A stretch of DNA of 64,000 nt from assembly GCF_009914755.1 (NCBI RefSeq), contig NC_060930.1; one strand, 5' to 3'. Below are positions 1 to 64,000 of this stretch, one piece after another (positions within the stretch are counted from its first letter, which is position 1; the number at the start of each line of letters is the position of its first letter). Both the position numbers and the translations under genes were made by a program. Source of the stretch: the human T2T-CHM13v2.0 reference genome, Homo sapiens. The notes under the pieces were generated by a model that was given only the letters and a program-made list of their open reading frames with translations, did no database searches and was not told the origin of the DNA.

Positions 1-317
<317 letters not shown>

Positions 318-375
318 CTAAAATATCTCTGATCATGTCTCTCTCTTCTGAAAATATTTGCCTCACTTGTTTCAG

Positions 376-480
376 AAAATGGAATCATCAAGACAGATAA
401 AGTATTTGAAGTGATGCTGGCTACAGACCGCTCCCACTATGCAAAATGTAACCCATACATGGATTCTCCACAATCAATAG
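376..480 (+). CDS. PCMT1: PCMT1 exon 2 (105 nt)
   Basis: tttcag|AA AAT GGA...TCA ATA G|gtaagc; translates (K)[34 protein letters not shown](G), matching the recalled PIMT N-terminal region. Confidence 0.98.
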
Positions 481-602
481 GTAAGCTTTAGATTTCTGAA
501 AATATCATAGTTTTCATCATTTACTTTATGATTTTTGGAAGTAGAAAAAGCCTGGGACACAGATATTTATCTATTATTACCTTCTTAATTTGAATTTTAT
601 GA

Positions 603-1032
<430 letters not shown>

Positions 1033-1950
1033 TAAAAAAAAACTTTTAATGAAAACTTACAGTATTAGCCGAGTGCTGAGTTTTCTTTAGGGGCCTTAGT
1101 GTTGACTAAAGATTAGTTTTCAGGTTAGGATTAATTTTTTAAATCAATATTTAAATAAGTGTGCTTAAGTTATTAATGACTTCTCTGCTTTATTTGCCCT
1201 GCTTTTTTGGCTTGTGTTTGTTTTTAGAAAGTCCTGTATTTAACTCCTTCTCCTGAAGCAGGTTTTGCTGAACTGCTGAGCCTTGGCAGTGGGCGCCTTT
1301 GAGGCTTAGAAGTGCCTCAGGATTCTGTCAGTCGGCTGCCATGCTATCTTCTTTTGACGCACTATAACAGTCAGCAGAGAAGATCCTGGGGAGCTTCTGA
1401 ACCCCGAAGGCACCTGCTACCACCGCTCAGTGAAACTTGCTTCAGAGGCAGAAAGAAGCAGGTAAATAAGTTTTGAGAAAGCAACACCACAAGAAAAGAA
1501 ACTAAAAGTTAAGAACCACGAAAAGATTGTGTGAATTAACATTAGATGATAAGATAAAGAATAAAATGAAGTATTTTATTGGTCTTTTAAGCTACTTTTT
1601 CAGTTATTCTAGTTTTTTTTTAAGTTGACAGAAATATGAAGCAATTTAATTTTGCACAGACTTTGTATACCTATTACATATGAAAACTTATTTTTAAAAA
1701 ACAATCTGAAGTAAAAACAAGCCAAAAATATATCAACTCTCAACTTACTGAAATTTTTCTTTTCTTAGCTGACTCTACAGGAGAAGAAATTTTTAGCTGC
1801 CGTACTTTAGAGGGACTGTTTTACTAGATGAGCACGTTACCCTTTGGCATGATTATATTTTCTAATTTTAACTGCTGGGTGACAGTACTCTAATAGAAGT
1901 AAGTTTTATTTTCTTGAGATCATAAAAACTAAAAAAGAATTATTGTGAAA

Positions 1951-2249
<299 letters not shown>

Positions 2250-2351
2250 GAATTATTGTGAAAAATAACGTATGGATGGTAGAAAAGAAATTATGTGAAA
2301 TAGTATATTTTTACAGCTGACTGTATCAGTAGTTCTCTTCTTCTTTTGCAG

Positions 2352-2383
2352 GTTTCCAAGCAACAATCAGTGCTCCACACATG
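2352..2383 (+). CDS. PCMT1: PCMT1 exon 3 (32 nt)
   Basis: ttttgcag|GT TTC CAA GCA ACA ATC AGT GCT CCA CAC ATG|gtaagt = (G)FQATISAPHM; phase matches exon 2. Confidence 0.97.
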
Positions 2384-2545
2384 GTAAGTTAAGTTTGTTC
2401 ACTTGGTTACAAATGGATTACATTTTTCTCTATAATCATTTTCTTTAGTAAAAAAGATTTAAAGAAAGTTGTATCAATTTATCATCTATGAGTTATGTGA
2501 ATTGGTAATGAACATCATTTTCTTTTTTGAACATCTTATTCTTAA

Positions 2546-2877
<332 letters not shown>

Positions 2878-3721
2878 CAGAAGGAGCTTTTTAAGGTAGA
2901 AACTGGCATATTAAAAGATTTTGGTGGTTGTCAGTATCTGTGACATGTAAAAATTGAACATAAAAGGTTATTTAGTAGACAGTTAATTAATGGAGATAAT
3001 ATTTTAAATAGTATAATGGACATTTTATAGAAATCTCAAGTTGAATATTATTTCACATTTTATGTGGAAAATTCATTAGGGAGTGGTTAAGTATAAGAGC
3101 CATTAAGCTGCATAGCTCCTTGAGAAAGACTTACTTTGAGTGATCTAGCAGTTTTAATCTGTTGGGAATTTTCTTGGGTTTTATTTATTTATTTATTTAT
3201 TTTTGAGACAACTTCTTACCTTGTCACCCAGGCTGGAATGCAGTGGTATAATCATCACAGCTCACTGCAGCCTTGACTCCCGGGCTCATGCAGTCCTCCC
3301 ACCTCAGCCTCCTAAAGTGCTAGGATTACAGGCATGAGCCACTGTGCCCAACCTTTTCTTAGGGTTTAAATGTCAGTATTTGAATGAGTACTTTTGTTTT
3401 ATTTTGTAGGAAAGAACAATAGCTTTTCTTTTCTTTTTCTTTTCTTTTTTTTTTTCGAGATGGAGTCTCACACTGTTGCCCAGGCTGGTGTGCAGTGGCA
3501 CGATCTTGGCTTGCTGCAACCTCCGCCTCCTGGGTTCAAGTGATTCTCCTGCCTCAGCCTCCTGAGTAACTAGCATTACAGGTGCCCGCCACCACACTCA
3601 GCTTATGTTTTGTATTTTTAGTAGAGACGGGGCTTCACTATGTTGGCCAGGCTGGTCTTGAACTCCTGACCTTGTGATCCACCCGCCTCAGCCTCCCAAA
3701 GTGCTGGGATTATAGGTGTGA

Positions 3722-3922
<201 letters not shown>

Positions 3923-5071
3923 TGAGACGGACTCTCACCTGTGGCCCAGGCTGGAGTGCAGTGGCGCCATCTTGGCTCACTGCAAGCTCCGCCTCCTGGG
4001 TTCACGCCATTCTCCTGCCTCAGCCTCCTGAGTAGCTGGGACTACAGGTGCCCGCCACCATGCCCTGCTAGTTTTTTGTATTTTTTAGTAGAGACGGGGT
4101 TTCACCATGTTAGCCAGGATGGTCTCGATCTCGTGACCTTGTGATCCGCCCGCCTCGGCCTCCCAAAGTGCTGGGATTACAGGCGTGAGCCACCCCACCC
4201 AGCCTTAACTTTTTGTATTTTTAATAGAGACAGGGTTTCACCTTGTTGGCCAGGCTGGTTTTGAACTCCTGACCTCAGGTGATCCACTCGCCTTTGCCTC
4301 CCAAAATGCTGGGATTATAGGCATGAGCCACTGCGCCTGGCCAGAACAATAACTTTTCTGATTCTCTGCAAGTATTTGGGGTTGGAGAAGCTCTTATTTA
4401 AACTTAATACTAAAATAAATTCTATATGTATTTATAGCAAATTGATAATTATCCTAGAAGAAAAAAGCAGACATTTATAAAAATTGAATAGTAATGTCTT
4501 TTTGAAACATGACAGAAAACACAGAAGCCATTAAAAAAACCTGATACATTTTGAAACTTACATATCTAGGATTTTTGCGGAGAAAAAATGTTATAAGCAA
4601 AAATTAAAGAGGAAAAATTGGCTGTGTGTGGTGGCTCACACCTGTGTAATCTCAACACTTTGGGAGGCCGAGGCAGGAATATCGCTAGAAGCCAGGAGTT
4701 TGAGACCAGCCTGGGCAACAAAGCAAGACTCTGTCTCTACAAAAAATTTTAAAAATTAGTTGGGTGTGGTGGCAATGTTCCTGTAGTCCCAGCTACAAGG
4801 GAGGCCAAGGCAGAAGGATTGTCTGAGTCCAGGAATTTGAGGCTGCAGTGAGCCATGATTGTGCTACTGCACTCCAGCCTGGTTGACAGAGACCCTCATC
4901 TCAATAATAATAATTAACGATTGAGGGAAATATTGTAATACATATGACAGCAAGGGAAAATTTCAATATGTAGACATGTATGCATACATTTGTGTTTGTG
5001 TGTATCCTGTTAATAAGTGAAAGACCGGTAAGCCCAAAAGAAAATGTGTAAAGGACAGGATTGATAGTTCA

Positions 5072-5380
<309 letters not shown>

Positions 5381-5576
5381 TCATTGAACAGAAATACAAA
5401 TGACATTGACATTTAAACAAATGAAAAGATGTCATCTTCACGTATTTAAATTTTTTTTTTTTTGAGGCAGAGTCTTGCTCTGTTGCCCAGGCTGGAGTGC
5501 AGTGGCATGATCTCGGCTCACTGCAAGCTGTGCCTCCTGGGTTCTCGCCATTCTCCTGCCTTAGCCTCCCGAGTAG

Positions 5577-5696
<120 letters not shown>

Positions 5697-6383
5697 TAGC
5701 TGGGATTACAGGTGTGCACTACCATGCCCGGCTAATTTTTGTATTTTTAGTAGAGATGGGGTTTCGCCATGTTGGCCAGGCTTGTCTCCTGACCTGACCT
5801 CCTGACCTCAAGTGATCTCCTGACCTCAAGTGATCCACCCGCCTTGGCCTCCCAGAGTGCTGGGATTACAGGTGTGAGCCACTGTGCCTGGCCATTAAAA
5901 TTTTTTTTTGTAGAGACAGGGCCTCACTTTGTTACCCCAGGTTGGTCGTGAACTCCTGGGCTCTAGTGATCCTCTTGCTTTGGCCTTCTAAAATGTTAGA
6001 TTACAGGCATAAGCCACCATGCCCAGCCTCATCTTCACTTATACTTAGTAAATTGCAAATTAGCACTATAATGAGGTACCAGTTTTCACCTATCAGATTG
6101 TTAGAGATTAAAAAATTTGATACTTTGTATTGGAAATGGAAAACTGGCAGTCACATACTTTTTTTGTGTGGGAGAGTACATTGAATGTTTTTGGAAGACA
6201 ATTTGGCAGTATCTATCGAAATGTGAAATAAATATAACTTAGATTTCCCAGTTTTATTTCAAGATATTTATCCCATAATATATACATGAGTGCAGAGTGA
6301 CTTAAGTTATTTATTGACGTCTTATTTATTATAATTACAAAAAGCAATGTCCACAAATGGTGGATGGTTAATAAATTACAGTA

Positions 6384-6748
6384 CAGATGCTCCTTGACTT
6401 ACATGGGGGTATGTCCTGGTAAACCCATCATAAGTTGAAAATACTGTAACTCTAAAATGCATTTAATATACTTAGCCTACCAAACTTCATAGCTTAGCCT
6501 TGCCTACCTTAAATGTGCTCAGAACACTTACGTTAGCCTACAGTTGGGCAAAATCAACTAACACAAAGTCTGTTTTATAATAAAATGGTGAATATCACAT
6601 GTAATTTATTGAATATTGTACTGAAAGTGGAAAATAGAATGCATGTATGGGTACTTGAAGTACAATTTGTACAGAACGTGTATAATTTTTACATCATCGT
6701 AAAGTCGAGAAATCATATGTTGAACCACTGTTAAGTCAGGGACCATCT
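6384..6748. mobile_element. MER47A/Tigger5-type non-autonomous Tc1/mariner element
   Basis: TIRs CAGATGCTCCTTGACTTA... and ...TAAGTCAGGGACCATCT with TA flanks; internal sequence matches the recalled MER47 consensus. Confidence 0.8.
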
Positions 6749-7084
6749 TAACCTCCATGTTGTGGAGTATTGTGAAACTGTTAAATGAAAAGAACTCTGC
6801 AAGTACAAATATGACAAAGTCTTCAAGAAATGCAGTATAATACTTACAGGTGGTTTTTTGGGTGGGAAAAATAAGAATGAAATAGTATAAAAGTTGAGTC
6901 CCAAAGGGTATTTAGAATATTCTGTAATGTATGAAAATCACATATGCACACATACATGCACACATATGTTTTTCTTTGGGAATGAAAACTAAAAATAATT
7001 TCTTCTAAGATAGGAATTAGCTTATTTAGGATATATGGGTGGAATTGAGATCTGATTTTCACTCTGTGTCCTTGATCTGTTATC

Positions 7085-7521
<437 letters not shown>

Positions 7522-7672
7522 TAATTTTTTTTAACATTTTAATTTTTTATTATTATTATTTTTGAGATGGAGTCTCTCTCTGTCGCCCAGGCTGGAGTGC
7601 AGTGGCACAGTCTCAGCTTAGTGAAACTTTTGCCTCCCAGGTTCAAGCAGTTCTCCTGCTTCAGCCTCCTGA

Positions 7673-8022
<350 letters not shown>

Positions 8023-8273
8023 TAAAAACATTTTCTGTAGAGATGAGGACTCACTGTGTTGCCCAAGCTAGTTCTGAACCCTGGAGCTCAAGCGATCCTC
8101 CCACCTCAGCCTCCCAAAGTGTTAGCATTACAGGTGTGAGCCACTGGGCCGGGCTTTCTTTTTTCTTTAAACCATAGATTAGGAATGACTTTTTTGTATA
8201 TTACCTATTCAATAAGTGATTAACAAGAAAAGTTATAGTCTTAAGATAATCTGCAAACAGTTTGAACTACTAC

Positions 8274-8799
8274 TGAAGGGGGAATTAATGAATTTTATAA
8301 GTATAATGGTAGAAAAATTTATTCTTTTTCTTGAAGGTAGAACGTAATATAGCCCCACCCCACCCCCCCACTCTGGTGCGGGGCCCGGGTTGAGAGAGAA
8401 TATTAACTGCTTATCCCTCCTCTATGCGCAGAGAGGCTTATCTGTGTTCCATCGTTTTACATTCCTTGAGGCACAGCGAGTTCTTGCTTCCCTCCCTAGC
8501 TCGGCTGTAAAGTCACAAAGTTGATAAGCAATTGCTACAAAAGCATGTATTCCCAAGGAGTATGGTGTAACAAATGTAAAAGAGTAATTAACTGCCTTTG
8601 ATTTCGCTTCTGCAAGTACCCTTCCTGCAGCACGTAACTCCCTAACTCCCGCCACAAACTGCTTAAAAGGTGATTGATCCCTTTGTTCAGGGATCAGACT
8701 TTCTGGACCCTAGTCCGACTGCGCCAGTGATCACCTTAATAATTAGACACTCTCCTGAACTGTGCTCAGTCTCTCCCGTCTCTGATTTGTCCCACAACA
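8274..8799 (+). mobile_element. Solo LTR, ERV1 class (family not assigned)
   Basis: TG...CA termini, 526 bp, 4-bp TSD CTAC (8270-8273 and 8800-8803), U5-like 3' end ...ttgtcccacaaca; orientation inferred. Confidence 0.8.
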
Positions 8800-8802
8800 C
8801 TA

Positions 8803-9009
<207 letters not shown>

Positions 9010-9339
9010 TCAGGAGCCTGAGACAAGAGAATCACTTGGACCTGGGGAGGGTGCAGGTTGCAGTGAGCCAAGATCGCACCACTTCACTCCAGCCTGGGCA
9101 AAAGATCAAAACTCTGACTCAAAAAAAAAAAAGAAGTATGAATGCTAAAAGTCATTTTGGAGAACCAGTATCTAGCATGGTTGGGAAATTGACTGGAGTG
9201 GTATGCTTTCAGGTATTAAGGGAAATACTTTGTGATTTTTTTCTTTCCCCTGAAGTTTGGTCTGGGTGTCCAGTTCATTGCTGAACAAAGCATAGCAGTT
9301 ACTTCATGGCAAAAGATGCATTTTAAAACAACAATACAA

Positions 9340-11345
<2,006 letters not shown>

Positions 11346-12407
11346 ATGTCAGAATTTTCTCCCAAAGCTGATGCATTTTTAATTACTTATATTTTCTGAG
11401 CCATCTATGACTGTTAATAAGGAAAACTTGTGTATCTATGTATGTATATAGTCACATGAAACATCTATATGAATGTTTGTATATATGCACATAACAGTAA
11501 GCATACAGTGCAAGATGTGAATAGGGTAAAATATTTTTAATTGTATTATATGAATAAGTAGTTGTGATCTTGAATCATTTATTGCATAAATCTTAGCAGT
11601 ATTATAAGACAAGCAGAAAGTGAGGATGCAAAGAGAAATGACATCTACATCTAATGAACCTTAAAATCACAAGCTTGGAATTAACTATAATCCTGGAATA
11701 TTTTCCAAACCTGTAAAGAAAAATGTGATGCGTGCAGTGGTGAAGAGATTAAAGGCAATCTGTTAAAATGGTATCCTGGTAGCAGTGAGCACACCTGGCA
11801 TCCAGGTTTGGGATCCTAAATACCACTGCTTACTAAAAGAGTCAAGTGCTCCTTGGAGTAGTGACTGACATCTGTCAAGTGAGGAAGTACTCAAAGGCTG
11901 AGGAGGTAATGTCAGAAGGACATACGAGCAGATTTGAAGAGGCTCCCAAAGGCCAAATTGGAGAGAATTTGAGAATCAACAAGAATAATGATGGTAACAG
12001 ATTATAGCACAGTGAATTGAAAAACAAAAATTTGTGAGTCTATGGAGACTTAAAAAAAAACAAAAAGAGCAAGACAGGGAAAAAAGCGAAAATGATTTTT
12101 TTCAGAAAAACAGAAGAATGTTAATGAATAAATGTGGAAGGAATAATGAAATTTTAAAAATCAGTATTTTGGCTGGGTGCAGTGGCTGATGCCTGTAATC
12201 TCAGCACTTCAGGAGGCCGAGCGGGCAGATCCCTTGAGCCCAGGAGTTCAAGACCACCCTGGGCAACAAAGCAAGACCCTGACTCTACAAAAATAAAAAT
12301 AAAGATCACTATTTTGTTATCATCAATGTAATGAATTAGGCAAAGATTATTAATGAATCTAAAACCATTAGGAGGAAGATTGTTGGAGAACAAAAATACT
12401 CATGTAG

Positions 12408-12632
<225 letters not shown>

Positions 12633-14654
12633 TAGCCAGCCTGGTCTCGAACTCTTGACCTCGTGATCTGCCCACCTCAGCCTCCCAAAGTGCTGGGATA
12701 AGAGGCATAAGCCACCGCACCCGTCCCACATGTTATTAATTATAAAGAAAAAAATATGCCTTGAAAGTAGAGTGATCTATTGGTGACCACATTTACTGAG
12801 TGGTTGAGGTTGACATGTCCGGTGGTGTGGTGGTCCAATATTATATACGTCTTAATGTGATGCTCTTAGGGAGTTGCATAGCAAGACTTGCGTGTGTTCT
12901 TGCTAGACGTCTTTGATCTGAATCTAACCCTGAGGAAGCAGAGACATCTAGAATGTGGTGCATTATGTGTGGGACAACTGGACAGGACTCTTTTTTTTTC
13001 TCCCCCCTGAGACAGGGTCTTGCTCTGTTGCCCAGGCTGGAGTGCAAAGATCATAGCTCACTATAACCTCAAGCTCTTCAGCTCCAGTGATCTTCCTGCC
13101 TCTGCCTCCCAAGGAGCTGGGACTATAGGCATGTGCCATGACCCACACTCAGATAATTTTTAACTTTTTTGTAGACATACGGTCTCAACTGTGTTGTCCA
13201 GGCTTATTTCAAACTCCTGGTCTCAAGTTATCCTTCCACTTTGGCCTTTCAAAGCACTCGGATTATAGGTATAAGTCACCATGCCTTGCCAGGACTCCTT
13301 AAATGAGTCAGTGTCCTGAAGAACAGAGCAAAGTGGTAGGTGGAGGGAGATAATTGGGGGAACATTCTAGATTGGCAAATGTAATGCATGAACCTTGAAT
13401 ATATTGGGGGAAAAAACAGCCATTTAACACATATTTGTGTGTTACCCCTAAAAGGGTTCTGTGGAACATTAAGGACTTTCTGGTTTGAAAGTTTGAAATG
13501 TCTTGGATTATGTGAGGCTGTATCTATTCAAGGCCTTCTCTCCATATATAAGTTGGGGGAAAAGATAGCTTTAACTTTTTAAAAATTCTTTTTTTAAGCT
13601 CCCAAGTGCTTGGAAACCTTAGCTTTAAATAAAAACACAACTTCTTATTATGGAAAATTATGGAAGAGTTCCAGTACCATATATACAAATAAAATAGTAT
13701 AATGAACCTATAAATCACCCAGCTTTAATAATGACCAACAATTTACTAATCTTGTTTTATTTAACTCTCTCTTTTTTTTTTTTTGAGGCAGAGTCATGCT
13801 CTGTGGCCCAGGCTGGAATGTAGTAGCGCAATCTCAGCTCACTGCGGCCTGCTGGGCTCAAATCATCCTCTCACCTCAGCCTCTCGAGTAGCTGGGACTA
13901 CAGGTGTGCACCACCACATCCACCTCATTTTTGTATTTTTGTAGAGATGGGGTATCGCTGTGTTGCCCAGGCTGGTCTTGAACTCCTGAACTTAAGCAAT
14001 CCACCCACCTCGGCCTCCCAAAGACTGGGATTACAGGCTATGAACCACTGCTCCTAGTGTAACTCTCTCTTTTGCTGAAGTATTTTAAAGCAAATCCCAA
14101 ACATACATAATATTATTTCATCCCTGGATACGTTATTATAAATCTCAATGACTTTAAACATAAACTACAATGTCATTATCATACCTAACAATGTTTCTTA
14201 ATATCTTATGTCTACTCCACGTTCAAAGTTTGCCAGGTGCTTAAAAATTTTTATAGTTAATTCGCTTAAATCAGTATCCACACAGAGTCTATACATTGCA
14301 TATTTTTGGTCTTGTTTCAGTTTTTTAAAGTATCTTTTAATTTTTAAAGAAAGACCCCTTTCTTTTTTTAAATGCCATTTGTTTATTGACTAAAGTAGTT
14401 CATTTGTTATATAGAATTTCCCATATTCTGAATTTGGTTAATTGTTTCCTAGTGGTGGTTGACTTATTCTTAAAACTTTTTTTTTCAGGAACACTTCCTA
14501 ATGGTCCTTCCTGTTGCATCATATCAGGAGGTCCATAACGTCTGGTCATCATCCACTTTTAGTGATTGGAATAAGTAGTTGTTAATTTTTTTTTAATTGT
14601 TCCATGGAATAGGGCATTTTCGTTCTATCTTTCTCTTTGGCATTGGCTGTTTTC

Positions 14655-16719
14655 TTTTTTTTTTTTTTTAATTTAAATGTGGTATGTTTATTCAGTTCTT
14701 TTTTTTTATTTTTATTTTTTTTTATTGATTATTCTTGGGTGTTTCTCGCAGAGGGGGATTTGGCAGGGTCATAGGACAATAGTGGAGGGAAGGTCAGCAG
14801 ATAAACAAGTGAACAAAGGTCTCTGGTTTTCCTAGGCAGAGGACCCTGAGGCCTTCCGCAGTGTTTGTGTCCCTGGGTACTTGAGATTAGGGAGTGGTGA
14901 TGACTCTTAACGAGCACGCTGCCTTCAAGCATCTGTTTAACAAAGCACATCTTGCACCGCCCTTAATCCATTTAACCCTGAGTGGACACAGCACTTGTTT
15001 CAGAGAGCACAGGGTTGGGGGTAAGGTCACAGATCAACAGGATCCCAAGGCAGAAGAATTTTTCTTAGTACAGAACAAAATGAAAAGTCTCCCATGTCTA
15101 CTTCTTTCTACACAGACACGGCAACCATCCGATTTCTCAATCTCTTCCCCACCTTTCCCCCCTTTCTATTCCACAAAGCCGCCATTGTCATCCTGGCCCG
15201 TTCTCAATGAGCTGTTGGGCACACCTCCCAGACGGGGTGGTGGCCGGGCAGAGGGGCTCCTCACTTCCCAGTAGGGGCGGCCGGGCAGAGGCGCCCCTCA
15301 CCTCCCGGACGGGGCGGCTGGCCGGGCGGGGGGCTGACCCCCCCACCTCCCTCCCGGACGGGGTGGCTAGCCGGGCAGAGGAGCTCCTCCTTCCCAGTAG
15401 GGGCGGCCAGGAAGAGGCGCCCCTCACCTCCCGGACGGGGCGGCTGGCCGGGTGGGGGGCTGACCCCCCCCACCTCCCTCCCAGACGGGGCGGCTGGCCG
15501 GGCGGGGGTGCTGACCCCCCCACCTCCCTCCCGGACGGGACGGGGCGGCTGGCCGGGCGGGTGTGCTGACCCCCCCACCTCCCTCCCGGACGGGACGGGG
15601 CGGCTGGCCGGGCGGGGGTGCTGACCCCCCCCACCTCCCTCCCGGACGGGGCGGCTGGCCGGGCGGGGGGCTGACCCCCCCACCTCCCTCCCGGACGGGG
15701 CGGCTGGCCGGGCGGGGAGCTGACCCCCCCACCTCCCTCCCGGACGGGGCGGCTGGCCGGGCGGGGGGCTGACCCCCCCACCTCCCTCCCGGACGGGGCG
15801 GCTGGCCGGGCGGGGGCTGACCCCCCACCTCCCTCCTGGACGGGGTGGCTGCCGGGCGGAGACGCTCCTCACTTCCCAGACGGGGTGGCTGCCAGGCGGA
15901 GGGGCTCCTCACTTCTCAGACGGGGCGGCTGCCGGGCGGAGGGGCTCCTCACTTCTCAGATGGGGCGGCCGGGCAGAGACGCTCCTCACCTCCCAGACGG
16001 GGTCGCGGCCGGGCAGAGACGCTCCTTACCTCCCAGACGGGGTCGCGGCTGGGCAGAGGCGCTCCTCACATCCCAGACGGGGCGGCGGGGCAGAGGCGCT
16101 CCCCACATCTCAGACGATGGGCGGCTGAGCAGAGACGCTCATCACTTCCTAGATGGGATGGTGGCCGGAAAGAGGCGCTCCTCACTTCCTAGATGGGATG
16201 GCGGCTGGGCAGAGACGCTCCTCATATCCCAGACGGGGTGGCGGCCGGGCAGAGGCTGCAATCTCGGCACTTTGGGAGGCCAAGGCAGGCGGCTGGGAGG
16301 TAGAGGTTGTAGCTAGCCGAGATCACGCCACTGCACTCCAGCCTGGGCACCATTGAGCACTGAGTGAACGAGACTCTGTCTGCAATCCTGGCACCTCGGG
16401 AGGCCGAGGCTGGTGGATCACTCCGGTTAGGAGCTGGAGACCAGCCCGGCCAACACAGCGAAACCCCGTCTCCACCAAAAAAATACGAAAACCAGTCAGG
16501 TGTGGTGGCGCGCGCCTGCAATCGCAGGCACTCGGCAGGCTGAGGCAGGAGAATCAGGCAGGGAGATTGCAGTGAGTTGAGATGGCAGCAGTACAGTCCA
16601 GCTTCGGCTCGGCATCAGAGGGAGACCGTGGAAAGAGAGGGAGACCGTGGGGAGAGGGAGACCGTGGGGAGAGGGAGACCGTGGGGAGAGGGAGAGGGAG
16701 AGGGAGCGGGAGCGGGAGC
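14655..16719 (-). mobile_element. Full-length SVA retrotransposon (probably SVA_D), antisense in PCMT1 intron 3, with 3' transduction
   Basis: On the minus strand: (CCCTCT)n/CCCGCT hexamers (about 16620-16718), Alu-like domain (about 16250-16620), GC-rich VNTR (about 15230-16250), SINE-R (about 14721-15230), poly(A). TSD TGGCTGTTTTC at 14644-14654 and 16720-16730. Subfamily is from recall. Confidence 0.96.
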
Positions 16720-16738
16720 TGGCTGTTTTCATTGATAA

Positions 16739-16873
<135 letters not shown>

Positions 16874-17203
16874 TAGCTGGGATTACAGCCGCCACCACGC
16901 CCGGCTAATTTTTTGTATTTTTAGCAGAGACAGGGTTTCATCATGTTGGGCAGGCTGGTCTTGAACTCCTGACCTTAGGTCATCTGCCCGCCTCAGCCTC
17001 TCAAAGTGCTGGGATTACAGGTGTGAGCCACCATGCCCGGCCCAAATGTTTTTAAATCTTTGACATAATTTCTGACTTACAGAAATATTATGCAGATAGT
17101 ACAGTTCCTGTGTACTTTTGTCCACACAGTCTTACCATTGGTAAAGCAAATCTCACCATTTGCTTTATCATTTATTCTCTCTCCCTTTATCCCCTCTCTC
17201 CTC

Positions 17204-17232
17204 TGTGTGTGTGTGTGTGTGTATGTGTGTGT
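17204..17232. repeat. (TG)n microsatellite
   Basis: tgtgtgtgtgtgtgtgtgtatgtgtgtgt. Confidence 0.85.
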
Positions 17233-17281
17233 ATTATATTTCCGTTTTTCTGAGCTCTTTGAGGGTAAATTACAGGCATAA

Positions 17282-17500
<219 letters not shown>

Positions 17501-19327
17501 TAGCCAGGATGGTCTCGATCTCCTGACCTCGTGATCTGCCTCGGCCTCCCAAAGTGCTGGGATTACAGGTGTGAGCCACTGTGCCCGGCCAATGCTCTTT
17601 ACCTTTAAAAATAAGGACATTCTCTTACATACCCATAGTACAATTTTTGAAATCTGGAAGTCAGCATTGATATAACACTATTAGCCAATTTATAGACCTT
17701 ATTCAGATTTCATCAATTATTCTGATAATATTCCTTATAGGAAAAGAAAATAGTAGATTGTGAGTTTTATTTGATTGTCATGTCTTTTTAGTTTCCTTTA
17801 AAGAATGACTGAGAAATGGTTCCTTATTCTTTTATGACCTTGAAAACCTTGAAAATATTTACGAATATGGGCCATTTATTTTGTATAATGTCCCTCAATT
17901 TGGGTTTGTTTGATGTTTCCTCATAATTCAATATAGGTTATGCATTTTTGCCTGGCATATCCCAGAAATGAAGTATCTTAGCAGAGGCATTTGATGTCAG
18001 TGTGTCCCATAATTGTGGTGTTAACTTTGATCATCTGATTAAGGTAGTGTTGACCCAGTTTTTCCACTGGAGAACTTTTTTCTGAAGTCCATTGTAAAAT
18101 TACTATTTTTCCTTTTGTGATTAATAATTATCTGGGGCAAACCCTTTGAGATTATGTAAATATCCTGTTTATTTTTCAAATGTTAGTCCACTAGTTTTAG
18201 CTTCCATTTATGATTTTTACCTGAATCAATCAGTTATTATTGAGATGGCTGCCCAAAGGCTGATTTTCTTAATTTTTTCTATGTGCATTCATTATGTATC
18301 TATATATTTGTTGGGAACAGTTTTCCCTATTTTTCATTTATATATGTATAGAATAATGTATTAATTTATCACTATAGATTAATGGATGGGTATTTTTATC
18401 AACCAAGATCTGGTAGTAAATGTGTTTACTGCTATTGGATCTGATTTTTTTTTTTTTTTTTTTTTTTGAGATGGAGTCTCGCTCTGTTACAGCCCAGGCT
18501 GGAGTGCAGTGGCATGATCTCGGATCACTGCAATCTCCCCGTCCCGGGTTCAAGCAGTTCTCTGCCTCAGCCTCCCGAGTAGCTGGGATTACAGGTGGCT
18601 GCCACCATGCCCAGCTAATTTTCTTGTATTTTTAGTAGAGATGGAGTTTCACCATCTTAGCCAGACTGGTCTTGAACTCCTGACCTCGTGATCTACCTGC
18701 CTCAGCCTCCCAAAGTGCTGGAATGACAGGCCTGAGCCACCACGCCCAGCCTGATCTGATTATTTTTAATAATGAGAATACTGGCTGGGTGTGGTGGCTT
18801 ATGTATGTCATCCCAGCACTTTGGGAGGCCGAGGTGGGCGGATCACCTGAGGTCGAGAGTTTGAGACCAGCCTGACCAACATGGAGAAACCTCATCTCTA
18901 TTAAAAATACAAAATTAGCCTTTGTATTTTTGTATTTGCTTATATATGCAAAGAATCTATTCCTTCCTTTTTGGAAGGAGTCACAAGAAACTAGTAATAT
19001 TGGTTACCTTTACAGAGTGAAACCTGGATGGTTGGAAATGGGAGTAGGGTGGAGACTTTTCACTTATAAATCTTTTAATTTTTTTACTGAATTAATTAAG
19101 TTAAAAATTCACACACTGGAGGTCTAAAATTACTGAAACACATGATCTGAATGTAAGAATTCTAATCAAACAGTTTACTTAAGTAATACCTGGGCAGATA
19201 GCCAAGATAACTTGGTTATCTTGGTAGATGACAATAGTAGAAAAATTGGTAGAAAGTTGGCAACTTTATTTATATACCATGATGTGTGTACTTTAGTCTT
19301 AATGAATATTTTGTTTTCTTTTGGCAG

Positions 19328-19432
19328 CATGCATATGCGCTAGAACTTCTATTTGATCAGTTGCATGAAGGAGCTAAAGCTCTTGATGTAGGATCTGGAA
19401 GTGGAATCCTTACTGCATGTTTTGCACGTATG
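19328..19432 (+). CDS. PCMT1: PCMT1 exon 4 (105 nt), SAM-binding motif I
   Basis: ggcag|CAT...ATG|gtaaga; [35 protein letters not shown] contains the LDVGSGSG class I methyltransferase motif. Confidence 0.98.
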
Positions 19433-19554
19433 GTAAGAGTTTTATTTCTCACTCTGGCCCCAACAGAAGAATATTATATGATTTGGCTGTATGTTTTTTT
19501 AACTAGTGGTTTTCATGTTTATTTGTTTGTTAATTCTATTAGGATAGCAGTTGG

Positions 19555-19867
19555 AATGAGCATCACTTAGGATTTTGTTGTTGTTGCAAGTGACAGAACA
19601 TGCAACCCAAACTGGCAGAGCTAAAAGGGAGTTTATTTAGTTCATATAACAGAAAAGTCTAGGGGTGTATACGGTCTGTTGTGTGGCTGGATTTAGAAGA
19701 GCAGATGTTGTTATTGACGATAGGGTTCTCTCTGTTTCTTGATTTGGCTTTACTTTCCTCCACATGTTGGTGTCATTATCCGGTAAGCTCTACCCTTGTA
19801 ATCACAAGATGGTGGCCAGTAGCTCCCAAACTACCTTCTTCCAAGTTCTGATTTGGCAGAAAAGAAT
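19555..19867. mobile_element. LTR33-like ERVL LTR fragment (host of the UTR retrocopy)
   Basis: gttgcaagtgacagaa...aacccaaactggc...aaaagggagtttatt resembles the recalled LTR33 consensus. Confidence 0.5.
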
Positions 19868-19883
19868 AGAATAAGCCTGGTTT

Positions 19884-20615
19884 TCTTTTCTTTTTTTTTT
19901 TTTTTTTCTTCTTAAAAACAGAGGTTTTATTGCATTTGGTCCACAGTTGGTATTTCACCTTATCTCATGGTGCAGGGACCCTGGGTAGGGGACTCTCTAC
20001 AGTACTTGGTGGGGCATGTGGCTGGGGGAGACAGAGCAGTATAGCTGGTCAGGCCCAGAAGGGGAGAAGGAAGGCTGGAGGCTCCTTAAAACCTACTGAG
20101 GGACCAGACGCGGTGGCTCACACCTATAATCCCAGCACTTTGGGAGGCTTAGGCAGGCAGATCACATGAGGCCAGGAGTTCGAGACCAGCCTGGCCAACG
20201 TGGTGAAACCCCATCTCTACTAAAAATAGAAAAATTAGCCAGGCATGGTGGAGCACCTGCAGTCCCAGCTATTCAGGAGGCTGAGGCAGGAAAATCCCTT
20301 GAGCCCAGGAGGTGGAGGTGCAGTAAGCCTTGATTGCACCACTGCACTCCAGCCTGGGCAACAACAACAACAACAAAAACCTACTGAGGCACAGTGTGGG
20401 GGGTGGGGTTAGCATGGAGAGGGGGTCAGGCTTAGCCTCAACAACTCAGAATTCTACTTCCTTGTACAGGCCTCAGTTTCCCCACCGGGCCCTGGGACAT
20501 GTCTGAGGGTCCCAGGGAAATCCAGTCACTCAGGAGCCTGAGATATTTAGCATCGTAGCTGGGCCCCATCTCCCAGGGGACTCATTTCCCAGCACCCTCT
20601 CCACTGTCCCTGCCC
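19884..20615 (-). pseudogene. 5'-truncated retrocopy of an mRNA 3' UTR with an embedded Alu (parent possibly CNN2; tentative)
   Basis: Poly(T) about 19884-19907, TTTATT at 19926-19931, GC-rich unique body, TSD AGAAT(A/G)AGCCTGGTTT at 19868-19883 and 20616-20631. Confidence 0.8.
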
Positions 20616-21352
20616 AGAATGAGCCTGGTTTCTAAACATTCCTGCAGATTTACCAGGATGAAGGTAAAACTTCTGCATTAGAAAAAGTGCTCTTAGAAAA
20701 ATAATGCCTTGTTATACTTCTGCCTTTTCTCATCAGAGTCTTATCTGGTCAATGGCTATCCAGAGTATTAACTGGGGACCCACTAATATATGTTGGAGTA
20801 AAGGTTGATCATTGCTTAGATCATCACATCAGTTTGATTTGAGAAATATCGTGCCTGGAGGACAGATTGGAATATTCTGATCTAGTTAAATTGGGAGTTG
20901 TGGATCCACCTTGGACTAGAATCCATGTAACTTGCTATAAATGTATAATCAGCAGACTTACTAGAATGTAAGCTCCAGGGAGTTGGAAATTTTGTCTGCT
21001 CTTTTTTATCATGATGGTATCCTAAACATCTAAAACAATGCCTGGCACATAATAAGGACTCATATTTTCTCAGATGTTTTGCTCATTTTGTAGAGGTTAA
21101 GTCCTCATTAATGGATATCAGTGATTTTTTTTAAGGTTAGAAATGCCATTTAATAAATGACTCATTCTCTATACTTGACATGTTTATAGTTTTAGAGGAT
21201 GTATTCATTTTAAAAAATCATTTGGTTTCTGAGTTATTTTTCATAAAATGGCATTAATGTTTTTCACACATTTACCATGTGTGAAAGTACTTTGTGTTTT
21301 AAGCACTAGAGCCTGTGTTCTAAGTGCTACCCCATTTTTATGATGGGGTTTA

Positions 21353-21791
<439 letters not shown>

Positions 21792-22059
21792 TTAATTTTT
21801 TAAATTTTTATATTTTTTCTTGAAACATTTATACTTAATATTTTAATTTACAAATAAATATGCAAAGAAGGGATTTTTGTTGTTGTTGCTTTTTGTTTGT
21901 TTTCTGAGACAGGGTCTCAGTCTGTCATCCAGGCTGGAGTGCAGTGGCACGATCTCAACTCACTGCAGCCTCTGCCTCCCAGGCTCAAGTGATCCTCACA
22001 CCACATCAGCCTCCTAAGTAGCTGGGACTTAGAAGGCACACGCTACCACACCTGGCTAG

Positions 22060-22206
<147 letters not shown>

Positions 22207-22318
22207 TAAAAGCAGTAGAAACAAGTGTAGAAATTCCTTCCCATCAGGCGGGAGGCAGGGTGTGTGGTGGCTCAGTCCTGTAATCCCAGCACTCTGGGAG
22301 GCCAAGGCGGGCAGATCA

Positions 22319-22564
<246 letters not shown>

Positions 22565-22921
22565 TCAAATTCTTTATGTAACATTTTAATATTTAAAGTT
22601 ATACTTTAGATGGAATTTAAATAAAAAATTATTGTACTACTATTAAATATTGGTAATTTTCTTCAAAGTTCTAGATTTAATCTAAGAAAGATATAATTTT
22701 TCTTAGTATTACAAGTTTTATTCAATGAGAGTGATAGTTGAGAAAGTTGTATATATGGTAAATAATTTATGATAAACTGAGTGTTTAGCAATCTATAGAA
22801 GCCTTAAGCTATTTTTGTTTTCTCTTTGTAGAATATGACTTTTGATAAGGAAAAACTTCAATAATACTTTAGAAAAACAAATTTAGCCCAATGAGCTACT
22901 GAATTGTTTTCTCTTTTCCAG

Positions 22922-23042
22922 GTTGGATGTACTGGAAAAGTCATAGGAATTGATCACATTAAAGAGCTAGTAGATGACTCAATAAATAATGTCAGGAAGG
23001 ACGATCCAACACTTCTGTCTTCAGGGAGAGTACAGCTTGTTG
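22922..23042 (+). CDS. PCMT1: PCMT1 exon 5 (121 nt)
   Basis: ttccag|GTT...GTT G|gtaagt; [40 protein letters not shown]. Confidence 0.98.
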
Positions 23043-23668
23043 GTAAGTATCAGAAAACTTTAAAAATTTCTTCAGAGGATTTTTATTTTCAGAAGATCCA
23101 ATGCAAGCTAAATAATACTCAGAGGTAATTATTGTATTTTTTTTTACAATCACTTTTAAGTACTAAAAAATAAAAACGATTATTTTTGCTCACCTAGTGT
23201 GTATTTTGCAGCCATCTCTTTGTGAGTTTAATTTTGTATTTTCCTATTAACCTCTGAGATTGAATTTTTTGTAATGTGTCTGACCATTAGGATTTTGTCT
23301 TTTGTGAAGTACCTGTTCAGATATTGGATTGCTTGTATTTTTGACTTACAGGGCTTCTAGCCCTTTGTCTATATATATAAATACATTTCTTCTCCCATCT
23401 GAGGTGTGCCTTTTCATCTTATTGGTACCCTTTTGATAATAGAAATTCTTAATTTTAATGTAGTCAGACTTACCAATTTTTTTCAGTGCTTTCTGTGTCC
23501 TTTTTAAGGATACTCTGAGACCATGAAGATATGTCTCTTATTATTTCTTAGAACCTTTATCATTTTTAGCTTTTCATGTTTAGGTTTTTGATCTTCCTGA
23601 TGTTGGTTTTTGTGTATGTGTGAGGTAAAGGTGCAGTTATATGTTTTTGTGTATGAATATCCAGTTGT

Positions 23669-25653
<1,985 letters not shown>

Positions 25654-25785
25654 TGAATATCCAGTTGTCCCAGGATCATTTATTGAAAAATCTATCCTTT
25701 CTCCATTGTAAACCTCCTGTACTAGAATTCTTCACATTAAGTTTGATCTAAACAGGTTTTTAAAGCATAGCTGTTTTTCTTTCAG

Positions 25786-25871
25786 TGGGGGATGGAAGAA
25801 TGGGATATGCTGAAGAAGCCCCTTATGATGCCATTCATGTGGGAGCTGCAGCCCCTGTTGTACCCCAGGCG
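25786..25871 (+). CDS. PCMT1: PCMT1 exon 6 (86 nt)
   Basis: tttcag|TG GGG GAT...CAG GCG|gtgagt; (V)[28 protein letters not shown] (motif II). Confidence 0.97.
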
Positions 25872-26153
25872 GTGAGTCGGGATTTTTTCTGTTTGTGTGT
25901 TTTTATTCAACTAAAACTCTACAAGACTTAAATAGAAAAGACTTCTAGATGATGTTCAAAATATAATTAGACTTTTATATCATACATTTTGGTTACATTT
26001 AGCTGTTACTCTTTTCTTTTTTCATATGCAAACAATTGTATAAATGACATGAAAATTACTAAACCCCAGTTTGTGGCGCTCATATTTGATCCAGGTAAGA
26101 ACTAGGACAACAGTAGAATTGGGAAAATCCCTCTGGAGTTTATGACCTGATAA

Positions 26154-26488
<335 letters not shown>

Positions 26489-26715
26489 TGATGTTTTTTA
26501 AATAGCAGAATATGTAAGGCTGTATTTGGTGTATGGGAGATATGAGAAAGTATTTGCCATACATTATATTCTCACAAAGCTTGTATTCTAGAAGAGATAT
26601 GTCATATATGTAACTGGGAAATTAGCGATATGATAACATATAATTAACACAGGATATCTATTGGAAGGAAAATAAAATATGCATATGAGGGAGAGAATTG
26701 TGCAGTGAGTGGTCA

Positions 26716-27245
<530 letters not shown>

Positions 27246-29595
27246 TTATCTGTTTAAAAAAAAAAAGTAGCTCACGCCTGTAATCCCAGCACTTTGGGAG
27301 GCTAAGGCAGATGAATCACTTGCGCTCAGAAGTTCGAGACCAGCCTGGGCAACATGGCAAAACTCCATCTCTACAAAAAATACAAAAAATTAGATGTGGC
27401 AGGCACTTGTAGTCCCAGCTACTCAAGAGGCTGAGGTGGGAGGATAGCTTGGATTGCGTGAGCCTGACAGGTTGAGGCTGCAGTGAGCCATGCTTGTACT
27501 ACTGCATTCCAGCCTGGGTGACAAAGTGAGACCCTGTCAAAAAAAAAAAAAAAGGTAGATTGAACTGGTGGTTTTAACACATTTTAACTGAAGTATTAAT
27601 ATAATGTAGAAAATTTTACAAGTCATAAACGAACAGCTCAATGAATTTGAACACATGACCAATGGGTTTTTAACTTTTCAAAAAAAATATTGATAACCTA
27701 GAGTGAACAGTTAAAATCTGAAATAGAACTGTGCTTAAATGAGGCGGGTGGGTGCAGGGCCCATTTCTCCCTACTGGGACCCTGAAGTGATCTTGAAAGA
27801 TATTTCTAGATTTAATTAAATTGAATTTAAATATTGTAGTAATACTTGCAAGTATTATAGGGGTATGTATACATCTGATTTAAGATAGATGTACTGAAGG
27901 GGCTTTCCAGTTTTAAGATAGCAGAATGAAGATGTTTATGCCTTCTTTTGGATATCACCCCAAGATAACCAGAAAAACAGAAGCATAAACTCCATACTCA
28001 ATTAACTAGGAGACTATACCTGCAGTCCTGAACTCCACAGTGTGTGAAGATAGAAAGCAGATGGAATAATAGCTGACCCAGGAGGGTAGAGGAAGTAGAA
28101 ACTAAAGAGACTACAGAGTGAAATATTATGCATACGCAGTTTGCTCTGCAAAACTCTGAAAAGGCTTAGGAATTGGTGGCATCAAGACCTTGAAAATCAT
28201 AGGTAAAACATGGGTCTGAAAAGAGGGAATGCTGCTTGAGACTCTGCATGAGGAATAATCAGCACTAATCCCTACGTAAGAAATTTTCTAAAAACTGATG
28301 GACATAATTCTAACACAAAGAATTTTTAAAATAAGAAAAAAGAACAACCATATCATTTATATTCAGAATATTAGGGGATAAAGAGAAGATTCTGAAAGCC
28401 TCTAGAGGCCAGGTGTGGTGGCTCACACTTCTCAGCAGTTTGGGAGGCCAAGGAAGGAGGATCGCTTGAGGATCTGAGTTTGAGACCAGCCTGGGCAACA
28501 TAGCGAGACCCCATCTGTACAAAAAAATTTTAAAATTAGCCAGATGTGGCAGCCTGTGCCTGTAGTCCCAGCTACATGGGAGGCTGAGGTGGGAGGATTG
28601 CTTGAGCCCAGGAAGTTGAGATTTCAGTGAACCATGATTGCACCACTGTATTCCAGCCGAGGTGACAGAGAAAGACCCTGTCTCTAAAAAAAATAAAAGC
28701 TTCTAGAAAAATAAAACAGATCTCCTGTTAAGGACTGGTAATCAGAAAGGCATCAGACTGCAAACAGCATTAGAATTCGTAAGTCAGAGTACCAAACCAT
28801 CAAATTCTGAGTTGCAAATTATTTCCAACCTCGAATTCTGTATGCACACACATCACCAAGATAGTTTTAGGTTTGCAAATCTCCATCTCTTTCTTTTAAT
28901 ACATTCCATGCACTATTTCACAAAATGCTTCTGAAGGAACTTTCTTAAATGATTAAGATGTCTTAAAATGTCTTAAAATTTAATGTATTAAAATGCCATT
29001 TTTGTCATCCAAAAATGAAATGAGGGAAGAGACAGATAGTAGGAAAAACCAAAAGAGGAAACCACATAGGGCATCTTAATCAGGCAGAGGCATGGAAGTT
29101 TGCAGGATTGTTACAAAGGGAAGGGCCTGGATGGAAGCTGTGCAGCAGGCCTGGAGAATAACCAGCTCAGATTTGGAGCAAGAGGAGGAAAGGAAACAAT
29201 GATTGGATACTTCTTGACTCAGCAGCAAATCATAGTTACACAGTCATAACTAGAAATGATTTTAATAAAAAATGATTGGTTGGATTGGGGGAAGGAAGCA
29301 AAATGTAGATTAAGGGAGTTCAATCCTTATCTAGCGTATGTTTTGAAATATAAAGGTAAATACTAGAAGACATAGCTAAAAGGATTTGAAATGACTGGAT
29401 TTAGAGAGCAAGGGTGGGGTAGGGAGAGGAAGTCAGCTGTTTTTCATTATAAGCCTTGAAATTGAGAAAAACAAGAAGATAGACTTGCAGACAACCAAAA
29501 CTTTGATTGAGGGCACCCTTTCCTGAGGTAATAAATATCCAAAGTAAGGTTTCTGGCTGGGCATGGTGGCTCATGCCTGTAATCCCAGTACTTTA

Positions 29596-29902
<307 letters not shown>

Positions 29903-30450
29903 TTAATGTTTTTTATTAATAGTGATGTGTAAAGCTATATGAAAATGGTAACATGATTTAAAAGTTTTCTGACTGTAAGAGCTTCCATTGAGTACTCTTG
30001 GTTCTTCATTGACAGGAGTGTCCTCATTCTAACACTGCAGGGACTCCAGCCCTACCTTCCCTCCTTATGGTACCAGTAAACCTCAATTGAATCGTATAAC
30101 TAGGGTTCCCTTATCCCTTCAGTGATGCCCTAGATTCTACAATAATAGGATAGGGATTCCTTGCTGATTTTCTACACTTCCTCTCCTCCCCTCCTCCTTC
30201 CTTCAAACCCACAAAGATTCAAAACAGGCACACAGGCATTAGAATTCTATGCTCTGCCTTTGGCCCGCCAAGAGGATAGTTCTATATTAGTTGGTTCAGT
30301 TCAAACATTTTGAGCACTACAGTTGTACCAGGTACTGTGTTAGATGCTAAAGACACAAAGATGAATAAGACACAGTCCCCATCCTCAAGAGCTTGTCGTT
30401 TAATAGAGGAGGCTGATAGTTGAGTAATAATATAACAATCAAAGTATGTA

Positions 30451-30814
30451 CAGGGTGAGTATCCCTTCTCCAAAATATTTGGGACCAGAAGTGTTTTGGA
30501 TTTTGGATTTTTTCAGATTTTTTCACATTTTGGAATATTTACATATACATAATGAGATATCTTGGGAATGGGACCAAGTCTAAACATAAAACTCATTTAT
30601 GTTATACCTCTTATACACATAGCGTGAAGGTAATTTTGTATAATATTTCAAATAATTTTGTGCATGGAATAAAGTTGTGATTGCATTTTGACTGTGACTT
30701 GCCACATGAGGTCAGGTGTGAAATTATCTACTTGTGGTGTCATGTTGATGTTCAGAGTTTTGGATTTTGGAGCATTTCCAGTTTCGGGTTTTCAGATTAT
30801 TGATGCTCAACCTG
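30451..30814. mobile_element. Tigger4b (MER46/Zombi-type) element
   Basis: TA|CAGGGTGAGTATC...GATGCTCAACCTG|TA, 364 bp. Confidence 0.85.
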
Positions 30815-30984
30815 TATATACTATGTATTTATTTTTAAGACGGAGTCTCGCTCTGTCACCCAGGCTGGAGTGTGGTGGCATGATCTTGGCTAACTGCAGC
30901 CTCCATCTCTGGGTTCAAGCAATTCTCCTGCCTCAGCCTCCCAAGTAGATAGGACTACAGGCATCTGACACCATGCCTGGCTAA

Positions 30985-31119
<135 letters not shown>

Positions 31120-31183
31120 TAATTTGTATATACTAAATAAAGAACGTTTCTGCTTTCTGCCTATGGACACTAAAAGTTGTTTA

Positions 31184-31749
<566 letters not shown>

Positions 31750-32191
31750 TTTTATCTTCTGCTCTTTCTTCTTCCACACATGCAAGGTGAAAGGGTGTGG
31801 ATTTTAAGACATTAGACTACAAGAGCTGTTTTTGGTTGTCACCTTTATGCTCCTCCATTATAACGTCAGAAATTCATTACATTAAAAATGTGAAAAATGT
31901 TGCATGGTCTGCCCTTATTTTGGTTTAACATATATATCTTTGGGAAAGGGAGGGTGAGACTTGGTTGGCACAAAGGCTTTTTTTTTTGTTTTGTTTTGTT
32001 TTTTTTTAGAGAGACTTTCAGCTTCAATTCAGTACTTTGTAAGGATTTTTTCTTCATTATCAGCCACTCTGTTTTTATGTTTTTAAATTATTTTTATAGC
32101 ACTGGATGGGCATGGAAACAATGAGTTTGGTCTGTAAAAGAGGCCAGGCGGAGTGGCTCATGCCTGTAATCCCAGCACTTTGGGAGGCCTA

Positions 32192-32532
<341 letters not shown>

Positions 32533-33784
32533 TCAGAATACCAGAGAGGACATTCTACCTCTCAGCTTGGTTTATCTGTTTCAACCAAATCATAGATACC
32601 TGACAGCCCATGCCTATTTTTCATTCAGCCTTGTTTAAGAGTCACCTTCTCCCCATTCTATAGAATAGGCCAGCCACTGTTTAAGCTATTCTGGCTAAAT
32701 TCCTAGGAAGAGGCAAGGATTCTACAAGTTACCCAATGAGTGCCCAGGTCTCACAAACCCACCCAGAGGGTCAGCAGCATGCAGCAACTTTCAGCACAGC
32801 ATGGTTTATAAAGAATGTCCACTTTTGTTTTATGTCTCAGCATAATCTGAATATTTTGTTTGAAGCCAAGATTTCTCTTCTCTTTTCCTCCCCTTCCCAC
32901 TCCCTTCCATGAGAGAGAGTGACATCAGTACATAACAGTGCCATTAGCTCAAATTACTTGAAATTAAATGCCAAAACAAGAACGGCTTTACAGTTTCCTT
33001 GTCTTAGCATCTTATTTTTATTTGACATAAAGATTCTTATTTTAAAATAATTAGTTTCTTAATAAGTAAAAGGGGTGATAATAAGTTTAATAGATCTCTC
33101 AATGTTGTTTTTATTCTTCACCAATAGCTATTTTCTGTGAATTATACGTGGAGCACAGCCACTGGAAAAAAAAAAAAAAAAAAAGCATTTTAGTCCAGGC
33201 ATTTTGGGAGGCTGAGGTGAGCCAATCATCTTAAGTCAGGAGTTTGAGACCAGCCTGGCCAACATGGTGAAACCCTGTCTCTACTAAAAACACAAAAATT
33301 AGCTGGGCATGTTGGCTTGCATCTGTAGTCCCAGGCACTCAGGAGGCTGAGGCAGGAGAATTGTTTGAACCCAGGAGGCAGAGGTTGCAGTGAGTCGAGA
33401 TCACACTACTGCCTTCTAGCCTGGGTGACAGAGCGAGACTCTGTCTCAAAAAAAAAAAAAAAAAAAAAAAATTAAAAAGGCATTTAAAAAATTACTGGTT
33501 TTTTCAACTGGAATCAGATGTAGTTATTAACAACTAACTAAAACCTTCCTTCACTTTGCTTCTAGTATGGTTTATACAATTACATAATTGTGAGATTATT
33601 GTAGTATAAAAGGGGCAAATATGTTACTGAAATTACTGAAATTTGATAAGAAGAGTTGATTTTCATTAGCAACTTAGAAATTTTTCTTTTTATATACAAT
33701 AAATATTAGTGTTGAACATCTTGCCTATAATTTATAATTTATAATTATGAAGGAATTATAAAAAGGGAATTTTGTTTTTATGAC

Positions 33785-34593
<809 letters not shown>

Positions 34594-34798
34594 TTATCTT
34601 TAAAAAATATATTTAGAATAATTTTTAAATTTATGGACAATTAGTCATCTGCTAAACATTAAATGTATACCTGCTTTTAGGCTGGGCGCAGTGGCTCACG
34701 CCTGTAATCCCAGCACTTTGGGAGGCCAAGGCGGGCAGATCACAAGGTCAGGAGATCGAGACCATCCTGGGTAACATGGCGAAACCCCGTCTCTCCTA

Positions 34799-35003
<205 letters not shown>

Positions 35004-37987
35004 TTAAAAATTGAACAAATTTAGGCTGGGCACAGTGGCTCACGCCTGTAATCCCAGCACTTTGGGAGGCTGAGGCGGGCGGATCACGAGGTCAGGAGAT
35101 CGAGACCATCCTGGCCAACATGGTGAAACTCCATCTCTACTAAAAAAACAATACAAAAATTAGCTGGGCGTGGTGGCAGGCACCTGTAATTCCAGCTACT
35201 CGGGAGGCTGAGGCAGGAGAATCACTTGAACCTGGGAGGTGGAGGTTGCATTGAGCCTACATTGTGCCACTGTACTCTAACCTGGCGACAGAGTAAGACT
35301 CTGTCTCAAAAAAAAAAAAAAAAAATTGAGCAAATTTACATGTTCGCACTATCAGAAAAAAAAAAAATTTCTCCAGGTGTACCAGGAGGACTTTCTAATT
35401 TTTCTGTTGTAGATGCTTTTCTTTGGCCATTTGTTCAGTTGCTAAATATTTTTCAGCGTGAGGATCTTCTTAATATTATTCGTGAATTCAACCAATATGC
35501 ATATGCCAACTAGGCCAGGCACTGTACTAGGTGCCAGGAGTCATCAGCTGTGAATTTGAAACTGACTGCTCTCATGGAGCTTACAGTAACGTAGGAGATG
35601 CAAAGACCAAGATGAATAGGCAGTTATAGGGTAGTGTTCAGACTCGCGGTAGGGAGCCAGGCATTGAAGTGATCAGAATTACATTTCAGAAAGATAACTC
35701 TAGCTGTTATGTAGAGACTAGCCTGGGAAGGGACAAAAGTCGAGTCAGAAACAGGAAGTGGTTATAGCAATTCAAGGATGAAATGATGGTCTGCATTAAG
35801 GCAGTGTTAGTAAGGATAGAGAGAAGTGGGTGGATAGCTACATCTAAAATACTGTCACTGTTTTCTGGGAATTATCATCTAAAAAGTTCCCTAGTCAACT
35901 TCTTGCCAGGCTACGTGATTTCTGTTCTTTCAAACTTTCCGTTTTTGTTTTTGTTTTGTTTTATTTTGTTTTGTTTTGATACAGTCTCTCTCTGTCACCC
36001 AGGCTGGAGTGCAGTGGCATGATCTCTGCTCACTGCAGCCTCAACCTCCTGGGCTCAAGCGATCCCCCCTGCCTCAGCCTTCTGAGTAGCTGGGACCACA
36101 GGGTGTGCCACCATACTCAGCTGATTTTCTTGTTTTTTTTGTAGACAAGGGGTTTTGCCATGTTGCCCAGGCTGGTCTCGGACTCCTGAGCTCAAGCGTT
36201 CCACCCACCTCAGCCTCCCAAAGTGCTGGGATTACAGGCTTGAGCCACCAGCCTCAAACTTTCTTCAGGATTACTTTAACTCATTATAATACTTTCCTAG
36301 GAACCTTCTCTTGTGTCTCACCAGCTTTCCACCTTTCTTACTGAGGAATAATCCAGAGCTAATTGCGGTGCTCTGATGAGGGTGAGATCCCATTTTTGCT
36401 GAGGAGATGTGGCAGAAACTGTATTTTTAAAAATGAGAATTAGTGGACATGTGGAATTCTAGTACCAAGTAAAGATCCAAACTTGAATGTAGACTTGAGT
36501 CTTTTTACACTTGGAAAGATGTCACTTGTAATTTTGGTGGATTAATAGAAGGGGAGACAATGCCAGATCTATAGGCCAGAGACCTAGAATCTGTGGAATT
36601 GTGTTCATGACTATGGACATGTAATAGTTGTATTAGTTGCTACAGAAAGTTAATAGTTCTTAAGTATTATTTTATTTTAAATAAATAATTTATATGTAAA
36701 AATATTTTGTTAATCTTCTGGTAAAAGTTTTATTTTTATTTATTTATAGATATTTTTGAGACAGAGTCTTGCTCTGTCACCCAGGCTGGAGTGCAGTGAT
36801 GCGATCTTGGCTCACTGCACCTCCGCCTCCTGGGTTCAAGTGATTCTCCTGCCTCAGCCTCCCGCATAGCTGGGACTACAGGCACGCACCACGAGGCCCG
36901 GCTAATTTTTGTATTTTTAGTAGAGACGGGGTTTCACTGTGTTGACCAGGCTGGTCTCAAACTCCTGACATCAAGTGATCCACCCGCCTCAGCCTCCAAA
37001 ACTGCTGGAATTACAGGTGTGAGCCACCACACCCAGACTATTTTTGTTTTTAGTAGTCACAAGAGTTAGTGTAATTGGTCCATCTTTAGTTTGTGAAACT
37101 GAGGAATGTTCAAGTTTATTATTCCATAAGCTCTTTGTTTATTGATGTCTTCTTAAAGTGCCTTGCATCTATGAAAAAGATGTTAGGAATTGACTGCATT
37201 TCCAAGACTGACAGTATTGGTGCTAAGGGATCCAATTGATCCCGTGTTCCATATTCTATATTGTTCCTTTTTAATCTCTTTACATATGTTCCAGTATTGT
37301 GACATACATTACATCCTTAAAAGCAGGGATATATTCTGTTACTTTTGGAATTCTTTTTGTCTCTCATAGTGCTTCGTACAAAGCAAATTGTACAACACTT
37401 TTATTACCTTGGAAGATCCATGAAATTATTAGAAAACGTTCATGGATTTTGATTGTTGTTTCCTTATAGTATATCTTTTCATTTATTCTTGGTAAAGAAT
37501 GTATAAGACTAAATGTTAGTATCATAGAGTTAATAAAATCTAATAAATAATTAAGTTATGTATAATTATATACTAGTAGAAATATATACAGTTATTAACC
37601 TAATGAATATATTTAGCATAGTATATAGCAATTTTAAAGAGCCTTTCTAAAAATTTAGTACATACTATTTTTTATTGTAAATGATCTATACATGTAAGTC
37701 AGATAAAGAAATGGTCATACAGAATTTTGAACATTGGGGAAAATTTAATAACTTGAAAGTTACATGGATTTTAGAGTATTAGGCTTTTAAAAAATTGTGC
37801 ACGCGCTGGCAGCAAGTTTTTGTTTTTCCCTAGCACCCCTAATTTTAAAATTCAGGTCTATAAACCTAATTTCTTTTCCTTTTTTAAAGTATTTTTTAGA
37901 CAGAGAGGATAGTTGGAAAAATGGTACCTATGTTGTTGAGGGGGCATTAATTTATTTACAGTATACTTAATGTCTTGCAGCAGGTAA

Positions 37988-38209
<222 letters not shown>

Positions 38210-38319
38210 TAGCCAGGATGGTCTCGATCTCCTGACCTCATGATCCGCCCGCCTTGGCCTCCCAAAGTGCTGGGATTACAGGTGTGAGCCACTGCCCCTG
38301 GCCAAATTGTAGTAAATTA

Positions 38320-38683
<364 letters not shown>

Positions 38684-39988
38684 TCATATTCTAAAAAGCA
38701 GAAGTGAATTTTACTTTATGAATAGAGCACTTTGCAAATAATTCTTTGTTGACCAAATATTTTAATGCCTGCATGAGTTAAGTAAAAGCTGTTCTATGAG
38801 AATTATAACATTGTTATTTGGAAGAATATATTAAGAGGAAGCAGACTTATGATTTGTCATTTAATAGATAATCCAATATTATAGGATAAAGGCAGCTTAT
38901 TGGAGAAATAATTTTAAAAATATTTTCTTGCACAATTTACAAAATTTAGTTTAAAAAAATTGTCCAGTAATTTACCCCCACTTACTTGTGAAATTATGAG
39001 CTCTTTATTTCTTCTTCCCTTCAAATTTATCTTAACAACTTTTTCAAAACTTTTAACTTTAATTTTTATTGCCGACAAGTTGCTAGGATAGTACAAATAA
39101 CTCCTAAATCTCTTCATCCAGAGTCATCAATTATTATCATTTTTCTACATTTCTTTCCCCTCTTTCTATATATACATATATGTAATTTTTTTCCTTTTTC
39201 TTAAACCACTTGAGACTTAATTATCAATATCATGCTTCTTTACCCCTAAAGTTCTTGTTTTTGTCACTCACATTACCTTCAGCTATGAGGCTTGTGGGCT
39301 TCTCTCGTGGTTTTATTCATTTTTTCACTTTTAACAGTTTTACTGAGGTATAACTGAGATACCATACAGTTTATTTTAGACTGCATTTTTATTCCTTCCT
39401 TCCTCTCACTGGCAGTTGCTGGTACAGTGCTGCACCTGGCTGAGCGAATGGTTTCTTTTGGAGCTGATAAAGCTGCCTTATGAAATCAGCTGACAGGTAT
39501 ATTATACCTACAGATGATGCCTTTTCTCTCAGAGCGCTTGGGTTGAGATTGACCCACTCCACAATTGCTAGTGGACATTCTGAGCAAAAGACCACATTTC
39601 TGTCCAATTTTGTGAATGTAACTATCAACTCATTTGAACTCTAAAACACTTAAGTTGTCATTTTACTATAGTGTAAAGATGACCGTAGATCTAAAAGATA
39701 TTTTTTCTGAATTTTGACATTGAAGGAAGAAATCTATTTTTAGAAATCAAAAATGAAGAACTCACGCCCTTTAGGTTGCATACTTGGTTCTGGAGTGGCA
39801 TGGAAGATGTTTGGAATGGCTGACCCTCTGTTGCTTTCACTTGGGTTGTTTGCATTTTTATTTTTTAAATATATTGCTTGGTGATCAGCGCATTTTTATT
39901 GACTTAATAGTTGTGTCTAAACTATTATAAAGCCAAATTGGGTAGTGTGTAACTCCTACTAATGTATTTCTCTCTTTTTTCCTCACAG

Positions 39989-40001
39989 GGATGAATTGTA
40001 A
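39989..40001 (+). CDS. PCMT1: PCMT1 exon 8 coding part, -RDEL isoform
   Basis: cctcacag|G GAT GAA TTG TAA; joined to TCC AG (31739) it reads S-R-D-E-L-stop. Confidence 0.95.
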
Positions 40002-40790
40002 AAGCAACATCAGCTTGACCAGTATAAAATTACAGTGGATTGCTCATCTCAGTCCTCAAAGCTTTTTGAAAACCAACACCATCACAGCTTGTTTTGGACT
40101 TTGTTACACTGTTATTTTCAGCATGAAAATGTGTGTTTTTTTAGGGTTTCTGATTCTTCAAAGAGGCACAGAGCCAAATTGGTAGAGGAAGGATGCAAAG
40201 TATAAATTTGTGTAATATTACTTTAACATGCCCATATTTTACTTGGAAATATTAAAAGAAAGGGTTCTGTAAAATGGAAAACTTAGTTTGTGAATTGATT
40301 TTGAGGAGTGGTTTTTCTTTTCTTGGACGCTTAATTCTGTTCTGATATTAATTTATCAGATTGCTTTTGTGCATTGGATAACACCACCATTCACAAGTTA
40401 AGATTCTTGGTATTTGGATATCTGTTAGATGCTACTAAGAAAATAGAGATGAGCTTTCTTTTTAAAGCTTTTGATGTGGTGTCATAGAATAGCATGTTGT
40501 AGATACAATCAGCTGCTTTGTTACCTTAAAACTAGGCATTTGTAAATATTAAACCTTAAGATGGCAGGTGATGTCCTGTAAACACTCAGCTGTTCAGATT
40601 GGACATAACTGACTTAGTTCTTCCCTTCTCTCTCTCTCAAAATTATAGGAGACTTGTAGTTTAGTGTGGTTTTCTGTTTCTAATTTGCTGCTGATAATGT
40701 ATATGAACTTAACATGCTGTGTAAGCTGTGTCCTAGTTCTTGAACAGTTTATGCAGTGCTGCTTTGCCAAATAAAGTTAAAAGTAAAAGA
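40002..40790 (+). other. PCMT1: PCMT1 3' UTR (terminal exon; 3' end approximate)
   Basis: AT-rich, non-repetitive sequence after the stop; ATTAAA at 40251-40256 and AATAAA at 40770-40775 followed by a GT-rich tract near 40796-40807. Confidence 0.85.
40770..40775 (+). terminator. PCMT1: PCMT1 distal polyadenylation signal AATAAA
   Basis: Canonical hexamer with a downstream U/GU-rich element. Confidence 0.8.
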
Positions 40791-41402
40791 GGCATTGGTT
40801 GTTTTTGAATATAGAAGGAAGAACAGCAAGTCCACCAGATAGGGAGTGTTTACGATCATGGGAAAAAGACTGTTTCTCTGGTTGTTTCCTTTTGCGAAGT
40901 CTGAGTAAGTAATTAGCATTAATCCAACTGTACATTGTAGAATGTGACTACACTGCTCCAGGGCCAGGACCGTACTTCAGTCGTCATTTCTCTTTGACTC
41001 CCTAGCCCAGGGCTTGCCCTGTAGTAGCTATACAGTAAATGCTGGTGAGTGAGTGAGTGGTGAATGAATCGACTTAAAGTCAGGAAAGAACAGGATTGAG
41101 GGTGAACAGACCAAAACCCATCTCTCACCTATACAAAGATTTATTAATATAATGACTATAGCTGAATTTCTAAGAAGGCAGTAGCACTTTGGGATCTTAT
41201 TTAAATGTTGTGATTTATAACTTTTATAAGAAGTAGTTCTGGAACTGAGGAAATATAAGCTCCAGAATGAGCAGAATCAGCACTCCCAGCAAAGCCCTTC
41301 TACTGGGTGCATGTGTGGGTGCGTAATTCTGGCAAAGAACCTTCGTGGGCATGTGAACACTCCCCCCAGCTCTTGAAAAAAGTCTTAAATATTACTTCTT
41401 TA

Positions 41403-41752
<350 letters not shown>

Positions 41753-41926
41753 TCACAAGTGCCTCTTCTTGGGTAAGGTCTTAGACACAGGAAACTAGCA
41801 TTATTTGGTGCCCAAAACTTGAGAGTTTAAATTTATTATTGGCTTCAGTTTGCTGCTGTTAATTGCTTCCATACTCAGGCCATGAATCCCTGTGGTCCAG
41901 GACTAGTCCATTTTAAATAGTTGTAA

Positions 41927-42109
<183 letters not shown>

Positions 42110-42863
42110 TAATTTTTTGTATTTTTAGTACAGATGGGGTTTCACTGTGTTAGCCAGGGTGGTCTCGATCTCCTGACCTTGTGATCCCCCAACCTCGGCC
42201 TCCCAAAATGCTGGGATTACAGGCGTGAGCCGCCACGCCCAGCCAAGGTCAGATATTCCTTACAACTGAAGTTAATTCTTAAATGTATCCACTGGTCTGT
42301 GTCTTTCATAGCCATTACCAACATTTTACTATATATGAGTCTCTATGTTTGGTTTTGGGAATAGAAAAGGGCCCTTACTCTCAAAAGTGTGAAGTCTGTT
42401 TGAGGAGACAATTATATAAATATGACAAGACAAACTTAAGTGCCACCTGATTAGTACAGACAGTGCTATGCCTTCAGCATTGTTCAAGCACTGCTCTTGG
42501 ACTTTACATGTTTATGAATTAAAATTGTAGAATGTTGAATAAACAGGAATGGGCTTTAAGGGAGCATGAATAAATGGGTAGAAACGGAAATAATGGATTT
42601 TAGCTAGGCCTAAGAGTTTTTTTTTCTGTAAGATGTGTGTGTGTGTGTGTACAGGTTACAGGCAAGAAAAGTCTCCTTAATCTTTAGTATTCATAATTTC
42701 TAAAACATTTCCTTATGTCATTTTCCTTAATAGACATGATTCCTTTACATAATATGAAGGGCAACAATGAAAACATTTCAAAAAGTTTCAGTCTAGTGAG
42801 ATCATGTTGAAATGAGATTTTTTCTACAGATTTGGTTTTATTAAAGGCCAAATCAAGCTCTCA

Positions 42864-43186
<323 letters not shown>

Positions 43187-43428
43187 TTAAAAACTCTTTT
43201 CCTCCACCCTTCTAATAAAAACCTAAGAAGCCTATCTCTTAAAACAAAAACCACTTATATAATCTAAGCCTGAATTATGAATATCAGCTTTTTATTGAGG
43301 GTTTCTTTTTTTTGAGTGCAATGGTGTGATCTCAGCTTACTGCAACCGTCACCTCCGGGGTTCAAGCAATTCTGCCTCAGCCTCCCAAGTAGCTGAGATT
43401 ACAGGCAGACGCCACCACACCCGGCTAA

Positions 43429-43623
<195 letters not shown>

Positions 43624-44662
43624 TAATCCATTAACATTGTTCATGCAAGTGTTTTAAATTCCACTGCCCTAATTTTAAATACTGCCATTGTTCAAAAAAA
43701 GTTCACTGTGCAGTGGTGCGATCTCGGCTCACTGCAACCTCTACCTCCTGGGTTCAAGTGATTCTCCTGCCTCAGCCTTCCACGTCACCATGCCCAGCTA
43801 ATTTTTTGTATTTTTAGTAGATACGGGGTTTCACTGGGTTAGCCAAGATGGTCTCCATCTCCTGACCCTGGGATCTGCCTGCCTTGGCCTCCCAAAGTGT
43901 TGGGATTACAGGCGTGAGCCACCGTCCCTGGCCCACTGAACTTTTAAAATTGGTATATAATGTACCTCTATTAAAGCATCTTAAAAATTCAATTGATCTA
44001 AAATAGACTGACATCTTTGAGTAATAATGCTCATGAATTTTTGAAGCTATTCTTGGTGTGTGATTGTCAGCCAGGAAACAGCTGCTTAGTTTTGTTTCAT
44101 TAGCCAGGTGGGTATTTTTGGTTTTCAGCTAAATGTTAACAAATTTTCAATAGTTTGATATTTTACTAAAATATATGAGTATGGTAACTGAACACTAATA
44201 TTGTAAATGAACTAATGGATTATTTTTAGTGTTCTAAATGGGGTTCAGAGGCTAATACATTATTTTAGGTAAGTGCTAACATTCTTCTAGGTATAAATCA
44301 TTGCCTACAACTTATTGTGTTCTTAAAGAACTGAACAGTAAAACAAATGGGTTCTGATTGGATTTCAGTTGGATCTCTGGATTCCTCTGACCATTTTCCA
44401 GAAAGATGAGTGTTGTGTTCTCACTGAACCTAGCACGTGGCTCAAATAGAGGGCTGGTGAAAGAATCCCACTTGAAGAAAACCAGCTGACCCAAGGGGCC
44501 AAGGAATGTTTGTGTATTGTAATATGATAAAAAGGAAATCAGGCCGGGTGGGGTGGCTCACGCCTTTAATCCCAGCACTTTGGGAGGCCGAGGTGGGTGG
44601 ATCACCTGAGGTTAGGAGTTCAAGACCAGCCTGACCAACATGGCGAAACCCCATCTCTACTA

Positions 44663-44818
<156 letters not shown>

Positions 44819-44899
44819 TCAAAAAAAACAAAAAAGAGGGAATCAAGTCCAATAATTTCCTTATCCTTAATCCTTCTAATATCATTGCTACAATAATGA

Positions 44900-45178
<279 letters not shown>

Positions 45179-45661
45179 TGATCCTCCCACCTCAGCCTCC
45201 CAAAATGCTGGGATTACAGGCGTGAGCCACCATGCCCAGCCCCAGCTTCATCTTTTTAACTGACTTTGTGTTGTTTCAGTCAGGAATCTCTGTGAAACGG
45301 CCCTTTGCTTGCTGGGAGAGAAAATAGAGTAAAATCTAACTTTCAGTTCCCATATAGTACTGTGCTGTGCTAGGGGGCCCTCAGAACCTCTGAGGCATGC
45401 TTCTGTCTGTCCCTCCTCTCACCCCCCTGTTTTTCCTCATCTTTCCACCTCCCTGGCAGGAAAAAAGTTAAAGCTGTGGTCTCACAGATTGCAGTTCATG
45501 GTTCTGATTTCTTTTTCTATACACAAATCTCTAGATCATATATTTACAGATTTATCAAGATCTCTAGTTTCATCTGTAGAACTGTTTTGTTTATATGTAA
45601 GAACTCTTTTGATTCATTTGGATTTTGAGTATTTGGTCATATGAAATGACTATGAAAATGA

Positions 45662-46171
<510 letters not shown>

Positions 46172-47142
46172 TAATTTTGTATTTTTAGTAATTTTTGTAT
46201 TTTTAGTCTCACCATTTTGGCCAGGCTGGTCTCAAACTCCTGACCTCAGGCGATCTGCCCACCTCGCCTCTCGAAGTGTTGGGATTACAAGCATGATCCA
46301 CTGCACCTGGTCCAATTTCCCTAAGCTATTTTTGTAAAAGTTAACATTATTTTTGTATTAAAATATTTTGAGAAGTTTCCTAAATTTTGAAATAACTTCA
46401 TAAAAGGATTTAAGCTGAATAATATTATAAATTGATCTCTTTCCAATTTGCAGGGTGATGACATAAGATTTTAAAAACTGATGTGATTTGAGAATTAAAA
46501 TAAGTAGGAAGGAAGATATGCTTAGACCTAAATATGGGAAATATAGGAGAAGGCTCAGTTCTAACCAGTCAATTCCCAAAAACATTCAGCTTTGGGATGT
46601 CGAACCTTATTTTTGTCCTTGGTGGTTTTCTGTTTAGCTGGAGAATCTGTGTTTATCCACTAAAGTAGCTATAACTTAAAATATTCATTTTATTTTTAGA
46701 ATACTAGAATCCAGTAGGTCGGAAAATGGGGACAGGAACAGAAAAGTCTGCAACACAGATGCTTAAAAAGCCAACGAGACGAGAAATTTGTGAATGGCAA
46801 ACTGCAAACTAAGCTTCTCCCTCTTTGTATTCAGCTTGGGCAGTTCTTTGTTAGAAATTCTCATTCAATTTTAATCTGAAAAGTTGTAGATAACCTGGAG
46901 TCCAGAAAACAAAACATTAAAGTAATTCTGCTAGGAATAAAGTGGCATAATCCATTTTGAGAGAGTAAGCCAAAACATGAAATTGTTTTGAGATGCTATA
47001 GTTGAATTTAACAAGGAGCCCAAATTACGGAATCTCAGGCTCAGATGCTGTGTTAAGAGGCATCATCAACATGATGTTGAGGGAACATCTGAAGGTAAGG
47101 ATGGTGGCTTGTGTTCTGGGGCACAGCACACCTGTTTGTTTA

Positions 47143-47349
<207 letters not shown>

Positions 47350-48159
47350 TTAGCTGGGCATGGTGGCGCACACCTGTAGTCCCAGCTAATCGGAGGCTGA
47401 GGCACGAGAACTGCTTGAACCTGTGAGGCGGAGGTTGCAGTGAGCTGAGGTGAGATCACGCCACTGCACTACAGCCTGGGCAACAGAGTGAGACTCGGTC
47501 CCAAAAAAAGAAAAAGAGCATCTCTATGTGTGGGTCAAAGGAAAATCTAGTAAAGGGCCATGTGAACAGCCATCAGTAACTGAAGAGAGGTGTTGCTGAG
47601 TGGCACTGAGTTGTGGGGCCAGAACACAGGTTTTGAAGTCATTGGGAGCAAGATGAAAAAAATCCTGTTATTTTCCTATGGAAGAGAATGTATTGGGTAC
47701 TCAGCTGATTTGAAACAGTAAAATGCTGTGGAAGGCTGGAGGAGTAGCTGCTATCTACTAAGAATGAAAGGAAAAAGTAAGTTTTAAGTGTTCAGGAGGA
47801 GTTAGTGAGCCTTAGGAAAAGACATGTAAAACACAAGAACATGTTTAAGAGAGAAATTGTGGACACCTTTCCCTTTAAAATTATGTTTCCATTGTCTTAG
47901 ATGCAGAACTCCTTCAATCAGATAATCTACAGGTAAGAAGATCACTTTTAAAAGTCACATTCAGTCTACCTGATATAAATATTTTGTAGACCTTGATTCT
48001 CCTTCCCTCGAGTATGCTTTATGTGGCCCTGGGCATGTCACTTTCTCTAATACTCAATTTCCCCCGTTGTAAAATAGGGTTGGTATGATTGAATCCAAAT
48101 AATGCAGTAACAGCTCAGTCAATAATAGCAACTTATGATTATATTAAAAGGAAAAAAAG

Positions 48160-49915
48160 GCTTAATAATAAAATACAATTTATTAAAGGAATCATGTTTA
48201 CATAGATACAGAACATCTTGGATATTTCAACACCATAGCAACACAAAATTAATTTCTTCATGTATAAAAGATGTGCTGAAAGCTGCATGCCTCATCAGTT
48301 TTTATTTTATTGGTTATGGCTATAGTTGACATCTTTCCATATAAAAACAAACTGCACAGCATCACATATAGAGTACAGACATCTTAAGTTCATTCACAAA
48401 GTTAATTTTTCTAAACTGCCCTTCAAAAATTTACATCTTTGCTCAATTCTAAACATTCAACAAAATTAGCTTCCCAAGAAACAAAAATGATACCCAATTT
48501 CTTTGCTTTTCTAGAAGTAACTTTCCATTTGTTCATGTATTTTGATATGTTATATTCCCCACCCGAATTAAACCCTTTGTTAAAAGAACAACCTACTTTA
48601 GGTTCAGTCTAAAAATAAAGCGTACTAGATTCTGGAGTGTTTTTCAAATATTTTAAAATATTTGCCACTTATGGTTAAAAAAAACGTGAATAAGAATATC
48701 ATGTGAGTGTAGATAGGCACCATACTATACACTCCTCTCAGAATCATTTCTAGAATGTGTATAATCCCGGCGTTAAGTGATGGTGGGAATGATTTGCCTT
48801 TAAAAGCCTACAAATTAAAAGGGGAAAGATGCTAAGCTAGATGCTGGTTTTCTGTAAAGATGAATTTGTGAAAAACTGCTTTATGGTCTAGAAATACGTA
48901 AGCCTGGCATTAGCTGATGGCACATTCTAACATTTTATAGCATTAAAAAACATCGACTCATTCCATTGGATGAAAGCCATGGTGACATTTTTACAAAAGC
49001 TGTACCCAGGAATCCACTCAACGTCCTCTCTTCAATTGTTGTTTTTCATCAACAAAGCCTATATATATATATATAAATGAGTTGCTGTGCTCTCACCATG
49101 GAGCAGTGTTGATTTGATGTAATGAAGTATTAAACTTTCTCCTTGCTCTCTTTGCCTTCAACTAAGTTTCTGTTAGTTTTTGGCATGCCAGATTCTCTGC
49201 TTCCATCTTGATTTCCTATCTCACTGCATGACCATCTTAGAGCTGTTACTAATTCAAAGTCTGGGGTTTTTTTCTCCCAAAGGTCAGTCTAAGGAGGCAG
49301 CCACCTATATGACATGACGTCAGAGGGATTAGGAAGGACCCACACTCACCTTCCCTAAGGCTTACTGACTTGTACATAAGGTTTATAATTTAGGTATACC
49401 CACCCTAAGTAACATCTGATTGAAGGCATGAACTTGCTTGAGATCCACTCTCAGAAACAGGTTTAGAGGGGAAAAGAAAAAGAATACTGGGAGCTTCAAG
49501 GAGGAAGAAAAGGGCCACAGAACAAGGGGAAGCTGGGCCTATAGCAGTCCAGCATGGTAAGGGGCCAACAGTTGGCTTCTAAAAGGTAATGGGTTAACAC
49601 AGTCATCCTAATACCACCTCCTGAGATGCTGAATTTTCTCTCAGCTAAGTACACATTTCTATTTTCAGGGACAGCTTACATAAATCAGAATTATATTTTT
49701 AGGAATCTTTAATCATGAATTCCTCTCTAAATTTCAAAATATTTTATGACTTCTAAGGAACCTTTTTTTTACAATAAATAATAAAGAAAGATTTGGGATT
49801 TGCAGAATCTTCTGGCCCAATTAAAAACAAAAGAAGCTGTAAATATCCAGAACTTAATAGATGTATAAATTATAAACAAAACATGTCCCTGCCCCAAGGT
49901 ATTGAAATTACATTA
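48160..49915 (-). other. LRP11: LRP11 3' UTR (3' end approximate)
   Basis: About 1.75 kb of Alu-free sequence after the stop; minus-strand AATAAA at 48301-48311 (tandem) and 48179-48184. Confidence 0.8.
48179..48184 (-). terminator. LRP11: LRP11 polyadenylation signal AATAAA
   Basis: TTTATT on the + strand, followed on the minus strand by U-rich sequence. Confidence 0.7.
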
Positions 49916-50070
49916 CTATAGATACATCCCATTTATGAGGTAGTCCGATTCCTCAGATGTAATGGGACGAGCTTTTTTCAGTTTCTGTTTCACCAGTCGT
50001 AGTCGGCATGCAACCATGAGAAGCAGCAGAGCAGTGATAGCCAAACCCAGCGCCAGGGGTAGCACTGCAC
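49916..50070 (-). CDS. LRP11: LRP11 last exon, coding part (transmembrane helix and cytoplasmic tail)
   Basis: Minus strand ctcaaag|GT GCA GTG...; (G)AVLPLALGLAITALLLLMVACRLRLVKQKLKKARPITSEESDYLINGMYL-TAG. Confidence 0.95.
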
Positions 50071-50274
50071 CTTTGAGAAGGTTAGACATGAAGAGGGCAA
50101 GCCAGTGATTAGTCACAGTGACAGCTACTGGTCACTATATGATACGCGCTTTGCATGCACTATTTTATTTAATCCAAACAAATTGTTATTAGTATTATCA
50201 CTATTTTGCAGATTAACTAAGGTGTACCAAGGTTAAGTAATTTGCTTATTTGCCTAGGAGGCTGTAAGTTGTAG

Positions 50275-50532
<258 letters not shown>

Positions 50533-51419
50533 TGATCCACCTGCCTCGGCCTCCCAAAGTGCTGGGATTACAGGCGTGAGCCACCGTGCCCGGCCAACAC
50601 AGACCTCTTTAAAACCAAATTCTCTACCAGCTTCCTACAAAATTTGTATGGCATCAATGGGTACACATACTACCATCTGATCACTCATATCCAACTGAAA
50701 TAGGCATTCTGATCACGAAATTTTTTTGTTGTAGTCATTGACTATATTTATGAATTCATACATGATCATTCTTCAACTAAGTATGAACTAACTCCTGATT
50801 TCTTGTTCTAGTTAGGGCTTAAGAAATTTATTTCCTTCTAAATCCAGGGAACTGACTCAGTCAGTAGAACCTTTGTTGAAAACTAACTTCCAAATATGCT
50901 GGTGTGATTTTGGACATTAAAGGAAAACATTTCTTTAGTTTTTCCTGTGAGGTGGATTCTAGACACCAGAGTAGAAGTAGCGAGGCTTGCAGGAGTCTGG
51001 AAGGACAGGGTGTGCCAATATCAGTCTTTTTTATCAAGCTTAGCAGGCTCTATTTTTAGTCTGATCTACTCTGTGGCCAGGCCAGGTCTGGAGATTATAT
51101 GGTGGAACTGTTTTTAGCTGTAGGGATCTTGCCAACTGGTAGAACTAGAGGAGAAACATCTCCTTTGTGTAGGCTCATTCTGTACCATTTGCTCTCATTT
51201 ATTCATTCATTCTGCATTCATTAAAAGCCTTCTTCCATGTGCCAGACACTGAGCTAAGTGCTGATAATCCTTTTATTTGTAAATAAATACCACCCCCCTC
51301 AAGATAAGCTAAGGCCAAGAATACCAGCTTTATAGCTTAAATCATTGAATTCTCACAACCACCACATAAGTTGGTGCTATTATTATCCCCATTTTACAAA
51401 TGAGGGAGCTAAGGCATCA

Positions 51420-51557
<138 letters not shown>

Positions 51558-52199
51558 TTATTAGCCAGTTGTGGCATGCACCTGCAGTCCCAGCTACTCG
51601 GGAGGCTGAAGTAGGAGAATCACCTGAGCCCAGAAAGTTGAGGCTGTTATGAGCCATGATCAGGCTACTGCACTCCAGCCTGGGTGACAGTGTAAGGGCC
51701 TATCTCAAAAAAAAAAAAGAGAAGTGAGGCTGGGCACAGTGGCTCATGCCTATAATCCCAATACTTAGGGAGGCTAAAGCAGAAGGATCACTTGAGTCTG
51801 GGAGGTAGAGGCTTCAGTGAGCTCTTAAACTGTACTCCAGCTTGGGTGGCAAAGTAAGATCCTGTCTTAAAAAAAAGACTGAAGTGACTTGTCTAAGATT
51901 GTTAAGTGGTAGAGCTAGCAAATAACCCCAGACAGGACAGCCCCAGAGCCTGTGGTTCTATCCACTATGGTACTCTACTTCTACAAAATGTAAATGAGAC
52001 AGTTTTTGAACGAGTAAGTCTGGGTAGACAGACATTTAAATGGGAAAAAATGCAACAAAGTGTTATACTTACTATGATAGAATTATAGATGAAGCATAGA
52101 TGTATTAATAAAATAGGTGGTCCATCTACCTGGTCTGTAGGATTTTTGCCTGAGTGATTTTGATGTATGATAGAGACTGTTGGGTGGCTGAAGGAGGTA

Positions 52200-53000
52200 A
52201 GTTTATTTTTTGACATTTTCAGATTGAGATGCCTATCAGCGATCAGGTGGAATTTTCTCTTAGGCTTTTGGATTAGCTGGGCCTAAATATGTGGGAGCCT
52301 TTAGCATAAAGGTGGTAGCTGCAGTCACAATAGGGGTTAGGACAGCCAGAGAGAAAGGAAGAAGAAAGGTGAGCCAGGAACGAGGTCCTGGGAAACACCA
52401 GCATTTAGAGGGCAGACAAAAGCAGAGGACCAAAAAAAACAGAAGAAGACCAGTCAGAGAAATAGGAGGACAACCGCTATAGTAGGGAGTGGGCTTTTGG
52501 AAGCTGAGGAAAGAGACGTCCAAGAAGAAAGTCCTCAGCTGAATCAAATGCTAAGGAAATGTCAAGTGAGGTGAAGCCTGGAGAGCCCCCTGGATTTAGC
52601 AATTGGTAATTCATTTATGGGAGTACAGAAGATGGAGGATGCTACTTTGTTTCTTTACACATTAAGAAATCTGAACATGATCACAGTCAGGAGAATGAGC
52701 CAGTAAAGAAACAGAGATGAAAAACACGGGAGAGCTAGGAGATGATGAGAAATGAACCTGAGGAAATCAGGGGCTTTAGCCAGATCAGGGAGAGACCTTG
52801 GAAAGAGGCGACACCTCTTCCTTTAGTACTGGAGGGGAGGAAGAGGGGTGAATGCAACCAGATGAGTTTTTACATTTGGGGGGCAGGTAGCTGAGGAAGT
52901 TCACTCCAGACAGTCTTGATTTACTGGGCTTAAAACTGGTCCCAGGTATAGCTGGCCGCCTCTTGAAGACAAGAGGACCTGGAGCTGATGACACACTCAC
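52200..53000 (-). mobile_element. L2 LINE fragment
   Basis: Purine-rich, degenerate L2-like text (ttgagatgcct..., tggatttagcaa...); boundaries approximate. Confidence 0.55.
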
Positions 53001-53995
53001 GGCACTTGAACTCTGGTGTATTTTTAGAATCCCAGGTAAAACTCCTGAACAAGATTCTCAAGAACAGTTTGAAAGTGTCTGGTTGCCGGAGGAGGGGATG
53101 GGAAAGCTGCTTTAGAGACTGTTAGGTATCAAACAAAGTTCTGGAAGAGGCCAGCATTCCTCCAGAGAATTGTGAAAGATACAAATCGGTGATAACCCTA
53201 TGGACTGGAATTGGATTCTATGGCTGTCTCATTCCATACACAGCAGTTCTGGAGGTGTCAAGATGGCTGCCTGGTCTCTCCATGCCAGCAGTTTGGGGCT
53301 TCAGTAGCTACTACTGCCTCCTAGTCTCCACCTGATGAAAGAAGTTCTGACAAGGCTAAGTGGCCCCAAGGTGTCATTCTCCCTCCACCTTCCTATAAGT
53401 TGCATATGTTACAAAGGAACAGGACAAAAAAAGAGACTTTGGTCAATACCCACAGAAAACCCCAGGAACCCCAAATCATTTCTCATGAATTGGACCGCAA
53501 CACCCAGCCCCAGTCCGGGGGACTTGCTTAAAGATGAGCATCAGCATTTAGGCTAAAGGGTTATGAAGCTGTGGTTGAAGATGCCAATCCCAATGCCGGG
53601 GCTCAGGTTTAGCTATGGTAACAATAAAACAGACGAGATCTGGGAAAATGTTCTATTTGCTAAGTCAGATATGAGGCTGCTGAACTGTCTGATCTGATTC
53701 CTGTTTAATGCTTTTATGACAAGGAAAATGAAATCTCCCAAAAGTACTTGCCAGAATATTGAAAATTATTCTTGACTTTTAATATTTAGTTGGCTTAGTT
53801 TGGATAATTTGAGATTTACAACTTTCTAGCTCCTTCTAAAACACACCATGATGCTATTCTCAGTAACCAGCTAGGGTGATGAATTATGTATTCTGTTCAT
53901 ATGAATGGGGGTGACATTTAAAATATGTAACAGGCTGGGCACAGTGGTTCACACCTGTAATCCCAGCATGGTGGGAGGCTGAGGCAGGAGGATCA

Positions 53996-54268
<273 letters not shown>

Positions 54269-54839
54269 CTAGAGCTGAGACTCTCTGGATACATATGTGT
54301 GGGGAGGCAAGAGGCAGGCTGGTTTCCCTCTTCCCTTGATAGGGGACAGGGCCCCTTTTATTCAAATATCTTGGGACAGGCTAAGTCCAGGAGGCCAGCA
54401 GACCAAGGGGGTCACCCAGGTACTTGACATCTGGATTATTCTTAGCTATCTATTGTTTAAACATTATATTTTAATATTGTCCTGATATTATAAATAGGGT
54501 AAAAAGAAAGTTTTCTCAATGTTTATAACTTAAGCTTATATTTTGTTCTTCTAAAGCTTCTTTTACTAGTTTGTGGGATTTAAGACTAAAGCCTGCCTTT
54601 CTAAAGGATGGTTTCCAAAGTCTTTTCTTCCTAGTTAAAATCAACCAAAATTAAAGAAATTATTGTATTCTTCTTCCACTTAGTAAATATTCTACTTCCT
54701 ACACCCTTCCCTCATTTCTGTTGTTTTCTGTCTTTGTCACTAGGGCACTTGGAAAGAGAACTAGGTATTCTAAGACCTTTACTCTTCTTTCATCGTAAAT
54801 AACTGAGTAATAACTGCCATCGTTTCTATATTTGGCTCA

Positions 54840-55010
54840 TGATATGAGCCACACAGTGCATTCAATGCTTGAGATTAATTATCCCATATATTCTTCTCAG
54901 CAACCCTATGAGGCAGGTATTGTTACTATCCTCATCTTACGAATGAGGAAACTGAGATCCAGAGAGATAAGATAGCCTGCTCAAGGTCATACAGTTTAGT
55001 GGGTAAGTGA
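54840..55010. mobile_element. MIR fragment
   Basis: MIR core caaccctatgaggcaggtattgttactatcctcatcttacgaatgaggaaactgag; similar cores near 51370, 59700 and 63720. Confidence 0.7.
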
Positions 55011-55031
55011 GAATTTTTTTTTTTTTTTTGA

Positions 55032-55303
<272 letters not shown>

Positions 55304-55617
55304 TGAGCAAGGATTTGAATTGTGGCATCTGACTCTAAAGCTTGTGTTCTCCCACCATGCCACAAGTATGACATTTTCCACAGGTGTCACACCTGGAAGG
55401 GTGTATAGAAAAGGCAGCTGAGGTCCAAAGATGGAAGGTTACTATCAGGAGCCCCAAGACGCAGTGCAATACAAGCAACGAGGAGACAGTTCTTTCGGTC
55501 CACTGACGGACTCCTCCTGTCCTGAGCTCTCATGGCCTCAGGGAATATCCTCAGCCAGAGGGCATGCAGTTCTGAGAAGACTACAGTCTGCAAAGGGTTT
55601 CCAAGGTGGACATTTAC

Positions 55618-55713
55618 CTGTTTCTGGGGCTGGGTGTTCCCCTCCTCCTCCATCACCCTTTGACTCAAATATATAACTTTCCTCTTTTCTGTTCTTCCCT
55701 GAGGAACTACTAT
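55618..55713 (-). CDS. LRP11: LRP11 penultimate exon (96 nt)
   Basis: Minus strand ttttctgcag|AT AGT...GAA ACA G|gtaaat; (D)SSSSGKNRKEESYIFESKGDGGGGEHPAPET(G); phase 1 at both ends, in frame with the last exon. Confidence 0.93.
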
Positions 55714-56290
55714 CTGCAGAAAAGAAAGAGAACATATATTGAAGGTGTATGCATCAGAAACTTCAGGAAACAAATGTGAAAATACAGCCTTATTTTTTTT
55801 TAAGATGGACTTAGAGAAGAACTGTTTATTTCTCTACTAAACAAAGGCCTATGTTTGATAGTTAAGCAGTAAATAACTAAGGTGACCCACTGAATAAAGC
55901 AAAGTACGCAGCTAATACGAAACCACCGACAGAGAGAGCGGAAGACACACCCTGCACCGGAACTACCACCACGCCTCTTGGAGAAGGGAGATCTCAGGCT
56001 AGAAGAGTCACAGGGAGTCTCCGGATATCACGCCATGAAAAGCAGAAACCAGAAAGGTTTTTCTTTGAAGAATAAACAATGGGCATATATAAGGCATTTA
56101 GACATGCTCTTTCTCTTTCTCACAACTCTGGATGGCAGGTATAAATAGCTCAATTTTCTTTCTGGTTAGGCTCAGGGTCAGGTTCGTACCTAGGTTCACA
56201 CAAGTAAGTGGGTCACAGGGCTGGGATGCAAACTGGTTTCTTGGTAGAGACCAGTACTTCTAATTTAATGATATATTACTTAACTATTAA

Positions 56291-56608
<318 letters not shown>

Positions 56609-57143
56609 TAAGTGGGATTTTTGAGTATTACAATGCTTAATGGCAATGAATTAGAAATAATCTACTGACAAATTTTATTGAGAAAATTTTTAAAGCTTCT
56701 TTACTCATATGGCATCAACATAAATGTTCCTAATTCCTGCAAATGAAATAAGACTATTTAAAGGTAGTATATAAAATTCTTTGGTAACTTGCATTTTGCA
56801 AATTTACTAAGTCACAAAGTTGGCCAGGTGCACTGGCTCATGCCTATAATCCTGGCACTTTGGGGACAGTCTACTGTGTCTTGTTACTCTAGAAAGTTCC
56901 ATGTATGTTGGTCCTACATACAGCCAATAATTTGGGCTTTCTCCATAAACTCTGAGCTCAGACAGAAGGAGAGAGATGAGGAAAGCACAGCCATTGCTCA
57001 TAGGCTGCAGGATCAGATTTCCCTGCAAAAAGAGTTCTGTTACTGTCCAACTCACTGCAGTAGCCACGACAGTGGTCACCAAGGACCTCTCCAGCTACCT
57101 GGATTCTCTTATATGATACCTGATCCCAGGCCAGGTAGTTCTA

Positions 57144-57563
<420 letters not shown>

Positions 57564-57780
57564 TTATTATATATGATTCTGGCCTAGGAAGCTATACTAG
57601 AAGTACTGTAAACATCTGCTGACATAGGAAAGCACTATTTAATACAGAAAAATAAGACCATGCAGCTTTTTTATTTTATTATATTTTTACTGCTAGTAGA
57701 CAGACCAGAGTGCAATTTTTGTGGCAAGTAATTTTTACACTTTTTCTCAGGGGTGAGGTAGTTAATAGGTACATATTTAA

Positions 57781-58005
<225 letters not shown>

Positions 58006-58727
58006 TGACTAATTTTTCTATTTTTTTGTAGAGATGGGGTTTTGCCATGTTTCCCAGGCTGGTCTTGAACTCCTGAGCTCAAGCAAGCCTCCCGCCTTGA
58101 CCTCCCAAAGTGCTGGAATTGCAGGTGTGAGCCACAGCACCTGACCTAAAAATATGAATATTTTCAATAGCATTTTGAAGGTTCAATGTAAGCCTTGTTT
58201 AGATTACTACAGAGACTCCAGTGAATGTTCCTGAGCTTTTGCTTGGTAGAGATATAGAAAACATTACTGTGTTTTAAAGTCAATAATGCCTGATTTTTTC
58301 AAATGCCAGTTGCTCGTGGATCTCCAAAAGAAACACAAGATTTGTTCTGTAGAGATATAAATCAGTGATATGCAAAACAGTCCATCCAGCAGCCGCACAC
58401 ACAAAACTAGCAGCCCTGAAACAGCTTGGAAATCAAACTGCTAAGTTACCTAAAAACCACTTGTGGCACTTCTCCCTTCATCCCTTTCCTCCTCCCCCAT
58501 GCCGTACTGCCAGGTTAGCTTGCAAAGGAACTTCTATGCATTCTGCTTTATCTCTCTCTCCAATAATAAATTTGGAAGTGGGAAGATCACATGGTGGGAA
58601 ACTCAAGTCCTACTTTTTAAAAATAATAAGCCAGGGCCTGGGCATGGTGGCTCACGCCTGTAATCCCAGCACTTTAGGAGGCCAAGGCGGGTGGATCACT
58701 TGAGGTCAGGAGTTCGAGACCAGCCTA

Positions 58728-58997
<270 letters not shown>

Positions 58998-59349
58998 TCA
59001 CCAACTCCCGATTTTTTTCAGAGGACTAACTGGTTTGTCTTTCACCCAATAAAAAAAATAAGATAACTGCATTTACAGTGTTCACCTCACTGTTTCTTCC
59101 CAATGAAGATGAGAGCTTGCTCATCTTAATTCTTAAAGGAACTCAGTACTGGAAACACTACTGCACTATTTCTATTTTTTATTTGAATTAACTGCCTTAT
59201 ACACTTGGCGCTCTCTTACCCTGGTTTCCTAGCGAATACCACTGGACTTGAATGTTCTAGCAAAAATTCAAACAGCACTAACATTTACTGAGAGACATCA
59301 ATTATATTTACATATAATATCTCCTGCAATCTTTGTAGCCATATTATGA

Positions 59350-59689
<340 letters not shown>

Positions 59690-60980
59690 TAAGGAAATGA
59701 AGTTTAGAGAAGTTGATTACCTAGTAGCTAGTAATTGGTGGTGCTGGAATTAGAACCCAGGACTGATCCAAAGCAGTTTTCCATTGAACCATACTGCTCT
59801 CAAGGTCACAACTAGCAAATACGAGTTTTTTACTCCAAGAACCAAGTCAATACTATATTTATTTACTCATACCCAGGCAAAATCACACACTTTTAAATGA
59901 TTTTTAGGAAGGTTCTGGACAAAGCTTTATTAAGGATGCAGTAGAGAAATTGGCTAACTGTACTTGCAAAAGGGACCTAACCTCACAGGTGGGTTCATGT
60001 AAAAAACTATGCAAATTCTTTCTGAATCTTCAGTTGTCAAAATTAAAGAGCACTTTCTTTCTTTAAGAAAAATTTTTTTAAACAGCATTTTCTTAAATGC
60101 CCTTATTCCCTGGGGAGAGGAAGATGGTGATGTAGGGAGGGATCAGGTATCAGGCAGCGGGCAGTGTGCATGGGAGACTTCAGAAGGCGCAGTTGCCCCA
60201 GACTCTAGGATTACCCAGGAACCTGGCCCTGCCTTCTGGGTAACTGAAATGTGAATTTCTGCTGTTTACATTCCATGAAGGAATTCCCTATGATTTCCCA
60301 GTCTGCCTGATTCATTTTTCCTAGATTTCAGCATAAGGAACGCCATAGAGAAATGCTTCACTTTCACACATCCAATCACAGGCTCTAGCCAGTGTGGCGA
60401 ATCGAAACAAAACAAAACAATGACATCACTTGCTTCTGGAAATAGTTACTTTTGGTAATGATCCTTCTGGAAGAGTTACATGTCTTAGGAGACCATTTTT
60501 CCTTTCTTCTGAATGTATTATGTTTACTATGCATGGCGACACATTCACAGAGGGAATTGGCAGCTGGATGGAAGCTGTTTTCATTTCATTTCCAGCTGCC
60601 ATAGAGCATGCAGGCATGATCCGGAAGAAATACTTTAACATGCCCAGGAATTCTCAAGTTTCAAAAAGCAGATTCCACGTGAATGTGGATGTAGCACCAC
60701 TTTTCTAGCCCTTCGTAGGGCTGGAAACCAGATTTCTTTCCTCGGGGTAGCTTGGATACAAGAGGGTGGAATTGTTAATGAATGACATGGACCACACAGA
60801 GAACAGGCCCTACGGCTATGACCATGGTCAACAATCCAGCCATTGTGCCTTTACATGCTGAGCAAACACAGGCCACACTGGAGCTCTGTGCTCCTCCTGC
60901 CCGGTGGCTCAGAGTGTACTGAGCATGCATTCGCTGGTGTAACTGAATGTCTGCACATACCTTCATTTTATCCTCAGTAA

Positions 60981-61326
<346 letters not shown>

Positions 61327-61784
61327 TAGTTTTAAGCCTTCAGAAACTGGCCTCTGGAAGGACGTACTAATTGCATTGCTACCAGCAGAGTGTGAGACTT
61401 GTTTCTCTCTACTCTTAGAAACATTAATTATTATAATTCTTCATCACTGTCAATGTGATAGGTGAAAAACTACATCTCACTACTTTGCATGCTACACTGT
61501 TAGTATTAATCTTAGTATCTTGTTAACAAGTCTTCCATGAGCTAAGTCTTTTTTTTTTTTTTTTTTGAGACGGAGTCTCACTCTGTCACCTGGGCTGGAG
61601 TGCAGTGGCGCAATCTTGGCTCACTGCAACCTCCGCCTCCTGGGTTCAAGTGATTCTCCTGCCTCAGCCTCCTGAGTAGCTGGGATTACAGGTGCCTGAC
61701 ACTACGCCCAGCTAATTTTTTGTATTTTTAGTAGAGATGGGGTTTCACCATGTTGGCCAGGCTGGTCTTGAACTGACCTCGTGA

Positions 61785-62592
<808 letters not shown>

Positions 62593-63219
62593 AATAATGC
62601 ACTTTTAAATCTACTTATGGGTCTTTAACTTACATGAAATCAGAGGCTGAGGACTCTACTCTGGTGGTCTTAGGGACAGCAGAGGGGGAGGGCAGGGACA
62701 GCTACTGTCTGAACAGAAATTACAGGATGTGAGGGCTCTTTCTAACATTTTCAGTTTTGTTTTTTTCTTCCCACTTTCTTCACCCCAGGACTTTCAAAAA
62801 GTGTGTTTTTGATGAATAGTTAATAATACATGAAAATGCTCATGAGTAAGAAAAAAGTTTTATAAAAGCATTATCCTGCTTTTGTTAAAAATGAATAAAT
62901 ATGTATATGTGTATGAATAGAAGTAACCAGAAGAAAATGCGACAAAATTTTAATGGTGAGTTTTGCTAGATGCTTTTAACTTTCTTTGTATTTTTCTATA
63001 TTTTCTACAGTAAATCCATATTATTTTAATAATTAGAAAAAGCCCTAATATAATAACTGTACATCTAATCTCTCTGCATCTGTGAAAGACCACTCTTTAC
63101 ATCTTCATAACCAAATCCAAAGGCTGATTATCAAAAAGCAAAAGGAGAGATCATAAATAGATTGGAAATTGGGTGCTGACTCCCATCAGCCGCAGGTGGC
63201 AGCCTGGAGCATTATTTTC

Positions 63220-63529
63220 TTTTTTTTCCCTCCAACTTCTAAGTTCCGGGGTACATGTGTAGGATGTGCAGGTTTGTCACACAGGTAAACGTGTCATGGT
63301 GGTTTGCTGCACAGATCATCCCATCCCTAGGTATTAAGCCCAGCATCCATTAGCTGTTCTGCCTGATGCTCCCCCTCCCCCTACCTCCCACCCTCTGACA
63401 GGCCCCAGTGTGTGTTGTTTCCCTCCATATGTTCATGTGTTCTCATCATTCGGCTTCCATTTCTAATGTGAGGACATGCAGTATTTGGTTTTCTGTTCCT
63501 GCGTTAGTTTGCTGAGAATAATGGCTTCT
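63220..63529 (-). mobile_element. 5'-truncated L1PA 3'-end fragment
   Basis: GGGGTACATGTGTAGGATGTGCAGGTTTGTCACACAGGTAAACGTG...; 19-bp TSD AGCCTGGAGCA(T/C)TATTTTC at 63201-63219 and 63530-63548. Confidence 0.9.
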
Positions 63530-64000
63530 AGCCTGGAGCACTATTTTCAAAAGGATTCTGAGCTAAGTCCACATTCCCCATGGGACAGTGCTGGGACCAA
63601 TGAGTGACACCTAGCATGGGTAAGGGCTGATGGGGTAAAGTATGAATGTCAGCCTATTTATCATTCCTCAGTGCTGGACGGCACCTTGGAGGACATCTGG
63701 TTGAAGTCCCTTATTAACAGATGAGGCAACTGAGGTCCAGAGATATGAAGTGACTTATTCAAGGTTCTAAAGGTAGAGCCAAGACCTGGGCTTTGGTCTC
63801 GACTCTACTTTCAGCTAATTTGTTCATGCTCACGTGGTTCTCTCCACCACAGTAATGTGGTAGGAATTCATCCATCCTGGCCTCTGATAACACAGATCTC
63901 TCCATAAACTCTTCACCCCTTCGGCAGTCCTGCCAAAGATGCCTGGTCTGCCCAACTCTGTTTCTTAGATTGTGATGCTCTTCTCCATACAAACTATCTT

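What the first reader, a model, noticed from the sequence alone, without database searches (positions are those of the whole stretch)
1253..1445. Long hairpin of about 78 bp in PCMT1 intron 2, biased toward pairing on the sense RNA
Seen: 1253-1338 aligns to the reverse complement of 1368-1445 with one 8-nt bulge (CTGAACTG) and a 29-nt loop. My manual count of the 78 columns is 55 Watson-Crick, 12 G-U, 6 A-C and 5 other mismatches. That gives 67/78 paired on the PCMT1 sense RNA versus 61/78 on the antisense. The block is GC-richer than its AT-rich flanks and I cannot match it to Alu, L1 or any MITE I recognise. Established: A opposite C in long dsRNA is a preferred ADAR substrate. Inference: this is a selected regulatory RNA structure (editing or splicing switch, or small-RNA precursor) rather than a decayed palindrome.
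Basis: partly seen in the sequence, partly recalled or inferred. Interest (0 to 1): 0.9.

Follow-up and report, generated by a model that had tools for sequence, protein, structure and literature searches.

The report
Conserved ADAR-edited hairpin in PCMT1 intron
The long hairpin in PCMT1 intron 2 is real and carries a published A-to-I RNA editing site shared by human and mouse, so it is a known, evolutionarily kept RNA structure whose purpose is still unexplained.

Summary
The sense RNA folds far better than shuffles (z -5.6; z -5.9 for 1195-1505). Weaker pairing extends the stem to 1202-1499.

It is not a decayed repeat. Using a circRNA that spans exons 2-3 as an anchor, the PCMT1 intronic site hg19 chr6:150093334 maps to window A1412. 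This site is one of the 59 mammalian-conserved editing sites of Pinto et al. 2014. Their predicted partner base, 150093216, maps to C1294. My fold puts these two bases opposite each other as a 1x1 A:C mismatch. Published levels are 22% in human and 31% in mouse; the sequence is marked conserved in dog and opossum.

No other copy exists in the genome by a 31-nt arm consensus, and there is no Rfam hit. The 12:6 strand bias is not significant on its own (p=0.24).

The editing site is already known. New here, and only inferred: the stem encloses both splice-site-like ends of a latent, stop-containing 234-nt exon (1228-1461).

The parts
1253..1338 (+). Left (5') arm of the GC-richer core stem, with an 8-nt bulge at about 1268-1275.
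1339..1367 (+). Apical loop region (29 nt, with small local helices in the MFE).
1368..1445 (+). Right (3') arm of the core stem.
1412..1412 (+). Edited adenosine, equal to hg19 chr6:150093334. It sits in a 1x1 A:C mismatch flanked by G1293-C1413 and G1295-C1411.
   Evidence: Mapping. It is unpaired in the MFE while both neighbouring pairs have probability 1.0. Published editing is 22.2% in human and 31% in mouse.
1294..1294 (+). Cytosine opposite the edited A, equal to hg19 chr6:150093216, the 'predicted complementary nucleotide' in Table S11 of Pinto et al. Their complementary region 150093207-150093233 maps to window 1285-1311.
   Evidence: for the table; for my independent pairing.
1202..1252 (+). 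Outer, AT-rich left extension of the stem. It contains a pyrimidine tract (1203-1225) and AG (1226-1227) that look like a 3' splice site.
1446..1499 (+). Outer right extension of the stem. It contains a 5'-splice-site-like CAG|GTAAAT (1459-1467) and a purine-rich run that pairs with the pyrimidine tract.
1228..1461 (+). Latent exon (hypothesis only), 234 nt. Read in the frame of exon 2 it gives a TGA at 1254-1256 and three further stops.
   Evidence: translation; splice-site likeness. No human RefSeq transcript uses it (hub annotation).

Best explanation
Window 1202-1499 (core 1253-1445) is a unique imperfect inverted repeat kept across mammals. On the PCMT1 pre-mRNA it folds into a hairpin of about 110 base pairs, interrupted by mismatches every 1-14 bp. 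It is a site-selective ADAR substrate: A1412, opposite C1294, is deaminated to inosine. Editing is published for human brain and mouse brain, so this part is already catalogued. The resulting I:C pair closes the mismatch and fuses a 6-bp and a 7-bp helix into 14 bp; a G stand-in for inosine gives about -5 kcal/mol. The steps shown are the fold (computed), the editing and conservation (published), and the base-for-base mapping (done here). The purpose is inferred. I think selection acts on the structure rather than on the inosine. Its most likely role, at about 30%, is in pre-mRNA processing. The stem pairs a pyrimidine tract plus AG (1203-1227) with the purine-rich run (1471-1501) just downstream of a strong 5'-splice-site-like motif (CAG|GTAAAT at 1459-1467), and pairs 1233-1236 with 1459-1462 of that motif. 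This would hold a latent stop-containing 234-nt exon out of the mRNA. Editing or helicases could then tune how tightly it is held. Which ADAR acts is not known. The brain-only signal in one 16-tissue data set would fit ADAR2, but that is a guess.
For: **Fold.** z is -5.64 and -5.88.

**Mapping.** hsa_circ_0006936, hg19 chr6:150092297-150094305, spans 2008 nt. That equals window 376-2383, from exon 2 start to exon 3 end. So window position = hg19 - 150091922, and 150093334 maps to 1412, which is an A.

**Independent check.** Table S11 of Pinto et al. gives partner base 150093216, which maps to 1294. That is exactly the C my alignment and my fold place opposite 1412.

**Published editing.**
- Human 22.2% and mouse 31%.
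- Mouse 10:7368312 T>C called in 10 of 15 strains, with 4 unedited and 1 without reads, at depths of 1-16.
- It is the only listed site in the mouse hairpin region; the other two Pcmt1 sites lie 3.4 kb away.
- Opossum 1 of 3 reads.
- Human Body Map: brain 0.33, and 0 in all 8 other tissues with reads.

**Conservation.** Table S8 marks mouse, dog and opossum as conserved. Table S3 gives a platypus and a cow reference A.

**No family.** A 31-nt degenerate consensus of both arms, with up to 3 mismatches, hits only the two arms in 3.1 Gb; the control pattern hits 0.

**Latent exon.**
- The 5' site matches the consensus at 8 of 9 positions. It is one of 10 such plus-strand sites in 64 kb and scores above all 6 annotated PCMT1 5' sites in the window.
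- The 3' site has 17 of 22 pyrimidines, against 14-19 for the 7 annotated sites.
- Positions 1203-1225 are almost all paired.
- There is an in-frame TGA at 1254-1256.
- The mouse VCF annotates the edited site as 3' UTR of two NMD transcripts, one of which is still intronic at sites 3.4 kb downstream.
Against: - I could not see any non-human sequence, so conservation of the left arm and compensatory changes are untested. The conservation evidence is taken from one paper's tables, and I did not read the criterion behind Table S8.
- Read depths behind the editing calls are low: 3 opossum reads, 5 platypus reads with 0 edited, no cow reads, no rat alignment.
- The G-U over A-C excess is not significant.
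- For the splicing idea, none of the 9 human RefSeq transcripts has an exon in this intron (hub annotation).
- In the MFE the GUAAAU of the 5' site lies in an internal loop, so it is not itself sequestered.
- The mouse NMD annotation fits plain intron retention equally well.
- Two searches found no paper describing such an exon. 'PCMT1' with 'poison exon' returned 1 paper, which does not describe one for PCMT1 in the passage I saw. 'PCMT1' with 'nonsense-mediated' and 'cassette exon' returned 0.
- The edited A is in a CAC context. From recalled knowledge, this is not the preferred ADAR neighbourhood.
Confidence: 0.8

Rival explanations
1. It is a neutral relic: a decayed palindromic MITE or an old local inverted duplication that happens to fold. 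Any editing is ADAR overflow with no selection.
For: Arm-to-arm identity of about 77% (98 of 128 columns) is what a palindrome would show after about 14% divergence per arm. The G-U/A-C ratio does not differ from 1:1 (p = 0.24). The flanks are AT-rich, as is common around DNA-transposon relics.
Against: The 81 nt around the site passed the human-mouse BLAST filter of Pinto et al. (a '70 identity' threshold). The site is marked conserved in dog and opossum, which neutral intron sequence would not be at that depth (established knowledge). Editing occurs at the same base at similar levels in human and mouse. No other copy exists: the 31-nt arm consensus with up to 3 mismatches finds 2 hits, both of them the arms themselves. 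By my simulation that search would catch 43% of copies at 14% divergence and 1.5% at 30%. I see no target-site duplication at either candidate boundary in the sequence.
Confidence: 0.04
2. It is an exapted copy of a very old, low-copy, mammal-wide DNA transposon or other Dfam family that a repeat library may already name. The hairpin came from the element's palindrome and was later kept for its RNA structure. This concerns origin and is compatible with the best explanation.
For: The long near-palindromic architecture with AT-rich ends is typical of MITEs (recalled knowledge). My search loses power for families over 30% diverged: 1.5% detection per copy at 30%, 0.4% at 35%. The genome DNA search could not even find the other arm at 77% identity, so it says nothing.
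Against: There are no other copies by pattern; the single chr13 hit shows no similarity beyond 27 nt. There is no significant similarity to Alu: the 14-bit model hit is not supported by direct alignment, where 108-300 of 300 shuffles score as well. No TSD was seen.
Confidence: 0.25
3. It is a precursor of small RNAs: a pri-miRNA, or a long-hairpin endo-siRNA source processed by Drosha or Dicer.
For: It is a stable hairpin on the sense strand. Two of the conserved sites in the same published set lie in miRNAs.
Against: No Rfam family matches. The best hits are two bacterial families at E = 0.94 and 9.6, far below their gathering scores. The stem is 78-110 bp, much longer than a pri-miRNA stem (recalled: about 35 bp). 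No miRNA gene is annotated here (hub table). No small-RNA data could be examined.
Confidence: 0.05
4. The conserved thing is a DNA-level element, such as an enhancer or a palindromic protein-binding site. The RNA hairpin and its editing are side effects of the palindrome being transcribed.
For: Deep non-coding conservation alone does not say whether DNA or RNA is selected.
Against: RefSeq functional elements list no enhancer here; the nearest is 14643-15143 (hub table). A palindrome of about 300 bp kept with G-U-tolerant mismatches, plus editing of the same base in two species, is what an RNA duplex under selection predicts. Neither point is decisive.
Confidence: 0.07

Closest known systems
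The 59-site mammalian conserved editing set of Pinto, Cohen and Levanon 2014 (Genome Biol 15:R5), entry 45, PCMT1 intron
   Same: It is this very site. hg19 chr6:150093334 maps to window 1412, and their predicted complementary base maps to window 1294.
   Different: In what I read, the paper lists only the site and a 27-nt complementary region. It does not describe the full stem of about 110 bp. It notes that 13 of 17 conserved intronic sites lie in genes that also have recoding sites. PCMT1 appears once in the main text, as an intron row, so it belongs to the unexplained remainder.
Exon-complementary-sequence hairpins of GRIA2, GRIK2, FLNA and BLCAP
   Same: They are conserved, imperfect intramolecular duplexes that direct ADAR to particular adenosines.
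   Different: Those pair an exon with an intron and recode a protein. This one is wholly intronic in the annotated mRNA and changes no codon.
Inverted Alu pairs (IRAlu) as promiscuous ADAR substrates
   Same: They are intronic inverted repeats edited by ADAR. One such pair flanks this hairpin.
   Different: This hairpin is not Alu. It is single-copy and far older than primates. The mouse set lists only one site in it.
ADARB1 (ADAR2) self-editing intronic site, also in the conserved set (seen as an 'ADARB1 intron' row; mechanism recalled)
   Same: It is an intronic, conserved editing event tied to splicing.
   Different: There, editing creates an AG 3' splice site (recalled). Here A1412 sits in CAC, so inosine creates no AG or GU.
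Splice sites regulated by local RNA stems, for example the MAPT exon 10 5' splice-site hairpin (recalled, not tested)
   Same: This is the proposed working principle: a helix limits access to splice signals of an alternative exon.
   Different: Here the stem is about ten times longer, would hold both ends of the exon, and use of the exon in human is unproven.
MITE-derived miRNA hairpins such as MADE1/mir-548 (recalled)
   Same: They share a palindromic DNA origin that gives an RNA hairpin.
   Different: No family copies, no Rfam match, and the stem is too long.

Membership tests
Conserved mammalian A-to-I editing site in a dsRNA substrate | The adenosine lies in a stable intramolecular duplex on the transcribed strand. 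| tested here: met
   Sense fold z is -5.64 and -5.88. A1412 is in a 1x1 mismatch between two pairs of probability 1.0.
Conserved mammalian A-to-I editing site in a dsRNA substrate | A-to-G RNA-DNA differences occur at the orthologous base in two or more species. | not testable with these tools
   Taken from print: human 22.2% and mouse 31%; mouse 10 of 15 strains; opossum 1 of 3 reads and platypus 0 of 5. I only mapped the coordinates to the window.
Conserved mammalian A-to-I editing site in a dsRNA substrate | The editing depends on ADAR1 or ADAR2. | not tested
   I found no knockout data for this site. Searches returned only Pinto et al. 2014 for this site.
Palindromic MITE / DNA-transposon relic | Multiple dispersed copies exist in the genome. 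| tested here: not met
   The 31-nt arm consensus with up to 3 mismatches finds only the two arms, and the control finds 0. The gapped exact pattern finds the two arms plus one chance hit. Power is low above 30% divergence.
Palindromic MITE / DNA-transposon relic | Terminal inverted repeats are flanked by a target-site duplication. | tested here: inconclusive
   Pairing runs to the ends. I see no direct repeat at 1194-1201/1500-1507 or at 1245-1252/1446-1453 in the sequence. The boundaries are uncertain.
Palindromic MITE / DNA-transposon relic | A match to a Dfam/Repbase consensus. | not testable with these tools
   No repeat library is on hand. Alu was excluded by direct alignment.
pri-miRNA | A match to a known miRNA family, or a stem of about three helical turns with small-RNA reads. 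| tested here: not met
   No Rfam match. The stem is 78-110 bp. Small-RNA reads are not testable here.
Poison (NMD) cassette exon | Usable 3' and 5' splice sites bound the exon. | tested here: met
   By crude consensus counts only: the 5' site matches 8 of 9 positions and the 3' site has 17 of 22 pyrimidines plus AG, as good as the annotated PCMT1 exons.
Poison (NMD) cassette exon | Inclusion gives a premature stop. | tested here: met
   TGA at 1254-1256 in the frame of exon 2; four in-frame stops in all.
Poison (NMD) cassette exon | Junction reads or transcripts show inclusion, and inclusion rises when NMD is blocked. | not testable with these tools
   Only indirect evidence exists: the mouse VCF labels the site as 3' UTR of two NMD transcripts. 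No human RefSeq exon is present (hub table).

The most novel reading that the evidence does not exclude
The hairpin is a structure-gated poison exon. A 234-nt, stop-containing exon (1228-1461) has its pyrimidine tract and AG, and the sequence around its strong 5' splice site, locked into the foot of one long conserved stem. PCMT1 output, above all in brain, would then be set by how firmly the stem closes. ADAR editing of A1412 (I:C closure, about -5 kcal/mol) and RNA helicases would act as the tuners. This would give a function to one of the few conserved intronic editing sites that lie outside any recoding gene.
Probability: 0.2. Interest if true: 0.7.

Novelty: already known. Interest (0 to 1): 0.45.

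Why it matters
Only about 59 A-to-I sites were found shared between human and mouse, and nearly all sit in or beside recoded exons of neuronal genes. The PCMT1 site is one of four conserved intronic sites in genes with no recoding event (13 of 17 intronic sites are in recoding genes), so its conservation has no stated reason. PCMT1 repairs damaged aspartyl residues and matters for brain function (one search lists 'memory, synaptic function, seizures'). Tying the site to a stem of about 110 bp that encloses splice-site-like signals turns an unexplained table entry into a testable idea about how PCMT1 expression is controlled. For the scan, it shows that a first-stage reading of strand-biased pairing can point to a true conserved ADAR substrate, even though the bias statistic alone was not significant.

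Tried and rejected
- **Whole-genome DNA search** with 1228-1461 and with the left arm found only the query itself. The tool did not report the other arm at 77% identity even at E up to 10, so I do not count these as evidence of uniqueness.
- **Gapped exact pattern** gave one extra hit on contig 13. Alignment shows only 27 nt of similarity, so it is chance.
- **Profile searches of the genome** were not accepted. The model could be run only on the window. Apart from the two arms, 62 of the 64 listed hits had E of 0.002 or worse. The best, at 14 bits, lay on an Alu tail and failed a shuffle test.
- **Rfam** at a permissive threshold gave nothing relevant.
- **Earlier findings of this scan** were not open.
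- **Literature.** Searching the coordinate numbers directly gave no paper on the site; all 15 of the 74 hits that I saw listed matched only the mouse number, in unrelated papers. 'circPCMT1' gave 2 papers. The CRISPR-iPAS paper's PCMT1 intronic poly(A) site is not located in the passages I saw, and I did not link it to this intron.
- **Fagnani et al. 2007** list a CNS-regulated Pcmt1 exon.
- **Transcription-coupled mutation bias** as a neutral cause of the G-U excess: G+T content is 0.52 in the element and 0.51-0.61 in the flanks. This is too weak to argue either way.

Full report
**1.

The sequence is given. Positions 1253-1338 pair with 1368-1445, with one 8-nt bulge and a 29-nt loop.

The fold results are:

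| Stretch and strand | MFE (kcal/mol) | z-score | Shuffles as good |
|---|---|---|---|
| 1228-1461, sense | -101.7 (shuffle mean -74.2, sd 4.9) | -5.64 | 0 of 200 |
| 1228-1461, antisense | -91.9 | -3.67 | 1 of 200 |
| 1195-1505, sense | -121.7 | -5.88 | 0 of 100 |

A gapped local alignment shows that the inverted repeat runs on to 1202-1499. It has 128 aligned columns: 98 WC, 12 G-U, 6 A-C and 12 other.

The AT-rich outer part is less certain than the core. It scores 33 against a shuffle mean of 19.4 (sd 3.6), with 6 of 1000 shuffles as good. The best of 42 other pieces of the same intron scores 29.

Twelve G-U against six A-C gives a two-sided binomial p of 0.24.

**2. It is not a recognisable repeat**

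- **Whole-genome DNA searches.** They returned only the query. They also failed to return the other arm at 77% identity, so they carry no weight.
- **Pattern searches.** These are more telling. A 31-place degenerate consensus of both arms, with up to 3 mismatches, hits the two arms and nothing else in 3.1 Gb. The reversed control hits nothing.
- **Power of that pattern search.** By simulation it would recover 43% of copies at 14% divergence, which is the per-arm divergence implied by the arm-to-arm identity. It would recover 5% at 25% and 1.5% at 30%. A family of even a few copies of matching age, or of several hundred much older copies, should have shown.
- **Gapped exact pattern.** It found one further place, on contig 13, but only 27 nt match there.
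- **Profile of the arms.** Run over the 64-kb window, it found only the arms plus a 14-bit hit on an Alu tail. Direct alignment to that Alu is no better than shuffles, with 108-300 of 300 scoring as well.
- **Rfam.** It has nothing: the best E-value is 0.94, to a bacterial family.
- **What I could not do.** No Dfam-type library was available. Profile searches of the genome were not accepted.

**3. What it is: a published, conserved ADAR target**

A full-text search for PCMT1 with editing terms led to Pinto, Cohen and Levanon 2014 (PMC4053846). I read passages, sections 7, 8, 18 and 28, and parts of supplementary file 1.

Their table of 59 sites shared by human and mouse has entry 45: chr6:150093334, plus strand, PCMT1, intron (hg19).

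*Placing the site in the window.* I needed an anchor. Two circRNA papers give hsa_circ_0006936 / hsa_circRNA_104220 as hg19 chr6:150092297-150094305, PCMT1 (table passages only). With a BED-style start, which is a recalled convention, this spans 2008 nt. That is exactly the distance from the start of exon 2 (window 376) to the end of exon 3 (window 2383). Hence window position = hg19 - 150091922.

- The edited base maps to window 1412.
- Table S11 of the same paper gives the 'predicted complementary nucleotide' as chr6:150093216, within region 150093206-150093233. That maps to window 1294.
- C1294 is exactly the base that my alignment and my fold place opposite A1412.

This agreement between two independent routes makes the mapping secure.

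*Published facts on the site:*

- Editing is 22.2% in the human set and 31% in the mouse set (Table S1).
- In the Human Body Map, brain shows 0.33. The eight other tissues with reads show 0, and seven tissues have no reads (Table S4).
- Table S3 (header, row) gives: rat, no aligned base; cow, A with no reads; opossum, A with 3 reads and 0.33 edited; platypus, A with 5 reads and none edited.
- Table S8 marks the sequence as conserved in mouse, dog and opossum, but not in chicken or zebrafish. I did not read the criterion for that table.
- The human-mouse step used 81-nt queries, BLAST and a '70 identity' threshold, with the edited bases aligned.
- In the mouse source data (Danecek et al. 2012, PMC3446300, supplement passages only), 10:7368312 T>C has a mean editing of 31. 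It is called in 10 of 15 strains, with 4 unedited and 1 without reads, at depths of 1-16.
- The only other Pcmt1 sites in that file are 7364882 and 7364892, 3.4 kb away. The mouse hairpin therefore shows one selected site rather than the many sites usual for Alu-type duplexes.

*Context from the paper.* It reports that 13 of the 17 conserved intronic sites lie in genes that also have recoding sites, mostly as exon-complementary sequences. PCMT1 has no recoding site in the list (one mention only). It therefore belongs to the small unexplained remainder.

*Other literature.* Searches for this site under other terms found no other paper in the library that treats it.

**4. Anatomy around the edited base**

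In the 1195-1505 fold, A1412 and C1294 form a 1x1 internal loop between G1293-C1413 and G1295-C1411, and both pairs have probability 1.0.

Replacing A1412 by G, as a stand-in for inosine, pairs it with C1294 and lowers the energy from -121.7 to -127.1 kcal/mol. This fuses helices of 6 and 7 bp into 14 bp.

The stem has 110 pairs in the MFE: 47 A-U, 45 G-C and 18 G-U. No uninterrupted stack is longer than 14 bp.

The edited A sits in a CAC context, so inosine creates neither an AG nor a GU.

**5. How it may work**

The fold, the editing and the conservation are shown. The purpose is inferred.

The foot of the stem carries two strong splicing-like signals.

- **Left side.** A pyrimidine tract with AG sits at 1203-1227, with 17 of 22 pyrimidines. 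The seven annotated PCMT1 3' sites in the window have 14-19.
- **Right side.** CAG|GTAAAT sits at 1459-1467 and matches the 5' consensus at 8 of 9 positions. It is one of only 10 such plus-strand sites in 64 kb. The six annotated PCMT1 5' sites score 5-7.

Together these would bound an exon at 1228-1461, 234 nt long. Read in the frame of exon 2 it gives ...SPQSIESPVFNSFS and then a stop at 1254-1256, with three more stops after it. The normal junction gives ...SPQSIGFQATISAPHM.

In the fold:

- The pyrimidine tract 1203-1225 is almost wholly paired with 1477-1501.
- Positions 1228-1230 pair with 1471-1473.
- Positions 1233-1236 pair with 1459-1462.
- The GUAAAU itself lies in an internal loop.

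The mouse VCF labels the edited site as 3' UTR of two NMD-class Ensembl transcripts. One of them is still intronic at the sites 3.4 kb downstream. This fits inclusion of such an exon, but it fits intron retention equally well.

A preprint lists PCMT1 among genes with pan-tissue regulated splicing and highly conserved intronic sequence. It gives no detail for PCMT1 in the one passage I saw.

Against the idea:

- No human RefSeq transcript has an exon here (hub table).
- No paper in the library describes one.

I put this splice-gating reading at about 20-30%. The plainer statement, that this is a conserved intronic dsRNA and a site-selective ADAR substrate, I put at about 0.8-0.9.

**6. Rivals**

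- **Neutral decayed palindrome.** Close to excluded, by conservation to marsupials, same-base editing in two species and the absence of copies.
- **Exapted copy of a very old low-copy repeat.** This origin stays open at about 25%, because I had no repeat library and my search loses power above 30% divergence.
- **Small-RNA precursor.** No support (stem too long).
- **DNA-level element.** Cannot be excluded without covariation data.

**7. Comparison and novelty**

The site and a short complementary region have been in print since 2014, so the feature is already known.

- The base-for-base link between that table entry and the full stem of about 110 bp.
- The demonstration that the stem is single-copy in the human genome.
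- The observation that the stem encloses a latent stop-containing exon.

The decisive tests could not be run here: a multi-species alignment with covariation, a Dfam search, junction reads under NMD block, and stem-mutant minigenes.

Supplements I could not see may bear on the exon question. In particular, Fagnani et al. 2007 list a CNS-regulated Pcmt1 exon, but paper reading closed.

Noticed in passing
window 745-1041 (antisense) and 1940-2250 (sense): Two Alu elements in opposite orientation lie in the same intron and are 77-81% complementary over blocks of 46-173 nt (sequences). The conserved hairpin sits in the loop of about 900-1150 nt between them, so in primates the old hairpin is nested inside a much younger potential dsRNA.
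   Followed up: partly
window 376-480 and 2352-2383: These two exons form the published blood circRNA hsa_circ_0006936 (hg19 chr6:150092297-150094305). The hairpin intron is the circle's internal intron. A second circle, 'circPCMT1', shares the same end but starts about 5.5 kb upstream, outside the window.
   Followed up: partly
window 1228-1461: A latent 234-nt exon is bounded by a 17/22 pyrimidine tract plus AG and by CAG|GTAAAT (8/9 to consensus, better than all six annotated PCMT1 5' sites in the window). It carries four in-frame stops. Its ends pair with each other in the stem.
   Followed up: partly
window 2352-2383: Exon 3 of PCMT1 is only 32 nt long, which is not a multiple of three. 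Its 3' splice site lies about 90 nt downstream of the A-rich tail of the sense Alu.
   Followed up: no
mouse mm9 chr10:7364882 and 7364892 (not in the window): Two further Pcmt1 intronic editing sites appear in the mouse 15-strain set, at mean levels of 67 and 5, 3.4 kb downstream of the conserved site in gene direction. I did not check whether they have a human counterpart.
   Followed up: no

What the first reader, a model, noticed from the sequence alone, without database searches (positions are those of the whole stretch)
1228..1461. Candidate poison cassette exon that just encloses the hairpin
Seen: U-rich acceptor ttgtgtttgtttttag|AAAG (AG at 1226-1227) and donor GCAG|gtaaat (1461/1462) bracket the hairpin with only 25 and 16 nt to spare. 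The exon is 234 nt (a multiple of 3), but spliced after exon 2 it reads GAA AGT CCT GTA TTT AAC TCC TTC TCC TGA. The stop (1254-1256) lies at the base of the stem. Inference: a structure-controlled NMD exon that tunes the level of this SAM-consuming repair enzyme; folding would bring the two splice sites close together.
Basis: partly seen in the sequence, partly recalled or inferred. Interest (0 to 1): 0.8.

Follow-up and report, generated by a model that had tools for sequence, protein, structure and literature searches.

The report
Edited hairpin exon inside PCMT1 intron
A long RNA hairpin in an intron of the human protein-repair gene PCMT1 seems to be a mammal-conserved, RNA-edited alternative exon that would switch the message off when included; it is listed as an exon in mouse, but its use in human was not shown here.

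Summary
The sequence facts are all correct: AG 1226-7, a 234-nt interval, donor CAG|GTAAAT at 1461/1462, a hairpin at 1253-1445 and an in-frame TGA at 1254-6.

Two papers make this more than a chance pseudoexon. First, Pinto et al. 2014 list one PCMT1 intron site among 59 mammal-conserved A-to-I editing sites. Its predicted partner lies 118 nt upstream. In my folds that geometry fits A1412 opposite C1294, an A.C mismatch in this stem. Second, a mouse study lists a Pcmt1 cassette exon of 194 nt after the 105-nt exon 2. That exon contains the mouse editing site 47 nt from its 3' end; in human the distance is 49 nt to donor 1461.

The donor is therefore probably genuine. The acceptor is uncertain. 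The tandem AAG|CAG at 1257-1261 fits the mouse exon length better than AG 1226-7. Every version gives a premature stop.

The palindrome is larger than reported: 1187-1213 pairs with 1446-1471 and buries the donor. Folding would most likely silence the exon.

No human junction evidence could be obtained, RefSeq has no exon here, and no data link it to SAM. Verdict: partly supported, a new member of a known kind.

The parts
1187..1213 (+). Upstream extension of the palindrome; pairs with 1446-1471 (the purine-rich exon end plus the donor)
   Evidence: pair list; duplex -23.0 kcal/mol; 0 of 13,543 other windows as good
1214..1252 (+). 39-nt asymmetric internal loop.
   Evidence: Sequence; structures. 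P(unpaired) of AG 1226-7 is 0.30-0.48 in 5 contexts. The branch-point consensus is recalled, not tested
1228..1461 (+).
   Evidence: Acceptor PWM 6.67, rank 158 of 2872 AGs
1257..1261 (+). Tandem acceptor AAG|CAG| giving exons 1259-1461 (203 nt) or 1262-1461 (200 nt). It fits the 194-nt mouse cassette better and lies in the basal helix
   Evidence: PWM 7.86, rank 119 of 2872; 6.74, rank 152 of 2872; first stop TGA at 1300-1302. (P unpaired 0.0 in 5 of 5 contexts). Mouse exon length
1253..1445 (+). Main imperfect hairpin: 72 base pairs (35 GC, 25 AU, 12 GU) and nine 1x1 mismatches, six of them A.C
1412..1412 (+). Probable mammal-conserved A-to-I editing site (hg19 chr6:150093334 of Pinto et al. 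2014), opposite C1294
   Evidence: partner 118 nt upstream. (A1412/C1294 is the position 118 nt apart in the stem). (1 of only 3 adenosines in 1-8000 with that geometry, and the strongest context). The mapping is inferred, not lifted over
1446..1461 (+). Purine-rich exon end AGGCAGAAAGAAGCAG, enhancer-like, paired with the upstream pyrimidine run in the extended fold
   Evidence: The enhancer reading is inference
1462..1467 (+). Intronic part of the donor, GTAAAT. PWM 8.58, rank 27 of 2203 GTs. Predicted to be paired with 1192-1197
   Evidence: (P unpaired <= 0.06 in 5 of 5 contexts that include 1187 onward)
376..480 (+). PCMT1 exon 2 (105 nt), the upstream partner. The mouse event's upstream exon is also 105 nt
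   Evidence: Hub annotation
2352..2383 (+). PCMT1 exon 3 (32 nt), the expected downstream partner
   Evidence: Hub annotation

Best explanation
The interval overlaps a genuine alternative cassette exon in PCMT1 intron 2. It is conserved in therian mammals and is unproductive (a poison exon). Its body is a long imperfect hairpin that ADAR edits.

The donor at 1461/1462 is most likely the true 5' splice site. Any version places a stop codon more than 150 nt upstream of the next exon junction, so the isoform should be degraded by nonsense-mediated decay or give no enzyme.

The palindrome (about 1187-1471) buries the donor and the proximal acceptors. Once folded, the RNA should skip the exon. Inclusion would need U1 and U2AF to bind before the right arm is transcribed, or a helicase to open the stem. 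ADAR edits A1412, an A.C mismatch, which would tighten the stem.

Shown: the sequence, the fold, the stops, the published editing site and the published mouse exon. Inferred: the coordinate mapping, use of the exon in human, decay of the isoform and the silencing role of the structure.
For: (1) Pinto et al. 2014 (PMC4053846), Table 1 row 45, lists chr6:150093334 (+), PCMT1 intron, among 59 conserved sites (passage).
- Supplement file 1 gives 22.2 for human and 31 for mouse (mm9 chr10:7368312), in columns I read as percent editing (header not seen).
- Opossum: 3 reads, 0.33 edited. Platypus: 5 reads, 0. Cow: 0 reads. Rat: '-' (header).
- Table S8 marks the flank as conserved in mouse, dog and opossum, but not in chicken or zebrafish.
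- Table S11 predicts the complementary nucleotide at chr6:150093216, 118 nt upstream.

(2) In my MFE the position 118 nt apart is A1412 opposite C1294, a 1x1 A.C mismatch between pairs 1293-1413 and 1295-1411. Among adenosines in window 1-8000 only 3 have that geometry: 1412 (19 of 25 neighbouring positions paired in register), 1743 (10 of 25) and 7601 (17 of 25).

(3) PMC5063418, Table 1 (section 6 part 1), lists the mouse event chr10:7368849-7368953(-) @ 7368265-7368458(-) @ 7367068-7367419(-), delta-psi -0.27, Bayes factor 29.77.
- The upstream exon is 105 nt, the same as human exon 2.
- The cassette is 194 nt and contains 7368312, 47 nt from its 3' end. Human A1412 is 49 nt from donor 1461.
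- The distance from the end of exon 2 to the site is 537 nt in mouse. In human it is 932 nt, or 508 nt after removing the 424-nt masked repeat at 630-1053.

(4) Stops: TGA 1254-6 (acceptor at 1228) or TGA 1300-2 (acceptors at 1259 and 1262), 205 and 159 nt upstream of the cassette donor.

(5) Structure:
- z = -5.64 and z = -5.96 for 1180-1480.
- Donor P(unpaired) <= 0.06, and proximal AGs 0.0, in 5 of 5 contexts.
- The partner segment 1187-1213 is the best of 13,544 windows tested.
- A G at 1412, used as a proxy for inosine, lowers the MFE from -101.7 to -107.1.

(6) The hairpin is single-copy in the window's genome, so it is not a young repeat.
Against: - No human transcript evidence was available. 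RefSeq shows no exon here in 9 PCMT1 transcripts (hub table).
- The hg19 and mm9 coordinates were mapped by geometry and distances, not by liftover. My recalled hg19 gene start would put the site about 555 nt further downstream, at roughly 1966. That position lies inside an Alu and cannot be conserved in mouse, so I think my recollection or an assembly indel is at fault. The conflict is still unresolved.
- The mouse psi values come from total-RNA SOLiD reads scored by MISO. Intronic pre-mRNA reads over the cassette can mimic inclusion.
- The mouse downstream exon is 352 nt, not the 32-nt exon 3, so the underlying mouse transcript may be a truncated non-coding one.
- The hairpin is not the strongest local fold in the gene. 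Windows at 38191, 18631, 31051, 22111 and 5281 have larger GC-corrected residuals.
- 12 G.U pairs against 6 A.C mismatches is too weak a bias to show selection on the + strand RNA.
- With a context that leaves out 1187-1213, the donor is as open (0.26) as real donors (0.27-0.44).
Confidence: 0.55

Rival explanations
1. The hairpin is conserved for a function other than splicing, such as a nuclear dsRNA element bound by ADAR or other dsRNA-binding proteins, or a processing substrate. The flanking splice-like motifs would then be used only as noise, and the mouse exon would be a rare by-product captured in annotation.
For: Pinto et al. treat the site as intronic. [quoted passage not shown] RefSeq has no human exon here. 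The acceptor motifs are weak. The donor and the proximal acceptors are predicted to be buried. The mouse psi comes from total RNA.
Against: The mouse cassette boundaries sit at nearly the same distance from the editing site as the human donor (47 against 49 nt). No Rfam family, miRNA or other, matches 1228-1461 at E <= 1. A delta-psi of -0.27 with Bayes factor 29.77 is more than a trace signal.
Confidence: 0.25
2. This is a chance pseudoexon in human. The motifs happen to flank an old inverted repeat, and the exon is never used in human cells, whatever happens in mouse.
For: 14 other loci in 40.8 kb pass the same two PWM thresholds. There is no RefSeq exon. The primate-specific inverted Alus at 738-1041 and 1940-2241 could loop the region out.
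Against: The donor belongs to a palindrome whose core is reported as conserved to opossum. Mouse uses an exon with matching geometry. From the densities (3.9 acceptors and 0.66 donors per kb), I calculate by hand that both motifs fall within 25 and 16 nt of a given hairpin about 0.1% of the time. That margin was chosen after the fact.
Confidence: 0.12
3. A SAM-sensing switch of the MAT2A/METTL16 kind: methylation of the hairpin couples exon inclusion to the SAM level.
For: Only that PCMT1 consumes SAM, plus a heptamer CAGAGAA at 1375-1381 in the mismatch-rich apical stem. It matches the last seven positions of the METTL16 nonamer as I recall it.
Against: The first two positions of the recalled nonamer are absent (AG in their place). 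The heptamer lies in a stem, not in a hairpin loop. No paper I searched links PCMT1 splicing to SAM.
Confidence: 0.03

Closest known systems
Conserved poison (NMD) cassette exons, e.g. those of SR-protein and hnRNP genes
   Same: A conserved intronic block flanked by splice sites, whose inclusion brings in a premature stop and makes the mRNA unproductive. The SPLASH+ preprint passage cites such exons in SRSF5, SRSF7, SRSF11 and HNRNPDL.
   Different: PCMT1 is not a splicing factor, so no autoregulatory loop is evident. Conservation is reported only to marsupials. The exon body is one long hairpin. Human usage is not shown.
Conserved intronic ADAR sites of Pinto et al. 2014, including the edited exonized LINE in SLC9A6
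   Same: The PCMT1 site is one of their 59 sites. [quoted passage not shown] So a conserved 'intronic' editing site lying in an alternative exon has a precedent.
   Different: I saw only the heading of that section, not its text. In PCMT1 the duplex is a local fold-back within the exon. No repeat family could be assigned (single copy).
ADARB1 (ADAR2) self-editing that creates a 3' splice site and a frameshift (recalled)
   Same: RNA editing in a local intronic duplex coupled to an unproductive splice choice.
   Different: A1412 is 150 nt or more from any candidate splice site and does not create or destroy one (sequence). No editing of the AGs is reported.
5' splice sites masked by stems (MAPT exon 10, SMN2 exon 7 TSL2; recalled)
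   Same: A helix covering the donor limits U1 access and lowers inclusion. Here the donor is predicted to be paired with 1192-1201.
   Different: Those stems are short and local. Here the partner lies about 265 nt upstream and closes a roughly 285-nt palindrome around the whole exon. No experimental probing exists.

Membership tests
Poison (NMD-target) cassette exon | AG acceptor and GT donor with usable context | tested here: inconclusive
   Donor PWM 8.58 (27 of 2203 GTs as good). Acceptors 6.67, 7.86 and 6.74, all below the weakest of the 7 real acceptors at 8.07. The PWM is recalled and approximate.
Poison (NMD-target) cassette exon | In-frame stop more than 50-55 nt upstream of a downstream exon junction | tested here: met
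   TGA 1254-6 or TGA 1300-2, 205 or 159 nt before the cassette donor, with further junctions downstream. The 50-55-nt rule is established knowledge.
Poison (NMD-target) cassette exon | Transcript or junction evidence of inclusion | tested here: inconclusive
   Mouse: a MISO skipped-exon event with delta-psi -0.27. Human: none available, and RefSeq has no exon here (hub table).
Poison (NMD-target) cassette exon | The isoform rises when NMD is inhibited | not testable with these tools
   No expression data. The 12 papers that hold both PCMT1 and 'nonsense-mediated' gave no such result in the two I opened.
Conserved ADAR substrate | Long, largely double-stranded fold-back containing the edited adenosine | tested here: met
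   72 pairs in 1253-1445, with A1412 in an A.C mismatch.
Conserved ADAR substrate | Observed A-to-I editing in more than one species at the orthologous site | tested here: inconclusive
   Published for human, mouse and opossum (1 of 3 reads). Assignment to A1412 rests on my mapping.
METTL16/MAT2A-type SAM-sensing hairpin | Complete nonamer motif presented in a hairpin loop | tested here: not met
   Only the last 7 of 9 positions are present (1375-1381), and they lie within a stem. The motif is recalled.
microRNA precursor | Match to a known family, or a stem of about 33-35 bp with a defined loop | tested here: not met
   No Rfam match within 1228-1461 at E <= 1. The stem is about 72 pairs or more.
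MITE / DNA-transposon relic | Multiple related copies in the genome and target-site duplications | tested here: not met
   Only the locus itself was found in the 3.1-Gb genome at E <= 10. This is BLAST-level sensitivity and would miss very old families. No direct repeats were seen at the ends.

The most novel reading that the evidence does not exclude
The hairpin is a conserved double-stranded RNA switch. The balance between folding with ADAR binding and editing on one side, and unwinding by a dsRNA helicase or co-transcriptional capture by U1/U2AF on the other, sets how much PCMT1 pre-mRNA is diverted into a poison-exon isoform. This would tie protein-repair capacity to the cell's dsRNA/ADAR state. 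It would also explain why this one 'intronic' site is among the few editing sites kept since the marsupial-placental split.
Probability: 0.15. Interest if true: 0.8.

Novelty: new member of a known kind. Interest (0 to 1): 0.55.

Why it matters
PCMT1 repairs isoaspartyl damage in proteins, and its dosage matters for brain function and ageing. Pinto et al. list the PCMT1 intron site among only 59 mammal-conserved editing sites and call the conservation of such intronic sites enigmatic.

If the edited hairpin is the body of a conserved unproductive exon, that puzzle gets a concrete, testable answer. It would also give a clean natural case of an exon whose own fold hides its splice sites.

In the searches I could run, no paper joins the editing site, the mouse exon and a poison-exon role. 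Supplements of most papers, and GENCODE, were not visible to me, so the human exon may already be annotated elsewhere.

Tried and rejected
- Repeat origin: the genome search on the window's own genome found only the locus itself, both for 1228-1461 and for 1245-1455 at E <= 10. A DNA alignment of the two arms (A1; 78% mean column identity) was not accepted as a query. The repeat finder with a 9-nt seed missed the hairpin altogether, reporting only an A/T-run pair.
- Known RNA families: none match within 1228-1461. All hits in 1-3000 are Alu-derived (SRP, mir-1268, mir-3135) or weak.
- Orthologues: a scan of genome contigs with a 17-mer around the editing site gave 119 bacterial or archaeal loci. 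The longest similarity to 1101-1600 was 32 nt, so these are chance matches and no mammalian contaminant was found. No vertebrate genomes other than the window's own are held, so splice-site conservation and covariation could not be tested.
- Uniqueness of the hairpin: rejected. Of 1352 sliding 240-nt windows, this one is not among the 15 largest GC-corrected residuals.
- Strand test: 12 G.U against 6 A.C is not decisive.
- Read-through by editing: in the proximal-acceptor frame the only stop, UGA 1300-2, ends in A1302, which is itself an A.C mismatch. The 200 and 203-nt lengths still shift the frame, so I rejected the idea that editing rescues the isoform.
- Literature: 'PCMT1' with 'poison exon' found 1 paper, unrelated to this exon. 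With 'cryptic exon', 0. With 'nonsense-mediated' and 'cassette exon', 0. Predicted hg19 and hg38 exon coordinates, 0. The mm9 cassette coordinates appear as such only in PMC5063418; the other listed hits have unrelated titles and I took them for chance digit strings without opening them.

Full report
**1. The observation**

- a U-rich tract ending in AG at 1226-1227;
- an interval 1228-1461 of 234 nt;
- GCAG|GTAAAT at 1461/1462.

Translation in the PCMT1 frame confirms that exon 2 (376-480) ends in phase 1 (...DSPQSI, then G|). Joining it to 1228 reads ESPVFNSFS and then TGA at 1254-1256, with five in-frame stops across the 234 nt.

The interval folds into a long imperfect hairpin. The MFE is -101.7 kcal/mol, z = -5.64, with 0 of 200 shuffles as good. 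The opposite strand folds less well: -91.9, z = -3.67. The main stem (1253-1445) has 72 pairs (35 GC, 25 AU, 12 GU) and nine 1x1 mismatches, six of them A.C. The margins of 25 and 16 nt, and the position of the stop in the basal helix, are correct.

**2. Is it more than chance?**

On splice motifs alone it is not. I used a position-weight matrix built from recalled, approximate human frequencies.
- The acceptor scores 6.67. 158 of 2872 AGs on the + strand of 1-40794 are as good, and all 7 annotated PCMT1 acceptors score higher (8.07-17.6).
- The donor scores 8.58. 27 of 2203 GTs are as good, and it beats 3 of the 6 main annotated donors.
- 31 acceptor-donor pairs 50-300 nt apart pass both thresholds. 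They fall at 17 distinct donors: 2 real exons, this candidate and 14 others.

The hairpin is also not the strongest local fold in the gene. Among 1352 sliding windows, several at 38191, 18631, 31051, 22111 and 5281 have larger GC-corrected residuals. Most of these lie in or beside the masked repeats.

The case therefore rests on outside evidence.

**3. A published conserved editing site maps into the stem**

Pinto, Cohen and Levanon 2014 (PMC4053846) define 59 mammal-conserved A-to-I sites. Row 45 is chr6:150093334 (+), PCMT1, intron (passage). Their supplementary workbook adds the following.
- It gives 22.2 for human and 31 for mouse (mm9 chr10:7368312), in columns I take to be percent editing (header not seen).
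- Opossum has 3 reads with 0.33 edited. Platypus has 5 reads with 0. Cow has no reads. Rat is '-' (header).
- Table S8 marks the flank as conserved in mouse, dog and opossum, but not in chicken or zebrafish.
- Table S11 predicts the complementary nucleotide at chr6:150093216, 118 nt upstream, within a complementary region 150093206-150093233.

In my folds the position 118 nt apart in this stem is A1412 opposite C1294. It is a 1x1 A.C mismatch between pairs 1293-1413 and 1295-1411, in all three contexts tried. From established knowledge, an A.C mismatch is a favoured ADAR context.

I scanned window 1-8000 in 300-nt windows. Only three adenosines have a partner or opposite base exactly 118 nt upstream: 1412 (19 of 25 neighbouring positions paired in register), 1743 (10 of 25) and 7601 (17 of 25).

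I could not run a liftover. My recalled hg19 gene start would place the site near 1966, about 555 nt away. That position lies in an Alu and cannot be conserved in mouse. I therefore trust the geometric mapping, but I flag the discrepancy.

**4. A published mouse cassette exon contains the mouse site**

PMC5063418 studied SMN-depleted NSC-34 cells with total-RNA SOLiD reads, MISO and mm9. Its Table 1 (section 6 part 1) lists a Pcmt1 skipped-exon event: chr10:7368849-7368953(-) @ 7368265-7368458(-) @ 7367068-7367419(-), with delta-psi -0.27 and Bayes factor 29.77.
- The upstream exon is 105 nt, the size of human exon 2.
- The cassette is 194 nt and contains 7368312. The site lies 146 nt from the cassette's 5' end and 47 nt from its 3' end. 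In human, A1412 is 49 nt from the candidate donor at 1461.
- The distance from the end of exon 2 to the site is 537 nt in mouse. In human it is 932 nt, or 508 nt once the 424-nt masked repeat at 630-1053 is removed.

These agreements support both the mapping and the donor.

1228 lies 184 nt upstream of A1412, whereas the tandem acceptors AAG|CAG| (exon starts 1259 and 1262) lie 153 and 150 nt upstream. The left arm also carries an unpaired 8-nt bulge at 1267-1274. The tandem acceptors score 7.86 and 6.74 (ranks 119 and 152 of 2872). They follow an 11-nt pyrimidine run (1244-1254) and a TTAAC motif (1240-1244). They give exons of 203 and 200 nt, whose length mod 3 is 2, the same as the mouse exon's 194 nt.

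With these acceptors the first stop is TGA 1300-1302 and the frame is shifted as well. The unproductive character therefore does not depend on which acceptor is used.

**5. The structure is bigger than reported and hides the splice sites**

Folding with more context extends the helix. 1187-1213 pairs with 1446-1471, so CAG|GTAAATAAG pairs with 1188-1201. The duplex energy is -23.0 kcal/mol. None of 13,543 other 27-nt windows in 1-40794 pairs as well with 1446-1471 (mean -7.3, sd 3.2, next best -20.9). The region 1180-1480 folds at -123.2, z = -5.96, with 0 of 100 shuffles as good.

In 5 of 5 contexts that include 1187 onward:
- the donor has P(unpaired) <= 0.06;
- the proximal AGs have 0.0;
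- AG 1226-7 sits in a 39-nt asymmetric loop at 0.30-0.48.

As a control, real donors in 430-nt contexts are 0.27-0.44 unpaired. The candidate donor is 0.26 when its upstream partner is left out of the context. So the masking depends on the long-range helix.

My inference is that the folded RNA skips the exon, and that inclusion needs splice-site capture before the right arm is made, or unwinding of the stem. Editing at 1412, modelled as G, stabilises the fold by about 5 kcal/mol. These are predictions only.

**6. What it is not**

- Not a known RNA family: no Rfam match in 1228-1461.
- Not a recognisable repeat: single copy in the 3.1-Gb genome at BLAST sensitivity.
- No METTL16-type motif: only a 7-of-9 partial match to the recalled nonamer, at 1375-1381, inside a stem.
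- No searched paper links PCMT1 splicing to SAM.

**7. Comparison and novelty**

It works like a conserved poison exon, and at the same time it is a conserved ADAR substrate. The editing site and the mouse exon are each in print or in annotation. I found no paper joining them or proposing the exon in human.

I rate it a new member of a known kind, of moderate interest. It offers a concrete explanation for one of the few conserved 'intronic' editing sites, and it is directly testable.

**8. Limits**

- No human RNA evidence and no cross-species sequence were available.
- The coordinate mapping is inferred.
- The PWM is recalled.
- The mouse psi comes from total RNA.
- The mouse downstream exon (352 nt) is not the 32-nt exon 3.

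Noticed in passing
window 738-1041 (antisense Alu) and 1940-2241 (sense Alu): An inverted Alu pair flanks the candidate exon: four arm pairs of 46-173 nt, 77-81% complementary, about 900-1160 nt apart (SRP and mir-1268 Rfam hits). In primates this could loop out the cassette, favour back-splicing or add a second ADAR substrate.
   Followed up: partly
window 1300-1302 and 1404: In the frame set by the proximal acceptors, the only stop inside the cassette is UGA 1300-2. Its A1302 is itself an A.C mismatch opposite C1404. Editing there would read as UGG, though the 200 and 203-nt lengths still shift the frame.
   Followed up: partly
window 1373, 1381, 1401, 1419 (and 1302): Besides A1412 there are five more A.C mismatches in the stem. 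These are further candidate editing sites. Only one conserved site is reported in Pinto et al.
   Followed up: no
window 1375-1381: Heptamer CAGAGAA in the mismatch-rich apical stem. It matches the last seven positions of the METTL16 nonamer as I recall it, and the first two are missing.
   Followed up: partly
window 38161-38490, 18601-18930, 31021-31290, 22081-22380, 5281-5550: Local 240-nt folds stronger than the PCMT1 hairpin after GC correction. Several lie in or next to the masked repeats in the hub table (37991-38677, 18436-18941, 21783-22207). They are probably palindromic or adjacent inverted repeats.
   Followed up: no
window 15181-15930: Windows of 73-85% G+C with very low folding energies, inside masked stretch 14688-16128 and just downstream of the RefSeq enhancer 14643-15143. 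Possibly a GC-rich tandem repeat.
   Followed up: no
literature, not the window: Three leads. Fagnani et al. 2007 (PMC2394768) list Pcmt1 (EST AA981003) among genes with CNS-regulated alternative splicing (passage). The SPLASH+ preprint names PCMT1 among core genes with pan-tissue regulated splicing and highly conserved intronic sequence (passage). PMC11884054 links the dsRNA helicase DHX9 to PCMT1 translation (search listing only). I could not determine which exon or element is meant in any of them.
   Followed up: no
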